A DNA stretch of 64,000 bases, taken from Macrostomum hystrix. Its lineage: Eukaryota > Animalia > Platyhelminthes. The notes under the pieces were generated by a model. The model searched no databases, was not told the DNA's origin, and worked only from the letters and a program-made list of their open reading frames with translations. Made by a program: the position numbers and the translations under genes. The number at the start of each line of letters is the position of its first letter. Position 1 is the stretch's first letter. Below, piece after piece: positions 1 through 64,000 of this stretch. The stretch spans positions 5,208,001-5,272,000 of the forward strand of contig CATNEN010000034.1 in the NCBI GenBank assembly GCA_950097015.1. Direction: 5' to 3'.

Positions 1-202
1 CTGTTACATAAATTAAAAGCAGGAATGTTTTGTTGCATAATAAATTTCAGGAATATCACTTGAATTTGACACTATTTATAGCAAAAATCACTAGAATCTA
101 GTTAGAACGATTTAAAAAAATTCTGTTGTAAATAAATTGTATCTTAAACTCAACAACAGTCGTTTTTGCAACAGAACCGAACTCGTGCTTATCTATCTCG
201 CA

Positions 203-3200
203 ATGTCTTTGGCAAAGTAAGTTAATTATCTTGTTGGCCATGCTCTAGTAAAGGTTTGTTCTATGCATGACTATCCTGCCCAAAGCCTCCAACTCCCAAG
301 GCCATACTTTTATTAGTTATTCTAGTTATGACAGAGCAGTCAGTTTTTTTTATTTTTTACTATTGTTCATACATTTTTTATCAGAATTGTTGTAAAGCAT
401 TGTCATTACAGCACTTACTTGGTATCTACTTTTAGTTTTACACAATACACATGTAAAGACCAATTCTAAGTGACATAATGTAAGTTTGTTATTTTTTAGG
501 CAGTTGTTATTTGTCGGGTCAAACGGACAAATAGCCATTTGATTATTCATCCTGTTAGCTGAGTTATAAGTTATAACTAAGTTATAAGGGGTTGTAGCGC
601 TACCACGAGAACCTCTATCATTTGTAAGATAAAAAAATTTACAAGCTGCAAAAGGACAGTCATTCAGATTTGAAGTTTGTGTCTCAAATTATTTTTGCTT
701 ATCAGCTAATTAAAAAAATTAATACCTTTTCCAGAAATTTGGTTGTTTCAGGGACTAACTTAGTTCAAGGGTATAGTTTAATCTTTGTGAGGTCAAGACT
801 CAAGATGGCTCTCAGCAGGGCAAGAGTGGTCTTTGGGAGGATTGTTGCTCTTGCTCATTGAAAGGGGAGAAATTAAGTCCTTGGGTGGTTAACTGGTTAA
901 CCGGACAAATAATCATTTAACTACCAATTTTTTAACTATAAAGATCTCCACTTCTAACCTTAAAATATCAAGTTGCATTACTTGCATTTATAAAGTAGTT
1001 ATACTCATGCATAACAAAAACCTTTTACAAACCAATGTTTTTTTACAAAAGAGAGTTTCAAAATATTTTTGTTTATGTTATTTATGTAAGTTTAAGTATA
1101 TGTTTAAGTATGTATATAACTGTCTCAGTTTAAGTAGGAACATGTACATGGTACACTTTGTGTAATTTACACTGGAAGCTAGATTAAAAAATTACCATAT
1201 GTATCTTTGTCAGTAAGCTGCAAAAATTCTCTATGTTGTATTGGTTAAAGCATACAAGAAACATATTTTTATGTTTAATTAAAAGCTCAAAATTTAACAA
1301 ATAATTGTTATTGTGTTAATTAAGGTTAAATAAAAACAAGTATGCCATTTTATTAAATGATTAAATAAAGAAAACATAAAAAACAGCTTTAACAGATTTG
1401 TAAATTGGAACAACTTAAATATTGTTAATATCATTCTTTGAATGCACAGTCTGTGAATGCCCACTGGCCACCTCATGCATTATGCTAATATCCGATTGAG
1501 CTAATAGAGCATTGAGCCAGTATTGCTGACAATCTATTTGTATGCCAGTTTATGTGAAAAAGTCAAATCCACACTAAAAATATCCAAATCATCTAAAAAC
1601 TATAAATTATTGAACACTGGTATTTTTTATAGATAATACACTGAACTTGAACTATAACTGCTACGATTACAATTGAAGTAAGGATATATTTTAAGGATAA
1701 GGAGAAATCAGAAAAACTGTGTCTGTGTGTGAATGATATTTTAAAATGTACCCGATTGTTTGTTGTATGCAATAGAAAACCAACAAGTCAATCAGAACTT
1801 AAAACCAAATAACTAAGTAAAAGAAAAATAACTTTTTTGGCAAAAATATACTTTGTTAAGCTTAGCAAGTCACATAGTGGCTAAAACAATATAGCTATTT
1901 TGCATGTTTGGAAAATTGGTGTGGATTCAAGTTTAGAGGATGGCTACCATTTTTTGTATTGCTTTTATATAAAACTACATTAATTATCATTGCAATAAAA
2001 CAAACTTGGTTGCCAGGCTAATCCCCAGTCCAACTCAACGCCTGCCCGAGCGTCCTTCAACAAATGCGTCCGCTGCCAAGGGTGCAGATCAGCAACAGCA
2101 GGCTCTGGTGGCTGTGCAGTCCGCGGCTCCGCCTTATGGCCATCGGCGCGGCTGGGCGCCTCGACGCCAAGAGGATTTTGGCGACGGCGGTGCCTTCCCG
2201 GAGATTCACTCGCGCCAGTATCCGCTCGGCATGGGCCAGCCGCAGGCGGCGAACTCTGGAACAACCCTGCCGATGACGCTTGGCGCCGATGGTCGTGTGA
2301 ACTTCGATGCTGTGGTTCGTCAGGGCCAGCGTTCCGACAAGGTTATCCACAGCAAGTTCACCGACCTACTGCCCAAGCCTATTGACGAGTCTGATCCCAG
2401 CTTTCAGCGGCCTGACGATGACACAATCAAGGATCTGACTGAGAAGACGAAGAACGCTCTCCAGGACTTGATTGAGTCCAAGGTGAGGCATTTTTGCTGG
2501 TGATCCGGCTGCAAGTTTCCCCTAGTCTTGCGACTGCAATTCTCCCTAGTCTAGCTGCAATTCTCCCTAGTCTAGCTGCAATTCTCCCCTAGTCTAGCTG
2601 CAATTCTCCTATAGTCTAGCTACAATTCTCCTATAGTCTAGCTGCAATTCTCCCCTAGTCTAGCTGCAATTCTCCCCTAGTCTAGCTGCAATTCTCCTAT
2701 AGTCTAGTTGCAATTCTCCCTAGTCTAGCTGCAATTCTCCTATAGTCTAGCTGCAATTCTCCCCTAGTCTAGCTGCAATTCTCCCCTAGTCTAGCTGCAA
2801 TTCTCCTATAGTCTAGTTGCAATTCTCCCTAGTCTAGCTGCAATTCTCCTATAGTCTAGCTACAATTCTCCCCTATTCTAGCTACAATTCTCCCCTAGTC
2901 TAGCTACAATTCTCCCCTATTCTAGCTACAATTCTCCCCTAGTCTAGCTACAATTCTACCCAGTACTCATTCCACTCTGTAGGCGGCCGCATCCAATCCG
3001 ATTCGTGCAGCGGAGCGCAGCGGCCCGGCTCAGTTCATTCGCTACACGCCTAGTCAGCAGGGCGCCGGTTTCAATTCCGGCTCATCGCAGCGCATTGTGC
3101 GCATGGTGGAGGCCCAGAAGGATCCAATGGAGCCGCCAAGGTTTCGCATTAGTAAGAAGGTGCCCCGCGGTCCGCCCAGCCCTCCAGCTACTGTGATGCA

Positions 3201-4170
3201 TTCGCCGCCACGCAAAGTCACCTCAAAGGAGCAGGCCGACTGGAAGATTCCACCCTGCGTGTCGAATTGGAAGAATCCCAAGGGCTACACTATTCCGCTG
3301 GACAAGCGAGTCGCCGCTGACGGACGCGGCCTTCAAGGCGTCCATGTCAACGAGAAATTTGTCATGCTAGCCGAGGCGCTGCACACAGCCGAGGTAAAGA
3401 GTCGGGAAGCTGTCACAATGCGAGCCAAAGTGGCCAGCCGTATGCAGCAGGTCCAGCGCGAGCGTCACGAAGAGGAGCTTCGTCGCATCGCCAGTCGGGC
3501 GCGCGGCGAAAGAGCCGGCCTGGCGCCGCCGGAGGCAGGCGAGGCCGCCGCCGAAGCGCGCGAACGCGACGCTATCCGTCGCGACCGGGCCGAGCAGCGC
3601 GTTCACGAGCGCAACCGGAAGGGCGCCGGAGCTGGCGAAGATCGTGATCGCGACATCTCGGAGCAGATCGCCCTGGGCCGGCCGGCTCTGCAACGGCATC
3701 AGCAGGATCCGGAGGCCCAGTTCGACTCGCGCCTATTCAACCAGGAGGCCGGCTTGGCATCCGGTTTCCACGCCGGAGAGGATGAAATCTACAATGTTTA
3801 CGACAAGCCGTGGCGCTCCGAGGCCTCCACGGCCGGCCATCTCTATCGGCCGACTCGCGGTCGAGAGGAAGCCGCAACTGAGGAGGATCTCAACCGTCTG
3901 GCCGCCGGGACCAGCCGATTTGTGCCGGATCGACGATTTGACGGCGCTTCAGGCGGCAGCGCCGGCGCCGCGGGTCGTCGCGACGGTCCGGTGCAGTTCG
4001 AGAAGAATGTGGAAGAGGATCCGTTCGGATTGGATAAATTCCTTGATATTGTCAAACAGTCGGCTAATCCGGCCGACGGCCCAGTCGCCGCCGGCAGCAA
4101 GCGATCGGCGGCTGCGGCTTCGTCGCATCACGACGGCGGCAGTGGGCGAAAGCGCGATCGACGCGACTAA
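203..4170 (+). CDS. SNW1: SNW domain-containing protein 1 (SKIP/Prp45), spliceosomal NTC-related factor; exons 203-216, 2017-2482, 2983-4170 (~555 aa)
   Basis: Translation contains the SKIP hallmarks PPYGxRxGWxPRxxEDFGDGGAFPEIH, DPMEPPRF, RGPPSPP, WKIPPCVSNWKNPKGYTIPLDKR and EEDPFGLDKFL. A 14-nt first coding exon (ATGTCTTTGGCAAA|gtaagt) joins in phase 2 to ccag|G CTA ATC, giving MSLAKLIPSPTQ (cf. human MALTSFLPAPTQ). Intron 2 is aag|gtgagg...ctgtag|gcg, phase 0. Confidence 0.96.
2519..2962. repeat. Minisatellite, 22-23 bp unit CTAGTCTAGCTGCAATTCTCCC, filling SNW1 intron 2
   Basis: About 19 tandem near-identical units visible. Confidence 0.95.
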
Positions 4171-4758
4171 GGTTGTTGGTTGTTAGACGGTGTTTTTTAT
4201 TAGGCCTACTAATATCGACTTAGTTTAACATCTATTTGCTCGTTTGTGGGTTTAATCGACTTTTCCAATTTTGCATTGACTTGTTTATCTTACTAAAAAA
4301 GAAATGAAAAAAACATTGCATAACTCATTTGCTGTAATTTTGTTTCATGTTGTCATTTCAAATATGTAATTAAAAGTCTAGAAGTGCACGACGCACTTTA
4401 ACTTTTGTAATTTGACGCCTGTTTAGCTTATTGTGTGTGTACTTCTCCTATAAGTGCACCTAAACAGTTCGTAGGCTTGTGCATCTAAACAAAATACTAT
4501 CGTCTTAGCGCTATAGTTCTGTGTGAATTTAATTACCCGTTGCTCGTAGTTTCACGAAATAGTGAAAAATAAACTTGTTCTCATACGTTGAGTGTAGTGT
4601 GTTGGCCCGCATTCTTGCTTCATTGCTCCAGATAATTTATTTAGTCAGAAATTTGCTCATTTTGTTATTTTACGCTTTGAGTTTTTACAAATTCACAAAG
4701 AAGCTAACAGGCGAAAAACATTTTTTAAGGTTGGTTTAGAAAATTCATCCCCACTTAA

Positions 4759-5363
4759 CAGTAGAACTACAAAGGGGGGGAATTTCCCCCCCCCGACAAT
4801 TTTTTTTGCTGCACCCGAACGGAACAATGCAAGCACACGAAACTCAAGAACACGGGCCAACTTTTAGTTGCGCATCTTCTGAAACAAGAATCAAGTCGCC
4901 AGCTCTTCAGACCGTCGAGATATTCAATGTTTCTGGCCGAAGGTCCGATTTTTCCCATAAGAGCTAGTGTATTTCATACACCCCTATACACGAATTTGCA
5001 CTGCGCCTCAGTGCGGCCTTTCCAGACCTTCAAACTTTATCAGCATGTCACCCGAATGTGCTTGCATCATCTCCGACTTCGGCGGTCACCGACCTTTATC
5101 TAGATCTATCTCTCTTACCTATCTAGACCTTCAAGAGCTACAACAGGTGGAACTAGGCCACTATGGACACCCTGACGCGAATTTCTCCAATTTCACTGTT
5201 CAAGCCTAACTATTAGGCGCAGCTCAACCACAGGACACCCTCGACTAATCAGTCAACCAATCAGTCACCCCCAAAGCATTCAGGCGCTGGCAAAAACATT
5301 TTTGGGGGGAAAACCCCCCCCTTGGTATAAAAACGGGCGGAAAATGGCTTAGTAGTCCTACTG
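4759..5363. mobile_element. Non-autonomous DNA transposon (MITE), 605 bp, CAGTAG termini, TTAA target duplication
   Basis: TTAA(4755-4758)|CAGTAGAACTAC ... GTAGTCCTACTG|TTAA(5364-5367). G-run/C-run palindromes lie near both ends. A near-identical copy begins at 41982. Confidence 0.8.
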
Positions 5364-7055
5364 TTAATACTGTTGGGTGTCGTGGGATGGCAACTGTGAG
5401 CAAAGGTGTGTGTACGGTAACTAATGTTTAGTATGTCTTCAATAGCACAGATATAATGCCACAACAATCCAGTAGCCAGCACCTTACACAAACAGTTACA
5501 TTTACATGTGCTATTAAGCAGTCCGCAACGGCGTTTAAGTAATCTATCATCTGCAGTTGATAACTGATTTAGTACGACAAGAAAATACATCAAAGTGTAA
5601 TTCAAAAAGCGAAGATTTTTCTATTAACTACAACTGATTTGTAGCGTGCCTCTATCAATCAATCGTACATAATATACACGTATGTATGCAACATCATATA
5701 GTCGTCTAGTCGATGCAAAAAGTAAACAATCGAAGCCACAATTGAACGGCTAGCGTTTTTATAGTGTTAGCAGAAAGAAAATTCGATCGTTTTGTTATTT
5801 ACGATATCTTCGCCGTAACTTACAAACAATGAATATTAACTTCATAATTAATCCCCCGCTGCTGAAACTGACTATTTGCCAAACCGGAAGCGCAATTAAA
5901 ACAAACGCACAATACTTTATTTTCCTTTACTAACTATACATGAAGTTAAATAAGTAAATTAGCAAATCCTACAATAAATGCATTCAGTTTCTTTCGTATG
6001 CTTTTGATAAAATAAAAACTTAACGGTTGCGCTTGTATCCAACATATTTTTAATGCTTCGAATTAAACTTAATTTCTTTTTTTTATCAGTAAACTGGAAA
6101 CTGTATTATAGAAAACAAAAGTTTGTACGTTTCATACCTGTTTGTCAGTGAGCAAAAGTTAAAATACTAGTACATTACATTTATTTTTTACATCTACTTA
6201 CCTTCATGCCACCATATTAAGTTTGCATAAGAAATTACATGTTACACGTAAACATGTGAAGAACTAAATTCGTTTCTCTTGGTGAAGCGATTGATACATT
6301 GAACTGTAAAATACAAGACAAAATAAATTATTCACATGCGTATTCTGTTTTAATTGCAATATATAACTATATGTATGTATGTAAACCAATAGTTATACAA
6401 ATAGTTATACATATGTAGCCACTAAAAAAGTAAAGCATGCTGAAATTGCATTAAATTATTGCATAACAGATAATGCTCCTTTTTACTTTCGCTGATAAGG
6501 AGCATTAATCAGTACTCATGGAAATTGAAGTTCGAAAAATCAACTTAAAATTTTGCAATCAAGAGTAAAGTATTGATATTTCGTGTAAAAATAAATTCAT
6601 TAAAATTAGTACCATTTCCATTTTACTGTTTCTCTTAAAAATATTCATTACTCTACAATTTAGATTTAAGGTTTTACTATTTGCTCTTTCAAATATGAGA
6701 TAGTTAACAAAATAATTAAGAAAAACTCATGGAGACTCTAAGCAAGCCGTTATATATTCTTTAGATAGAATAATACTCCTACAATCGTTTGAATTGATTA
6801 GTTTGTACTTTTTATCGCAGTGTGAAGGAGTTACGAGTTATCTTGACTAATTTACAGACTCATTGAGTCATTTTTAGCTTTAAGTTCTAACTAATATACA
6901 TTCAACATAATAATTACTTATGCATATGTAAAATAATGATTAAGCCATGTAGAGTTATTCATTTCTTCAAGTTTTAGCAACTAACAATAGAATTACTTCA
7001 AATAACAATAGAAACGCACTGTACTAATGTGTTACAGCGCGCAACGGACGATGTA

Positions 7056-10000
7056 ATGATGACCAGCGTTGCGACAAGAGGAGCTAGCGTAGTCCCCGAC
7101 CCGAAGGGTCCGCCCCCGAAGCACCTGAAGCCGTTAAAGGGCAACAGGCGCGGCAAAGATGAGGCCAAGAAGCAGGTGCAGCAGGCGTACAGAGAAGAGC
7201 TGCCCTACCTCACGCCTGTCCAGACAGCCGAGTAAGTCAGGAAAATCACGATCAATCTGTTCGCTGTGTTGGCACGGTTTATAACAATTTGTCTGAATAA
7301 TTTGTTGTGCATTTTACTATACGGCGTCTAGTGACACACACAAGTTTCAAAGCAACACAGGCTTTGAAAGCATTGATTTCGAGACCTACAGTTTTTTATT
7401 TTTCTTCTTCAGCAAGTCTTCACAGGCTGGGTAATGATAAGACATACATTTAATAATGTGTGTTATTTTCGCTCAAATAATAATAATAAGAATGTCTTCA
7501 TTGTAAAATAAACAGCTGTTTCTGTCAGCTTGAAAAAGTCATCGCCCTATCTTCACTAACTACTTTAGTAGCAACTGTCGCATTTCAGCCAAGCATGCTG
7601 CCGAATTCGTACTTAAAAATGTAAACTGCATTTGCTAAAAGCTTTTCTCTGCACTTCTTGCATTCTCTTACGCGTTTGCAAATTCATCTTAAAGTTGATA
7701 TCGGAAACATATAAATAAAGTGTGAAAATTCTTTCGCAAGGCGAAAATCTGATTGTTTTGCTAATTTCCTAACCGCCCGACTCCCGTCCCGCATAGATAC
7801 CGAAATCCGTTCTTTGAGACCCTGTGTACCTCCATCCTGACTGACGGATTCCATCGAACCTTCACGGAGATGCTGCACCTCATCAAGCAGCAGCGCCGAG
7901 ACCGGGAGGCTGCCGGGCCCGAGTCCATGCTCTGGCAGATCAAACCGCTGGAGGACCAGCCGGAGAAGCTGAAAAACCTCAGCCGATATCTGATGGCGGC
8001 TGAGAACAGCGAGCGAAAGAGTTAGTTGCCGACTGATTGGACTCTAGCTTGACTTGCCTGGCTATTATTATAGTAATAATAATAATATTTGCAGGAGGGC
8101 TGCGGGCAATTGCACATCATTTGGTGACAGTAGACCCGCAGCCAGCGAGGAGGCAATTCTGCCCATTCCGCTGACTCCTGAGCACACACGCTCATGTGTG
8201 TGTACATCTGCCTCGATTTTCTCATCGTCAGGCAGTGTACACTCTCACTGTGCCTTGGAGGTTGTTTCTCATAGGCGTAAATTGCACGACAAACCCCAAG
8301 CCTTCTCTCCGCGGCTGCGCCCCAATATGGACTCAGGGACTTTGATGCTAGAGGCAAACGCGTTATAGCGTTATAGCCATCGTAATTCACCGCCTGTACT
8401 CGAATAACGCGCAGGCGATCACCTGGCAGCCTACGAGGCCTACCTGCACTTGGCACACTATTTCGAAGAGGAGCCAAATGACAAGTGGCTGTCGGATCAC
8501 TATTACGACAGGTGCCTCCGCTCTGGGCCGCTGGTGCAAGGCGACGGTGGCCGAAAGCTGGCCGAGGCGCACTACAACAAGGGCCTGGCTATGGAGCGCG
8601 GAGGCCGGCTTGAAGAAGCCATGACACACTTCAGCGTGTTCTATGAGCGCACTCAGGGCCAGGACGCGTGGGTTCAGCGCGACGGCAAAGGCCTGCACCG
8701 TGCGGCATGCGAGGCCCTGGCTCGGGTGGACATCAGCCGGAGCGAGCAGCTCTCCGATGAGGCGGCGCGAGACCTGCTGCAGAAGGCGCACAGCATCGCC
8801 AAGGAGAGCGGCAACAACTTCCTTGAGGCTCGCTGCGCCCACCACCTTGGCAACGTGTTCGATCGCATTGACAAGCCGGACACTGCACTGCACGTGAGTC
8901 CGAGATGTGTGCTGTTCTCTAAGTGACAGGTGTGCTGTTCTCTGAGTGACAGGTGTGCTGTTCTCTGAGTGACAGGTGTGCTGTTCTCTGAGTGACAGGT
9001 GTGCTGTTCTCTGAGTGACAGGTGTGCTGTTCTCTGAGTGACAGGTGTGCTGTTCTCTGAGTGACAGGTGTGCTGTTCTCTGAGTGACAGGTGTGCTGTT
9101 CTCTGAGTGACAGGTGTGCTGTTCTCTGAGTGACAGGTGTGCTGTTCTCTGAGTGACAGGTGTGCTGTTCTCTGCGTGTCAGGTGTGCTGGTTGATGCTG
9201 ACAGGTGTGATAATTATTATTTTTATTATTAATATTATTATTATTGAGGTGCGCACGCCGATTGGGTGCTGGTTTATTTGTTTATTTGATGTTTGAGGCT
9301 GAACAATTAGATTTTTTAAAAAGAAAGCGATAGGAAAACAGTAGCATGCATAAGATTAATTTTAGGTGAATAAAATATATGAAAATAAACAAATTTTTGA
9401 AATAAACAAAGGCATTAAAACAAAAAATGAAATATTGAAATTTAAAGGGAAAATTGAAACTGACTGAATAAAAAGGCGAGAATCAACATTTAACGGTTAA
9501 ATCTCGCTGAGCGAACGTTGATTCTCGCCTTTTTATTCATATTATTTGCCAAGCGAGCAACTTTACCTGAATAAAACTGACTGAAATCGCTTCGCTCCCG
9601 AAAGGAGAATACTATTGTGTTTTTGCATTCTAACTATGGGCCTCAGGGCAGTGGCTTTTTTATCTAGCTTCAAGTATGCTTTCTATGAAGTCCACAAAAC
9701 TTTCTGTTAATTCTGTGCTTTCCTGTGTCATTAAATACACCATTTTGTCATCAGCTGTTAGGCTTTCGAAATTTCGAACAGTACCTGCCACTTTCTCTAT
9801 GAATTTATTTCTAATTGGAACATAAACGGACCAATCGCATCTCGTTCTCTACCTCGACTCTACATTTTGGACATGTTCTGTTTTCATAGGCGATTTTCGG
9901 TCTCACAGTGCGCAATGTCTCACAGGCCAGTTTGTGGTTTCCTAGACGAAATCGGGACATTGTGCGCCTTTGTTCTGGGTTAGAGATTATTGTTAGGTAC

Positions 10001-13000
10001 TTTTCTCTGGAGAAATCTTTCTTAAAAGTGTAATAGAAGTGGCTGAGCTTGGCTGATTTTCCCATCCTCTGAGTCCAGTGCCTTCGAAACTCTGACTCAA
10101 AGTTCTCCCTGTGCGTTTTGATGGACTTTGTTTTTCTAGTCTGTTGACAATTCCGCATTATTTCACTACTCATTTTTTCCCCAATGCCAACATCGCTGTA
10201 TTCTGTATCTGCCACCAATTTCGCGATGATGGAGTCTGGTCGGCTCCGAACTGAGGACCAGCATTGAAGGCTTCTTTTCTGAATACTATATAATAGTGGC
10301 AGTCTTCCTGATTCGGACCGAGCACCATTGCTGTCAGTGTTTGGACTAACTTGCAGAATCGACTTGCAGATTCTAAAATTAATTCTCTCCATAAGGTTTC
10401 GATCCCAAGTACCCGATTTCCTGGAGACAAAAGCTCACCAGGCCTCTGATGCATAGAGAACTAGGCTTTCAATCATAGTTGTGCTAAACAAGATGAGCTG
10501 TTTGTGTTTCACTCTCTGAAATCCCGCCAACTTTCTCAGAAGCATTATTGGATATCCACTTTTTACCTAGTTCTATGGCATGAGTATCTATTGTACCCTT
10601 CACGTTCATGTGAAACCCAAGACATTTCCACTGCTGTACGGGTTCAACCAGTTGACCATGTAAAACAGTCTATGTGTTGCCCTTGAGTGGAGATTGCAGC
10701 TCAGAAGCTGTCTTCTCAGTGTTTATTTCTAATTTATGAGTATTGCAAAAATCTGCTACTTTGTCGAGGCCTTTTTGTAATTCTGTCAGGTCTTCACCAA
10801 AAAATGACTAAATCGTCACAACAAAGCAGGTTGTTTACTTCTTCATTCAATATGGAGGTATGGCTTTGAAATGAGTTTTTTAGAATTGTGCTTAGCGGGT
10901 CGATGTATATTGAGAATAGCAGTGGAGATAGGGGGCATCCTTGTCTGACGCCATTAGTGATTCGATACGCCTCAGTAGCTGTGCTTTCTGACACCTTGAG
11001 GTGAAATTTCGCGCTTGAGTACATACTCTCAATGGTACTTATTGTTGCTGGGTTCACGCCTAACTGCTTTAATCGTGCTTTAATCGGGTGGTGAACCATG
11101 TCAAAGGCGCTTTTTAAACCAAAGAAAACTAAATGGAAAGGCCTTTTCTTTTTCTTCTTATTATGAATTAATGTCAATAGGGTTGCGATGTGATCGGATG
11201 TCCGGCAGCCTTTTCTGTTTCCTATTTGACTAGCCGATAGCAAGTTCAGGGCTTTGATGTGTGCTTCTAATTTCTCGTAAATTATTTGATGCAAACAGTC
11301 TCGCGATGGCTGGCAGGACGCTTATTGGTCTGTAGTTTTTTGGATCACTGCGAGACCCCTTCTTGTAGATTGGGCTTACCAATGCTAGTGACCATTGCTT
11401 AGGAGTATATCCAAGCCTAAGGATTGAGTTGAATAGCTTCTGCAGAGCGGGCTTGATAACTGTGAGGCCATAAATGATGTGCTCGTTTGATATTCCGTCA
11501 ACTCCTGCTGCCTTTTTCTTCTTTAGTCTTTTCACTGCCTTATCAATTTCCTGGGTGCTGACTGTTGTGTCTGTAAAGATTTTTGGGTTTGGTGGGTGAC
11601 TTCGGAGGCATCTGACTGAGGGTTGCATGTTGAAAACTCTGCTTAGGAGCTTTTGAATATCTGCTACTTACTTTAATGATTTAGACAAATCCCTAAGATT
11701 TTCGTCTCTGTTTATCCAGAATTTGTTGGGAATAATCTTTTTACCCCCGCTCTTGGGAACCGACTCCTCCAGCAGACGGTTTAACTTAGATGTGAGATAG
11801 TCAATAGATGAGGTCTCCTTTACTTCCTGTGTAACAATCTGCTTTATGTATTCCAGACTCTGTTGACTTTCTAGGGCTTCGATGAAGTGCTGCTGTGCAA
11901 CGGGATTCCAGTTGGGTGGCCTTGGATAGTTTATGGTCTTGTTCCCGCGCACCACTTCCTGAGGGTTCATGTCTTGTATGCGCACTTTGACTGTCAATGG
12001 AGAGTGCTTTGAGAGGAAGTTTTGAGGGTGGACAAAGAAATCTTCCACCATGTCATGACTATCTATGGACACAATGACATAATCAATAGTGCTGCGTCCC
12101 AGCGTACAACTGTAGGTGTAGTTTCCCAAAATATTCCCTTCAGCTACTCCACTTAGCCCATTGAGGACTGCCGATTTCGTTTCACAACACACTTCTAGAG
12201 TTGGAGGCCATGTTTGTTTTTTTCCCGTGTCCTGATTAACTCTACGGAAATGAGGACCACAATTTGCTTGCATTGACCCCGTCCTTGCATTAAAATCATC
12301 GATTGTGAGAACGATTCCTATTGTGGAATACGTCTGAATGAGACCTTTTATATCCTCCCAGACACCCTCATCGTAATACTTGGAAGTCTCGGGCGGAACG
12401 TAGCAGCCTATAATAAATATTGGATCTGAGCTCTGCGATCGATTTAGTTTGAGTACAAGTGAGAAATCGCTTTGGCGCACCAACGAAGTCATTGTTGCTA
12501 GTGATTTGCGAACAAGAAATGCCATTCCATTTGATAGTCTACCTTTGTTCACTCCCCGATTTTTTATTCCATCTGCCCCAAAGCTGATAAAGTTTGTGGT
12601 AAGCTTCGACTCGAAAATGTATTTTTTACTGTGTCTCGCATAGAAATACTATATCTCTGTTTCTCACTTGCTCCTGGAAGCTTGGTGACTCCAATTTGCA
12701 CTCGCCATTAAGTATATGATATTGGCTGCTTAATTGGCATTCTGTGGTTAGAAAGTCTGAGGCTGCGTTTAATGGTCCGAGGCGAGCGAAGCGAGTTAAA
12801 TATATAAGTTGAAATTCGCGGTTGAATGAGATAGCATTTCGCACTTAATATTAGATAACCAGTTATCACAAAAAGGAATAGATAGAAGTTAGCATGTGTA
12901 TGTGTTAGCATGTGTATGTGTTTTTGCTGCCTGATGTTATAGGTTTGTGTGATTAATAGCGTTGCATAGATGTGCGTGTGCTGTTACACTTTTCTGCATC

Positions 13001-14251
13001 CAGAGACGAACTTGATAACGTTCTTATGGTTGATATGTTTCTACTATGAGTAGTCTCTGACACACCTTGCCATTGCCTTCAACCCCGCTGCAGTTCTACA
13101 AGGAGTTCTACCAGCTGGCCTCAAAGTTGGAAGATCCCGAGCAGCTGGGACTGGCCTGCGAGGCCCTGGCAGTGGCCTATGAGAAGTGAGCCTTGACATC
13201 GAGTTGCCCCTTTGGGCCCGATTCAAACAATAATCAAAATCAAATTAATCAAAATCAAAATTAATCAAACACAAACATTTCAACAGGCAGGGCAAAGTGG
13301 ACGCCAACGTGAAGTACCTGGAGGAGTTCGCCAAGGTCACCGAGGGCAAGCAGGACCGGCTGTTTAGCCGGGCGTGTCGCGGCCTCGGAGCCGCCTTTAA
13401 TAAGCAGGTGAGAGAGACGGACTGCATTTCAATGAGTTCAAAGTGTGAGCAAACGGGTCGCAGCGGGTCGGTGGCAGAGCGGTCTCACGCGTTTGCCTCT
13501 CGCACCAAGGTCCCAAAGCTCGATTCCCCGACGAGGCCACATTTATTTGGGGGCTTGTCGTGCAATATACGACCATTAGGGCCCATCCCCAAGGCACAGT
13601 GCGATTCTACACTGCCTGACGATGAGAAAGTCAGGGCAGATGTACACACCTGTGTGAGTGTGTCTTTAGGAGTCAGAGGAATCGCCTCTTCGCTGGCTGC
13701 GGGTCTATACTGTCACCAAATGATGTGCCATTTCCCGCAGCCCTCCTGCAAGTATTACAAATAATAATCGCAATAATTACACCCGAACTATTCAGGGTGA
13801 CTTCCAACGTGCAGCGGACTACTTCAGCAAGGCCTTCAGCGTCGCTCGCACCCTCCAGGACAAGGAGGACATCTACCTGACCCGCATGCAGTACGGCATC
13901 AGCCAGGCCTTCTCCTTCTTGTCGCCCTACACTGAGCAGCTGCGCTCCGCCACCCCAAAGTCTATGGCCAACCTGCTCACCTGGAAGGAGGTGCGCAAGA
14001 ACGAGGAGTTAAAGAAGCCGCCGGCCGACCGTCCGCCGGAGACGCTGGCCTCGCGCCGGCCAGCGGCTCGCCGACCTCCGGCGCACGTTCAGGCGGCCGA
14101 GGAGGCCGAGCGGAGGCGCGCCGCTGAAGCCGCAGCTGAAGCAGCCAAGGCGAAGGTGGCCGCCGAGATTGCAGCGGCAGCGAAGGCGGCGGCGCCAGCT
14201 CCAGCGGTACCGGCGGCGGACAAACCGGACTCGGGCAAGAAGGCCAAATAG
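7056..14251 (+). CDS. TTC29: Tetratricopeptide repeat protein 29; exons 7056-7231, 7797-8020, 8415-8893, 13094-13185, 13287-13407, 13796-14251 (~515 aa)
   Basis: All junctions are GT-AG and phase-consistent (total 1548 nt). Motifs DGFHRTFTEM, LWQIKPLEDQPEKL, DKWLSDHYYDRC, KLAEAHYNKGL, ACEALAR and LLTWKE match the TTC29 family (human DGYHKSFTEL, FWLQKPLEEQPDKL, DKWVRNHFYERC, LLSWKE). Confidence 0.9.
8063..8370 (-). mobile_element. tRNA-derived SINE copy 1 (5'-truncated), occupies most of TTC29 intron 2
   Basis: Reverse complement of the consensus seen at 13465-13765; (ATT)n-type tail at about 8063-8090. Confidence 0.85.
8903..9205. repeat. Minisatellite, 23 bp unit GACAGGTGTGCTGTTCTCTGAGT, starting right after the TTC29 exon 3 donor
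   Basis: About 12 tandem units. Confidence 0.95.
9245..12760 (-). mobile_element. Decayed non-LTR retrotransposon (LINE; APE endonuclease + RT + C-terminal Cys-rich motif), antisense in TTC29 intron 3
   Basis: Minus-strand fragments: EN (DIVFLCET, DDFNAR, STIDY; 12760-11668), RT (KAAGVDGISNE, YRPISVL, KSAFDMV, GVRQGCPLSPLLF, CCDD; 11628-10794) and C-terminus (RFRLGNHKL...RTCPKC..VENE; 10392-9811). It has several frameshifts and stops, and catalytic residues are mutated (SDH to SKH, motif A Asp to Gly, YADD to CCDD). A possible (AAT)n tail lies at about 9210-9245. Clade (CR1/L2/RTE-X groups) not resolved; ends approximate. Confidence 0.9.
13465..13770 (+). mobile_element. tRNA-derived SINE copy 2, occupies most of TTC29 intron 5
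   Basis: Head with A box TGGCAGAGCGG (13472-13482) and B-box-like GCTCGATTCC (13518-13527), conserved body hairpin, and 3' CCCTCCTGCAA followed by an AT-rich tail. Confidence 0.88.
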
Positions 14252-15078
14252 GTGGCTTCGACTCGACGCGCTGTTTTAACTTTCGCTCTGACAGTTTTCC
14301 GCCGCTGCTCTCTCCCTGTTGCATCTGGTGTTCTCCGTGTGTGACACCTCCGTGTGTCAGGAGGTGTCATTGAAGGGAAGTCTAGCTGGCGGCTTACGTT
14401 AAAAAAGCACTATATATTAGTCAGTACATTTGTACCTTATGAGTTCGCGTGTCCTATGACACGTGTACTTTTGGTATATATGTACTTTGCAGATAAACAT
14501 GGGCCTTTTAGAACTTTTGTACTTTATGAGTGATTACATATGTACTTTAGCAGTGCCTGTGTACTTAATGAGTGCATATGTACTTTAGTAGTTCCTGTGT
14601 ACTTTATGAGTGCATATGTACTTTTTAAGTAAATATGTGCTTTTTAGTACTTGGACAACTCTATTAATTCATATGCACTTCAGTCTATAATATTCGACCA
14701 GTTAGAACCAAGCCAAATTGAAAATGCGTCGGGGCCGTTTACACCTCTGCTTATACTCGTATTGCTCTTGTCTGAAAAAATAATTCGCACCATATATTTT
14801 GATTGCAAATTGACAAACCGAGCGATTATTAACATTCTACTAGACAAGTAGCTGAAAATGTTTCGTGTTGAAAAAGCTGTTTGACGTAAATTGCTAATTT
14901 AATAAAAAAACTTATTATGTACATCAATTTGCTACTAAATAAAGTAAGGAGAGCGTCTAAATAATTGGATTTTTTTCTCTACTATTCAATTCGACAACAT
15001 GTTTTGTGTTCTTATTTTTTCTAGGTAGAATTTTAATCAATAATGACCAAGTGTACTCTAGTGTCATAAATTTTACAA

Positions 15079-15407
15079 GGGGGTCGGTGGGACAGCCTCT
15101 CGTTTGCCTCTCGCACCATGGTCCCTAAGCTCGATTCCGCGGCGAGGCCACATTCATCTGTGGCGCAACCGCGGAGAGAAGACTTGGGCTTATCATGCAA
15201 TTTACGCCCTTGAGGGCCAACCTCCAAAGATAGTGAGTGTACACTGCCTGACGAAGAGAAACTTAGGGCAGATGTACACACCTGTGTGAGCGTGTGCCTG
15301 TGTTCGGTATCTGTGTGCGTGTGTGCTCAGGAGTCAGCCTAAAGGGCAGAATCGCCTCAGCACTGGCTGCGGGTCGAGTGTCACAAATGATGTGTCAGCA
15401 TGCTGCA

Positions 15408-15462
<55 letters not shown>
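15079..15462 (+). mobile_element. tRNA-derived SINE copy 3 with long (ATT)n tail, between TTC29 and WDR88
   Basis: Same head and body as 13465-13770; tail of about 18 ATT units ends at 15462. Confidence 0.88.
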
Positions 15463-15463
<1 letters not shown>

Positions 15464-15505
15464 GTCGTAGACAACATTCTGGGCCGCATTCCAGCTGCTG
15501 CAGCT

Positions 15506-18342
15506 ATGCTCACCGAGCTCGAAGAGGAGCCAGCAGCGGAACCGGAAACTCAGACGGAAGCTAAGCCGGAAACGGTCGATGCTCAATCCACCGATGCCGA
15601 GTCGCAGATCCAGCTGACGGTGCTGTCTGGCCACACCGGCAGTGTCCGAAGCTGCTGCTTCATTCGGCGCGACACCTGCGCCCTATCGGCCAGCTGGGAC
15701 GGCACCGCCCGCCTCTGGGATGTCGGCACCGGGCGACAGTTGCGCTGCCTGAGCGGCCACGGCGGCGCCAGGCTCAGCTGCGCCCGCGGTGATCCGGACG
15801 GCAGCCGGGCCGTATCCGCCGGCTGGGATAAATCCCTGTCCGTGTGGGATCTAGAGACTGGCAGTCGGCTGTGGCGTGGCGAACTTGGCGGCGTGGTTAG
15901 CGACGCGAGGTTCTCGGGCGGAGGTGGCGGCAATCAGCTGGTCACGGCATCGGATCTGGACTATAATATGCAGGTAAGCCGTGTCCGCTACGGACCAGTC
16001 CTGCTGAGAATTATGGGCAGTCTGTTGGCAATCACGCTCATTCCGCTGTCCCCTGAGCAGACACAGGCACACACTCACACAGGTGTGTACATCCACTCTG
16101 ACTTTCTCATCGTCAGGCAGTGTACACCGTTTTTGAGATGCCGACTGGGCGCTTTAGTTGAAGGTCCCGACAGTCGCTGCCAATGCTCTAGACGGCGATG
16201 AAGAGGACCCTGGGTGCATGGAATGTTGAGAACAAAAGTCCCTGCAATTGATTGACATAGTCTGTGAAGCCGACATGGTTCCATGATGAAAATTTGTGAG
16301 CAGAAATGTTATGCCTATAGTGGTGGTTTTTGCCACCACACACATCGACGTGAAGCTTTGAATATCTCGAGTTTGCCTATGTTTTGTGATTCTAAAAGTT
16401 GCTTTATCGGATAGAGCGGTAAATATTCTAGATTTTCATGGCGACTGATTCACCTAGCCCAAATTTATGTGTTGACTACTCTCAGTAGCGTTAAAAACCG
16501 GCTGCCTTCTTCCGTGTTTATTATGACTTCAATTTGTATTTCCCGAGCTTGTTTTTTTATTGTAGGACACTCAGTTTCAACAATAATCTCTCCCACTGAA
16601 CTGCTACAGGTGTGGGACACACGCACCTGCAACGTAGTCCAGCTCATTCGCGGTGTCCACAGGTCCAGCCTGACCACCTGTCGCTTCATGCTGGGCGATC
16701 AACGGATTCTGTCAACTTCTGTGGACTTTACCTGCAAAGTCTACGATCTAAGGGCCATGGGTGTCACATTGGCCTTCGCCGACCATAAGAATGTGGTCTC
16801 GTCGGCCAGTCTGTCAGCAGACGAGAGATCCCTAGCAACCTGCTCGTGGGATAAACGAATTCTGCTGTACGACATCTCCACAGGCATGTACCGCTCGCAT
16901 GGTCCAAAGGTAATTGACTAGATTGATTGGTCTAATAAACTTTCTTATATTAGACTTACAGATATCGCAGACTAGATTTCCGACGTCAGATAATACCGTA
17001 TTACACTTAACATTTTCCGCCTTTGCGACAAACTAACTTTCAAAGCCATCCGACGTCAGCATCGTTGAGATCTCGTAGTCTTCTGAAAAAAAATTTTTCC
17101 TGTCTTCTCTTTATAAAAGACATTAACAACTGATTACATTTTTTTGTTCTAAAGCCATCTTGCAAGCCTATTTAATTGCAACAAAGTGACTTTAATCTGA
17201 CAACTCCTGGCAAAGTATGACAGCCAATCAATTAATCAAATGCTGCCTCTCTGTCTCCTATAAAACAGTCTCCCAAACTGCTAGCGGGCGGACGTGTCTT
17301 TATCATGACGTGCGTGTGCAGGCATTCCTTTTTACAGCGCCCCAGATTTCTCCTCACGAGTTTTCTCCTGTTCCCCATTCTGGACTTGGAATATTTTCAG
17401 ATATTTTTTTGTGTTTAGATAAATCAATATTTCGTATTTCGAATGGTTTTTGGGCGTATACTTTGGGGGCCATGTATGATAAAATATAAATATTTGCAGC
17501 AGGAGGCAGTTCTGTCAGTTTCGCTGACTCCTGAGAACACAAACACAGATACTGTACGCAGGCACACGCTCACACAGGTGTGTACATCTGCCCTGACTTT
17601 TCCATCGTTGGGCAGTGTACACTCTCACACTGCCTCAAGGGCGGAGATTGCACGAAAAAGCCCTCAAAGCCTTCTCTCCGCGGCTGCGCCCCAAATGAAT
17701 GTGGCCTCGCCGCGGAATCGAGCTCGAGGGACCTTGGCGCGAGAGGCAAACGCGTTAGACCGCTCTTCCAAAAGCCCCAGACATTTAATGTATGGCTACG
17801 CCATGTATTGTGGCATGGTGAGAATTTGCTTCCACTTGATACCATGCAGTCGCATTCTTCCTGGTTGTTAACGATAGTCCCGCATTCCTAACTAACCCGC
17901 CCAGGGCTTTGAAGAGAACCACGAAGGCAGCATCAGCAGCTGCTGCTTATCAACTGACGGCGCCAAATTAGTCAGCGGCTCCTACGACAACTCGGTGATG
18001 GTCTGGGACGCTGAGAATGGCATCCGGGAGATCCGCCTTCAGGGCCACGACGACTGGGTCGAGGATGTCTGCCTCAGCTCCGACAGTGCCTGGCTGCTCT
18101 CGGCCTCCAAGGACGCCACCCTCCGCCTGTGGAACATGGAGCGGATGGACGAGCTGCCAGCCGTAGCCGAGAGCCGCGCCCAGCACGGCGTACACATGAA
18201 GGCCTGCGACACCTGCGGCAAGACGTTTAGCCTGGCCGGAAATTTGAGCGCCACCCAGTGCGTCTTCTGTCGCATTATCGACCGGAGTAGGCGCGAGACG
18301 GACATTGCTAAGACCATCGGATTGGACTTGCGCATTTATTAG
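15506..18342 (+). CDS. WDR88: WD repeat-containing protein 88; exons 15506-15973, 16610-16909, 17905-18342 (~401 aa)
   Basis: Multiple GH...WD repeats, WDLETGSRLW, LQGHDDWVEDV..S....WLLSASKD.T.RLWN and C-terminal CxxC...QCVFCRI match WDR88 (human WDLETGKLLW, LKGHNDWVMDV, QCVFCRI). Junctions are phase-0 GT-AG; branch point ACTAAC near 17890. Confidence 0.88.
16040..16128 (-). mobile_element. tRNA-derived SINE copy 4 (internal fragment), WDR88 intron 1
   Basis: Contains GTGTACATCCACTCTGACTTTCTCATCGTCAGGCAGTGTACAC, the reverse complement of the SINE body hairpin. Confidence 0.75.
17490..17782 (-). mobile_element. tRNA-derived SINE copy 5, WDR88 intron 2
   Basis: Reverse complement of the consensus; head reads GGAAGAGCGGTCTAACGCGTTTGCCTCTCGC on the minus strand. 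Confidence 0.85.
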
Positions 18343-18546
18343 TGTCTGACGTATTGAATCTGCCACGTGTACTTTTCGATGTTCTTAGAAAAAATATAAA
18401 TAATCAAAAATGTGACACTAACTTTTATTTTGTACAGCATTTCGTTCAATTGTAGTCTTATGAGCAAAACAAGCAGCTTTAAATTTCTTTTTTTAATCAT
18501 TTGTGAATGAATAGGCAGACTTCAGTTGGTGCTACTAAAATTTTCT

Positions 18547-18853
18547 ACTGAGCCGATGTACATTCATTGTGGAGAAGGAAAGAAACAATAAAGGTTTAAA
18601 ATTCTGGAAGCCTCAGTGTACATCACTGGGCCAATGCACATTCCGTGCGGGGAAGGAAATAAACCATAAAGATTTAAAATTCAGGAATCCTCAGTGTACA
18701 TCACTGGACCGATGTACATTCGGTGCGGGAAAGGAAAGAAAGATAAAGATTTCTAATTCTGCCTCAGTGTACATCACTGGACCGATGTACATTCGGTGCG
18801 GGGAAGGAAAGAAAGATAAAGATTTTTAATTCTGCCTCAGTGTACATCACTGG
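18547..18853. repeat. Tandem repeat, ~74-78 bp unit with internal hairpin (TGTACATC-actggacc-GATGTACA), ~4 copies
   Basis: CTCAGTGTACATCACTGG recurs four times at about 75 bp spacing with similar intervening sequence. Confidence 0.85.
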
Positions 18854-18949
18854 GCCTGTGAAAAATAGAAACGCTAACTTATATTCCTATTAAAGCAATA
18901 AACTAACATTTGTTCGACTGCTCTAGTTAAAAAATAATGCCATCAGGCA

Positions 18950-19330
18950 AGAATTTCAGGCATCAATAATTTTCTTAGCTGTTTTTAATGCAAGTCCTGC
19001 AAAGTATAATCGCATTGCTAAAAAGTGATAGTTCAACTTCCTCGATGGGAGCTCTATATAACGGTGTTCCTCTGACTCTTTTGTGATCGTATTTCGATGC
19101 TCCTTCATGCACAAATCATGTACAATGGTCCCTATTATACCATCTATTGTGTGCATACAGCATCGACACTTGAGCCCCCCCACGGCCGGAAGCGATAAAC
19201 GAGTTCCTGAACCTATTGTTGTCCCGGGGCTTTTCCTCCTTCCAGCAATCGCCACCTGCAAGCTGCAACGGGGTCGGGTGGTTGTTCAAACCTTGCTTCC
19301 TGTTCTCCAAATAGAACCGAAAGGCTATAG
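18950..19330 (-). pseudogene. Probable relic of a P-element/THAP9-type transposase C-terminal region
   Basis: Minus-strand fragments GLNNHPTPLQL (cf. conserved GGxNNNPTxLQF), LKCRCC and HRYIEL..KL..HFLAMRLYF, split across frames. Recognised from memory only; needs an HMM check. Confidence 0.4.
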
Positions 19331-21327
19331 AAAATATGTTTATATAATAAAACTCTGTTGGTATGGGAATATATTAACCTGAGTTACTTACACTTTATAC
19401 ATGAGTGCAGGGCACACTCTCAGCATGATAGCGAGAATTCGTTTAATTAGTCGAACATCGAGTTGAGCAGTCTTTCCTCCTATAGCGCGCGGGTTCTGTT
19501 CCCCCCCCATTATTTCTAATTCTGTGCTCCCCACGCATAGTTCCTACCTCCATGAGTATCAGCTCTGAATAGCTTGGCGCAAAGAAAATGTTGTGTGCGT
19601 ATGCGGGGCATAGGTCGAGGCTAGTTTAACACTCCTCAGACTCATTCCTCATTTGCCTGTCCACTCCCCCCCCCCTTTGACGGTCGCATGTGTGTTGACA
19701 GTTCTGCCCAATCTTTCTTCCCCTCCTTCGCTCTAATCTCTTAGACTCCACTTCTTTGATGATAGTAACACCTACTAAAGAGTTTTGTAGAAAATCTTCT
19801 TCTTCTTCTTTATTTACGAATACTGTTTTATGAAATTTACAATTTCAGAGTCCCTTGAGCTGTCATGCGTTGTTAGGTGGAACTTCAGGTAGCTGGGACG
19901 CTTTGATTAACGGACGGTTGCAGTAGAAGGGCGCTTCCACATTGAAATATCTGAGTAACCTTTCATGGGCTTACTCGTGAGGTTATGCTTTTTGAGCATG
20001 GCTTGATTATGCTTGTGAGTACGATTTCAATTGAGTATTCTAGTGAGTATGACTTGAGTACTTGTATAATCGCGAGTATAGTTTGAGAATACTTGTGAGT
20101 ATGATTTGAGTTGAATATTCTCGTGAGTATGACATGAGTATACTTGCGAGTATAGTTTAAGTATTGCTAGTGAGTACGCTTGTGAGTACGCTTGTGAGTA
20201 TGGTTTGAGTTGTTGTTAGCATTATTTGAGAATACTTGTCAGTATGGTTAAAGTATACTTTTGAGTATGGATAGAGCATATTTGTGAATATGCATTTAGT
20301 ATGTTTCTCGTCATCTCATAAAGGAATTTGAGCCTTGTCCTTCTAGACTTCTTAGCGCAAATCTGAAAATCATGCAGCATGATTAGCTGTCTCATTTTTT
20401 GCCTACCTACGAGTACATCATCCTAATCCATTTCTTCATAGTACAAGCCTGTGTTCTAGCTCGCATTTAAGCCTGGAGGCCGGCTGTGCATGAAGGCTGA
20501 CTGAAATTGATTTTCTAAGCTTATATTCTATTCGAATAAGGACTTTGTTCGCGACATGCCCAACAACAACAATTGGTAAAGCATGATAATACGAGCGTAG
20601 TTGTGAATGCAACAAATGTCAGACAGATTTTTCCCGAGTTGAAAGCATTGATAAAACATTTATCTGCGCTATCGATAAATAATGATATTTTCGGGACTAT
20701 TATAGCTAATTTTCGAAATTCAATAACTATGCCTTACCTCAATATCATTCCTATTAACTTCCCTATAATGTCCCCCCATTGGTTTTAATCACTGGGTAGC
20801 GAGAGGTCAGTAGTTGGAATTTCGATCCAGAAGAAAATTCTGTCCTTTACTTTCATTGCTTTTGTAGCATAAGAAACTAGTTAGATCACAACTCAAAGAT
20901 TTGAATCTTTGACGCAAAATGAATGAGAACCAGAGTCTGGCACTCAATGAGAGTAGGTTGAGAATTGATGCTCAAAAATGCTAGACCAGAGAACTCTGAG
21001 CTTTCTATTCAACCTGTTCCTATTCTTCTTGTCATTGCCCGGCAACTACATATATGGATGGCTATCTTATGTACTGTTTATGTAGTAACCTAGTCTTTAT
21101 TAAGAATCTAATTGTTACAATTCATAGCTAATTCCTCATATTAAATATTTTATTCTAAAGCTCATCATTCATCGTCGCTTATGAATTCATTCTTCATGCC
21201 TCATTCATACGCTCGCATTTTTTGTCCTTCATTCTTCATAAATTGTTCTTACTCTTTAATTATTGATGATTCAGTCTAAATATGTCACATTTCATTGTTA
21301 ATCGTTCATTCTTTATGATTCACGATT

Positions 21328-22566
21328 AATTCATTCTCCATCGCTAATTATTCATTCTCCATCGCTAATTATTCATTCTCCATCGCTAATTATTCATTCT
21401 CCATCGCTAATTATTCATTCTCCATTGCTAATTATTCATTCTCCATCGCTAATTTTTCATTCTCCATCGCTAATTTTTCATTCTCCATTGCTAATTATTC
21501 ATTCTCCATCGCTAATTATTCATTCTCCATTGCTAATTATTCATTCTCCATCGCTAATTATTCATTCTCCATCGCTAATTATTCATTCTCCATCGCTAAT
21601 TATTCATTCTCCATCGCTAATTATTCATTCTCCATCGCTAATTATTCATTCTCCATCGCTAATTATTCATTCTCCATCGCTAATTATTCATTCTCCATCG
21701 CTAATTATTCATTCTCCATCGCTAGTTATTCATTCTCCATCGCTAATTATTCATTCTCCATTGCTAGTTATTCATTCTCCATCGCTAATTATTCATTCTC
21801 CATCGCTAATTATTCATTCTCCATCGCTAGTTATTCATTCTCCATCGCTAGTTATTCATTCTCCATCGCTAATTATTCATTCTCCATCGCTAATTATTCA
21901 TTCTCCATCGCTAATTATTCATTCTCCATCGCTAATTATTCATTCTCCATCGCTAAGTATTCATTCTCCATCGCTAATTATTCATTCTCCATCGCTAAGT
22001 ATTCATTCTCAATTGCTAATTATTCATTCTCCATCGCTAATTATTCATTCTCCATCGCTAGTTATTCATTCTCCATCGCTAATTATTCATTCTCCATCGC
22101 TAAGTATTCATTCTCAATTGCTAATTATTCATTCTCCATCGCTAATTATTCATTCTCCATCGCTAATTATTCATTCTCCATCGCTAGTTATTCATTCTCC
22201 ATCGCTAATTATTCATTCTCCATCGCTAATTATTCATTCTCCATCGCTAGTTATTCATTCTCCATCGCTAGTTATTCATTCTCCATCGCTAATTATTCAT
22301 TCTCCATCGCTAGTTATTCATTCTCCATCGCTAGTTATTCATTCTCCATCGCTAATTATTCATTCTCCATCGCTAATTATTCATTCTCCATCGCTAGTTA
22401 TTCATTCTCCATCGCTAGTTATTCATTCTCCATCGCTAATTATTCATTCTCCATCGCTAGTTATTCATTCTCCATCGCTAGTTATTCATTCTCCATCGCT
22501 AATTATTCATTCTCCATCGCTAATTATTCATTCTCCATCGCTAGTTATTCATTCTCCATTGCTAAT
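21328..22566. repeat. Minisatellite, 21 bp unit ATTATTCATTCTCCATCGCTA
   Basis: About 58 tandem units; the source of the artefactual LIIHSPS ORF. Confidence 0.97.
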
Positions 22567-23294
22567 TCTTTATTATTTATTCCTTTTGATGACATTTAGA
22601 CGCACGTAGGATACATGCTTTTGTACATTCAGTGCGCAATAATGTCGCTCTAGTTCATAGACTATAGCTAAGTACGAGATTACATTCAAGGAATAGCTTA
22701 GTCAAACATTTTTGTCTATGGTAGGAAGTGGGGGCCACACCTCCTTCTCAATCTTCCCCTCGCGGTTATTACCCATAGACTAAAGCACATAGTAAAATTT
22801 TTTCTGCAACATATTTAGTGTTAATGTCATTACAGATATTGAGCGAAAATATATCATTAGTTTCAATTCAAAACCTTGATTGCCTAACTTCATACAGTTT
22901 TCTCACAGAAAATTCATTCAAATGTAGATTTTTCTTGAACTCAAAGTGCTGTATATTGACTCCGACTTCCATCTGTCTCTAAGGCAGTCTGTGTGTCACT
23001 CATTTATCTCCTTTCAGCCTCTCTCTCCCTCCTTCTCCATTTCGGCCTCTCAGCTCTAACTAATTCCAATTGCAAGTGTCCTGCGCAATCCAATTTGCAA
23101 GTTAAACTGAGTTGAGCAAATTTCAGATTCTACTCGAAGTGAGGAATTCTAGCTAGCATTGTTGCAGTGCCTGCTGCAGCTGAGCTGTCCTGGCCACCGG
23201 ACTGTCCGACCTGCGCTTTTTGTTGCTTTGGAATTCGAAAATATGTACTTTTACGGCAAGATAGCAAGCAGCTGGCGGCTAGAAGGGTCATTGT

Positions 23295-24005
23295 CTCTGT
23301 CTCCTTCTCTGCCTCCTTCTCTGTCTCCTTCTTTGCCTCCTTCTACGTCTCCTTCTATGTCTCCTTCTCTGCCTCCTTCTCTGCCTCCTTCTATGTCTCC
23401 TTCTCTGTCTCCTTCTCTGCCTCCTTCTCTGCCCCTTCTATGCCTCCTTCTATGTCTCCATCTCTGCCTCCTTCTCTGCCTCCTTCTCTGCCTCCTTCTC
23501 TGCCTCCTTCTCTGCCTCCTTCTCTGCCTCCTTCTCTGCCTCCTTCTCTGCCTCCTTCTCTGCCTCCTTCTCTGCCTCCTTCTCTGCCTCCTTCTCTGCC
23601 TCCTTCTATGCCTCCTTCTATGTCTCCATCTCTGCCTCCTTCTCTGCCCCTTCTATGCCTCCTTCTATGTCTCCATCTCTGCCTCCTTCTCTGCCTCCTT
23701 CTCTGCCTCCTTCGCTGCCTCCTTCTCTGCCTCCTTCTCTGCCTCCTTCTCTGCCTCCTTCTCTGCCTCCTTCTCTGCCTCCTTCTCTGCCTCCATCTCT
23801 GCCTCCTTCTCTGTCTCCTTCTCTGTCTCCTTCTCTGTCTCCTTCTCTGCCTCCTTCTCTGCCTCCTTCTCTGCCTCCTTCTCTGCCTCCTTCTCTGTCT
23901 CCTTCTCTGCCTCCTTCTCTGCCTCCTTCTCTGCCTCCTTCTCTGTCTCCTTCTCTGCCTCCTTCTCTGTCTCCTTCTCTGTCATATTCTCGGCCTCCTT
24001 CTCTT
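23295..24005. repeat. Minisatellite, 12 bp unit CTCCTTCTCTGC
   Basis: Tandem pyrimidine-rich units. Confidence 0.97.
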
Positions 24006-24383
24006 CCTTTATCTCAATTCTTAAATTGGGGGAGGAACCCTAGCTTCACTAGAGAGGCCTAGTGTAGGCAAAAAAGTGTCGTAAAAAGAGTTTCGCGAGC
24101 CATCCCGCGTTGGTTGGGTGGGATTGCTTGTCCCCCATAGGCCGGGGCTGGTTGTTGGCTGCCGTTGTTGAGGAAATAAAAGTCAAAGCGATGCTTCGAG
24201 TAGTCGCAAGAAAAATTGGTCAGCAACACTAATTGGATACTAAAGACTGAAAAATCTGTTAGTAAGCCTCTCCATGAACCACGGCCGTGGTCAGAGCTTT
24301 GGCGCCGGAAGTATTCTAGAGGTTCCAATCTCGTTCTATGAGGATGTGTACCAAGGTAGGCTGAACTACTGGCTTATGGGATT

Positions 24384-24431
<48 letters not shown>

Positions 24432-24432
24432 T

Positions 24433-24467
<35 letters not shown>

Positions 24468-24472
24468 CATAG
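24384..24472. repeat. (GATA)n microsatellite
   Basis: About 21 GATA units. Confidence 0.97.
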
Positions 24473-25149
24473 ATTAGTGTTTGCGGCAGAGGCGGAGGCA
24501 CCCATTATCTCTAATTTCTTTCGCCAACCCCTCAGCCCGGTTCAGGAGCGAGTTAAAAGAGAAACACGACACCCGGGTAAAGGATTTCGGGATAATGGAA
24601 GCAGAGGGGAATAACTCTGGGATGGAGCAGTGCAGGCAAGTGTGAAGCGAAAGTAGGCTAGAGAACTGATTGCTTCCCATAGTAATATCCCTCAGGAACT
24701 GGGAGATAATGCCTCACTGCGGCAGATGATGGAGCTACCTTCTCTGTTCCCATTTCTCAGTGTCACCCACTTTCTCCCATTTCTCCCCTTTATCATTCGT
24801 CTTTGCTGGGAGTCGCTTTTAAGCCATTTTAAGAATCTCTTGGGAGTCGTTAATCCCGAAATGAATGGGGAGTGGAATTCCTTGGGCTCCTCATTTCTCT
24901 AGCTCTCTGATCCAGCCTTTTCTAGAGTGAAGAATTCCGTCTGCTGTGCAGAGTCAAATTAAGCACTCATTGTTTTGTTTATCCACTCGGCCGGAATTGC
25001 CTGTCAAAATGAACTGACAGCCGAGTCGGGTGTACGAACTTAAAATACTTAACAATGTCGCAGAAAAATTTTGCTTCAAAAAGTGCTGAGGCTGACAATT
25101 TGGCCGAAAGTTTTCAGCAACCGAATTTTCACAGCTTGGATTTACAAGA

Positions 25150-25856
25150 GAGTAAAGTAGAGAGTAGACTAGAGAGTATATGAGAGTGTAGATGAGAGAG
25201 TAGACTAGAGAGTAGACAAGAGAGTAGACAAGAGAGTAGATGAGAGAGTAGATGAGAGAGTAGACAAAAGGGTAGATGAGAGAGTAGATGAGAGGGTAGA
25301 TGAGAGAGTAGACAAGAGAGTATATGAGAGAGTAGACAAGAGAGTAGACAAGAGAGTATATGAGAGAGTAGATGAGAGAGTAGACAAGAGGGTAGATGAG
25401 AGAGTAGATGAGAGGGTAGATGAGAGAGTAGACAAGTGAGTAGATGAGAGAGTAGACAAGAGAGTAGATGAGAGAGTGGACAAGTGAGTAGACTAGAGAG
25501 CAGACTAGAGAGTAGACAAGAGAGTAGACTAGAGAGCAGACTAGAGAGTAGACTAGAGAGCAGACTAGAGAGTAGACTAGAGAGTAGACAAGAGAGTATA
25601 TGAGAGAGTAGAAAAGAGAGTAGACAAGAGGGTAGATGAGAGAGTAGATGAGAGGGTAGATGAGAGAGTAGACAAGAGGGTAGATGAGAGAGTAGACAAG
25701 AGAGTAGATGAGAGAGTAGACAAGAGGGTAGATTAGAGAGTAGACAAGAGAGTAGATGAGAGAGTAGACAAGTGAGTAGATGAGAGAGTAGACAAGAGAG
25801 TAGATGAGAGAGTAGAAAAGAGAGTAGATGAGAGAGTAGACAAGAGAGTAGATGAG
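25150..25856. repeat. Minisatellite, 12 bp unit GAGAGTAGAC/TAA-type
   Basis: Tandem purine-rich units with variants. Confidence 0.95.
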
Positions 25857-26457
25857 TCTGGGAAGTGTCAACTAATAATTATAATCCAGCTAAAGGGATT
25901 TGGGCAGATTATTGCATTGCGAACGAGACAGATTATTGTATCCCGCAGCTCGTACAAGACATTGTGGCGGGTTTTCCTATGTCTAGAAATCTATTTTTTT
26001 CTCCTGCATTCACGCAACTCCATCGACACTCTTGACTGCAGTATCCAAAGTCCAATAGAGACCAATAGTTTACAAGCGATTCGGAACTAATGAAGCGTAT
26101 GCAGGGGCTCTGGTTGTCAACGCACCGACCTTATCAAGTCTAATTATGCAACATCCGCCACACGAGTGAGTATTGATGAGGGTATGAAGCCTGACTGTGC
26201 ATTATTGATAGTCAGTTGGTTTCATTTTGAGTCCAAAATACCATGCTCTGGGCCCGCATCCAATATCAAGTTGTGGAGGTTTCCTTGTGACGATATTTTT
26301 TTATTTTCTTTGCTACATACAAGTTGTATTTGGGTATCGAGTATGTCAACGGGACCGTTCTCTTAACCCCCCGATAGCTGGTTAGCTGGTACGAGAGGCG
26401 AAAGTTTTTTATGCCGCAACATGAAAGTTCGATTTTTATTGCACCATTTATACGCGA

Positions 26458-26491
<34 letters not shown>

Positions 26492-26875
26492 TTCCAAATA
26501 GCCGCTTTGTCCTTTCCGTAGTGTCTTATAGCTCTAATTAGAGAATTTCGGTAGAACATCCTTCCTCTAAGTTTTAAGCGGCAATGACAAATGAATTTGC
26601 TGCCGCCGCTGCTGCTGCTGTTGCTGCTTTTGCAGTTTGTCTTTCAGAAACTTTCTTCATCCCATCTTTATCTGCATCTGGTTGTATTTCTGCTGCCACA
26701 GTTCTGTCTTACCCTGTTCTTATACTTCAATTATCACATCCTTCTGTGTCCTTTAAAAAACGGAATATCCTTACCTACTCTCTTCCGTTAAGAACTTTTC
26801 ACTTTCTACACTCTCCGAATTCTCATCTTCCACTTCCCATCCATCTTTCTACCCTCTTTCCCAATCCATCTTTCT

Positions 26876-27360
26876 CTTCTCTCCCCATCTATCTTCCTCC
26901 CCTCTCTCCCCATCTATCTTCCTCCCCTCTCTCCCCATCTATCTTCCTCCCCTCTCTCCCCATCTATCTTCCTCCCCTCTCTCCCCATCTATCTTCCTCT
27001 CCTCTCTCCCCATCTATCTTCCCCTCTCTCCCCATCTATCTTCCTCCCCTCTCTCCCCATCTATCTTCCTCCCCTCTCTCCCCATCTATCTTCCTCCCCT
27101 CTCTCCCCATCTATCTTCCTCCCCTCTCTCCCCATCTATCTTCCTCCCCTCTCTCCCCATCTATCTTCCTCCCCTCTCTCCCCATCTATCTTCCTCCCCT
27201 CTCTCCCCATCTATCTTCCTCTCCTCTCTCCAAATCTATCTTCCTCTCCTCTCTCCCCATCTATCTTCCTCCCCTCTCTCCCCATCTATCTTCCTCCCCT
27301 CTCTCCCCATCTATCTTCCTCCCCTCTCTCCCCATCTATCTTCCTCCCCTCTCTCCCATC
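26876..27360. repeat. Minisatellite, ~26 bp unit CTCTCTCCCCATCTATCTTCCTCCCC
   Basis: Tandem pyrimidine-rich units. Confidence 0.95.
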
Positions 27361-28137
27361 TTGCAGTCCATTTTGCATTTACCCGGTGCACTTCTTCAGG
27401 TAGAAACATTTTGTAATGTTTTATGACCCAAGAGCCTAAGGGTGCAGTTTCAAATAGTTGACCTAAATGCATAAAAAGTTCCCTATTTTATTGATTTATT
27501 TGCAACAGCTAGGCAAAGAAGTTCTTCAATAAACAGACGATCCCAGTTTTGTCACTAATTATACTTTCTTGCAATGGGGAGAGAAAAACCTTTCGCGAAA
27601 AAATCTCCGTGATAACCTACTATAAGTAGGGCAGTAGACAGAAAATATTGCTGACAAGTGCTACTAGCGTATCTATTTTTAACGGTAAAAACCGAATTAA
27701 ACATTCTGAAAATTTATTTCAAAGACCGAAGTTAAAGAGGCGAACCTAATAAAACTGTTAAAAATATTTGTTTAAATTTGAGGCCTCTGTTTCAACGACT
27801 TGTGCTGTCTAGTAATTAGAGTAAAAAATACTGACGATGGACAACAAGATCCGGTTTCGGCATAGCCTGCTTGCCATCGATGTGACTAACCACGCATAGC
27901 TACAGTGCTTTGGGCTTCAGCCTGCAATGGACTGGAAAAAAACTTGACAGGAAAAGCAAATAGAACGGAAAGTAGCTCGTATACTTCTAGAAGAGAGGAA
28001 GAAAGCGAGATGGAAAAAGGGAAGGTGGATGCTGTCACAAAGGGATTGCCGGCGGTACTGTGAGTTGAGGATTCAAAGAGAAATGGGAACGCCCATTTGA
28101 GAAAGGGAATGCAAGGTGAAATTGTTAGACATTTGGA

Positions 28138-29520
28138 TGAGAGATGGGGCAGGAGAGATGGGACAGGAGAGATTCTGAGAGGAGAGAGGGGACAGGAGAG
28201 ATAGGAGAGGAGAGATGAGACAGGAGAGATGGGACAGGAGAGATGGGACGAGAGAGATGGGACAGGAGAGGTTCTGAGAGGCGAGAGGGGACAGGAGAGA
28301 TAGGAGAGGAGAGGTGGGACAGGAGAGGTTCTGAGAGGCGAGAGGGGACAGGAGAGATAGGAGAGAGAGATGGGATAGGAGAGATGGGACAGGAGAGATG
28401 GGACAGGAGAGATGGGACAGGAGAGATGGGACAGAAGAGATGGGACAGGAGAGATGGGACAGGAGAGATGGGACAGGAGAGATGGGACAGGAGAGATGGG
28501 ACAGGAGAGATGGGACAGGAGAGATGGGACAGGAGAGATGGGACAGGAGAGATGGGACAGGAGAGATGGGACAGGAGAGATGGGACAGGAGAGACGGGAC
28601 AGGAGAGATGGGACAGGAGAGATGGGACAGGAGAGATGGGACAGGAGAGATGGGACAGGAGAGATGGGACTGGAGAGATGGGACAGGAGAGATGGGACAG
28701 GAGAGATGGGACAGGAGAGATGGGACAGGAGAGATGGGACAGGAGAGATGGGACAGGAGAGATGGGACAGGAGAGATAGGAGAGGAGAGGTGGGACAGGA
28801 GAGGTTCTGAGAGGAGAGATGGGACAGGAGAGATGGGACAGGAGAGATAGGAGAGGAGAGATGGGACAGGAGAGATGGGACAGGAGAGATAGGAGAGGAG
28901 AGATGGGATAGGAGAGATGGGACAGGAGAGATGGGACAGGATAGATGGGACAGGAGAGATGGGACAGGAGAGAAGGGACAGGAGAGATGGGACAGGAGAG
29001 ATTCTGAGAGGAGAGATGGGACAGGAGAGATTCTCAGAGGAGAGATGGGATAGGAGAGATTCTGAGAGGAGAGATGGGACAGGAGAGATTCTCAGAGGAG
29101 AGATGGGATAGGAGAGATTCTGAGAGGAGAGATGGGACAGGAGAGATGGGACAGGAGAGATGGAACAGGAGAGATTCTGAGAGGAGAGATGGGACAGGAG
29201 AGATTCTCAGAGGAGAGATGGGATAGGAGAGATTCTGAGAGGAGAGATGGGACAGGAGAGATGGGACAGGAGAGATGGGACAGGAGAGATTCTGAGAGGA
29301 GAGATGGGACAGGAGAGATTCTCAGAGGAGAGATGGGACAGGAGAGATTCTGAGAGGAGAGATGGGACAGGAGAGATGGGACAGGAGAGATGGGACAGGA
29401 GAGATTCTGAGAGGAGAGATGGGACAGGAGAGATTCTCAGAGGAGAGATAGGACAGGAGAGATTCTGAGAGGAGAGATGGGACAGGAGAGATGGGTCTGG
29501 AGAGATTCTGAGAGGAGGGA
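28138..29520. repeat. Minisatellite, 14 bp core GGACAGGAGAGATG with higher-order variants
   Basis: Purine-rich tandem array with interspersed TTCTGAGA variant units. Confidence 0.96.
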
Positions 29521-30417
29521 TGGGATAGGAAAGATTGGGTGAGGATATATAAAAAGAGAGGGAAATTACTTCTTTGCAAAGGGAATTTCAGAGTGTGCTC
29601 AATTTCGCAAAACAAGCCAGTACTCAGTTATTGTCAGAATCTATAATTCATGCTTCACAAGCAGATCATTTTAGTCTAGAATGACCCGTCGCGAATTACT
29701 AATACAAGTATGAGTTTAAATTTTAGACGTATGAGACAAATTTCTAGTGGTCTTAATTTTTACAAAAGCTACAGTGAAAAGCCTATTGTGACTAGAAACA
29801 AAGGAACATCATTACAATTGATATATAATACTGCTTCATTGAAATGTTCCGAAGTAAAGAATGTAGAAACAGTTGATTTAAGGTTGTAATTTTGTGAAAG
29901 TTTTTAAAACGGAAGTTTTATTTAAAACCTAGATCATGGTTCATGAAATAGAAGAAACTATGCTTCGAGTAATAATTAAAGTAACAGAACTAGCTTCACG
30001 GAAATTAGACAGACAAATTTGTTCATTGAAGTAACGGAATTAGTAGCGTAAAAGTAACGAAAGTAGCTTAACTTGAAAAATGAAAAAACTTTTATGTAAT
30101 AATTATGGAGTAGCGAATATAGTTAAACAGAAGTAACGGATCAGACTTCAATGAGTAACGGAAGCTGCTTAACTGAAGTAACGGAATCGGCTTTCATTAA
30201 GTATCGGGAGTATTTTAAATTAAAAAACGTAATCTACCATCATATGTAAGCATAAATAAATAAATAAAGTAGAAGTATTAGCTTTCATAGAGTAACTAAA
30301 GTAGCAGAACAGAAGTAACGGAAGTAGCTAAGCTGAACTGTCGAAAATTTACTTTTTTTTCTTAAGCTAGCTATTTGGATTAGAAGAGCTACATTACTAT
30401 ATAAAGTTTGCATGTTA

Positions 30418-30765
30418 GTAATAATAATAATAATAATTGCAGGAGGGCTGCGTATAATGGCACATCATTAAGTGACACCAGACCCGCAGCCAGCGAGGAG
30501 GCAATTCTGCCCATTTCGCTGACTCCTGAGCACACACGCACACAGATACTGTACGCAGGCATACGCTCACACAGGCGTGTACATCTGCCCTGACTTTCTC
30601 ATCGTCAGGCAGTGTACACTTCACTGTGCCTTGGAGGTTGGCCCTCAAGGGCGCAAATTGCACGACAAGCCCCCAAGCCTTCTCTCCGCGGCTGCGCCCC
30701 AAATAAATGTGGTTTCGCCGTGGAATCGAACTTAGAGACCTTGGTGCGAGAGGCAAATGCGTTCG
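30418..30765 (-). mobile_element. tRNA-derived SINE copy 6, upstream of HCN
   Basis: Reverse complement of the consensus, with (TAA)n on the + strand at 30418-30438. Confidence 0.86.
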
Positions 30766-31096
30766 CGAGTTCGCATCTCAGCCCAAGGGTAAAAATATGT
30801 GGGGAGTAAGACTATTTGCTAAGCTTGTGCTTTTAACAGTTAGATGCTGGGTTCCAGCATCAACTGGGGGTAGAAATTTGAAGTGTAATTTTTAATTAGC
30901 TGGGGGGAGAATAGTGCACGTCTTTTTGGGGTGGGTTTGGGGCGTTAGGCAGCCAATAGCAGTCTTGTGCTTACCTGAATCAAAGCAGTATAAGGTATGA
31001 AAAACCTCACTGGTCGCGGACCAAGTCACAAACCTGTCTTCACTTTTATTTAGTTTTTGATTTCGTTATAAACTTAGTTAAATTTTAAGTCGAAAA

Positions 31097-31185
31097 ATGT
31101 CTATGCATACACGACTGCTAGATGGAGGAAGCAATTTGGATGAAGACGACCTTTTAGACCTGCGATTGCATTATAAACTACAGCA

Positions 31186-31236
<51 letters not shown>

Positions 31237-34200
31237 TCAAACAAGAGCTCTACAAAGATTTAGAAGAGAGCAGACGGTGGCAGAATGTGACTGTGAGTAC
31301 AAAATGTCTGCTGTACTGAAGAGGAACTTCACACAATTTGAGTCACACAATATGAGAGTCACACAATTTGAGAGTCACACAATATGAGAGTCACACAATT
31401 TGAGAGTCACACAATATGAGAGTCACACAATCTGAGAGTCACACAATTTGAGAGTCACACAATATGAGAGTCACACAATTTGAGAGTCACACAATATGAG
31501 AGTCACACAATATGAGAGTCACACAATATGAGAGTCACACAATTTGAGAGTCACACAATTTGAGAGTCACACAATCTGAGAGTCACACAATCTGAGAGTC
31601 ACACAATTTAAGAGTCACACAATTTGAAAGTCACACAATTTGAGAGTCACACAATCTGAGAGTCACACAATCTGAGAGTCACACAATATGAGAGTCACAC
31701 AATATGAGAGTCACACAATTTGAGAGTCACACAATATGAGAGTCACACAATATGAGAGTCACACAATTTGAGAGTCACACAATTTGAGAGTCACACAATC
31801 TGAGAGTCACACAATCTGAGAGTCACACAATTTAAGAGTCACACAATTTGAAAGTCACACAATTTGAGAGTCACACAATCTGAGAGTCACACAATCTGAG
31901 AGTCACACAATATGAGAGTCACACAATATGAGAGTCACACAATTTGAGAGTCACACAATATGAGAGTCACACAATATGAGAGTCACACAATTTGAGAGTC
32001 ACGAAATCAAGAAGCCAGACAAATGAAAAAATTGCCTACAGAAAAAGGAACTTAAGACAAAAATCAATTGATTGGAAGGGCAGAAACTCAAAGAACACAG
32101 ATCATGGCTTGAATTTATCGAATACTTTGCGGGCATAATCAATACTGTGTCCTAGTTGTGGACTTGAAAAATTACCGTGGAGACGGGGCAAGGGCAAAGG
32201 CCCCGGTTCCTTCATTAGAGGAACTTCAGATGGGATTTCGGGGGGATAATTGTAAATTTGGAAAAATGTCCGGCGGGATGAGAAAAAGACAACAGGATGG
32301 GATGTTAAATGCGAGGCTCAGGTGGAGGAAGCGACGTTAAATTAAGCCTCTCTTATCCCAGATTTTTGAAAGCTCCCCCAAAAGGCCCTGAAAAATCTGG
32401 GAAGACACGACAGTAAGCTGCTGCTCTTATTTATCCCAGAGACATGACTGACATCCTCAGATTAAAGCTTGGTTTATAGAATGTAACATTGTTATTCTCT
32501 TGCATTAGATAGTATGGCAGTAATGAGAAATTAGCATGCTTGGCGTTACACAAGGAGCTAGAGACGCAGGGCAGCCATATAAGCTGCTCAGGGAGGGGGT
32601 GGGTGCCGAGGGGTGAAGGCGGAGGGGGGATGGCGCAGCGCACGCACAAAAAGGGGGCAGAAAGGACGAGACGCGGGGGTTGGCCAGCCGGTCATTAACC
32701 CCCGTAAGCGTCACACAAAGTGCACGCTTACGGAAGATTTTGTATGGAAGATTGTGCGAGCTAAGAAGTCGATAAGTAAATAATTTAAGGTAGTAAAACT
32801 TTGTGCGTGCGTGCGTGCGTGTACTCTGGCGGCGGTGGGGGCGTGAGGTGGCTGGCTGCACCGGCTCGTTTTAAGCCCCCGCTCTCCTGCCGTCTCACCT
32901 CTGCCGCGATTTGCTATTAAATTTTTTTCCAAATCTGTTTTAATTCTGTTTTAATTCTCTGATTCGCCAAATATACTCCGCATTCGTTCCGATCCTTTGG
33001 GGATCTTTTGTGCGGCCGCTGCCTGCCTTTCGCACTCGCTGTCTTCCTCGCTTTTGGTCCCTCCGGTGTGTTTTAAGTCTTGCTAATAATTTGCTAAGAT
33101 TGATATGTGGTAATGCAAAACGAGACGAATCTAGTTAATTTAGGCGCGACTACTTTCAGTAGCAGTTCGTGCAAGTTTCTTTGATTCACATTGAAGTTAT
33201 TCGAACTGAGAAATTTCTCTAACGTCCTGAATTGCCATCTGGATTGGGATCAGAATTGAAGAGCTGCACTGACAGCCTAAGCTGATTTCTAGCTGACAGG
33301 GAATGCAGGCTCGGAATCAGGATTGGGGATCGAGATTGGGGATCGGGATTGGGGATCGAGATTGGGGATCGGGATTGGGGATCGGGATTGGGGATCGGGA
33401 TTAGAGATCGGGATTGGGGATCGAGATTGGGGATCGGGATTGGGGATCGGGATTGGGGATCGAGAATGGGGATCGGGATTGGGGATCGGGATTGGGGATC
33501 GAGATTGGGGATCGGGATTGGGGATCGAGATTGAGGATCGGGATTGGGGATCGGGATCAGACAGCAGCTAGCTGGTGCAGTCGCACTTTATTAACCAAAC
33601 TTAGCCCCACTATCAGCCAATGAAACTGCTGTGAACTTGGCCATCCCAGTCCTTTATTGTTCCGTTTGCTTTCAAGCACCGGGGAGGCTGTCCAAACAGA
33701 AACAGACCATATGCTGTGATTGCGCCTAGCTCTGCCACATTTCATCCCATCCTCACGAGTACTAAATTGAGGTTTGTCTATTGATTAATTACTTGTAATT
33801 GTGTCTACTCTATTAGCTTTTCCTACTCTAATTAGTCCGGTTGCATGGCTGGAACTAATCTTCAAACTTTCTCTCTGTACATATGAGCATTTTTCGTGCA
33901 CTCAACTCATTAGACTGTAGCTGTTTTGTTATCTATTGTAAACGCTGCATATAGCCTAGCTTGTAACAATGGACAATGACTCGTGAGATACTTCAGTTGA
34001 GCAATGAACGGCCTGAATAATTCTCGCGGAGAGTATTGTTGTCAACTTCAGACACATCCGGGTCCCATAAATTACTAGCGAGCCAGTTTGTTAGTGAGCA
34101 GAGCATTAGAGTTAAAGTTAATCAAAAGCTTTTAAGTTAATCTCCAACGTTGACCAGGAAGTCTAATTTTGATCAGGCCTGATCTGTTCTCGCTGTTGAG

Positions 34201-34992
34201 TGATTGACAATAAAAATTTAATTAATTTTTCAAGAAAATAACAACAGTTCAATTGTACGAATTTCCCTAGGAAGCATGCGATTTATTAGATTGCGGAGCA
34301 AATTGGGGTCTTGGGATTCGACAGGACTAACTTCCTTTCACCCAAGTCTCCGCTATTATGTTCGACAACCTCATCCTCCACTTCGTTCTCACAGGCGGTG
34401 AGTCCGCCTCCCTACTGGACAGAAGTGACTCGCTGCCAGTGGACGATCTGGGCATGGGCGACCGTCTGCAGTCCGGCTTCATTGGCCAGCAGGCCCGAAG
34501 GAGCAAGCAACAGCAGCAGCAGCAGCAGCTGCTACCCCCGCCGCCTCAACCATCCTACTCCAGGCAGCAGCCGCAGCAGGCGGACCCTCCAGCTCCATCG
34601 GCCAGCAACCGGCGGGGCAGCTTCCAGTCGATGCGAACCCTGAGCCTGGACCAGCAGGCAGCCGCGGGCCTCGACCCGGCTGACAACAACGGCAAAATGG
34701 CGTCGAAATCGATGGACTCCTGCCTGGACGAGCAGCGACCTACCGGGTCAGACAGCGAGTCGGCGACGAATGCTCGTCAAGGTCAATCGTCTTATCAACA
34801 GCAACAGCAACAGCAGCAACAGCAGCAGCAGGCAGTGCGCAAGAAGCGCCCCAGTCTCCGGATGAAGCTGGGCAGAATCGGCTCCGGTCGACAATTCGGC
34901 CGCAGCGGCAGCGCATGCGGCAGCAACTCGACAGAGGCGCCTACTGCTGACGAGGTCGACGCTGAGGACTCGCCTTTGAAGGGCCAGTCGGC

Positions 34993-35024
<32 letters not shown>

Positions 35025-38000
35025 GTGCTACAGCAACGGCAGCCGGAGAAGATCTTGAACTAGGCGAGATGGAAGATCCCAAGCAGAGCACCTCCAGCTA
35101 CCTCAAGGAGCAGTTCTTTGCATTCTTCCAGCCTTCTGACAACAAGTTGGCGATGAAGCTGTTTGGCAACAAAAACGCCCTGCTGAAGGAGAAGCGTCGC
35201 CAGCAGCAGTCGGGCAAATGGATCATTCACCCGTGCAGCAACTTCAGGTAAGCGGCGGAGAGGCGGTCAAATAGAGAGCCTCATTAGGCCTCACTGAAAA
35301 GTGCGCAGGCGTAATAAGTACCTTTGTGAGGCAGTTAGACAGTCGGCAATAAATTATCCGACACGAGGAAAGCAATAAATAAAGAGAAAAAACTTAGTTC
35401 AATGATTGAGTTTCTTTTCGAAATCGAACTCCCTGGAAGACTTTCTATCTGTAAATACAAAGCTGTGAATATCGGGCCAGGAAGACAGATGCAGTGGTCT
35501 ATGAAGCTTCGCGAAGTCGAGGCAATCTTCTGCTGAGGAGGAAAAAGTTAAGGCAGCGTTGGCTTAGGCTAAGTGCAGGCCCTAATCACTTACAACTTGT
35601 TCGTCTAACGAGTAGCATATACCGGAGACTATAGAGTGCAGTAGGAGAGCCAGATGAAGCAATCAAGGATTCCCTGTATTTCTCTTTGGCCTTCGAATTG
35701 CGCAGCTTCCAGTAGTTTTACGAGCTTAATCTACGGTCTAACAAACTGGCTGTTCTCCTATATTTTGCGCAATGTTTTTAATGCACTTCATTGGGTCACA
35801 GAGTTTATTGTATTTAGCTCCTCATCGAACGAGGAAATTCGGCTGCATAGGAAATTACACGGGTTCTTTTTGCTGCAGAAGAAAGTAAAGAAACATCCGC
35901 ATCAATGGGAGATTCGCCCCTCACCTGATCTTGACATTCGTCTAACATCTACCCGTTGCGAGCTTTCACTTTCTCGGTTTATCCCTCCTCTTAATTTCTT
36001 CCCCCTAAACACGTTTCCAGGGAAAATTCCAATGCCAGACGAAAGATTGATCAGATTAAGGAAATTGTACGCGTTCGCTTTCCCATTTATATGATCATTA
36101 AATTGAAAGGCCAAAATAATTCATATAGAAATAAGCCTGTGTGCACAAGCCTTTGGTAGAAAAGCCAAAATTAGGCTTTTACTTTCATTATCCTTTAGTT
36201 TTATCAGCGTTTTTTATTCAAAACTTTCTGAGGATAAATTCCCATAAAAATAGCTGAGATCCTTAACGAACATAGACGAACATCCCGGATCCCAATGCTG
36301 AGCATCCCGGATCCCAATGCTGAACATCCTGGATCCCAATGCTGAGCATCCCGGATCCCAATGCTGAGCATCCCGGATCCCAATGCTGAGCATCCCGGAT
36401 CCCAATGCTGAGCATCCCGGATCCCAATGCTGAACATCCTGGATCCCAATGCTGAACATCCTGCATCCCAATGCTGAACATCCTGGATCCCAATGCTGAA
36501 CATCCCGGATCCCAATTCTAAACATCATGGATACAAATGCTGAACATCCCGGATCCCAATGCTAGACATCCTCGATCCCAATGCTAGACATCCTGGACCC
36601 CAATGCTGAACATCCTGGATCCCAATGCTGAACATCCTGGATCCCAATGCTGAACATCCTGGATCTCAATGCTGAATGCAAAGGTATTAACTATCGCTAC
36701 GATTATTGGGATAGTTTAGCTGTACAAGTAGCCAGGCCATTTTGGATTATTGTTGGTCCCATAAAAATCTGGCATTGCAAGACCATGGCCTATTTGTATA
36801 GGCAAGCAAATAAATACCTCTTGTCAAATTGATGAGGAACGAAATTGCTTCAAGCGACTCATTAAACGGAAGAGACATTTATTTGGACAAAATCCGGTTT
36901 CCACAGGCCAGTAGCAAAGTTCTCTTCTGTTCGGCCCTCTTTTCTCTTTACTCATCCTGCCGAGTTTTTCTTTTGCCTCAACGCAGTCGACAGAAGAGTG
37001 GATCGGTGGGTTGGCGAGTAATCAGCGGAGGAGAGAATAAAGAGGAAGAGAAGCAGGACGAATGAGAAAGGGGAGATTTTCGGTCAACGGGGCTTTGAGC
37101 AGACGGAATCGACCAGTTGGTCCTCTTCTGCCTTAATGACGGGGGTGGCGTAGAGGAGAAAGACTGAGCAGCAACAACAAGTGCGCACGGCACACCAGGC
37201 CTGTCCCATTCCGAAATCTCTTCCCAAAATGACAGTGCCTCTCCTTGCTTGGCCGGTGGTCGACTCCAAATGCGTGCCTAGACACTTGCCCGCGACGGCC
37301 AAATCGATGCGAACCGGCCCAAGAGTATCAATTAGCGGCTTTCGGCCACCATCAAATCACCGGAGCGCTAAACTGGCTCCCGCACCTTGGCCAAACAATT
37401 TGGTCTTGTTTCTTGTTTTCTCTTCATTCGGAAAATTCCAACACTTGATGGGATACTGAAGTGCGCTGTTTATATTTAAACACAGTCGTTCATATGGTTC
37501 ATTTAACAGTAGAGAGGCATTTTTCGGGTGGCATTTCAAATACTCGCAGCCTACTTCACGAAACCGAATGACCGATTTTCGTGAACGTCCACCATGGATT
37601 GGCCACCTTGGTGGGTGGAACCGCGACGGAGACGCGGCTGCAATTTGGTTCCAGTGATTCTTGTCGAAGACCCTGGCGACAAGGCAACTAGCATTGCTCT
37701 GTGTCACCCCGACAAGAATCTTTGAATAACCAGACGATTTCGCTGCTTTGTGATTCTGGAAGTTGTGTAATCGGGTTGAGCGAAAACTTTAAGGCCATGT
37801 TCTGAACTATCATGTCAACTGGTTGAATATTTAGGGAGATCCAGAAAAAGAAAGATGTGGGTATTTAAAGTACATTCCCGTAGTCTTTCTACTGTTAACG
37901 ACCACAAATCAAACTGGAAAGTGAATTAAAGTGAGCTGAATAAACAATTTTTCAGATTCTACTGGGACCTCCTGATGCTAATGCTGCTAATCATTAACCT

Positions 38001-41000
38001 GGTTGTGCTCCCAGTGGCCATATCGTTCTTCAACGAAGACCTCAGTCCGCACTGGATTATATTCAACTGCGTGTCGGATACCATCTTTTTAAGCGACATT
38101 GCTGTCAACTTTAGAACAGGTACGAGACGGCAATACAGTTCGTTTTCAAGTTTATTATATTTTAATAATTCTAGCTTTAGCACTTCTTTAAGCGTAACTC
38201 TAATTGGCTTAAGGGGTAGGAAGTTTTCTGAGCGCTTTAGTGGTCAGAAATTGTGCTGATCTCTGATTGGCTGGAAGGGTGAAACTGCAAGCGCTGATAT
38301 ATTATGATTGGCTTGACAGCCAAAATAATATAGGCAGAGGTTAGGCAGAAGTTAATCAAAGCAGTTTTCTGCTGATAAGTCAGAAAGATAAAACAATTTA
38401 CCGACAAGAACTTCCGACCAACCAGATTTTCTGTGATGAGAAAGAACGATGATTCAGGAAACAAGTCAGCTAGATAAAGATACAGAAAAATAAAAGAAAA
38501 ATGTTTCTGTTTCTAATGGATATTCATCGATGCATTCTTGACGGAATAAAGAAGATTTAAGTCAAGAACACAGAAGGGAGGCACTGAAGCGTACCTCGAT
38601 TGCAGGCTCCTGCAACAGCTCTTCCTCCTTAGAGGGCCGCCGATGCCACTTGATTCAGAAAATCACCTGGCCTCATTAATTTCGTCTGCTAACTGCAGTT
38701 TCGTCTGTAGACTCTTCAGCCTGGCAATCACGTAGAACTAATAGAGGCTCACCCACTTATCTCTATGCTCAAGGCGTGATCACAAACGACTTTGCCGAAG
38801 AGATCATACTCGACCCCAAGATGATAGCGCAGCACTATGTCAAGTCTTGGTTCTTCCTCGACCTCATCTCATCAATTCCAATGGACTACATATTCCTGGT
38901 GCTAAACCAGCGGAACAACATCAGCCAGCTCGTGCACGCAGGTGAGACCATACTAAATTTTTTCAGCCAATCAGATTAGACTTGAAAGAAGGCCGAATTT
39001 CTTTTGCAGGCCGAGCGCTGCGCATCCTGCGGCTGGCCAAGCTGCTCAGCCTGCTGAGACTGCTCCGTCTGTCTCGATTGGTCCGCTATGTCAGCCAATG
39101 GGAGGAAGTAAGTCTAATTTTTATAATCAGATTTTGATATTCATTAAAACACAAAAATGTACATTGCTTTACTAACCATTCTTTTATTGGCGTAGACGTA
39201 TTGCGTAACGTATAATAGTAAGCGCCAGGGACTGTTTGAAAGGCCTATCTAAAAGCCCCGGTCGGCTTGTATGTCAGTCTCTCTCTGTGTCTGGTTTCAG
39301 TTTTTTCAAATTGCCAGCAAGTGCTTCGGTATTATCAAGCTGGTGCTAATCATGATGCTGCTCGGTCACTGGAACGCCTGCTTCCAGTTTCTCATACCGT
39401 TTCTCAGCGATTTCCCGAGCGACTCCTGGGTGGCTAAGCGTGGACTAAAGGTGACTCTGGGTTGACTAGGCTTCAAATTTGACCAGGTCCATGACTGTCC
39501 TTGAGAATGAATTATTGATCTAAAACACCGAAGATCACAAGCAAACTCCCATTGCACAATCTAGCCAGGTTGTCAGAGATGCCTAAATATAACTTGCGAT
39601 TCAACAGCCTTTCCGGTACACTGACGTCTGGCTCAGGGTTTTGCTTTGCGGAGTTAGTTGAACTTCGGTGTGCATTGATCAGCAATTTCCTCGCTCCTGC
39701 CCTGTACATCCTTGATCCCGGTTCTGAACATCCTTGATCCCGATTCTGAACATCCTTGATCCCAGTTCTGAACATCCTTGATCCCAGTTCTGAACATCCT
39801 TGATCTCAGTTCTGAACATCCTTGATCCCGATTCTGAACATCCTTGATCCCAATTCTGAACATCCGTGATCCCAGTTCTGAGCATCCTTGATCCCGGTTC
39901 TGAGCATCCTTGATCCCAATTCTGAACATCCGTGATCCCAGTTCTGAGCATCCTTGATCCCGGTTCTGAGCATCCTTGATCCCAATTTGGTTGTGGCACA
40001 TTGCCTGAGAATTGAACAATCACTGAAGTCCATGACTCGCGGCTCATTGCTTCAAGCCTCAAGCTTTCTGGCCCCAGAAAATTGAAGTCATGGCTGCATG
40101 GAATTTCTTTTTCGAAGCGTCATTGGTTTTGATTTTATTGATCTAAGAGCAAATGGTCTCAGCTTTCTCTTGTCAAGGAACTGTGAGATATCATAGTTAT
40201 AGTAGCCTTAGCTTACTGACACAATTCCAACACATGTTTTATAGTCATAATCTACGTAGTTAATCCTGATTTGTGCACTTAGTTAGTCTGTGGTCCCTGA
40301 TCATTTGTTTCTTTGTTCGGAAGTATTTTTTCGATAGGATGTTATAATTCGTGGCTAAAATGGATTCATTTTCATTTATAATAGTAAATATGAATGAGTT
40401 ATTGACACTCCATCCTGGCCCTTGCACTCCTGTTTGACAAGACATTCCAAGCACAAACTCACTCACACACACACACCTGCTTTCAGTTGCTGAACGTTGC
40501 CAATAAGTTTATGGGGATATTTAACCTCGTGCTGCTGATGCTGCTGCTTGGCCACTGGAACGCCTGCCTGCAGTTCCTGATCCCCCTGCTTCAGGACTTC
40601 CCGGACCAGTCCTGGGTGGCCCGTTGCGGCCTGAAGGTGAATTTTTCGTGGCCTCTTCACTCACAGCATCTGTACTCAGCCTTCCTTCCTCATTTCATTC
40701 AACCAAGATGCTCGCATGCTTAGCATTGTTCGAAGCGTTCTTCAGCTCGTGTTAACAATGCAATCTTGCACTTTTGCAGTTTTAAGGTCTACTTTAAACA
40801 TGTATGGCATTTTTTATCAACAAAGCAAGAATCGCAAAATTTAAGCAACCGCTCGTGCGGTTTTATGTGGAGAATATCCCTACAGATTGACATGTTCACC
40901 AATTAGAAAATGCACTTTCTTATCCTTCGGTATTGTGTAAAGCCTTTTTGTACAGCACGCAAATTTGTATGTTTTTTAAATTATTATCTTTATCGCTTTT

Positions 41001-44000
41001 CGGATAAATTTAAGCCATTCAACTGGCATTGCTACCGTGACCCGAGGTGAATCAGACCAGGTGCAATTGTTGCCCTTCAAACAGTCTGTCATGTCTGTTC
41101 TCTTTCCAGCTGCTAAATGTAGCGTCAGTGTTCATCCGGGTCGTGAACCTAGTCTGCCTGATGCTGCTGCTGGCGCACTGGAATGGCTGCCTGCAGTTCC
41201 TTGTGCCAGCTATCCAGGACTTCCCCAAGGACTCCTGGGTTAGGAAGCTAAACATCCAGGTACCGCCTCCCCGCCTCACCTTACTCCTGAGACTGTATGA
41301 TAAGCCGGAGTCTGAAAATTTAGTTTTTACCTTCATCAGTTTTGTTACCATATTTTTTTTATTCTGATGAATTAGTTACTAAATTTTACTTTGACTTAAA
41401 TTTTGCTCTCATGAATTCACAATGTATTTCACAGAAAAAAATCATTTCTTCACTAACTAACCGATTTATAGTGGAACAAAAGCAATTAAACCAAGCCCAG
41501 CAACAACTACCCAAAGCTGTGTACAAAGCTTCCACACATACCCGACATCAGTTCAGCTCTTTTTTTATTTATTCAGGATAAAATTTTTAATTCTACTCGT
41601 TATTAGAAATTTTCTCTAATTTATAGGAGTCTTCATTTGTAACTTTAAAAAGTTCAGCATTGTTAGCGCTAATGCACATTAACATGGAATAAGCGCTCAC
41701 CTGTTTAACAAACATTCGCATGAGTGACTATACACTCGCATGCAAAGTACTTGCATGAACAATACCGTATATACACTCTGTTTAAAATATGTTTATTTCC
41801 GCATGTTGAACGCATATTCTGACAAGAAAGTTAATTGGACGGAAATGAGAAACAAAGGACAAACAAGGTTCCAAAAAATCTAAAAAATTATGACGCTTCG
41901 AAAAATGCTCGCCACAATGCGCATCTTGAAGCAGCAGAGCCCTCAACCGCGGGACAAGCACACATGACGACACATATTTAACAGTAGAACTACCAAGGGG
42001 GGGGGGAATTCCCCCCCTGACAATTTTTTTGCTGCACCCGAACGGAACAATGCAGGCACACGAAACTCAAGAACACGGGCCAACTTTTTGTTGCGCATCT
42101 TCTGAAACAAGAAACAAGTCGCCAGCTCTTCAGACCGTCGAGATATTCAATGTTTCTGGCCGAAGGTCCGATTTTTCCCATAAGAGCTTGTGTATTTCAT
42201 ACACCCCTATACACGAATTTGCAGTGCGCCTCAGTGCGGCCTTTCCAGGCCTTCAAACTTTATCAGCATGTCACCCGAATGTGCCTGCATCATCTCCGAC
42301 TTCGGCGGTCACCGACCTTTATCTAGACGGAGCAGCTGGACCTTCAACAAGTAATAGTTGAGTTTAAGCCAATATCGAGGCTTTATTAGAGAAAGTTGAA
42401 AAATTCGCTTTAGGGACTCCATTGCCAGCAGGAGGCACCCTGCTGACGGTGCTGACGGCGTCGGGTGGTGACTGATTGGTTGACGGACTAGAGGAGCATG
42501 TAAAGTAGTTGAGTGTTGCCCAATATCGAGGCTTGATCAGCGAAAGTAGAGAAATTCGCTTTAGGGACTCCATAGTCGGCTGGTGCCACTTGTTGAAGGT
42601 CCAGCAGCTCCGTCTAGATAAAGGTCGGTGACCGCCGAAGTCGGAGATGATGCAAGCACATTCGGGTGACATGCTGATAAAGTTTGAAGGTCTGGAAAGG
42701 CCGCACTGAGGCGCAGTGCAAATTCGTGTATTGGGGCGTATGAAATACACTTACTCTTATGGGAAAAATCGGACCTTCGGCCAGAAACATTGAATATCTC
42801 GACGATGTCGATGTTTTGAGATTCTGGAGGCTTTTCATCTGATAGAGCGGAAAATGTTTGGACTTTTATGCGGATTGCTTGAATCTTTTTTGAGATACCG
42901 AAAAACAATTTTTTTAATTGTTAATCAGTTAATCAGTTTTTCTACGTTTAAAATGAAAGATACAAAACAGAAACAGTGTGGGCTGCCACGGTTGAAGGCT
43001 GTAAGCTGTCAAATCCTTCTGCCAAGTCTAAAAAAACTCCCTTGCGTTCCCAGAATGCGATTATCATTGATTTATTGATTAGTCCACAATTCTCAGTCCG
43101 TTTATCCCCCCCAAACACATTGTCCCCATTCTGCAACGCCAACGACCACGGTCGACGCTCGGACAGGAGGTGCACTGGTTCCAGCAGTACACCTGGGCCC
43201 TGTTCAAAGCCATGAGTCACATGCTGAGCATTGGCTACGGTCAGCACCCGCCAACAAGCATCAGCGAGGCCTGGATCACCATCGTCAGCATGATGACGGG
43301 ATCGTCCTGCTATGCCCTGTTTGTTGGCCATGCGGCTGCTCTCATTCAGAGCTTCGACACATCGAAACGTTTGTACAGAGAGAAGGTGAGTCCAGTTAAT
43401 TCTGTAGTTAAATGAATTTTTCAGGGGGTGGCAGAAGGCATAACGTGTTTGCCTCTGGCACCAAGGTCCCTGAGCTGGATTCTCTTGCGAGGCCACATTC
43501 ATTTGGGGCGCAGCCGCGGAGAGAAGGCTTGGGGGCTTGTCTTGCAATTTACGCCCTCGAGGGCCAACCTCCAAGGCACAGTGAGAGTGTACACTGCCTG
43601 ACGATGAGAAATTCAGGGCAGATGTACACACCTGTGTGAGCGTGTGTCTGTGTACGGTATCTATGTGCGTGTGTGCTCAGGAGTCAGCGAAATGGGCAGA
43701 ATTTCCCCCTCACTGGCTACGGGCCCTTTGACACCAAGTGATGTACCAGTGGCCCCTAACCCTCCTGCAATTATTATTGTTATTACGAGCTATTATAAAA
43801 TTATTCTGTGATGCTTTTTATCGCGAAGGTAAACATTAAAGGTAACGATTCTGACAAAAGTTCCCCATTTTCTATAAGCGCAACCTTTTAGATCGCTGCT
43901 AAGTACACCTCGAGGTATACCAATTAGTTTAAATTTCATCCCATTGTCGACTACATCTACCTGTATATACGCTGAGGGAATCTCATTAGGCTTTTCTACC

Positions 44001-47000
44001 TGTTAATATTTTAACTTTTATCACTTGTTCCTAAAAACCTGGCCTAATCAGTTCAAGCAGGTTGAGGAGTACATGGCCTATCGAAAGCTGCCGCGAGCAC
44101 TGCGTCAAAGGATTGCCAACTACTATGAGCACCGCTATCAGGGCAAGATGTTTAACGAGAACGACATCCTGAGCGAGCTGTCCGAGTGTCTGCGCGAGGT
44201 GAGAAAGCTTTGGAGATGGTTTGCAGAACGCGTAACTCCGACTGTACAAACAGAACCTCAATTCAAGCACGTGCTCTTGTACATACCTCAGAGAGTGTTC
44301 TAGTACATACCTCAGAGAGTGTTCTAGTACATACCTCAGAGTGTGTTCTAGTACATACCTCAGAGAGTGTTCTAGTACATACCTCAGAGAGTGTTCTAGT
44401 ACATACCTCAGAGAGTGTTCTAGTACATACCTCAGAGAGTGTTCTAGTACATACCTCAGAGAGTGTTCTAGTACATACCTCAGAGAGTGTTCTAGTACAT
44501 ACCTCAGAGAGTGTTCTAGTACATACCTCAGAGAGTGTTCTAGTACATACCTCAGAGAGTGTTCTAGTACATACCTCAGAGAGTGTTCTAGTACATACCT
44601 CAGAGAGTGTTCTAGTACATACCTCAGAGAGTGTACTAGTACATACCTCAGAAAGTGTACTAGTTTCAGAAAGTTCAGAAAGTTCAAGTACCTTAAGTAC
44701 AAATACCAACAAAATATGTCTCACTAAGAAGCCTACAGAATATCGTTAACCCAACCATCCTTACCACATCCAACCAGCAAATCATCAACTACAACTGCCG
44801 CGCCCTGGTGGCGGCGGTGCCATTCTTCACTTACGCCGATCAGGACTTTGTCTCCGAGGTCGTCACCCGACTCAAATACGAAGTTTTCCAACCTGGCGAT
44901 CTCATCATCAAGGAGGGCACCATAGGCACCAAGATGTACTTCATTCAGGAGGGCATTGTGGACATCATTACGAGAGACGGGGAGGTAGCGACCAGCCTGT
45001 CGGATGGGTCCTACTTTGGAGGTGAGGCTGCTTCTCGCACCAAGGTCCCTGAGCTCGATTCCGCCGCGAGGCCACATTCATTTGGGGCTTGTCATGCAAT
45101 CTACGCCCTTGAGGGCCAACCTCCAAGGCACAGTGAAATGTACACTGCCTGACGATGAAAAAGTCATGGCAGATGTACAACCCTGATGTACAGATGTGAG
45201 CGTGTGTCTGTGTACGGTATCTGTGTGCGAGTGTGCTCAGGAGTCAACGAAATGGGCAGAATTGTCTCCTGGCTTGCTCACCATTGCCAGCAGCCCTCCT
45301 GCCATTATTATTTAGATTTTTACTATTAACCACGTTGGTCTTCAAACTTTCTTATAAACTACGAGTACAAGGAGCTTCTAGGAAAAACACTAAAACTTAG
45401 GTCGTTCTCAATCAATCGATGACATAGGCGCGAATCCTCCAATTCTCACCTTTTTCCTATCATTAGTTTATCGAATTCTTTGGCCGAATTCTCGCATTCG
45501 ACCCCGGCTCATTTCGGTCTGTGGAGGAGGATGGGGTTGGCTGCAGCTAGCAACGGCAGCTTCCCAGGTATTGAGTCGCAGCTAATTGAGTTTTCGTCCG
45601 TGCGTGGGCCACAGGCACTATTGTGAGCAGAGCAACCAATTTTGTCTCTGCTTCCCCCCGTCCACTGAGATTGATTCCTGTGTAGTTAATCGCCTGCCAC
45701 GCTTATTAGTGACTCGAAGAATCCTGATAGATAGATAAGACAGGCACGGATGGGATTCAGAATATGAGATCTGGGGAGTTGGAGCGCGGAGGGGGAATTG
45801 TCGTTCGAGGAGTGAGAGAGACTCAATTTTTCCCCTTCGTGGGAGTTTCCCAGAGAGACACAGAGTAGGGAGAGTTCAGATTCCGCACCGCCCTGGGGGC
45901 CGGACACTAATGAGGACCGAGTTTGCCGTATCGGTGGGGACTGCGGCAATGCCTGCCTGTGGAAACCCGCTCCCCTACTCTAAAGGGTTTGGAAATCCCA
46001 TCTGATAAGTGCGGCTGTGCGTTTTTCCAGGAAAACTTTTCGGGAATTACAGCTTAATGTATATTTTTCATTGTGAAGCTTTCAAACTAGATAGAAAATT
46101 TGTTGCATTTATCTTGTCTGCAAAATTGAATTCCCAAATAGGTCTGGGATTAAAGTGTGTTAAAATGACTCGGCCAAATGGGGAAAAATTAATAATTATG
46201 ACTACATTCATTTGTTTTTGTGTGAAAAAATCATGTACAAATATAGAACAATTGCCGAACTGATGCCATGACTGACACCACCGATTCAATGTTCCAAAAC
46301 ACTTGTGCAATGACCCAAATCACCGATACCATGACCCAAACACTGACATAATGACCTAAAACATTGATATAATGACCCAAGAAACAATAACCCAAATCTT
46401 GAGATCATGACTCAAGCCATCGATAGAATGATCCAAATAACTAACTTCATGACCCAAACAACTGATACAATTACCCAAACCGCCGATGCAATGACCCAAA
46501 CCACTGATACAATGACCCAAAACACTGACATCATGACCTAAAACATAGATATAATAAACCAGATAAAATAAATATAATAATAGATATAATAAGCAACAAT
46601 GACCCAAGCCATTGATAAATGACCCGAATCACTGACGCAATGACCCAAGCCATTAACGCCATGACCCAAAACCGCCGATGCAATGACCCAAACCACTGAT
46701 ACAATGACCTAAACCACCGATGAAATCACTCAAATCGCAGAGATTTGCCTGCTGACAAATGCCAGACGAGTAGCCAGCGTCCGTGCCGAGACCTACTGCA
46801 ACCTGTACTCTCTGGAGAGGGAGAATTTCCTGTCCGTGCTGGACAACTATCCGCTGATGCGTCGCACCATGGAATCCGTGGCCGCGGAAAGGCTGAGCAA
46901 GATTGGCCAGAACCCACAGATGGTGAGCAGTCGAGCTGATCTCAAAGAGGACCTCAACCTGGTCAAGGAGATTGTCAACCAGGTTACACCGGCTACCAGC

Positions 47001-47102
47001 GACGACAACGACGATGGCGGCTGCGGCGGCCGGCTGCGCCAGCGGCGCCGAGGGCGTCGGAGGCGACGCTCCCGGCAGGAAGTCGTCGCCGCCACCGGCT
47101 GA
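31097..47102 (+). CDS. HCN: Hyperpolarization-activated cyclic nucleotide-gated channel (HCN/Ih); exons 31097-31292 (tentative), 34395-35247, 37956-38119, 38774-38941, 39010-39107, one of [39301-39450 | 40487-40636 | 41110-41259], 43167-43385, 44052-44198, 44778-45021, 46741-47102 (~866 aa)
   Basis: HCN domain ([24 protein letters not shown]), S4 [32 protein letters not shown], pore [16 protein letters not shown]-linker [13 protein letters not shown] and [26 protein letters not shown]. All junctions are GT-AG and phase-consistent. Exon 1 is supported only by an ATG, a gtgagt donor and matching phase 1. Confidence 0.96.
31328..32001. repeat. Minisatellite, 16 bp unit GAGAGTCACACAATAT
   Basis: About 42 units, starting about 35 bp after the putative HCN exon 1 donor. 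Confidence 0.96.
33322..33557. repeat. Minisatellite, 13 bp unit GGGGATCGGGATT
   Basis: Tandem units. Confidence 0.95.
36278..36676. repeat. Minisatellite, 22 bp unit CATCCCGGATCCCAATGCTGAG/A
   Basis: About 18 units in an HCN intron. Confidence 0.95.
37507..37894. mobile_element. Second CAGTAG/TTAA MITE family member, 388 bp, HCN intron
   Basis: TTAA(37503-37506)|CAGTAGAGAGGC ... GTCTTTCTACTG|TTAA(37895-37898). Confidence 0.7.
39301..39450 (+). CDS. HCN: HCN alternative S5 exon A ([50 protein letters not shown])
   Basis: tttcag|...aag|gtgact; 150 nt, phase 0-0, open frame. Confidence 0.9.
39703..39985. repeat. Minisatellite, 22 bp unit GAACATCCTTGATCCCAGTTCT
   Basis: About 12 units; similar to the 36278-36676 unit. 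Confidence 0.93.
40487..40636 (+). CDS. HCN: HCN alternative S5 exon B ([50 protein letters not shown])
   Basis: tttcag|...aag|gtgaat; 150 nt, phase 0-0, open frame. Confidence 0.9.
41110..41259 (+). CDS. HCN: HCN alternative S5 exon C ([50 protein letters not shown])
   Basis: ttccag|...cag|gtaccg; 150 nt, phase 0-0, open frame; closest to the canonical HCN sequence. Confidence 0.9.
41982..42880. mobile_element. CAGTAG/TTAA MITE copy plus an inverted partial copy (fold-back arrangement), HCN intron
   Basis: TTAA(41978-41981)|CAGTAGAACTAC, near-identical to 4759 onward. 42136-42352 is inverted at 42588-42804. No intact right end was found. Confidence 0.75.
43422..43785 (+). mobile_element. 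tRNA-derived SINE copy 7, HCN intron
   Basis: GGGGTGGCAGAAGG head, conserved body, CCTCCTGCAATTATTATT tail. Confidence 0.86.
44272..44662. repeat. Minisatellite, 24 bp unit TAGTACATACCTCAGAGAGTGTTC
   Basis: About 16 units in an HCN intron. Confidence 0.96.
45028..45312 (+). mobile_element. tRNA-derived SINE copy 8 (5'-truncated), immediately after the HCN CNBD exon donor
   Basis: CTCGCACCAAGGTCCCTGAGCTCGATTCCGCCGCGAGGCCACATTC ... CCCTCCTGCCATTATTATT. Confidence 0.85.
46309..46725. repeat. Degenerate ~21-22 bp minisatellite (ATGACCCAAAC..CTGATAC) ending just before the last HCN acceptor
   Basis: Recurrent ATGACCCAA core. Confidence 0.8.
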
Positions 47103-47998
47103 GCGTCGCAAGTCGGTGGTGAAACTCGGCCTACAGAAGCTCGGCCTGTCGTCGAAATCGCGCGGAAATTTGTTCGCGAATTTCCACCTGGGCCATCATC
47201 ATCATCAGCATCACCTGGAAGCCATTGCCGACCCTAGCGGTGCGTCAACATCTGCTCAGTCGCCGCCTCTGCCGCGGCCGCCTGGCTACGAGGTGGCAAC
47301 GTCGGGACCCGCGGCAACTGGCGTTGTTGCGCAACAGCAGGAAATCACCACCGACAAAGAGTCGGCCGTTTAACAAAGAGTTCAAACCATGAATTCCTTG
47401 GCGTACATGAACTGTAGTAAGATCAAACATTATATTTTTAACTTACAGTTCATTTTTGTTGAATGCTTCGCTTCATGTTCGTTGGCATATTTTTATTTTT
47501 ATGACTAAAATTAACTACGTACAAAATTTTCTAGATTTCGTTAAATTTTCGCTCGTAAGATCAACTTTAATCTGTAGCAACAAAGGCCTTTTAATATTCC
47601 AGTTTTATTAGATTTCAAATTTTCGCCTGTGTCATCATTTTCTATCGCAGCTAATCATTCCGAGCTAGCCAGAAATTCTGACGTCCGGAACTTCTTTGAT
47701 CTGCTGCAGAAGCCGGGCATTTTCTGGGCTAATCTCATTAGTTCCCCTGGGTTGTCACACTTTGCTATATCTATTTCATTCTCTGTCCCCGGCAACTGAT
47801 GAAGGATCACTCCCCATTTCCTTATGCAGAGTTGGCATGAGAATTTCAAGGGACATTGTTTCAGCTCCTGCTGTGCAGCAAACGAAGTACATTCGCCCCG
47901 CTAACTGAACTACTTTGTGGTATAGAGAGGCTGCTTACTTCAACAGAAAATAAGTATTCAAATTCTATCAATAAGTATTCATTCTATCTCCCAATAGA

Positions 47999-49192
47999 AT
48001 GTTAGACAGGATAATGTCATGTTAGACAGGAGAATCTCATGTTAGACTGGAGAATCTTATCTTAGACAGGAGAATCTCATGTTAGACAGGAGAATCTCAT
48101 GTTAGACTGGAGAATCTTATCTTAGACAGGAGAATCGCATGTTAGACAGGAGAATCTCATATTAGACTGGAGAATCTTATCTTAGACAGGAGAATCTCAT
48201 GTTAGACTGGAGAATGTCATGTTAGACTGGAGAATCCCATTTTAGACTGGATAATCTCATGTTAGACTGGAGAATCTTATCTTAGACAGGAGAATCGCAT
48301 GTTAGACTGGAGAATCTTATCTTAGACAGGAGAATCGCATGTTAGACAGGAGAATCTCATCTTAGACTGGAGAATCTTATCTTTGACAGGAGAATCTCAT
48401 GTTAGACAGGAGAATCTCATCTTAGACTGGAGAATCTCATCTTAGACTGGAGAATGTCATGTTAGACTGGAGAATCCCATTTTAGACTGGAGAATCTCAT
48501 GTTAGACAGGAGAATCTCATGTTAGACTGGAGAATCTTATCTTAGACAGGAGAATCGCATGTTAGACAGGAGAATCTCATCTTAGACTGGAGAATCTTAT
48601 CTTAGACAGGAGAATCTTATCTTAGACTGGAGAATCTTATCTTAGACAGGAGAATCGCATGTTAGACAGGAGAATCTCATCTTAGACTGGAGAATCTTAT
48701 CTTAGACAGGAGAATCTCATGTTAGACTGGAGAATCTCATTTTAGACTGGAGAATCTCATCTTAGACTGGAGAATCTTATCTTAGACAGGAGAATCTCAT
48801 ACTAGACTGGAGAATGTCATGTTAGACTGGAGAATCTCATTTTAGACTGGAGAATCTCATGTTAGACTTGAGAATATCATTTTAGACTGGAGAATCTCAT
48901 GTTAGACGGGACAATCTCATGTTAGACAGGATAATCTCATGTTAGACTGGAGAATCTCATTTTAGACTGGAGAATCTCATTTTAGACTGGAGAATCTCAT
49001 TTTAGGCTGGAGAATCTCATTTTAGACTGGAGAATCTCATTTTAGACTGGAGAATCTCATTTTAGACTGGAGAATCTTATCTTAGACAGGAGAATCTCAT
49101 GTTAGACAGGAGAATCTCATGTTAGACAGGAGAATCTCATGTTAGACTGGAGAATCTTATCTTAGACAGGATAATCTCATGTTTGACAAGAG
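47999..49192. repeat. Minisatellite, 20 bp unit GTTAGACA/TGGAGAATCTCAT
   Basis: About 59 units. Confidence 0.97.
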
Positions 49193-49624
49193 AATATTTT
49201 TTAAGCTTTTCTGCAATCGGTCGCTGCCTTCTGTCTCTTCCCTTTATCCCTAACTCTCTGACGGAAATCATTATTCAATGTACTTTTTCCAGCTCACAAG
49301 TCAACCATGCGTACAAGCGTGAAGTCGCGCTACTCAGTACCTCAGTTTAAAGTTTACAACTTATTGCATGACATGCGCGAACTCTGAATGTTCGAATTAT
49401 TTTATTAGTAAAGAAAGTGAAAATGTTTTTCTTCGATAAAACTTACTTAAAACTTTTTTTGCTCTGCGTTATGCATTCTTACATATATATATTATATGCA
49501 TATACTTCCTATGCATATATAAGTCGTAATACAACACAGATATGTTGACATATTATCTTTTCCAGTCAAGAGTTAAATTTTTCGCTCATTTTTTTTATTC
49601 CGAACGATTGAGTCATAGACTTTC

Positions 49625-50040
49625 ATAGGAAACTTTTTTGAGGGATTCTCAATGGACACCGTTTTGAGGAATAAATAGAGGAATTTTCGAGGAGATTCCG
49701 CAAGGAAAGTTTTTGAAGGGGATTCCCAATGGACAGGATTTAGGGGGATTCCCCAAAGGACGAGTTATTTTGGGGATTCCTAAAACACAAGCAATTTAGG
49801 GGAATTCCCCGTCTTCTTAGGGGAAGACCTATTATGGGGATTCCCCAAAGGACGAATTTTTTGGGGGATTCCCCAAAGGACGACTTATTTTGGGGATTCC
49901 CCGAAGGACGACTTATTTTGGGGGATTCCCCAAAGGACGACTTATTTTGGGGATTCCCCAAAGGACGACCTATTTTGGGGAATTGCCCAATGACTGGCTT
50001 TTGGGGTTCCCCTGACGGTTGATGTTAAGGAATTCCCCGA
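49625..50040. repeat. Degenerate ~28 bp repeat with palindromic core TTTGGGGATTCCCCAAA
   Basis: A GGGGATTCCC-type core recurs about 8-12 times. Confidence 0.85.
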
Positions 50041-50489
50041 AGAAAAAAATTTTTTCTAGAGCAAAATCTTAAACTTAATTAAAAGCTTCGAAATTCACAA
50101 AAATTCTAACCCATGCCAAAATCCTAGTTCCCTAATTCTTGCAAATGTGTCCAAGTGTTTGTCGTTTCGCTAATTTCTAACCCTTGAAATGAGAGAACAG
50201 CTCAGTAGGAGGGAAATACCCAATATTGGAGTGTCAGGGCCGAGTATTTATCAGAAGCCGACAAAACTCAAGTGGATGATTCTTCAACTAAGATTTTAGA
50301 GTGGTGTCTAGTTTTAGATACCCTCCGACTCGTCAATTGGTCACGATTCCAAGGTTGAGCTCAACTTGAGTATTAGAAGGACACTAGCTTCGCAGCTGGG
50401 ATTTATCTGTGTTATTTCACTAAATACTGATTAATGTCCAACGTTCAGGGTAACTTAGATAAAAAAATACTGGAGAAATACTGGGACAG

Positions 50490-52425
50490 AATGTGATTAG
50501 AGGACTGGGACACAGTTATTAGAGGACTGGGACACAGTTATAAGAGGACTGGGACACAGTTATAAGAGGACTGGGACACAGTTATAAGAGGACTGGGACA
50601 CAGTTATAAGAGGACTGGGACACAGTGATTAGAGGACTGGAACACAGTTATTAGAGGACTGGAACACAGTTATTAGAGGACTGGGACACATTTATAAGAG
50701 GACTGGGACACAGTTATTAGAGGACTGGAACACAGTTATTAGAGGACTGGGACACAGTTATTAGAGGACTGGGACACAGTTATTAGAGAACTGGGGCACA
50801 GTTATTAGAGGACTGGGACACAGTGATTAGAGGACTGGGACACAGTTATTAGAGGACTGGGACACAGTTATTAGAGGACTGGGACACAGTTATTAGAAGA
50901 CTGGGACACAGTTATTAGAAGACTGGGACACAGTTAAAAGAGGACTGGGACACAGTTATTAGAGGACTGGGACACAGTTATTAGAAGACTGGGACACAGT
51001 TATTAGAGGACTGGAACACAGTTATTAGAGGACTGGGACACAGTTATTAGAGGACTGGGACACAGTTATTAGAGGACTGGGACACAGTTATTAGAGGACT
51101 GGGACACAGTTATTAGAGGACTGGGACACAGTTATTAGAGGACTGGGACACAGTTATTAGAGGACTGGAACACAGTTATTAGAGGACTGGGACACAGTTA
51201 TTAGAGGACTGGGACACAGTTATTAGAGAACTGGGGCACAGTTATTAGAGGACTGGGACACAGTGATTAGAGGACTGGGACACAGTTATTAGAGGACTGG
51301 GACACAGTTATTAGAGGACTGGGACACAGTTATTAGAAGACTGGGACACAGTTATTAGAAGACTGGGACACAGTTAAAAGAGGACTGGGACACAGTTATT
51401 AGAGGACTGGGACACAGTTATTAGAAGACTGGGACACAGTTATAAGAGGACTGGGAGACATTTATAAGAGGACTGGGACACAGTTATAAGAGGACTGGGA
51501 CACAGTTATAAGAGGACTGGGACACAGTTATAAGAGGACTGGGACACAGTGATTAGAGGACTGGAACACAGTTATTAGAGGACTGGGACACAGTGATTAG
51601 AGGACTGGGACACAGTTATTAGAGGACTGGGACACAGTTATTAGAAGACTGGGACACAGTGATTAGAGGACTGGGACACATTTATAAGAGGACTGGGACA
51701 CAGTTATAAGAGGACTGGGACACAGTTATAAGAGGACTGAGACACAGTTATAAGAGGACTGGACACAGTTATAAGAGGACTGGGACACAGTTATTAGAAG
51801 ACTGGGACACAGTTATTAGAGGACTGGGACACAGTGATTAGAGGACTGGGACACAGTTATTAGAGGACTGGGACACAGTTATTAGAGGACTGGGACACAG
51901 TTATTAGAGGACTGGGACACAGTTATTAGAGGACTGGAACACAGTTATTAGAGGACTGGGACACAGTTATTAGAGGACTGGGACACAGTTATTAGAGAAC
52001 TGGGGCACAGTTATTAGAGGACTGGGACACAGTGATTAGAGGACTGGGACACAGTTATTAGAGGACTGGGACACAGTTATTAGAGGACTGGGACACAGTT
52101 ATTAGAAGACTGGGACACAGTTATTAGAAGACTGGGACACAGTTAAAAGAGGACTGGGACACAGTTATTAGAGGACTGGGACACAGTTATTAGAAGACTG
52201 GGACACAGTTATAAGAGGACTGGGACACAGTTATTAGAGGACTGGGACACAGTTATTAGAGGACTGGGACACAGTTATAAGAGGACTGGGACACAGTTAT
52301 TAGAGGACTGGGACACAGTTATTAGAAGACTGGGACACAGTTATAAGAGGACTGGGACACAGTTATAAGAGGACTGGGACACAGTTATAAGAGGACTGGG
52401 ACAGTTATTAGAGGACTGGGATAGA
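50490..52425. repeat. Minisatellite, 22 bp unit ACTGGGACACAGTTATTAGAGG
   Basis: About 88 units; the longest array in the window. Confidence 0.97.
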
Positions 52426-53299
52426 AAGGTCACAATTACGGGTCACAATGAGGTTAGACTTGGCTCATCTAGAAGCTCATGTTTCAAAGATGTGCAGAAA
52501 ACACTAGTAAAAAACTAGGGAAAAAACTAGATCAGAATAGATCAGACCGACATTTGATAGCGCTGCAAAACCGCTGTAAGTCCTTTATCTCTGAGAGAAA
52601 GTTCACTTTTAACAATGAATAAACGAGTCACTATTAATGATTAATATTGATCCTTCCACCTATAGCCTACTGTGAGTAGAGTAAAACAATTTGTAAGTTC
52701 GTAAGCTTCTCGTGTTACGATTTTTTTGCCACTCGGTAAATTTTTTGAGCGTAGAAGCATAGAATTCGACATGAAAGTGTTAGCTAAAGCATTTATAGGC
52801 TCGTATTTATTTATATGAAAGCTTTGACGCAAAATATAGATTGGTCAGCAATTAGTACAAGTAAACAATATTTTAACGATTTTTGTAAGTTTAACTAGGT
52901 CCTGCCATTAACAAACTTAAGCAATATTAATAGCTTGAATATGACTTTCAGATCTATTAGTTTAAACAAAAATAAATTCCATGTTAGAGCTAAAGGATCC
53001 ACGCATGGTCACTAGCAATCAATGGATAATTATGCGACACAAATTGAACAATAGTAATGCTGATAGACAATTAAACTTCTTTGTTTACATTTTAGGAAGC
53101 ATTTTGAACGCAATCACTGTAATTATCGCTAGCTTAGGAAGTTTTTATAATTGACTGAAGAAGTTTTATATGAGCCAATTAGGAAATCTGATGATTGATT
53201 GATTGAATCTGATAATTTCACACAACTAATTGATAAACACCAGTAAGTTAATCATTCAGCTAGTCAAAATAGTAATAAATTAACGTATTAAAAAACTAT

Positions 53300-53536
53300 C
53301 CATGAGTCAATCAATCAATTGACCAATCGACTATCAATGAGTCGATAAAACAATTAATCAATCGGTTATCAATGAGTCAACTAATCAATCGATTATCAAT
53401 GAGTCAATTAACTAATCGCCCATTCGTCCGATAATTGACCAACTAATCAATCAATCAATAAACAAATTAATTATCAATCAACAATTTAGTCAGTCAGATT
53501 AGTCGACTGATTCATCAATCAACCAATAAATAAATA

Positions 53537-53578
<42 letters not shown>

Positions 53579-53583
53579 CCAAC

Positions 53584-53621
<38 letters not shown>

Positions 53622-53645
53622 ATCAATCAATCAATGAGTTGATCA
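53300..53645. repeat. Degenerate (TCAA)n microsatellite
   Basis: Pure TCAA runs at 53540-53635 within a degenerate flank. Confidence 0.85.
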
Positions 53646-54081
53646 ATCCATTTAACCAATCAAAGATGGCAGTCACAAGTAGGAGCGCTCGCTGATCTAT
53701 CGAAGCTAGGAAGTTAAGTACTTGGACATTCCAGACAAATTTCTGCAAGCAAATGAATGTGAAAAGTACTTTAAAAAGCAAGTAGGCAAGGTAATTTAGT
53801 AGCGCGAGAAAAAACGACATAATTCGAGAATGGGGGAAGGAAATATATCACTTGGCAATCGCAGCATGAACTGAGAAACGAGAGCGACTAATCTCATTGG
53901 AGGGGAGAACATTGGAGGGGCAAGCGAGGATTTCGAGCGGATCAATGGAGCACGTGGAAGAGTCAAGTGTCTGTTTTGAGCACAAAATTTAAACAACTTT
54001 CCCGATTCTCCCCCAAAAAATTAACAAACTATTCCACGCCTATTCGTTAGATACTACTGTATAGGGCGGGCAAATTGTCGG

Positions 54082-57000
54082 TTAATCCATCGGGGAGTCG
54101 ATGGGGTGCAGTCGGTGGAGGCTGAGGCTGGTTGGGTTGAGGTCGGGTGTCAGATCGTGCGAGCTCGCCAGACTCTCAGCCTCCTCGGCTTCGTCGGCGG
54201 CTGCGGCGTCGTCCGCCATAGTCGACAGGGTGTCGCGAATCGCAGCCGTTGTGGCTGATTGCGACGCTGACGGCGGTCGGCTGAAACTGGCCGTGGCAGC
54301 TCGGGCCTGCTTCTCGATGACTCGACGGGCCTGAACGCAGACGTCGGTGCAGCATAGGTTGATCTTGGCAGCCTTCAGCTTCGGGTAGCGGTGCTGGATG
54401 TAGTCTGCGGACGGCCGGGCGGCGAATGAGTGCGAAGGACGTCAGTGGGCTGGATCTGGTGTCCACACCATTATCCACGCTCATACTGCACTCTCTCCTC
54501 ACTCTCTCCCCGCTCTCTCTCCGCTCTCTCTCCGCTCTCTCTCCGCTCTCTCTCCGCTCTCTCTCCGCTCTCTCTCCGCTCTCTCTCCGCTCTCTCTCCG
54601 CTCTCTCTCCGCTCTCTCTCCGCTCTCTCTCCGCTCTCTCTCCGCTCTCTCTCCGCTCTCTCTCGGCTCTCTCTCCGCTTTCTTTCAGCTCTTCCTCCGC
54701 TGTCTCCACTCTCTCCAAGCTCTCTCCGCTCTCCCCCGCTGACCTCTCCTCTCCCGTCACTCACCTCGAATGCCCATGGTGAGATTCTCGTCAAGCACCT
54801 CCTTATACTGGCCATTGCCAGTGAGGGACGATCTCGCCAAGGTGCCTTGCGAGAAGAAGTGCTTCATCAGGATGCGCAGGTGCCTTGTGGCGCTGCCGGA
54901 CGCCCGGCTGATGGACTCCTGATAATCAGCCGAGGTCATGCGGACCGCCGGATGGGTGTCCGAGAGGATCACGTACTTCTGCGATAGGTAGGGGATAGTT
55001 TTTGTGAAATCCCTGAAGTAGCTTTTATGGCTATTTTGTGATTCAAAACTTGTGCGGCATTTTTATATTAGTTTTTCTGTTTTTTATATTTGCTTTCCTG
55101 AAATTTTGCGCCTGTGCATTTTGTGGAGTAGGAAATACGAAGCGAAGCGCAATTCATCCATCATCCTCTCTTCCCATTCGGCTTTTCTTCTCACCCTCTC
55201 TCACCCAGCCCGTCCCTTTCTTACCCTTTCACTCTCTCTCAATCTTTACATTGAAATATAAGTAACAAAAGGTGATGATCGCATCCCGTTCAGCCTACTA
55301 TAAGTAGAAATATGGAAACATGACAATAGAATCTCGGGGGGAAAAGGTAACGAGAAACGGATTGACGATGCTAGAAAATTGGCGTCAACCAGTGTGCGGA
55401 AAACTCACTTTCCACTGATCCCAAAACGCCACTGTCCGGGGGTCTCAGATAGTATTTCCGTGGGAACATGGGAAATTTTGCGAACGAGTTGCGGGACAAA
55501 TCTTGGAGGCATTTTATTCCGCTGCGAAATGGAGATTGCAGCATTGTCTCTCCATCTGCAGGACATGTTTCATTACTGGGTTGGGATGATTTTCCCACGG
55601 AACAGCAATGAGAGGAAATACGATGACTAGCTTTTCACACGCATTCAAATTGACTCGGGTTTAGCTGTTGTGTATTTGTTCCAACTGAACATGACTTGTT
55701 ATGCATGTTTCGCTTCCGAATTATGATTTTTCCTTTAACTAGGGCTCTGAAATGGTGTACGAGTACGAGTGTCTGTCTCCCTGTCCACTCTCTAAAATCC
55801 CCTTGTCCACTCTATGAAATCCCCCTGTCCACTCTTAGAAATCGCCTGTCCACTCTATGAAATATCCCTGTCCACTCTATGAAATATCCCTGTCCACTCT
55901 ATGAAGTATCCCTATCCACTCTATGAAATCTCCCTGTCCACTCTATGAAATCTCCCTGTCCACTCTATGAAATATCCCCGTCCACTCTATGAAATCTCCC
56001 TGTCCACTCTATGAAATCTCCCTGTCCACTCTATGAAATCCCCCTGTCCACTCTATGAAATCTCCCTGTCCACTCTATGAAATATCCCTGTCCACTCTAT
56101 GAAATATCCCTGTCCACTCTATGAAATATCCCCTGTCCACTCTATGAAATATCCCCTGTCCACTCTATGAAATCTCCCTGTCCACTCTATGAAATATCCC
56201 TGTCCACTCTATGAAATATCCCCTGTCCACTCTATGAAATATCCCCTGTCCACTCTATGAAATATCTCCCTGTCCACTCTATGAAATATCCCTGTCCACT
56301 CTATGAAATATCCCCTGTCCACTCTATGAAATATCCCCTGTCCACTCTATGAAATCTCCCTGTCCACTCTATGAAATATCCCTGTCCACTCTATGAAATA
56401 TCCCTGTCCACTCTATGAAATATCCCTGTCCACTCTATGAAATATCCACGTCCACTCTTAGAAATCGCCTGTCCACTCTATGAAATCTCCCTGTCCACTC
56501 TATGAAATCTCCCTGTCCACTCTATGAAATCTCCCTGTCCACTTCCTGAAATCTCCCTGTCCACTCTAAAATCCTGAAATCCTGTCCTGAAATTCGGCGC
56601 AATATGCTTTATCCGATTTGGTGACTATGCTATTCTCCACTTCACTGCCTATTTAGTTCTGTTTTTTGTTCAAAGGCACAATGTGTGCCAATCTAACCCG
56701 GTACACTACCCGGTTCGCGTTATAAACCCCCAAGCAGTTTTTTTATCAACTTGCCACACACGCGACGCACTAATGGCATGCAGCAGCAGCAGCTGCAGTG
56801 CTTGACAAAATAGGAGAATATTGTGCAATTGTCGCATGCCGCAGACACAGGTGCGGGCTGCGGTGTGATTACACCTAAGCCACAAAGCCAGGCCAGTCCA
56901 ATTCCAGTTTATTGACTCACTAAATGCCGATTGCGAAGTCAGATGAACGGGTTTCGGACACCACGGCGGGTCCTGCTGGCCCGAGGTTTCGGGAAATCTA

Positions 57001-60000
57001 GTTTCGGCTATAGAATTTCCCTATTCCCACTATACCAACTATAATCCTCATAACCCTAAATATACAGTAAGGTGCAGGGGCCCTCAGTCGCTGCAAACAC
57101 AATAAACTATTGCTGCACCCATTCTGGCGCCCAGATCCACATGCTTAACTGCTTGCGTGCCATTTTGTCTATAAACTCTGTCTCGGCATTGGTGCTTATC
57201 AATTCAGATGACTGATAAAGAAAGTGTTTGATTCCCGTGCCAACAATCGAGCCAGGAATTGGGAAAACTTTTCTCATTAATTTCATGTTCACATTTTGAA
57301 TCTTAAACAAATGCTACTTTATTGAATGCCTGGTTACTGTGATTTACTAAGTAAAATTGTATGCAATATGATCTGAGACACTGATAACTAGCCAACACCC
57401 AACTACGAGTATAACAACGGCATAGCAACAAAAAAGAACCTGAAATGGCGTTATTGCTAGACAACAAAACAAATATGATTATCTTTAACTTTTTTGGCTC
57501 ACAGTCTTGTCAGGTACCATGTGATTCTGGGCTCCTTAGCAACTAATTGAAGGAGCAAGTCACATGATACTCAGATGGTGGGTCAATATAAGTATATTAT
57601 GCCTTAGTGATAACTTGGGCCCTGAGAAAATTTCTGTGATTTCCAGAAATGAGGACAGCGGCCAAAGCTATTGCAGAAGTCTTGAAATCTGTTAAACTGT
57701 GTTAAATGGAGTGATGAAATTTTGTGATCAGAAATTTTTTTTTCGAGAATCGTTGAACATCACGACGATGTCGAATGCCGATGTTTTGGAAGTTTTATCA
57801 CCGAATAGAGAGGGAAATTGTAGGCAGTTTTCTGAATTATATGGAAGAAAAGAAATTTTTTGGGTATTTGAAATCTGGCCTTTGGTCTATCTACTGTTAA
57901 GCTCAGCCCACTAGGTAGAACAGGCAGTCAGACAAGAGCCCCATTGTTTAAGTAATTCGAAACCTGTGTAAGTGCCTAGAAAGTTCTCCCAACTCTCAAA
58001 TAAAGATCCCTTCCACTAGTATAGATAGCGATCTCATGATTGCGGACTCCTTCAAGCTGATTATAATTATTCAGTGCTCCCTCTCTGACAGATCCAACAG
58101 GTGACCCAAACAGGAAGGCAGGGACTGGTCAGACTAGAAAAAAACCGATAAAGATAGGAAAACGCTTAGGAAGATGCTGTGTTTACACCGATCGCATCAC
58201 GACCTGCCCCCACGACACACAGGCTTTACCCCTTACTCGATGAGGAATAAATATTTCAGGCTGCCCAAATGTCGGGGATCACCCCCATATTTGGGTTTAT
58301 AATAAACAAATTTTGCCCAATGCCAACCAACCAAGCAAGCAAGATTGTGAAACATGAAAACACGGCCACCGACTGTAGTAGCACGGCTGGGACGCATTCT
58401 TTGCCTGCAATCCACAATGGCTTTTTATGCGGTGTCTGTCAGTTTCTTGCGCGCATCCCAAAAATGCGCGCATCAAGTGGCCCAGCTTCTCTACTAAAAT
58501 AGAGGAGAATGGGGATCTAATAAGTGGCGGGGATGTCATGTTAATACAGGCTAGCCCATTCAGTGCTATATTGTGACACATGTTCTAAAACGACTTGGAA
58601 AGCTGGGAAAAACGCAAAAAGACTTATTCGTTGGGAAGGGACAAAGAACTCGTGGTAGAAGCGCGTTTATTTTCGGACGACCCAGAAATAGGCCATCAAT
58701 ACCAGTTCAAGAATATGATGGGATGGCAAGCTGAAAATTTATCGATAAATTACAATTACAAACATACAACAAGTCCTTTAATGTACTTAAGAAGTACAGT
58801 TTCTGCTGTGGCTTTAGATACGCCTCTTGGTACGATTCTAGTTACGATTCTAAATACAACTCTCGGTACGGTTCTTGATACGCTCTTGGTACGATTCTAG
58901 ATACGCTTTTGGTACGATTCTAGATACGCTTTTGGTACGATTCTAGATACGATTCTTTGGTACGATTCTAATCTAGCTACGGCCCTTGGTACGATTCTAA
59001 TCTAGCTACGGCCCTTGGTACGATTCTAATCTAGCTACGGCCCTTGGTACGATTCTAGTCTAGCTACGGCCCTTGGTACGATTCTAGTCTAGCTACGGCC
59101 CTTGGTACGATTCTAGTCTAGCTACAGCCCTTGGTACGATTCTAGTCTAGCTACGGCCCTTGGTACGATTCTAGTCTAGCTACGGCCCTTGGTACGATTC
59201 TAATCTAGCTACGGCCCTTGGTCCGATTCTAATCTAGCTACGGCCCTTGGTACGATTCTAATCTAGCTACGGCCCTTGGTACGATTCTAATCTAGCTACG
59301 GCCCTTGGTACGATTCTTGTCTTGCATTCTAATGAATCTAGTTAAATCCATGTTGGGCTGTGAGGGAAGTTAAGAGCAAGTGTATAACAACAAAGCGAGT
59401 TTGAGCACAGAACTCCATGGAATCCCTAGTCGGCTCAGCTGCTCTTGATGGGCATTGAATAGGGACCGGCTGACACGCTAGATACAGGCTGTGGTAGTCA
59501 ATGGCAACCGGAAAAAACGATCGCCTGTGCAAGCCGCTTGACTTGCGTGTTTAACATCGCATGATGACGCTTTGGCAGGCTGTCTCTCTCTCTCTCTGTG
59601 ACTCTCTTGCGCTTGTACTCAATGGAAACAGTAACAGGATAGAATGAATGCAAAATCGGGGCGCATGTGTAAGCTGGCAATTGTCGCGCGGGCCAGCTCG
59701 GGCTCTCAGTAGTCACTTACTTGGCCTGAGATTGTACAAGTATTTCCACTATTATACTCTGTTATTTTACTTCGCGGCTTCTAAGACAGAGGGGAGAGAA
59801 GGAAGGAGTAGAGACAGACAGAGGGGAGAGAAGGAAGGAGTAGAGACAGACAGAGGGGAGAGAAGGAAGGAGTAGAGACAGACAGAGGGGAGAGAAGGAA
59901 GGAGTAGAGACAGACAGAGGGGGAGAAGGGGAGGGAGTATAGACAGACCGAGGGGAGAAGGGGAGGGAGTAGAGACAGACCGAGGGGAGAAGGGGAGGGA

Positions 60001-62729
60001 GTAGAGACAGACAGAGTGGGAGAAGGGGAGGGAGTAGAGACAGACCGAGGGGAGAAGGGGAGGGAGTAGAGACAGACAGAGGGGAGAAGGGGAGGGAGTC
60101 GAGACAGACAGAGTGGGAGAAGGGGAGGGAGTAGAGACAGACAGAGTGGGAGAAGGGGAGGGAGTAGAGACAGACCGAGTGGGAGAAGGGGAGGGAGTAG
60201 AGACAGACAGAGTGGGAGAAGGGGAGGGAGTAGAGACAGACAGAGTGGGAGAAGGGGAGGGAGTAGAGACAGACCGAGTGGGAGAAGGGGAGGGAGTTGA
60301 GACAAAAAGACGGTAGGAAGGAGTGGGTATTGAGGCAGAAAGCGGTAACAAGGTATAGAAGACAAGATGAAAGGAGCAAATCGAGTGGGAGAAATTTCCC
60401 ACGTAAAATATGGCATCAAAAAGATCCCAACCAGATGTTCCTACCCCCGCCCCGCCTCCGTCGCGGTTGAAGGCCCGGCAGACAACATTTTTATCCTCTC
60501 TCGTTGTTCCCATTCGAGAGTGAAGTCCAATTCCTCCGCTGGACCTGGGGCCCACTCGACTAGCTAGTGAGGGATGACACGCACGGAATCATGAATGAGA
60601 GAGATTGGAGACGCGTTCACAATTGACCCATTGACCCACTGAAGACACTTGGGTTTACACTTTTTGTACAGGTTGGCAAATGGGCTGCAGTGGCAGCAGC
60701 TGGTGTCTGGACTCTAAACTCGGCAGTTTCGCAACAGGTGTTCCTATGAATCCGTAGTCCATTGTTCTGTTCCTTGCATGAATTCATTTCTGGGGTTCAT
60801 AAACTGAAAAAACAAAGACCCACGTACGGACCCCCGTATGGGTCTTAACTTCATTCCATACATGCATTGTTTTCGTTGCGATTAACCATTAGAGCCAGAA
60901 TAAGTTCGAAAGTAGAATCGACTAAATAGTAATAATAACGAGTAGGGTGTAAAATAACTGCGCATAGGGCACCTCGCCGAGAGTGACACCTGAGAGAGAG
61001 TGACGCCTAAGAGAGAGTGACAGCCTAGAGAGAGAGTGACAGCCTAGAGAGAGAGTGACACCCTAGAGAGAGTGACACCCTAGAGAGAGAGAGAGAGTGA
61101 CACCCTAGAGAGAGTGACAGCCTAGAGAGAGAGTGACACCCTAGAGAGAGTGACACCCTAGAGAGAGTGACACCCTAGAGAGAGAGTGTGTGACACCCTA
61201 GAGAGAGAGTGACACCCTAGAGAGAGTGACACCCTAGAGAGAGAGTGACACCCTAGAGAGAGAGTGACACCCTAGAGGGAGAGAGAGTGACACCCTAGAG
61301 AGAGTGACACCCTAGAGAGAGTGACAACCTAGAGAGAGAGTGTGACACCCTAGAGAGAGAGTGTGACACCCTAGAGAGAGAGTGTGTGACACCCTAGAGA
61401 GAGAGTGACACCCTAGAGAGAGAGAGTGACACCCTAGAGAGAGTGACACCCTAGAGAGAGAGTGTGTGACACCCTAGAGAGAGTGAGACCCTAGAGAGAG
61501 TGACACCCTAGAGAGAGTGACACCCTAGAAAGAGTGACAGCTCAAAGAGAGTGACCTGCAAAGAGAGTGACCTGCAAAGAGAGTGACACCTCGAAGAGAG
61601 TGATAGATAATTGAGAATGACTTTGTCATGGAGAAAATGCTCGAACTAAGCCGCATAGTGAGCTCACCCCATCTGCGGAGACGGTCGGCACGAAGCTCGG
61701 GTCCACCCAGTCCTTCTCTGGCCCATCCTGGCAGCGTGGATCTTTGCGCGGTTTCTTGACGGCAGCACTCAGTGACGAATTCAGGCCGGAGTCCCGTTCC
61801 TGTTGCAAAAGATGCTGCTGCTGCTGCTGAAGATGATGATGATGAGTCGAAGTGAGCAGCCGGTGTCGGCTGTGGTTGCTCAGACTCGCCAGAGGCAGCG
61901 GCGCTGCGGGGGGCTGCTGATGACCAGTTGAAACTGCCGCCGCGGCGGCGGCTGCCGCAGCAGCAGCGGCAGCAGCAGCCGCTGCCATCTCCTGCATTTG
62001 GTGCTGCTGCTGGGCCGCCTGCAGAGTCTGGAGCAGCCTCTCGTACTCAGACAGCGCCTGCTGCGCCCCGGTCAGCTGCTGTTGAGCGCCTTCGACGAGG
62101 CCGCGCGCCTTCTGCACCTCGGCCAGGGCCGGCTGCTGAAGGCCGCGCAGAACTTGACTGACTGCTCCAGCCAGGCCGACTGCTTCCTCCAGCGCCGCCT
62201 CTGCGTGCTGGCCTAGAGTCTTGCACCTGCTGCCACCAGACGCCGACGAAGCCGGAGGCGGCGATGGTGACGAAGCCGACTGAGGTCGCGGAGGTGCGGG
62301 CGGCGGCGGTGGTGGTGGCAGCGGCGTCGGCGGCGGCCCTCCGCTTAATCGAAACGGCAAGAGAAGGGAACCGAGAGCCAGGGCTGCGCTTTCAACGCCT
62401 CCGCCGCCAGCCGCTGCAGTCTTGGTGAGATCCAGCGGGCCCGAGGCCTGGTGGGCCAACGCCAGGCGCAGATACTCTTGCAGGCTCATGTGGCTGCTGT
62501 GACTGCCGTTGCCGATGCTGCCGCTGCTGCTGCTGTTGCTTCTGCTAGTTTGTCTCTGCTGCATCTCTAGCTTCTGTGTGACGTCTTGCTCGATCGTTGA
62601 GTTTCCGTCGCTTATCAACTCCAGCTGGCCCAGCTGCTGCTGCTGCTGTTGGTCGGTGACATTGTGGGGCATCAGGCGCCGAGGCGCTTGGGCCTTGCGC
62701 CGATTCGCTGCTGCCGCCGAGCAGTCCAT
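54082..62729 (-). CDS. BEN-domain protein with N-terminal low-complexity/coiled-coil region and PLDLT motif; exons 62729-61668, 54978-54765, 54404-54082 (~532 aa)
   Basis: Spliced C-terminus reads SADG|KYVILSDTHPAVRMTSADYQESISRASGSATRHLRILMKHFFSQGTLARSSLTGNGQYKEVLDENLTMGIR|DYIQHRYPKLKAAKINLCCTDVCVQARR. This fits the BEN pattern (L+xxFF+xxLxxxS+xG...LD...IR.Y+...P...I......C...RR). Donors gtgagc and gtgagt, acceptors tcgcag and ccgcag, phases 0 and 1 consistent. The 6.7-kb intron may hide extra exons. Confidence 0.78.
54492..54735. repeat. Minisatellite, 13 bp unit CTCTCTCCGCTCT filling the last BEN-gene intron
   Basis: Tandem units between the donor at 54764 and the branch region at about 54445. 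Confidence 0.95.
55778..56570. repeat. Minisatellite, 22-23 bp unit CCTGTCCACTCTATGAAATATC
   Basis: About 35 units. Confidence 0.96.
58825..59316. repeat. Minisatellite, 29 bp unit CTTGGTACGATTCTAGTCTAGCTACGGCC (shorter variants at the 5' end)
   Basis: Tandem units. Confidence 0.95.
59783..60302. repeat. Purine-rich ~30 bp minisatellite GGGAGAAGGGGAGGGAGTAGAGACAGACAGAG
   Basis: Tandem units. Confidence 0.95.
60980..61603. repeat. Minisatellite GAGAGTGACACCCTA(GA)n, variable 17-25 bp
   Basis: Tandem units starting about 65 bp past the BEN exon 1 donor on the minus strand. Confidence 0.95.
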
Positions 62730-64000
62730 GCGGGCTGAGGCTCTGACTGGCCTGCGTCTGTTCGCACAGTGACGGGATCGGGGAGGGTGGGACAGGCGGA
62801 GGTGGGGTGGGTTGAACTGAACGGGATGTTTGGAATCCCTCTGTTTTTAGGCCCAAGTGACGCCCCCACCAAATATACTGAAGCCCGCCTCAGGGAACGG
62901 ACCAGGCAATTATTAATAAAAAATGTCAGGCCAGCCCGGCCCCATTGTGCGCCAAATATTTCATGGCATGTGCGAGAGTTTCAAAGAGTCTGGGGCCTTT
63001 ACCCACCCGCCCCAAAACTCAGTGCCCAATGAGCTGGTATTGGCTTCTGTCCTTTGCCACACACACACCATGATTAAAAAGCAGCTGTGCGGCTCCCGAG
63101 AGCATGAATAGCACTCAGTAGTGCAGTCGGTGCATCAGCATGTGCATGTGGCTTTGGTAGTTGAGAAAGAAACTAAATGAATACATATTAATGCCGCCAC
63201 TATCTTCTCCTTGTCTATCCTAGTTATAATAAAATTCTGCATTCTATCATCTTTGGTCAAGTGCGCATCGGTCTACCAACCTGTGGCCAAGGTCTTTTTT
63301 CCATTCGTTCGTTTGTTAAATTTCTCATTTGTGCCGTTGCCGCTGATGACGACGCACACCCAGGGTACCCTGCTCAGCGTGGCCAAACCTCTGCTCAGCC
63401 CCCGTAGGCTAAATCTGCAACCATTGCTATTCTTCTATTTCTCTTTCTCTCTTTTTCTTTCGTTCTACTCCGGAGCCTCCGTCCGACCATCCCCCCCCCA
63501 ACCTGACTTGTAGAGTCCACAGTCTGAATACATGACACAATTCGCACATGCTACTTTTAGCTGAGCAGCAGCAGCAGCAGCAGTCAGAGCCAGACAGCCC
63601 AACTCGCTTCAGTTCTACACAATGTCTGCTCATTAGAAAAATGTATAATTTAATTTTTTTTCTATTTCGTAAGCACGCTGAGCGTCATTGTTCAGACGGG
63701 TTAGCCAATAGTACAGATTTATTTATTTACTGGGCCCTAAATAGCAGTGTCAGCCTTACCTTCGATAGTGGCTAATTCAGTCTCAAACAACGGACAGAAC
63801 GCTGAACAGCTTCATCGAATTTGACCGGCTCAACCTCAGCCTCTGCAACAGGCGCATGAAATTCTGCATAGGAGGACACAGAATGGGGCGATCAAAAGAC
63901 GAAACGATGGGTACAGGGAAAGCTGCGGGGTTGATGGCAGGCCAAGCAGACTCAAACACACTGTATTTAATGTGGGGATGAGAGAGATACTAACATTGGA

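What the first reader, a model, noticed from the sequence alone, without database searches (positions are those of the whole stretch)
39301..41259. Three tandem homologous S4-S5/S5/turret exons in the HCN gene: candidate mutually exclusive exon cluster
Seen: three intact exons (39301-39450, 40487-40636, 41110-41259), each exactly 150 nt, phase 0-0, with canonical AG/GT and no stops. Each encodes the same segment (HWN.C.QFL.P...DFP.DSWV) and they lie between one S4 exon and one pore exon. Known: HCN subunits have a single S5, so a functional transcript can hold only one. Inference: this is a mutually exclusive exon cluster giving three channel isoforms that differ in the voltage-sensor-to-gate coupling region. 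Because 150 is a multiple of 3, double inclusion would not trigger NMD, so an active exclusion mechanism is needed. I am not aware of a described triple S5 cluster in HCN genes, but I could not search the literature.
Basis: partly seen in the sequence, partly recalled or inferred. Interest (0 to 1): 0.88.

Follow-up and report, generated by a model that had tools for sequence, protein, structure and literature searches.

The report
Three swappable S5 exons, flatworm HCN
A flatworm pacemaker-channel (HCN) gene carries three alternative versions of one 150-base exon, all kept intact by selection, and apparently chooses one per transcript through a conserved RNA base-pairing switch best known from insects.

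Summary
Observation confirmed. Exons 39301-39450 (A), 40487-40636 (B) and 41110-41259 (C) are each 150 nt, phase 0-0, AG/GT-flanked, stop-free and 46-64% identical as protein. They lie between one S4 exon (39006-39107) and one pore exon (43167-43387) of an HCN gene of a Macrostomum-like flatworm.

The mutually exclusive reading is largely supported.
- Two Macrostomum lignano loci keep A, B and C in the same order. Per-exon dN/dS is 0.03-0.07 at dS 0.6-0.85, while the introns no longer align.
- RNA contigs identical to the window splice S4->B->pore, skipping A and C.
- Transcript-based M. lignano models splice S4->A->pore, and S4->C.

New here: a docking site (core GACGCTTCGAAA, 41892-41903) after exon C is complementary to selectors after exon A (40109-40122) and exon B (40729-40739). 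These are the only conserved intronic islands shared with M. lignano and the docking site's two strongest duplex partners. This is a 14-3-3zeta-type competing-structure layout.

Not shown: A or C spliced in this species, and absence of co-inclusion.

Tandem S5 exons also occur in mollusc, annelid and copepod HCN genes. Two parasitic-flatworm loci examined have only a B-type exon.

The scan noted the same triplication in a paralogue on another piece of this genome, and RNA-pairing exon choice in another gene.

The parts
39006..39107 (+). Constitutive S4 exon (…[14 protein letters not shown]), the upstream partner of the cluster
   Evidence: Sequence and gtaagt donor. The RNA joints 38937->39006 and 39107->40487 fix both ends. 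It is 89% identical to M. lignano P0151.
39301..39450 (+). Alternative S5 exon A ([14 protein letters not shown]…HWNAC…AKRGLK)
   Evidence: It is 96% aa identical to exon A of M. lignano L001 and L002, with dN/dS 0.047. The transcript-based M. lignano model P0151 reads S4-A-pore. In the window's species it was seen only unspliced (X2 contig 39160-39483).
40109..40122 (+). Selector A: conserved island TTTTCGAAGCGTCA in the A-B intron. The full pairing arm is 40108-40139.
   Evidence: The arm is complementary to the docking site over 32 nt at 78%, including a 16-nt perfect stretch. The same island lies at the equivalent place in L001 (27070-27083) and L002. It is the best duplex partner of the docking site among 543 windows (-33.5 kcal/mol, z -4.5).
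40487..40636 (+). Alternative S5 exon B ([14 protein letters not shown]…HWNAC…ARCGLK). It is the only form seen spliced in the RNA contigs of this species.
   Evidence: Joints 39107->40487 (X1, X2, X5) and 40636->43167 (X1, X2) were found, and one 1380-nt contig spans S4-B-pore with no mismatches. dN/dS against M. lignano is 0.032. It is 76-82% identical to the single S5 exon of S. japonicum and Anoplocephala.
40729..40739 (+). Selector B: conserved island TTCGAAGCGTT, 93 nt after exon B. The pairing arm is 40722-40738.
   Evidence: The arm is 17 nt and 94% complementary to the docking site. It lies 91 nt after exon B in L001 and L002. It is the second-best duplex partner of the docking site (-33.3 kcal/mol, z -4.4).
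41110..41259 (+). Alternative S5 exon C ([14 protein letters not shown]…HWNGC…RKLNIQ), the most canonical HCN S5
   Evidence: It gives the best match to solved HCN chains (59 bits). dN/dS against M. lignano is 0.073. The transcript-based M. lignano model P0018 joins S4 to C. In the window's species it was seen only unspliced (X2 contig 41079-41283).
41874..41909 (+). Docking site in the intron after exon C. The invariant core GACGCTTCGAAA is at 41892-41903.
   Evidence: It is complementary to both selectors through the same core, so only one pairing can form at a time. CGCTTCGAA occurs once, and its reverse complement twice, in each of the window (64 kb), L001 and L002, always in this arrangement. 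It is one of the only conserved 11-mer islands in these introns.
43167..43387 (+). Constitutive pore/S6 exon ([10 protein letters not shown]…SIGYG…LYREK), the downstream partner of the cluster
   Evidence: Sequence. The RNA joint 40636->43167 and contigs cover 43165-43385 in all four runs. It is 92% identical to P0151.

Best explanation
This is a cluster of three mutually exclusive exons in an HCN (Ih) channel gene of a Macrostomum-like flatworm. Each exon encodes the last residues of the S4-S5 linker, the S5 helix and the first residues of the turret. One exon is spliced between the single S4 exon and the single pore exon, giving three channel isoforms. Exon choice is most likely made by competing RNA secondary structures of the downstream-docking type. 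One docking site after exon C can pair either with a selector after exon A or with a selector after exon B. Pairing with selector A loops out B and C and brings A next to the pore exon. Pairing with selector B loops out C. With no pairing, C, which is nearest the pore exon, would be the default. Shown: the exon anatomy; purifying selection on all three exons; S4-B-pore splicing in this species; A-only and S4-C transcript models in M. lignano; conservation and overlap of the complementary elements. Inferred: that the pairing forms in vivo and drives choice; how exon A is skipped when B or C is chosen; strict exclusivity; and functional differences between isoforms. For example, A and B carry Gly where exon C and human HCN1 carry Arg (HCN1 R297). 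From memory, that residue is the S4-S5 linker arginine R339 of HCN2, implicated in channel closure.
For: Anatomy.
HCN identity: (solved HCN1/3/4 chains). P0151 carries Ion_trans_N, Ion_trans and cNMP_binding, and the window's exons are 84-99% identical to it.
Selection: the window against M. lignano L001 gives dN/dS 0.047, 0.032 and 0.073 at dS 0.58, 0.85 and 0.75. All splice sites are kept, while blastn aligns only exons. L002 is the same. A third M. lignano paralogue, P0295, also holds A, B and C.
RNA: joints 39107->40487 and 40636->43167, with one 1380-nt contig spanning S4-B-pore at 100% identity.
M. lignano GenBank models come from a genome-guided transcriptome (PMC5730564). PAA85143.1 reads ...QWEE|exon A|EAHWFRQY, and PAA78447.1 reads ...QWEE|exon C.
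RNA switch:
- Complementary arms are present in the window and in L001.
- The 9-mer core occurs once forward and twice in reverse complement in each locus.
- These are the only conserved complementary 8-mers and essentially the only conserved 11-mers in the four introns.
- They are the docking site's two best duplex partners in the window and lie among the top three in L001.
- A 10-mer triple of this kind arises in 15 of 2000 dinucleotide shuffles of one species' introns.
- The flanks of the invariant core differ between species yet still pair, for example window AATGCT/AGCATT against L001 TTTGC/GCAAGT.
The layout matches the downstream-docking variant described for 14-3-3zeta, Mhc and MRP1 (PMC6071210).
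Against: Spliced use of A or C was not seen in the four RNA runs of the window's species. Only unspliced contigs cover them, though contigs drop minor isoforms.
The exon C model in M. lignano runs on into the following intron, so it shows the S4->C joint but not C->pore.
No selector was found for exon C.
A downstream docking site alone does not explain how exon A is skipped when B is chosen.
Only two lineages were compared (the window and M. lignano; L001 and L002 are near-copies), so covariation rests on few events.
The core contains the palindrome TTCGAA and could also be a protein-binding motif.
One older M. lignano prediction (P0295) strings A, a partial B and C together. The incomplete B suggests a prediction artefact, but low-level co-inclusion is not excluded.
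Confidence: 0.78

Rival explanations
1. Exon B is effectively constitutive in this species, and A and C are unused or rarely used relics of old tandem duplications, so there is no real isoform diversity here.
For: Only S4-B-pore joints were recovered from four RNA runs. A and C appear only in unspliced contigs. S. japonicum and Anoplocephala manage with a single B-type exon.
Against: A and C have intact frames and splice sites. Their dN/dS is 0.05-0.07 at dS 0.6-0.75 against M. lignano, as good as the constitutive exons, while the surrounding introns are unalignable. Transcript-based M. lignano models use A and C. Contigs from whole-animal RNA drop minor, cell-type-restricted isoforms.
Confidence: 0.08
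2. The cluster is mutually exclusive, but the conserved intronic elements act as binding sites for a splicing regulator protein, or choice is made by other means, and not through RNA-RNA pairing.
For: The invariant core holds the palindrome TTCGAA, so part of the motif reads the same on both strands. No selector was found for exon C. Pairing has not been probed experimentally. Only two lineages were compared.
Against: The downstream element is the reverse complement of the two upstream ones over 10-16 nt, beyond the 6-nt palindrome. A protein motif on the RNA would be expected in one orientation. The pairing extends into flanks that differ between species yet stay complementary. The selectors are the energetically best partners of the docking site in the whole region. 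The arrangement is that of known downstream-docking clusters (PMC6071210).
Confidence: 0.12
3. The exons are ordinary cassette exons that can be co-included, or the triplication is an assembly artefact of paralogues or haplotypes.
For: 150 nt is a multiple of 3, so co-inclusion would keep the frame. One M. lignano prediction (P0295) concatenates A, a partial B and C.
Against: Two or three S5 helices would break the six-helix topology. The P0295 model lacks the first residues of B, which suggests an ab initio artefact. The RNA contig holds exactly one exon between S4 and pore. The copies are 57-67% identical in DNA with unique introns. The same order is seen on two M. lignano contigs, and the RNA contigs match the window exactly.
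Confidence: 0.02

Closest known systems
Downstream-docking competing-RNA-structure MXE clusters of insects (14-3-3zeta exon 5, Mhc, MRP1), as summarised in PMC6071210
   Same: There is a small cluster of tandem homologous exons. A single docking site lies in the intron after the last variant. Selector sequences lie after the earlier variants, all complementary to the same docking core, so only one duplex can form. The elements are conserved while the rest of the intron is not.
   Different: The host is a flatworm and the gene is an ion channel (HCN). No selector was found for the last exon. The pairing is untested experimentally. Conservation is shown across two Macrostomum lineages only. A full-text search found no paper combining docking and selector terms with flatworms.
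Alternative splicing of arthropod Ih/HCN genes (Drosophila DmIh, at least 12 isoforms that share S1-S3, per PMC3344876 citing Gisselmann 2005; lobster PIIH splice variants, Ouyang 2007, cited in PMC4640657)
   Same: A single-copy invertebrate HCN gene is diversified by alternative splicing downstream of S3. Tandem S5 exons are present in a copepod HCN gene (Tigriopus P0354) and in unnamed sequences from environmental assemblies that resemble arthropod Ih.
   Different: I could not read the primary papers, so I cannot say whether S5 itself is among the described arthropod variants. The flatworm cluster has three copies, including a divergent HWNAC/Gly type that groups apart from arthropod S5 exons.
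Tandem S5 exon pairs in other lophotrochozoan HCN genes (Bulinus truncatus L004 5152-5301 and 5547-5696; Lamellibrachia satsuma KAI0208616.1)
   Same: The 150-nt, phase 0-0 exon has the same boundaries and is duplicated in tandem between the S4 and pore exons.
   Different: There are two copies, not three. The Bulinus pair groups together in the exon tree (97/85), which suggests an independent, younger duplication. Their splicing was not examined, and current annotations co-include both.
Mutually exclusive exons in other voltage-gated channel genes (e.g. insect sodium channel and Cav2 exon pairs; PMC3805903, PMC11828482)
   Same: Homologous exons encoding a transmembrane segment are swapped to tune gating.
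   Different: Those cases are a different channel family and different segments. Here the swapped piece is the S4-S5 linker end, S5 and turret of a hyperpolarization-activated channel.

Membership tests
[quoted passage not shown] | Six-TM Ion_trans core with a charged S4, a GYG pore and a C-terminal cyclic-nucleotide-binding domain | tested here: met
   The window's exons encode ...[17 protein letters not shown] (S4), SIGYG (pore) and a CNBD (FGEICLL-type). They are 84-99% identical to M. lignano P0151, which carries PF08412, PF00520 and PF00027. The S5 exons hit solved HCN1/3/4 chains at E 1e-10 to 1e-15 and CNG channels only at 1e-4 to 1e-5.
Mutually exclusive exon cluster from tandem exon duplication (criteria named in the title of PMC3228551) | Neighbouring exons of similar length | tested here: met
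   The exons are 150, 150 and 150 nt, adjacent, with nothing coding between them.
Mutually exclusive exon cluster from tandem exon duplication (criteria named in the title of PMC3228551) | Conserved splice sites and reading frame | tested here: met
   All are AG...GT and phase 0-0, in the window and in L001.
Mutually exclusive exon cluster from tandem exon duplication (criteria named in the title of PMC3228551) | Sequence homology between the exons | tested here: met
   46-64% aa identity, with tblastn E 1e-13 to 1e-19 between copies.
Mutually exclusive exon cluster from tandem exon duplication (criteria named in the title of PMC3228551) | Exactly one exon of the cluster in each mature transcript, and each exon used in some transcript | tested here: inconclusive
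   A B-only transcript contig was found in this species. An A-only model and an S4-C joint exist in M. lignano transcript-based models. Use of A and C in this species, and absence of co-inclusion, cannot be read from contigs.
Docking-site/selector competing RNA structures (downstream-docking variant; PMC6071210) | One docking site complementary to several selector sequences placed next to the variable exons | tested here: met
   The docking site at 41874-41909 pairs with 40108-40139 (after A) and 40722-40738 (after B).
Docking-site/selector competing RNA structures (downstream-docking variant; PMC6071210) | The pairings overlap on the docking site, so only one can form at a time | tested here: met
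   Both selectors pair with the same core ACGCTTCGAA.
Docking-site/selector competing RNA structures (downstream-docking variant; PMC6071210) | Evolutionary conservation of the docking and selector elements within otherwise diverged introns | tested here: met
   The same three elements lie at the same relative places in M. lignano L001 and L002. They are the only conserved complementary 8-mers and the only conserved 11-mer islands apart from one unrelated 11-mer.
Docking-site/selector competing RNA structures (downstream-docking variant; PMC6071210) | A selector for every variable exon | tested here: not met
   No dock-complementary element was found between exon C and the docking site. Exon C may be the unpaired default. 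A weaker third partner overlaps exon B's donor (40618-40657, -25.5 kcal/mol).
Docking-site/selector competing RNA structures (downstream-docking variant; PMC6071210) | Disruptive and compensatory mutations change and restore exon choice | not testable with these tools
   This needs minigene or genome-editing experiments.

The most novel reading that the evidence does not exclude
Selection of mutually exclusive exons by a docking/selector RNA switch operates in Platyhelminthes. Here it toggles the voltage-sensor-to-gate coupling region of the pacemaker channel between a canonical form (exon C, Arg at the position of HCN1 R297, HWNGC) and a flatworm-specific form (exons A and B, Gly, HWNAC). The split between the two exon types predates the divergence of Macrostomum from parasitic flatworms, and the latter later fixed the alternative type as their only S5.
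Probability: 0.5. Interest if true: 0.72.

Novelty: new member of a known kind. Interest (0 to 1): 0.62.

Why it matters
HCN channels open on hyperpolarization because of how S4 talks to S5 and the gate. Here nature supplies three interchangeable versions of exactly that interface in one gene. Two of them lack the arginine that I recall, from mammalian mutagenesis, as important for closure. They offer a ready-made set of chimeras for structure-function work.

For splicing biology, a conserved downstream docking site with overlapping selectors in a flatworm widens the range of animals in which competing RNA structures appear to choose between exons. Macrostomum lignano is transgenic-tractable (PMC5730564), so the switch can be tested.

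For parasitology, the single S5 exon of the schistosome and tapeworm loci examined is of the alternative type. The parasite channel therefore differs from host HCN in a gating-critical segment.

Tried and rejected
It is real in the window (15 nt, 93%), but its downstream arm is absent from M. lignano L001. I therefore do not count it as part of the mechanism.
- I looked for a fourth exon copy and for duplicates of other HCN exons in the window. There are none.
- I looked for RNA runs with better coverage. The single read-laying run gave B joints only. Contigs that start at the pore exon boundary (X2 record 13, X3 record 21) hint at other upstream partners, but their loose ends were not listed.
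- I looked for Macrostomum transcript fragments using A, B or C in the protein collections. Only annotated M. lignano models turned up. The locus of the third M. lignano paralogue (P0295) is not on record, and the Logan contig of P0016 has no DNA available.
- Literature: full-text searches for HCN plus mutually exclusive exons, and for docking/selector terms plus flatworms, found nothing relevant. The primary Drosophila and lobster Ih splicing papers and the Drosophila MXE catalogue are not held. Whether S5 variants are described in arthropods therefore stays open. One search was wasted on a loose setting.
- In the named arthropod entries I inspected, including RefSeq-annotated insect isoforms, I saw one S5 type. 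These entries give no evidence of alternative S5 exons in insects.

Full report
WHAT IS THERE

Each is 150 nt, open in frame 1, preceded by a pyrimidine tract and AG, and followed by GT. Their products are:
- A: [50 protein letters not shown]
- B: [50 protein letters not shown]
- C: [50 protein letters not shown]

Protein identity is 64% (A/B), 60% (B/C) and 46% (A/C). A tblastn of each against the whole window finds these three copies and nothing else. Each aligns to solved HCN1, HCN3 and HCN4 chains over HCN1 residues about 289-332, which cover the end of the S4-S5 linker, S5 and the first turret residues. Scores are C 59 bits, B 48 bits and A 43 bits.

THE GENE AND THE ORGANISM

On the + strand the window holds a complete HCN core:
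- N-terminal exon, about 34400-35248
- S1-S2, about 37951-38121
- S3, ending at 38937
- S4, 39006-39107
- the three S5 exons
- pore and S6, 43167-43387 (filter SIGYG)
- C-linker, about 44049-44198
- CNBD, about 44775-45020
- last exon, from about 46734

An exhaustive profile search with the three exons and cluster look-ups show that the nearest named proteins are flatworm HCNs. Exon C is 45/50 identical to Macrostomum lignano proteins. Exons B and A are closest to trematode, cestode and monogenean HCNs. The window is therefore from a Macrostomum-like flatworm but is not any of the M. lignano copies seen: exons are 84-90% identical in DNA and introns are unalignable.

ARE ALL THREE EXONS ALIVE?

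The M. lignano locus L001 (NIVC01000344.1) carries A, B and C in the same order with the same AG/GT boundaries. So does a second contig, L002. A third paralogue, known only as protein P0295, also holds all three.

Between the window and L001, synonymous divergence is high and non-synonymous divergence is tiny:

| Exon | dS | dN/dS |
|---|---|---|
| A | 0.58 | 0.047 |
| B | 0.85 | 0.032 |
| C | 0.75 | 0.073 |

blastn aligns only exons. This rules out neutral decay of any copy.

RNA EVIDENCE

Two run searches returned one study of small runs of the same organism. Their contigs match the window exactly and contain spliced joints:
- 38937->39006
- 39107->40487, in three runs
- 40636->43167, in two runs

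One 1380-nt contig reads S4, then exon B, then the pore exon. So A and C are both skipped in the dominant transcript. A and C appear only in unspliced contigs (39160-39483 and 41079-41283). Contigs drop minor forms, so this shows presence of the B form, not absence of the others.

In M. lignano, the GenBank gene models derive from a genome-guided transcriptome assembly (PMC5730564).
- PAA85143.1 (P0151) reads ...VSQWEE | exon A | EAHWFRQY..., that is S4-A-pore.
- PAA78447.1 (P0018) reads ...VSQWEE | exon C and then runs into the next intron.

Taken over the genus, each exon has transcript support, and every supported transcript carries only one of them.

HOW THE CHOICE IS PROBABLY MADE

The introns between the exons are long (1036 and 473 nt), so steric hindrance between splice sites is unlikely. 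All three exons have GT-AG ends.

A scan for inverted repeats found one element after exon C (41874-41909). It is complementary to an element in the A-B intron (40108-40139, including 16 perfect base pairs) and to another 93 nt after exon B (40722-40738, 16 of 17). Both pair with the same core, ACGCTTCGAA, so the two duplexes exclude each other.

The same arrangement is present in M. lignano:
- docking GACGCTTCGAAATTTGCCA, after exon C
- selector TGGCAGTTTTCGAAGCGTC, in the A-B intron
- selector GCAAGTTTCGAAGCGT, 91 nt after exon B

Further tests of the elements:
- The 9-mer CGCTTCGAA occurs once, and its reverse complement twice, in each of the 64-kb window, the 43-kb L001 and the 29-kb L002, always at these places.
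- Across the four cluster introns, these are the only complementary 8-mers conserved between the two species. Apart from one unrelated 11-mer, they are also the only conserved 11-mer islands.
- Sliding 40-nt windows over everything upstream, the docking site's best two duplex partners in the window are the two selectors (-33.5 and -33.3 kcal/mol against a mean of -10.8, SD 5.1). In L001 they lie among the top three.
- A 10-mer triple of this kind arises in 15 of 2000 dinucleotide shuffles of one species' introns. Its retention at dS of about 0.7 in three places is what makes chance untenable.
- Outside the invariant 12-nt core the arms differ between species but still pair.

This is the downstream-docking variant of the docking/selector model described for insect 14-3-3zeta, Mhc and MRP1 (PMC6071210).

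Gaps remain. No selector was found for exon C, which may be the unpaired default. The model alone does not explain why A is skipped when B is chosen. A weaker third partner overlaps exon B's donor. Nothing has been tested at the bench.

The pair noted by a sibling first-stage note (39230-39244 / 41072-41086) is real but not conserved.

WHAT THE ISOFORMS MIGHT DO

Exon C keeps Arg at the position aligned with HCN1 R297 and has HWNGC. A and B have Gly there and HWNAC. From memory, and not tested here, that arginine corresponds to HCN2 R339, an S4-S5 linker residue whose mutation disturbs channel closure. The isoforms may therefore differ in voltage dependence or standing current.

The Gly/HWNAC type is clearly functional. 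It is the only S5 exon in the Schistosoma japonicum and Anoplocephala loci, and every neodermatan HCN protein retrieved carries it.

EVOLUTION AND PRECEDENT

A 50-column tree has limited power. It groups A, B and all neodermatan S5 segments (support 98/96) apart from exon C, which sits with canonical bilaterian S5. The B/C split therefore seems to predate the Macrostomum-Neodermata divergence, with parasites keeping only the alternative type.

Tandem S5 exons with the same 150-nt, phase 0-0 boundaries also exist elsewhere:
- the gastropod Bulinus (two copies 245 nt apart)
- the annelid Lamellibrachia
- the copepod Tigriopus
- further unnamed sequences from environmental assemblies, mostly resembling arthropod Ih, seen as read-through ORFs

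The Bulinus pair looks like an independent duplication.

Drosophila Ih is reported to give at least 12 isoforms that share S1-S3 (PMC3344876). I could not read the primary papers, so I cannot say whether S5 is one of the variable parts.

Full-text searches found no description of HCN S5 mutually exclusive exons, and none of docking/selector pairing in flatworms.

The scan's own notes record the same triplication in a paralogous HCN gene on another piece of this genome (s1-337219). They also record an RNA-pairing-selected exon array in another gene (s1-291350). I did not test either.

VERDICT

I file this as a new member of a known kind: a tandem mutually exclusive exon cluster with a downstream docking site. 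Two features raise its interest, namely the conserved RNA switch in a flatworm and the natural swap of a gating-critical HCN segment.

Noticed in passing
window 39702-39984: A 22-nt tandem repeat (CTGAACATCCTTGATCCCAGTT, 12.9 copies, 91% matches) lies in the A-B intron, between exon A and selector A.
   Followed up: partly
window 42136-42352 and 42588-42804: [quoted passage not shown] RNA contig depth is about 500-1500 here against about 5 elsewhere, so it is a high-copy, transcribed, MITE-like element. A long hairpin this close to the docking site might affect local RNA folding.
   Followed up: no
window 40618-40657: The third-best duplex partner of the docking site overlaps exon B's 5' splice site (-25.5 kcal/mol). 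In M. lignano L001 an extra GAAGCGTC copy sits 42 nt after exon B (27621). This may be a second, donor-masking contact for exon B.
   Followed up: partly
window 39230-39238; L001 25917-25925: GACTGTTTG is shared by the S4-A introns of both species. Its complementary partner upstream of exon C exists only in the window.
   Followed up: yes
window 43227-43241: The selectivity filter reads SIGYG rather than the CIGYG of vertebrate and arthropod HCN. Most flatworm HCN proteins retrieved also read SIGYG, but the Spirometra proteins P0177 and P0180 read CIGYG.
   Followed up: no
L003 60274-60423 (Schistosoma japonicum); L005 8677-8826 (Anoplocephala perfoliata): These parasitic flatworm HCN loci have a single S5 exon of the B (HWNAC, Gly) type and no C-type exon between S4 and pore.
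   Followed up: partly
L004 5152-5301 and 5547-5696 (Bulinus truncatus); P0001 (Lamellibrachia satsuma); P0354 (Tigriopus californicus): Tandem 150-nt S5 exons occur in mollusc, annelid and copepod HCN genes. Current gene models wrongly include both copies. They are likely unannotated mutually exclusive pairs.
   Followed up: partly
P0295 (M. lignano, UniRef): An older M. lignano gene prediction concatenates exon A, a truncated B and C into one protein with three S5 segments. This looks like an annotation error of the kind such clusters provoke.
   Followed up: partly
window about 13450-13620, 15070-15210, 43440-43600, 45050-45180: A short interspersed element recurs in several introns and flanks. 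It translates in one frame to ...RPHxFG...[19 protein letters not shown]... The region is also rich in minisatellites (21-29 kb, 44.2-44.7 kb, 54-60 kb).
   Followed up: no
P0240, P0191 (insect Ih entries): Some insect Ih entries carry extra sequence between QWEEVY and the S5 exon (...LIFK|FLNMAS). This suggests optional micro-exons in the S4-S5 linker of arthropods, a different way of varying the same region.
   Followed up: no

Follow-up and report, generated by a model that had tools for sequence, protein, structure and literature searches.

Candidate competing intron pairings beside three tandem S5 exons of a Macrostomum hystrix HCN gene

We analysed a 64-kb window of the Macrostomum hystrix genome. 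Judged by their coding sequence, three tandem 150-nt S5 exons in this window (A, B and C) are part of an HCN (pacemaker-channel) gene. The exons of the cluster and the two constitutive exons on either side of it are as follows.

39010–39107, forward strand: upstream constitutive exon, end of S4 (...RYVSQWEE), read from the sequence, with a GTAAGT donor at 39108
39301–39450, forward strand: exon A, 150 nt, phase 0-0, placed by translation and splice sites; encodes the S4-S5 linker, S5 and the turret
40487–40636, forward strand: exon B, 150 nt, phase 0-0, the copy closest to the single S5 exon of parasitic flatworms
41110–41259, forward strand: exon C, 150 nt, phase 0-0, the copy closest to the S5 exon of other animals
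43167–43385, forward strand: downstream constitutive exon, encoding the pore region and 89% identical to Hymenolepis in amino acids

Flatworm HCN proteins matched 39006–39107 at 85–94% (tblastn). Exons A, B and C have GT-AG sites throughout, and their pairwise protein identity is 46–64% (64% between A and B). Exon B shows 80% amino-acid identity to the sole S5 exon at the Hymenolepis locus. The exons were searched against the references singly, exon by exon. Word-index protein searches with the open reading frames around A, B and C returned parasitic flatworms or nothing, and no Macrostomum relative. In an exhaustive search with exon A, the top matches were neodermatan flatworms and the annelid Lamellibrachia, and none came from Macrostomum. 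A metagenome scan with exon A gave no match; the same kind of scan with the downstream pore exon gave 80 contigs at 70–75% identity, which are probably annelid, given their resemblance to the Lamellibrachia protein.

A, B and C may be spliced in a mutually exclusive manner. Two simple means of exclusion can be ruled out: steric hindrance, because the inter-exon introns measure 1036 nt (A-B) and 473 nt (B-C), and nonsense-mediated decay, because the exon lengths preserve the reading frame. The donors of all three variable exons have no G at +5, and the acceptor of the downstream constitutive exon at 43167 has a very pyrimidine-poor tract. Together these features fit the pairing-assisted splicing described for srp (PMC4691838).

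Three intronic sites in the cluster, which we treat as a candidate docking site and its two selectors, are related by long complementarity.

41890–41909, forward strand: candidate docking site, 20 nt, in the intron after exon C; its extended pairing region is 41875–41934
40108–40123, forward strand: selector 1, in the A-B intron, a perfect 16/16 complement of 41890–41905; its composite long-range stem spans 40047–40136
40722–40738, forward strand: selector 2, in the B-C intron, a 16/17 complement of 41893–41909

The selectors have a common 10-nt core, TTCGAAGCGT, which occurs, on either strand, in only three places in the 64 kb: selector 1, selector 2 and the docking site. One docking site in an intron flanking the cluster is therefore complementary, through an overlapping core, to two selectors in the inter-exon introns, two for three exons. 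Because both selectors use that core, only one pairing could exist at a time. The duplex with the docking site was estimated at −34.6 kcal/mol over the extended arms for selector 1 and at −27.2 kcal/mol for selector 2, and these are the two best partners of the docking site, by at least 5 kcal/mol. No repeat with further copies in the window covers any of the three sites, and an Rfam search of the elements gave no match to a known RNA family at E up to 1. We also considered whether the docking site is part of a transposable element in the same intron. This was rejected, as the transposable-element copy starts at 41978.

When the native 4.26-kb stretch is folded, the minimum-energy structure has selector 1 paired with the docking site, along with two flanking helices. 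The ensemble probability of this pairing was about 0.999 and, when selector 1 was blocked, the docking site moved to selector 2 with a probability of about 0.85; both values come from predictions that are unreliable for folds of 2–4 kb and that ignore co-transcriptional folding and bound proteins. When selector 1 is free, selector 2 is predicted to lie in a local hairpin (40723–40761). Local accessibility was at the 79th percentile for selector 1 and at the 87th for the docking site. Selector 2 is locally structured, as are the two arms of the upstream pair described below. The local hairpins at the sites were not unusually stable (z-scores of −0.15 to −1.4).

How rare such a set would be depends on how complementarity is scored. 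Outside a transposable-element hairpin, the 4-kb cluster contains three near-perfect Watson-Crick pairs against a shuffle mean of 0.36, and at least three were reached with P = 0.005 in 2000 shuffles. Two pairs of at least 14/15 that share one arm were found in 4 of the 2000 shuffles (0.2%, P = 0.002), a figure to be read with the fact that the three-way set came from a post hoc search for a second pairing system. By energy or G-U-tolerant scoring, the duplexes of the docking site with its selectors are not exceptional: shuffles are expected to hold about five duplexes at −28 kcal/mol or below, and 2.5–8% of them contain a three-way set of comparable score. Near-perfect Watson-Crick matching is also an expected product of recent DNA-level events.

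The strongest alternative is that the pairs have no role in splicing and are due to coincidence, or are the decaying remains of the tandem duplication and of a small inverted duplication; any exon choice would then be set by splice-site strength and protein factors. We regard this explanation as a serious one, although somewhat less than evenly probable. It draws on the resemblance of the pairs to shuffled sequence by energy and G-U-tolerant measures and on the post hoc nature of the search. The rest of the window holds isolated 15–20-nt inverted pairs at roughly 0.1 per kb, and the genome is rich in minisatellites and transposable elements, some of them within these introns. Moreover, the pairing logic for the middle exon is incomplete. 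For a choice of B, we found no pairing above shuffle level able to loop out exon A; among duplexes of the first intron with the A-B intron, the best (−20.7 to −22 kcal/mol) was equalled in 47% of shuffles. However, the rarity of two pairs with a shared arm speaks against chance, and so does the location of all three sites outside repeats seen elsewhere in the 64 kb.

The comparison of the paralogous introns also argues against neutral leftovers. The selector cores lie in register, 376 nt 5′ of exon B and 381 nt 5′ of exon C, and the rest of these introns does not align, which leaves the selectors as their sole conserved island. Between exons B and C, 10 of 15 four-fold degenerate sites differ, which is near saturation. 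The reverse complement of the docking site resembles the consensus of both selectors, and the flank of the docking complementarity that has been kept differs between the two. A second island common to the selectors (GCATG) likewise has a partner near the docking site. The core motifs were absent from the distant HCN loci compared, including the cestode single-exon locus, a result that is uninformative at such distance.

The initial annotation had placed the hub of the system elsewhere. It proposed that a site just before exon C, here called antiX, pairs alternately with a site before exon A (X) and with an 8-nt version of the same word before exon B, so that exons are looped out or the branch region of exon C is masked.

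39230–39244, forward strand: X, GACTGTTTGAAAGGC, in the intron before exon A, 56 nt 5′ of the exon A acceptor
40430–40437, forward strand: the 8-mer CTGTTTGA, 49 nt 5′ of exon B
41072–41086, forward strand: antiX, GCCCTTCAAACAGTC, 24–38 nt 5′ of exon C, in the expected branch-point zone

The sequence details of the A-C pair were confirmed. X and antiX are present where the annotation had put them and form a 14/15 complementary pair, in which 11 bp and 3 bp are separated by an A:C mismatch. AntiX lies close to the exon C acceptor, 23–24 nt before the exon start at 41110, and thus inside the expected branch-point zone. The duplex was estimated at about −24.2 to −24.4 kcal/mol, and among the upstream partners of antiX, X leads by a wide margin (6.7 kcal/mol). 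Within 39108–41260, it is the sole Watson-Crick pair of at least 14/15, a match that 3 of 100 dinucleotide shuffles reach; when the entire 4-kb cluster is considered, at least one such pair turns up in 31% of 2000 shuffles. Its G-U-tolerant helix score was equalled in 47% of shuffles of the region that the annotation had covered. Its energy ranks 18th among the intron-intron duplexes of the cluster, where about 19 at −24 kcal/mol or below are expected in shuffles, and was equalled in 7% of shuffles when this intron pair alone was considered. Taken alone, the X-antiX pair is statistically weak: it is rare by Watson-Crick count (3%) and ordinary by G-U or energy scoring (7–47%).

Folding gave a similar picture. 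The X-antiX helix had an occupancy of 29% when 39108–41260 was folded alone, but this fell to 0.001 or less once the next intron was included, and it stayed there in the longer context even with the stronger competitor blocked. In every minimum-energy fold, both arms are in local hairpins (X pairs with 39264–39282), and the occupancy goes to zero whenever a helix between a selector and the docking site forms.

The 8-mer before exon B is found at the position given for it, and its distance from the acceptor is similar to that of X (49 and 56 nt); its match to antiX, however, is at chance level. The duplex reaches only −11.9 kcal/mol, at least five other upstream sites pair better with antiX, and the 8-mer is outside the six best partners of 41066–41092. 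We judged it to be a chance match. Even if this pairing formed, it would loop out exon B alone, which gives no clean exon choice. The design resembles that of Dscam exon 6, in which a hub in the first intron is complementary to a selector for each variable exon (Graveley 2005, as described in PMC6071210), in that one site would have several competing partners before variable exons. It differs in that the hub is before the last exon and the second partner is a mere 8-mer, so that antiX lacks the several selectors of a docking site. With a B site at chance level, an A-C pair that collapses in the longer fold and a significance that runs from 3% to 47% with the measure, the hub at antiX is very unlikely. 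The general idea of competing long-range intron pairings beside the HCN S5 exons is still plausible, and the hub that stands out statistically, unlike antiX, is at 41890–41909, outside the span originally considered. In a bidirectional layout, X-antiX is best seen as the upstream and weaker half, with X as a candidate upstream docking site and antiX as a candidate downstream selector for exon C.

An equally improbable explanation is that the three copies of TTCGAAGCGT or its reverse complement, with the palindrome TTCGAA inside, are not pairing partners but are bound by a protein, either a DNA-binding factor at an intronic enhancer or insulator or an RNA-binding protein. Three features would agree with it: one 10-mer in three copies confined to this cluster in 64 kb, a strictly Watson-Crick match that lacks G-U pairs, as would a motif recognised on double-stranded DNA, and a palindromic centre that every copy carries on the RNA strand. 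However, a short protein site needs neither complementarity reaching far past the core (16 and 17 nt) with a different flank for each selector nor a partner for the GCATG island near the docking site, and one copy per inter-exon intron with an inverted copy after the last exon is the geometry of a docking site and its selectors.

Well-documented cases of exon choice through competing RNA structures come mainly from insects, alongside a small number of mammalian genes, ATE1 among them. Yue et al. (2016, PMC4691838) have described bidirectional RNA pairing for Drosophila srp exon 4 and for Dscam exon 4 in Hymenoptera and exon 9 in Lepidoptera. The present cluster is similar to this model in several ways. 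An upstream docking site before the cluster and a selector just before the distal exon would correspond to X and antiX, and a downstream docking site after the cluster and selectors after the proximal exons would correspond to the docking site and selectors 1 and 2. The splice sites of the variable exons are weak in both. The order also agrees, in that the upstream-type selector precedes the downstream-type one in the inter-exon intron, so that the pairings cross and would form a pseudoknot. Unlike the srp and Dscam clusters, the present one has three exons, belongs to an ion-channel gene of a flatworm and is known from sequence and predicted folds. It also departs from the model in that its upstream half is statistically weak and that no upstream selector was found for the middle exon.

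The downstream half can also be compared with the downstream ("right") docker systems of 14-3-3 zeta, Mhc, MRP1 and the Dscam exon 4 and 9 clusters (PMC6071210). There is likewise a single docking site after the last variable exon, and the selectors have an overlapping core that allows one duplex at a time. In contrast to those systems, the three exons have just two selectors between them, with none for the exon closest to the docking site. The cluster may belong to the right-docker class, as far as sequence and predicted folding indicate. Ivanov and Pervouchine (2018, PMC6071210) have proposed a duplication model for the origin of competing RNA structures. Selectors in register before B and C, and a docking site whose reverse complement is close to their consensus, are what would be expected if an ancestral stem arm was duplicated together with the exon. 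However, no matching selector copy was found for exon A.

Based on the complementarities, their rarity in shuffles, the dominance and partner switching in the folds, and the similarity of the selectors, our tentative preference, held at somewhat short of even confidence, is that the intron elements around A, B and C are laid out like the insect bidirectional docking and selector design. We infer that the helices may form in vivo and steer exon choice, in the following way. The docking site at 41890–41909 would pair with selector 1 or selector 2, one at a time. Pairing with selector 1 would loop out B and C, moving the exon A donor towards the weak acceptor of the next constant exon; with selector 2, C would be looped out and the exon B donor moved towards that acceptor. 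An X-antiX helix would loop out A and B, so that the upstream donor is brought to exon C. Along the strand, X (39230) is followed by the selectors (40108 and 40722), antiX (41072) and the docking site (41890). The X-antiX helix would therefore cross both helices of the docking site and could coexist with them only as a pseudoknot, which would give three alternative conformations for three exons. The full version of this scheme is a complete three-state RNA switch, in which each of three incompatible helices commits the pre-mRNA to one S5 exon, so that an insect-type bidirectional mechanism, reached in flatworms by duplication of an exon with its stem, tunes HCN gating. We consider that version unlikely.

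Literature searches on mutually exclusive splicing in Macrostomum and on docking and selector sites in HCN genes gave no report of this mechanism for flatworms or HCN channels. If the elements are non-functional, the locus would be a caution that, as long as conservation data are lacking, near-perfect 15–17-nt complementarities in the introns next to duplicated exons can be deceptively persuasive. Should the docking site and both selectors prove functional, the range of the mechanism would be widened to Spiralia, with this locus as a clean natural illustration of how such switches are proposed to arise by duplication. It would also provide a handle for making HCN channels that differ in their S4-S5/S5 segments, in an animal capable of transgenesis.

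The HCN (pacemaker channel) gene lies on the + strand of the window. Between its S4 exon and its pore exon we found three tandem exons, all of which code for the S4-S5 linker, S5 and turret, as follows.

Exons of the HCN S5 cluster
end at 39107, + strand: S4 exon
39301-39450, + strand: exon A, 150 nt, phase 0-0
40487-40636, + strand: exon B, 150 nt, phase 0-0, homologous to A and C
41110-41259, + strand: exon C, 150 nt, phase 0-0, homologous to A and B
start at 43167, + strand: pore exon

G is absent at +5 from the donors of the variable exons, and the acceptor downstream of the cluster is pyrimidine-poor; both features are consistent with pairing-assisted splicing. The top exon-exon complementarity of the cluster joins 40606-40620 in exon B to 41209-41224 in exon C (helix score 39). 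The paired stretches encode SWV (TCCTGGGT) and QDFP (CCAGGACTTCC), so the match probably follows from the protein sequence.

Protein searches, with the exons taken singly by reference, matched HCN proteins of cestodes, flukes and one monogenean, as would be expected for a flatworm. Of the three copies, B comes closest to the lone S5 exon of parasitic flatworms (80% identity to the Hymenolepis locus L001, where only one S5 exon is found), and the S5 exon of other animals resembles exon C. HCN genes of spiralians differ in how many S5 exons they carry. In the cestode Hymenolepis weldensis there is a single, B-like one (L001, 10396-10545). Two tandem copies were seen in the annelid Lamellibrachia satsuma (P0015), in a JGI metagenome protein (P0014) and in a metagenome contig (L058, at 2-127 and 1234-1365); P0014 and P0015 each have the two copies inside one open reading frame. 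The cluster may be old, or it may have been duplicated repeatedly.

The initial annotation proposed that a site before exon C (antiX, 41072-41086) could act as a hub, pairing alternately with a site before exon A (X, 39230-39244) or with an 8-mer before exon B. The complementarity of X and antiX at 14 of 15 positions was confirmed, and CTGTTTGA is indeed present at 40430-40437. X/antiX is the only Watson-Crick pair of at least 14/15 in 39108-41260, a level reached by 3 of 100 shuffles. Over the whole 4-kb cluster, at least one such pair was obtained in 31% of 2000 shuffles. The G-U-tolerant helix score of X/antiX was equalled in 47% of shuffles of 39108-41260, and its duplex energy of −24.4 kcal/mol places it 18th among the duplexes of the cluster (a value matched in 7% of shuffles when only this intron pair is considered). 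Whether X/antiX stands above chance therefore depends on the yardstick; the pair is true as sequence and weak as signal. Isolated near-perfect pairs occur at about 0.1 per kb in the rest of the 64-kb window. Among these few is a 15-nt inverted pair, TCTGATTGGCTGGAA (38262-38276 with 38961-38975), which flanks a constitutive exon ending at 38941.

When 39108-41260 was folded alone, the minimum-energy structure placed both arms in local hairpins, and the proposed long-range X/antiX helix reached 29% in the ensemble. In the minimum-energy structure the X arm (39227-39245) pairs with 39264-39282, a stretch that covers the exon A branch and pyrimidine region. CAGTCT, contained in 39264-39282, recurs 24-29 nt before exon C, and the X arm therefore has two alternative partners, one before exon A and one before exon C. 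With the fold extended to 41977 and the minisatellite left out, the X/antiX helix fell to 0; it stayed at 0.001 even when its stronger competitor, selector 1 with the docking site described below, was blocked. In these models the X/antiX helix is not robust.

The broader idea of RNA pairing survives, better supported, in a different form, with a candidate docking site beyond the span first considered and two candidate selectors.

Candidate pairing elements
40108-40123, + strand: selector 1, A-B intron, complementary to the docking site at 16/16
40722-40738, + strand: selector 2, B-C intron, complementary to the docking site at 16/17
41890-41909, + strand: docking site, 20 nt, intron after exon C

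Of 2000 intron-wise shuffles, 4 contained two near-perfect pairs with a common arm, and 0.5% contained at least three near-perfect pairs. Selectors 1 and 2 are the best two partners of the docking site by a margin of at least 5 kcal/mol. They have in common the 10-mer TTCGAAGCGT, which occurs only three times in the 64 kb, always in the three-way set. None of the three elements lies within a repeat seen elsewhere. In the native 4.26-kb fold, the selector 1/docking-site helix is present, flanked by pairings of 40047-40056 with 41925-41934 and of 40131-40136 with 41875-41880. In the ensemble computed for the fold to 41977, the helix has a probability of about 0.999. When selector 1 was blocked, the docking site moved to selector 2 (probability about 0.85).

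The docking site is outside the intronic TE-like element, which occupies 41978-42804 and carries an inverted repeat (42134-42353 / 42587-42806, 96% identical); a further copy, matching at 96% over 353 nt, is found at 4755-5272. Minus this insertion, the intron after exon C would be about 1 kb and the docking site would lie close to its midpoint. The A-B intron holds a minisatellite (39702-39984, 22-nt unit, 12.9 copies). Farther upstream, another intron of the gene carries a related array (36278-36676, 78-80% identical), and an unrelated 24-nt array (44271-44664) is found in a downstream intron.

The paralogous introns were compared with each other as an internal stand-in for conservation. Aligned with each other, the A-B and B-C introns retain a single conserved island, formed by the selector cores, which lie 376 nt upstream of exon B and 381 nt upstream of exon C; 10 of 15 four-fold degenerate sites differ between exons B and C, which is near saturation. 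Read as its reverse complement, the docking site approximates a consensus of selectors 1 and 2, and the complementary flank that is kept differs between them. An ancestral stem with one arm duplicated along with the exon would predict such a pattern (PMC6071210). The comparison argues for constraint, though with less weight than one between species would carry.

It is quite possible that the elements are a non-functional coincidence or relic. The three-way set stands out less when the scoring tolerates G-U pairs (2.5-8% of shuffles), and its duplexes are ordinary when judged by energy alone; the shared-arm shuffles and the conserved island point the other way. The hub before exon C with partners before A and B is unsupported and improbable: X/antiX is not robust, and the exon-B 8-mer is treated as chance because it pairs with antiX at −11.9 kcal/mol and is outside the six best partners of antiX. 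The recurrent 10-mer might also be read as a DNA-level or protein-binding motif, to which we give little credence.

We tentatively favor, at somewhat less than even confidence, the reading in which the docking site and its selectors guide which exon is chosen. Selector 1 with the docking site would loop out B and C and favor splicing of A to the following exon; selector 2 with the docking site would loop out C and favor B; X with antiX would loop out A and B and favor joining the upstream exon to C. Because X/antiX crosses both selector/docking-site helices, the three states would be mutually exclusive unless a pseudoknot forms. For the choice of B, no pairing above shuffle level was found in the cluster that could loop exon A out. 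The proposed layout would fit the bidirectional model of srp and the Dscam exon 4 and 9 clusters (PMC4691838), and it agrees with the downstream-docker variant of 14-3-3 zeta, Mhc and MRP1 (PMC6071210). If real, the set would extend the docking/selector design, a kind already known, to another phylum and another gene.
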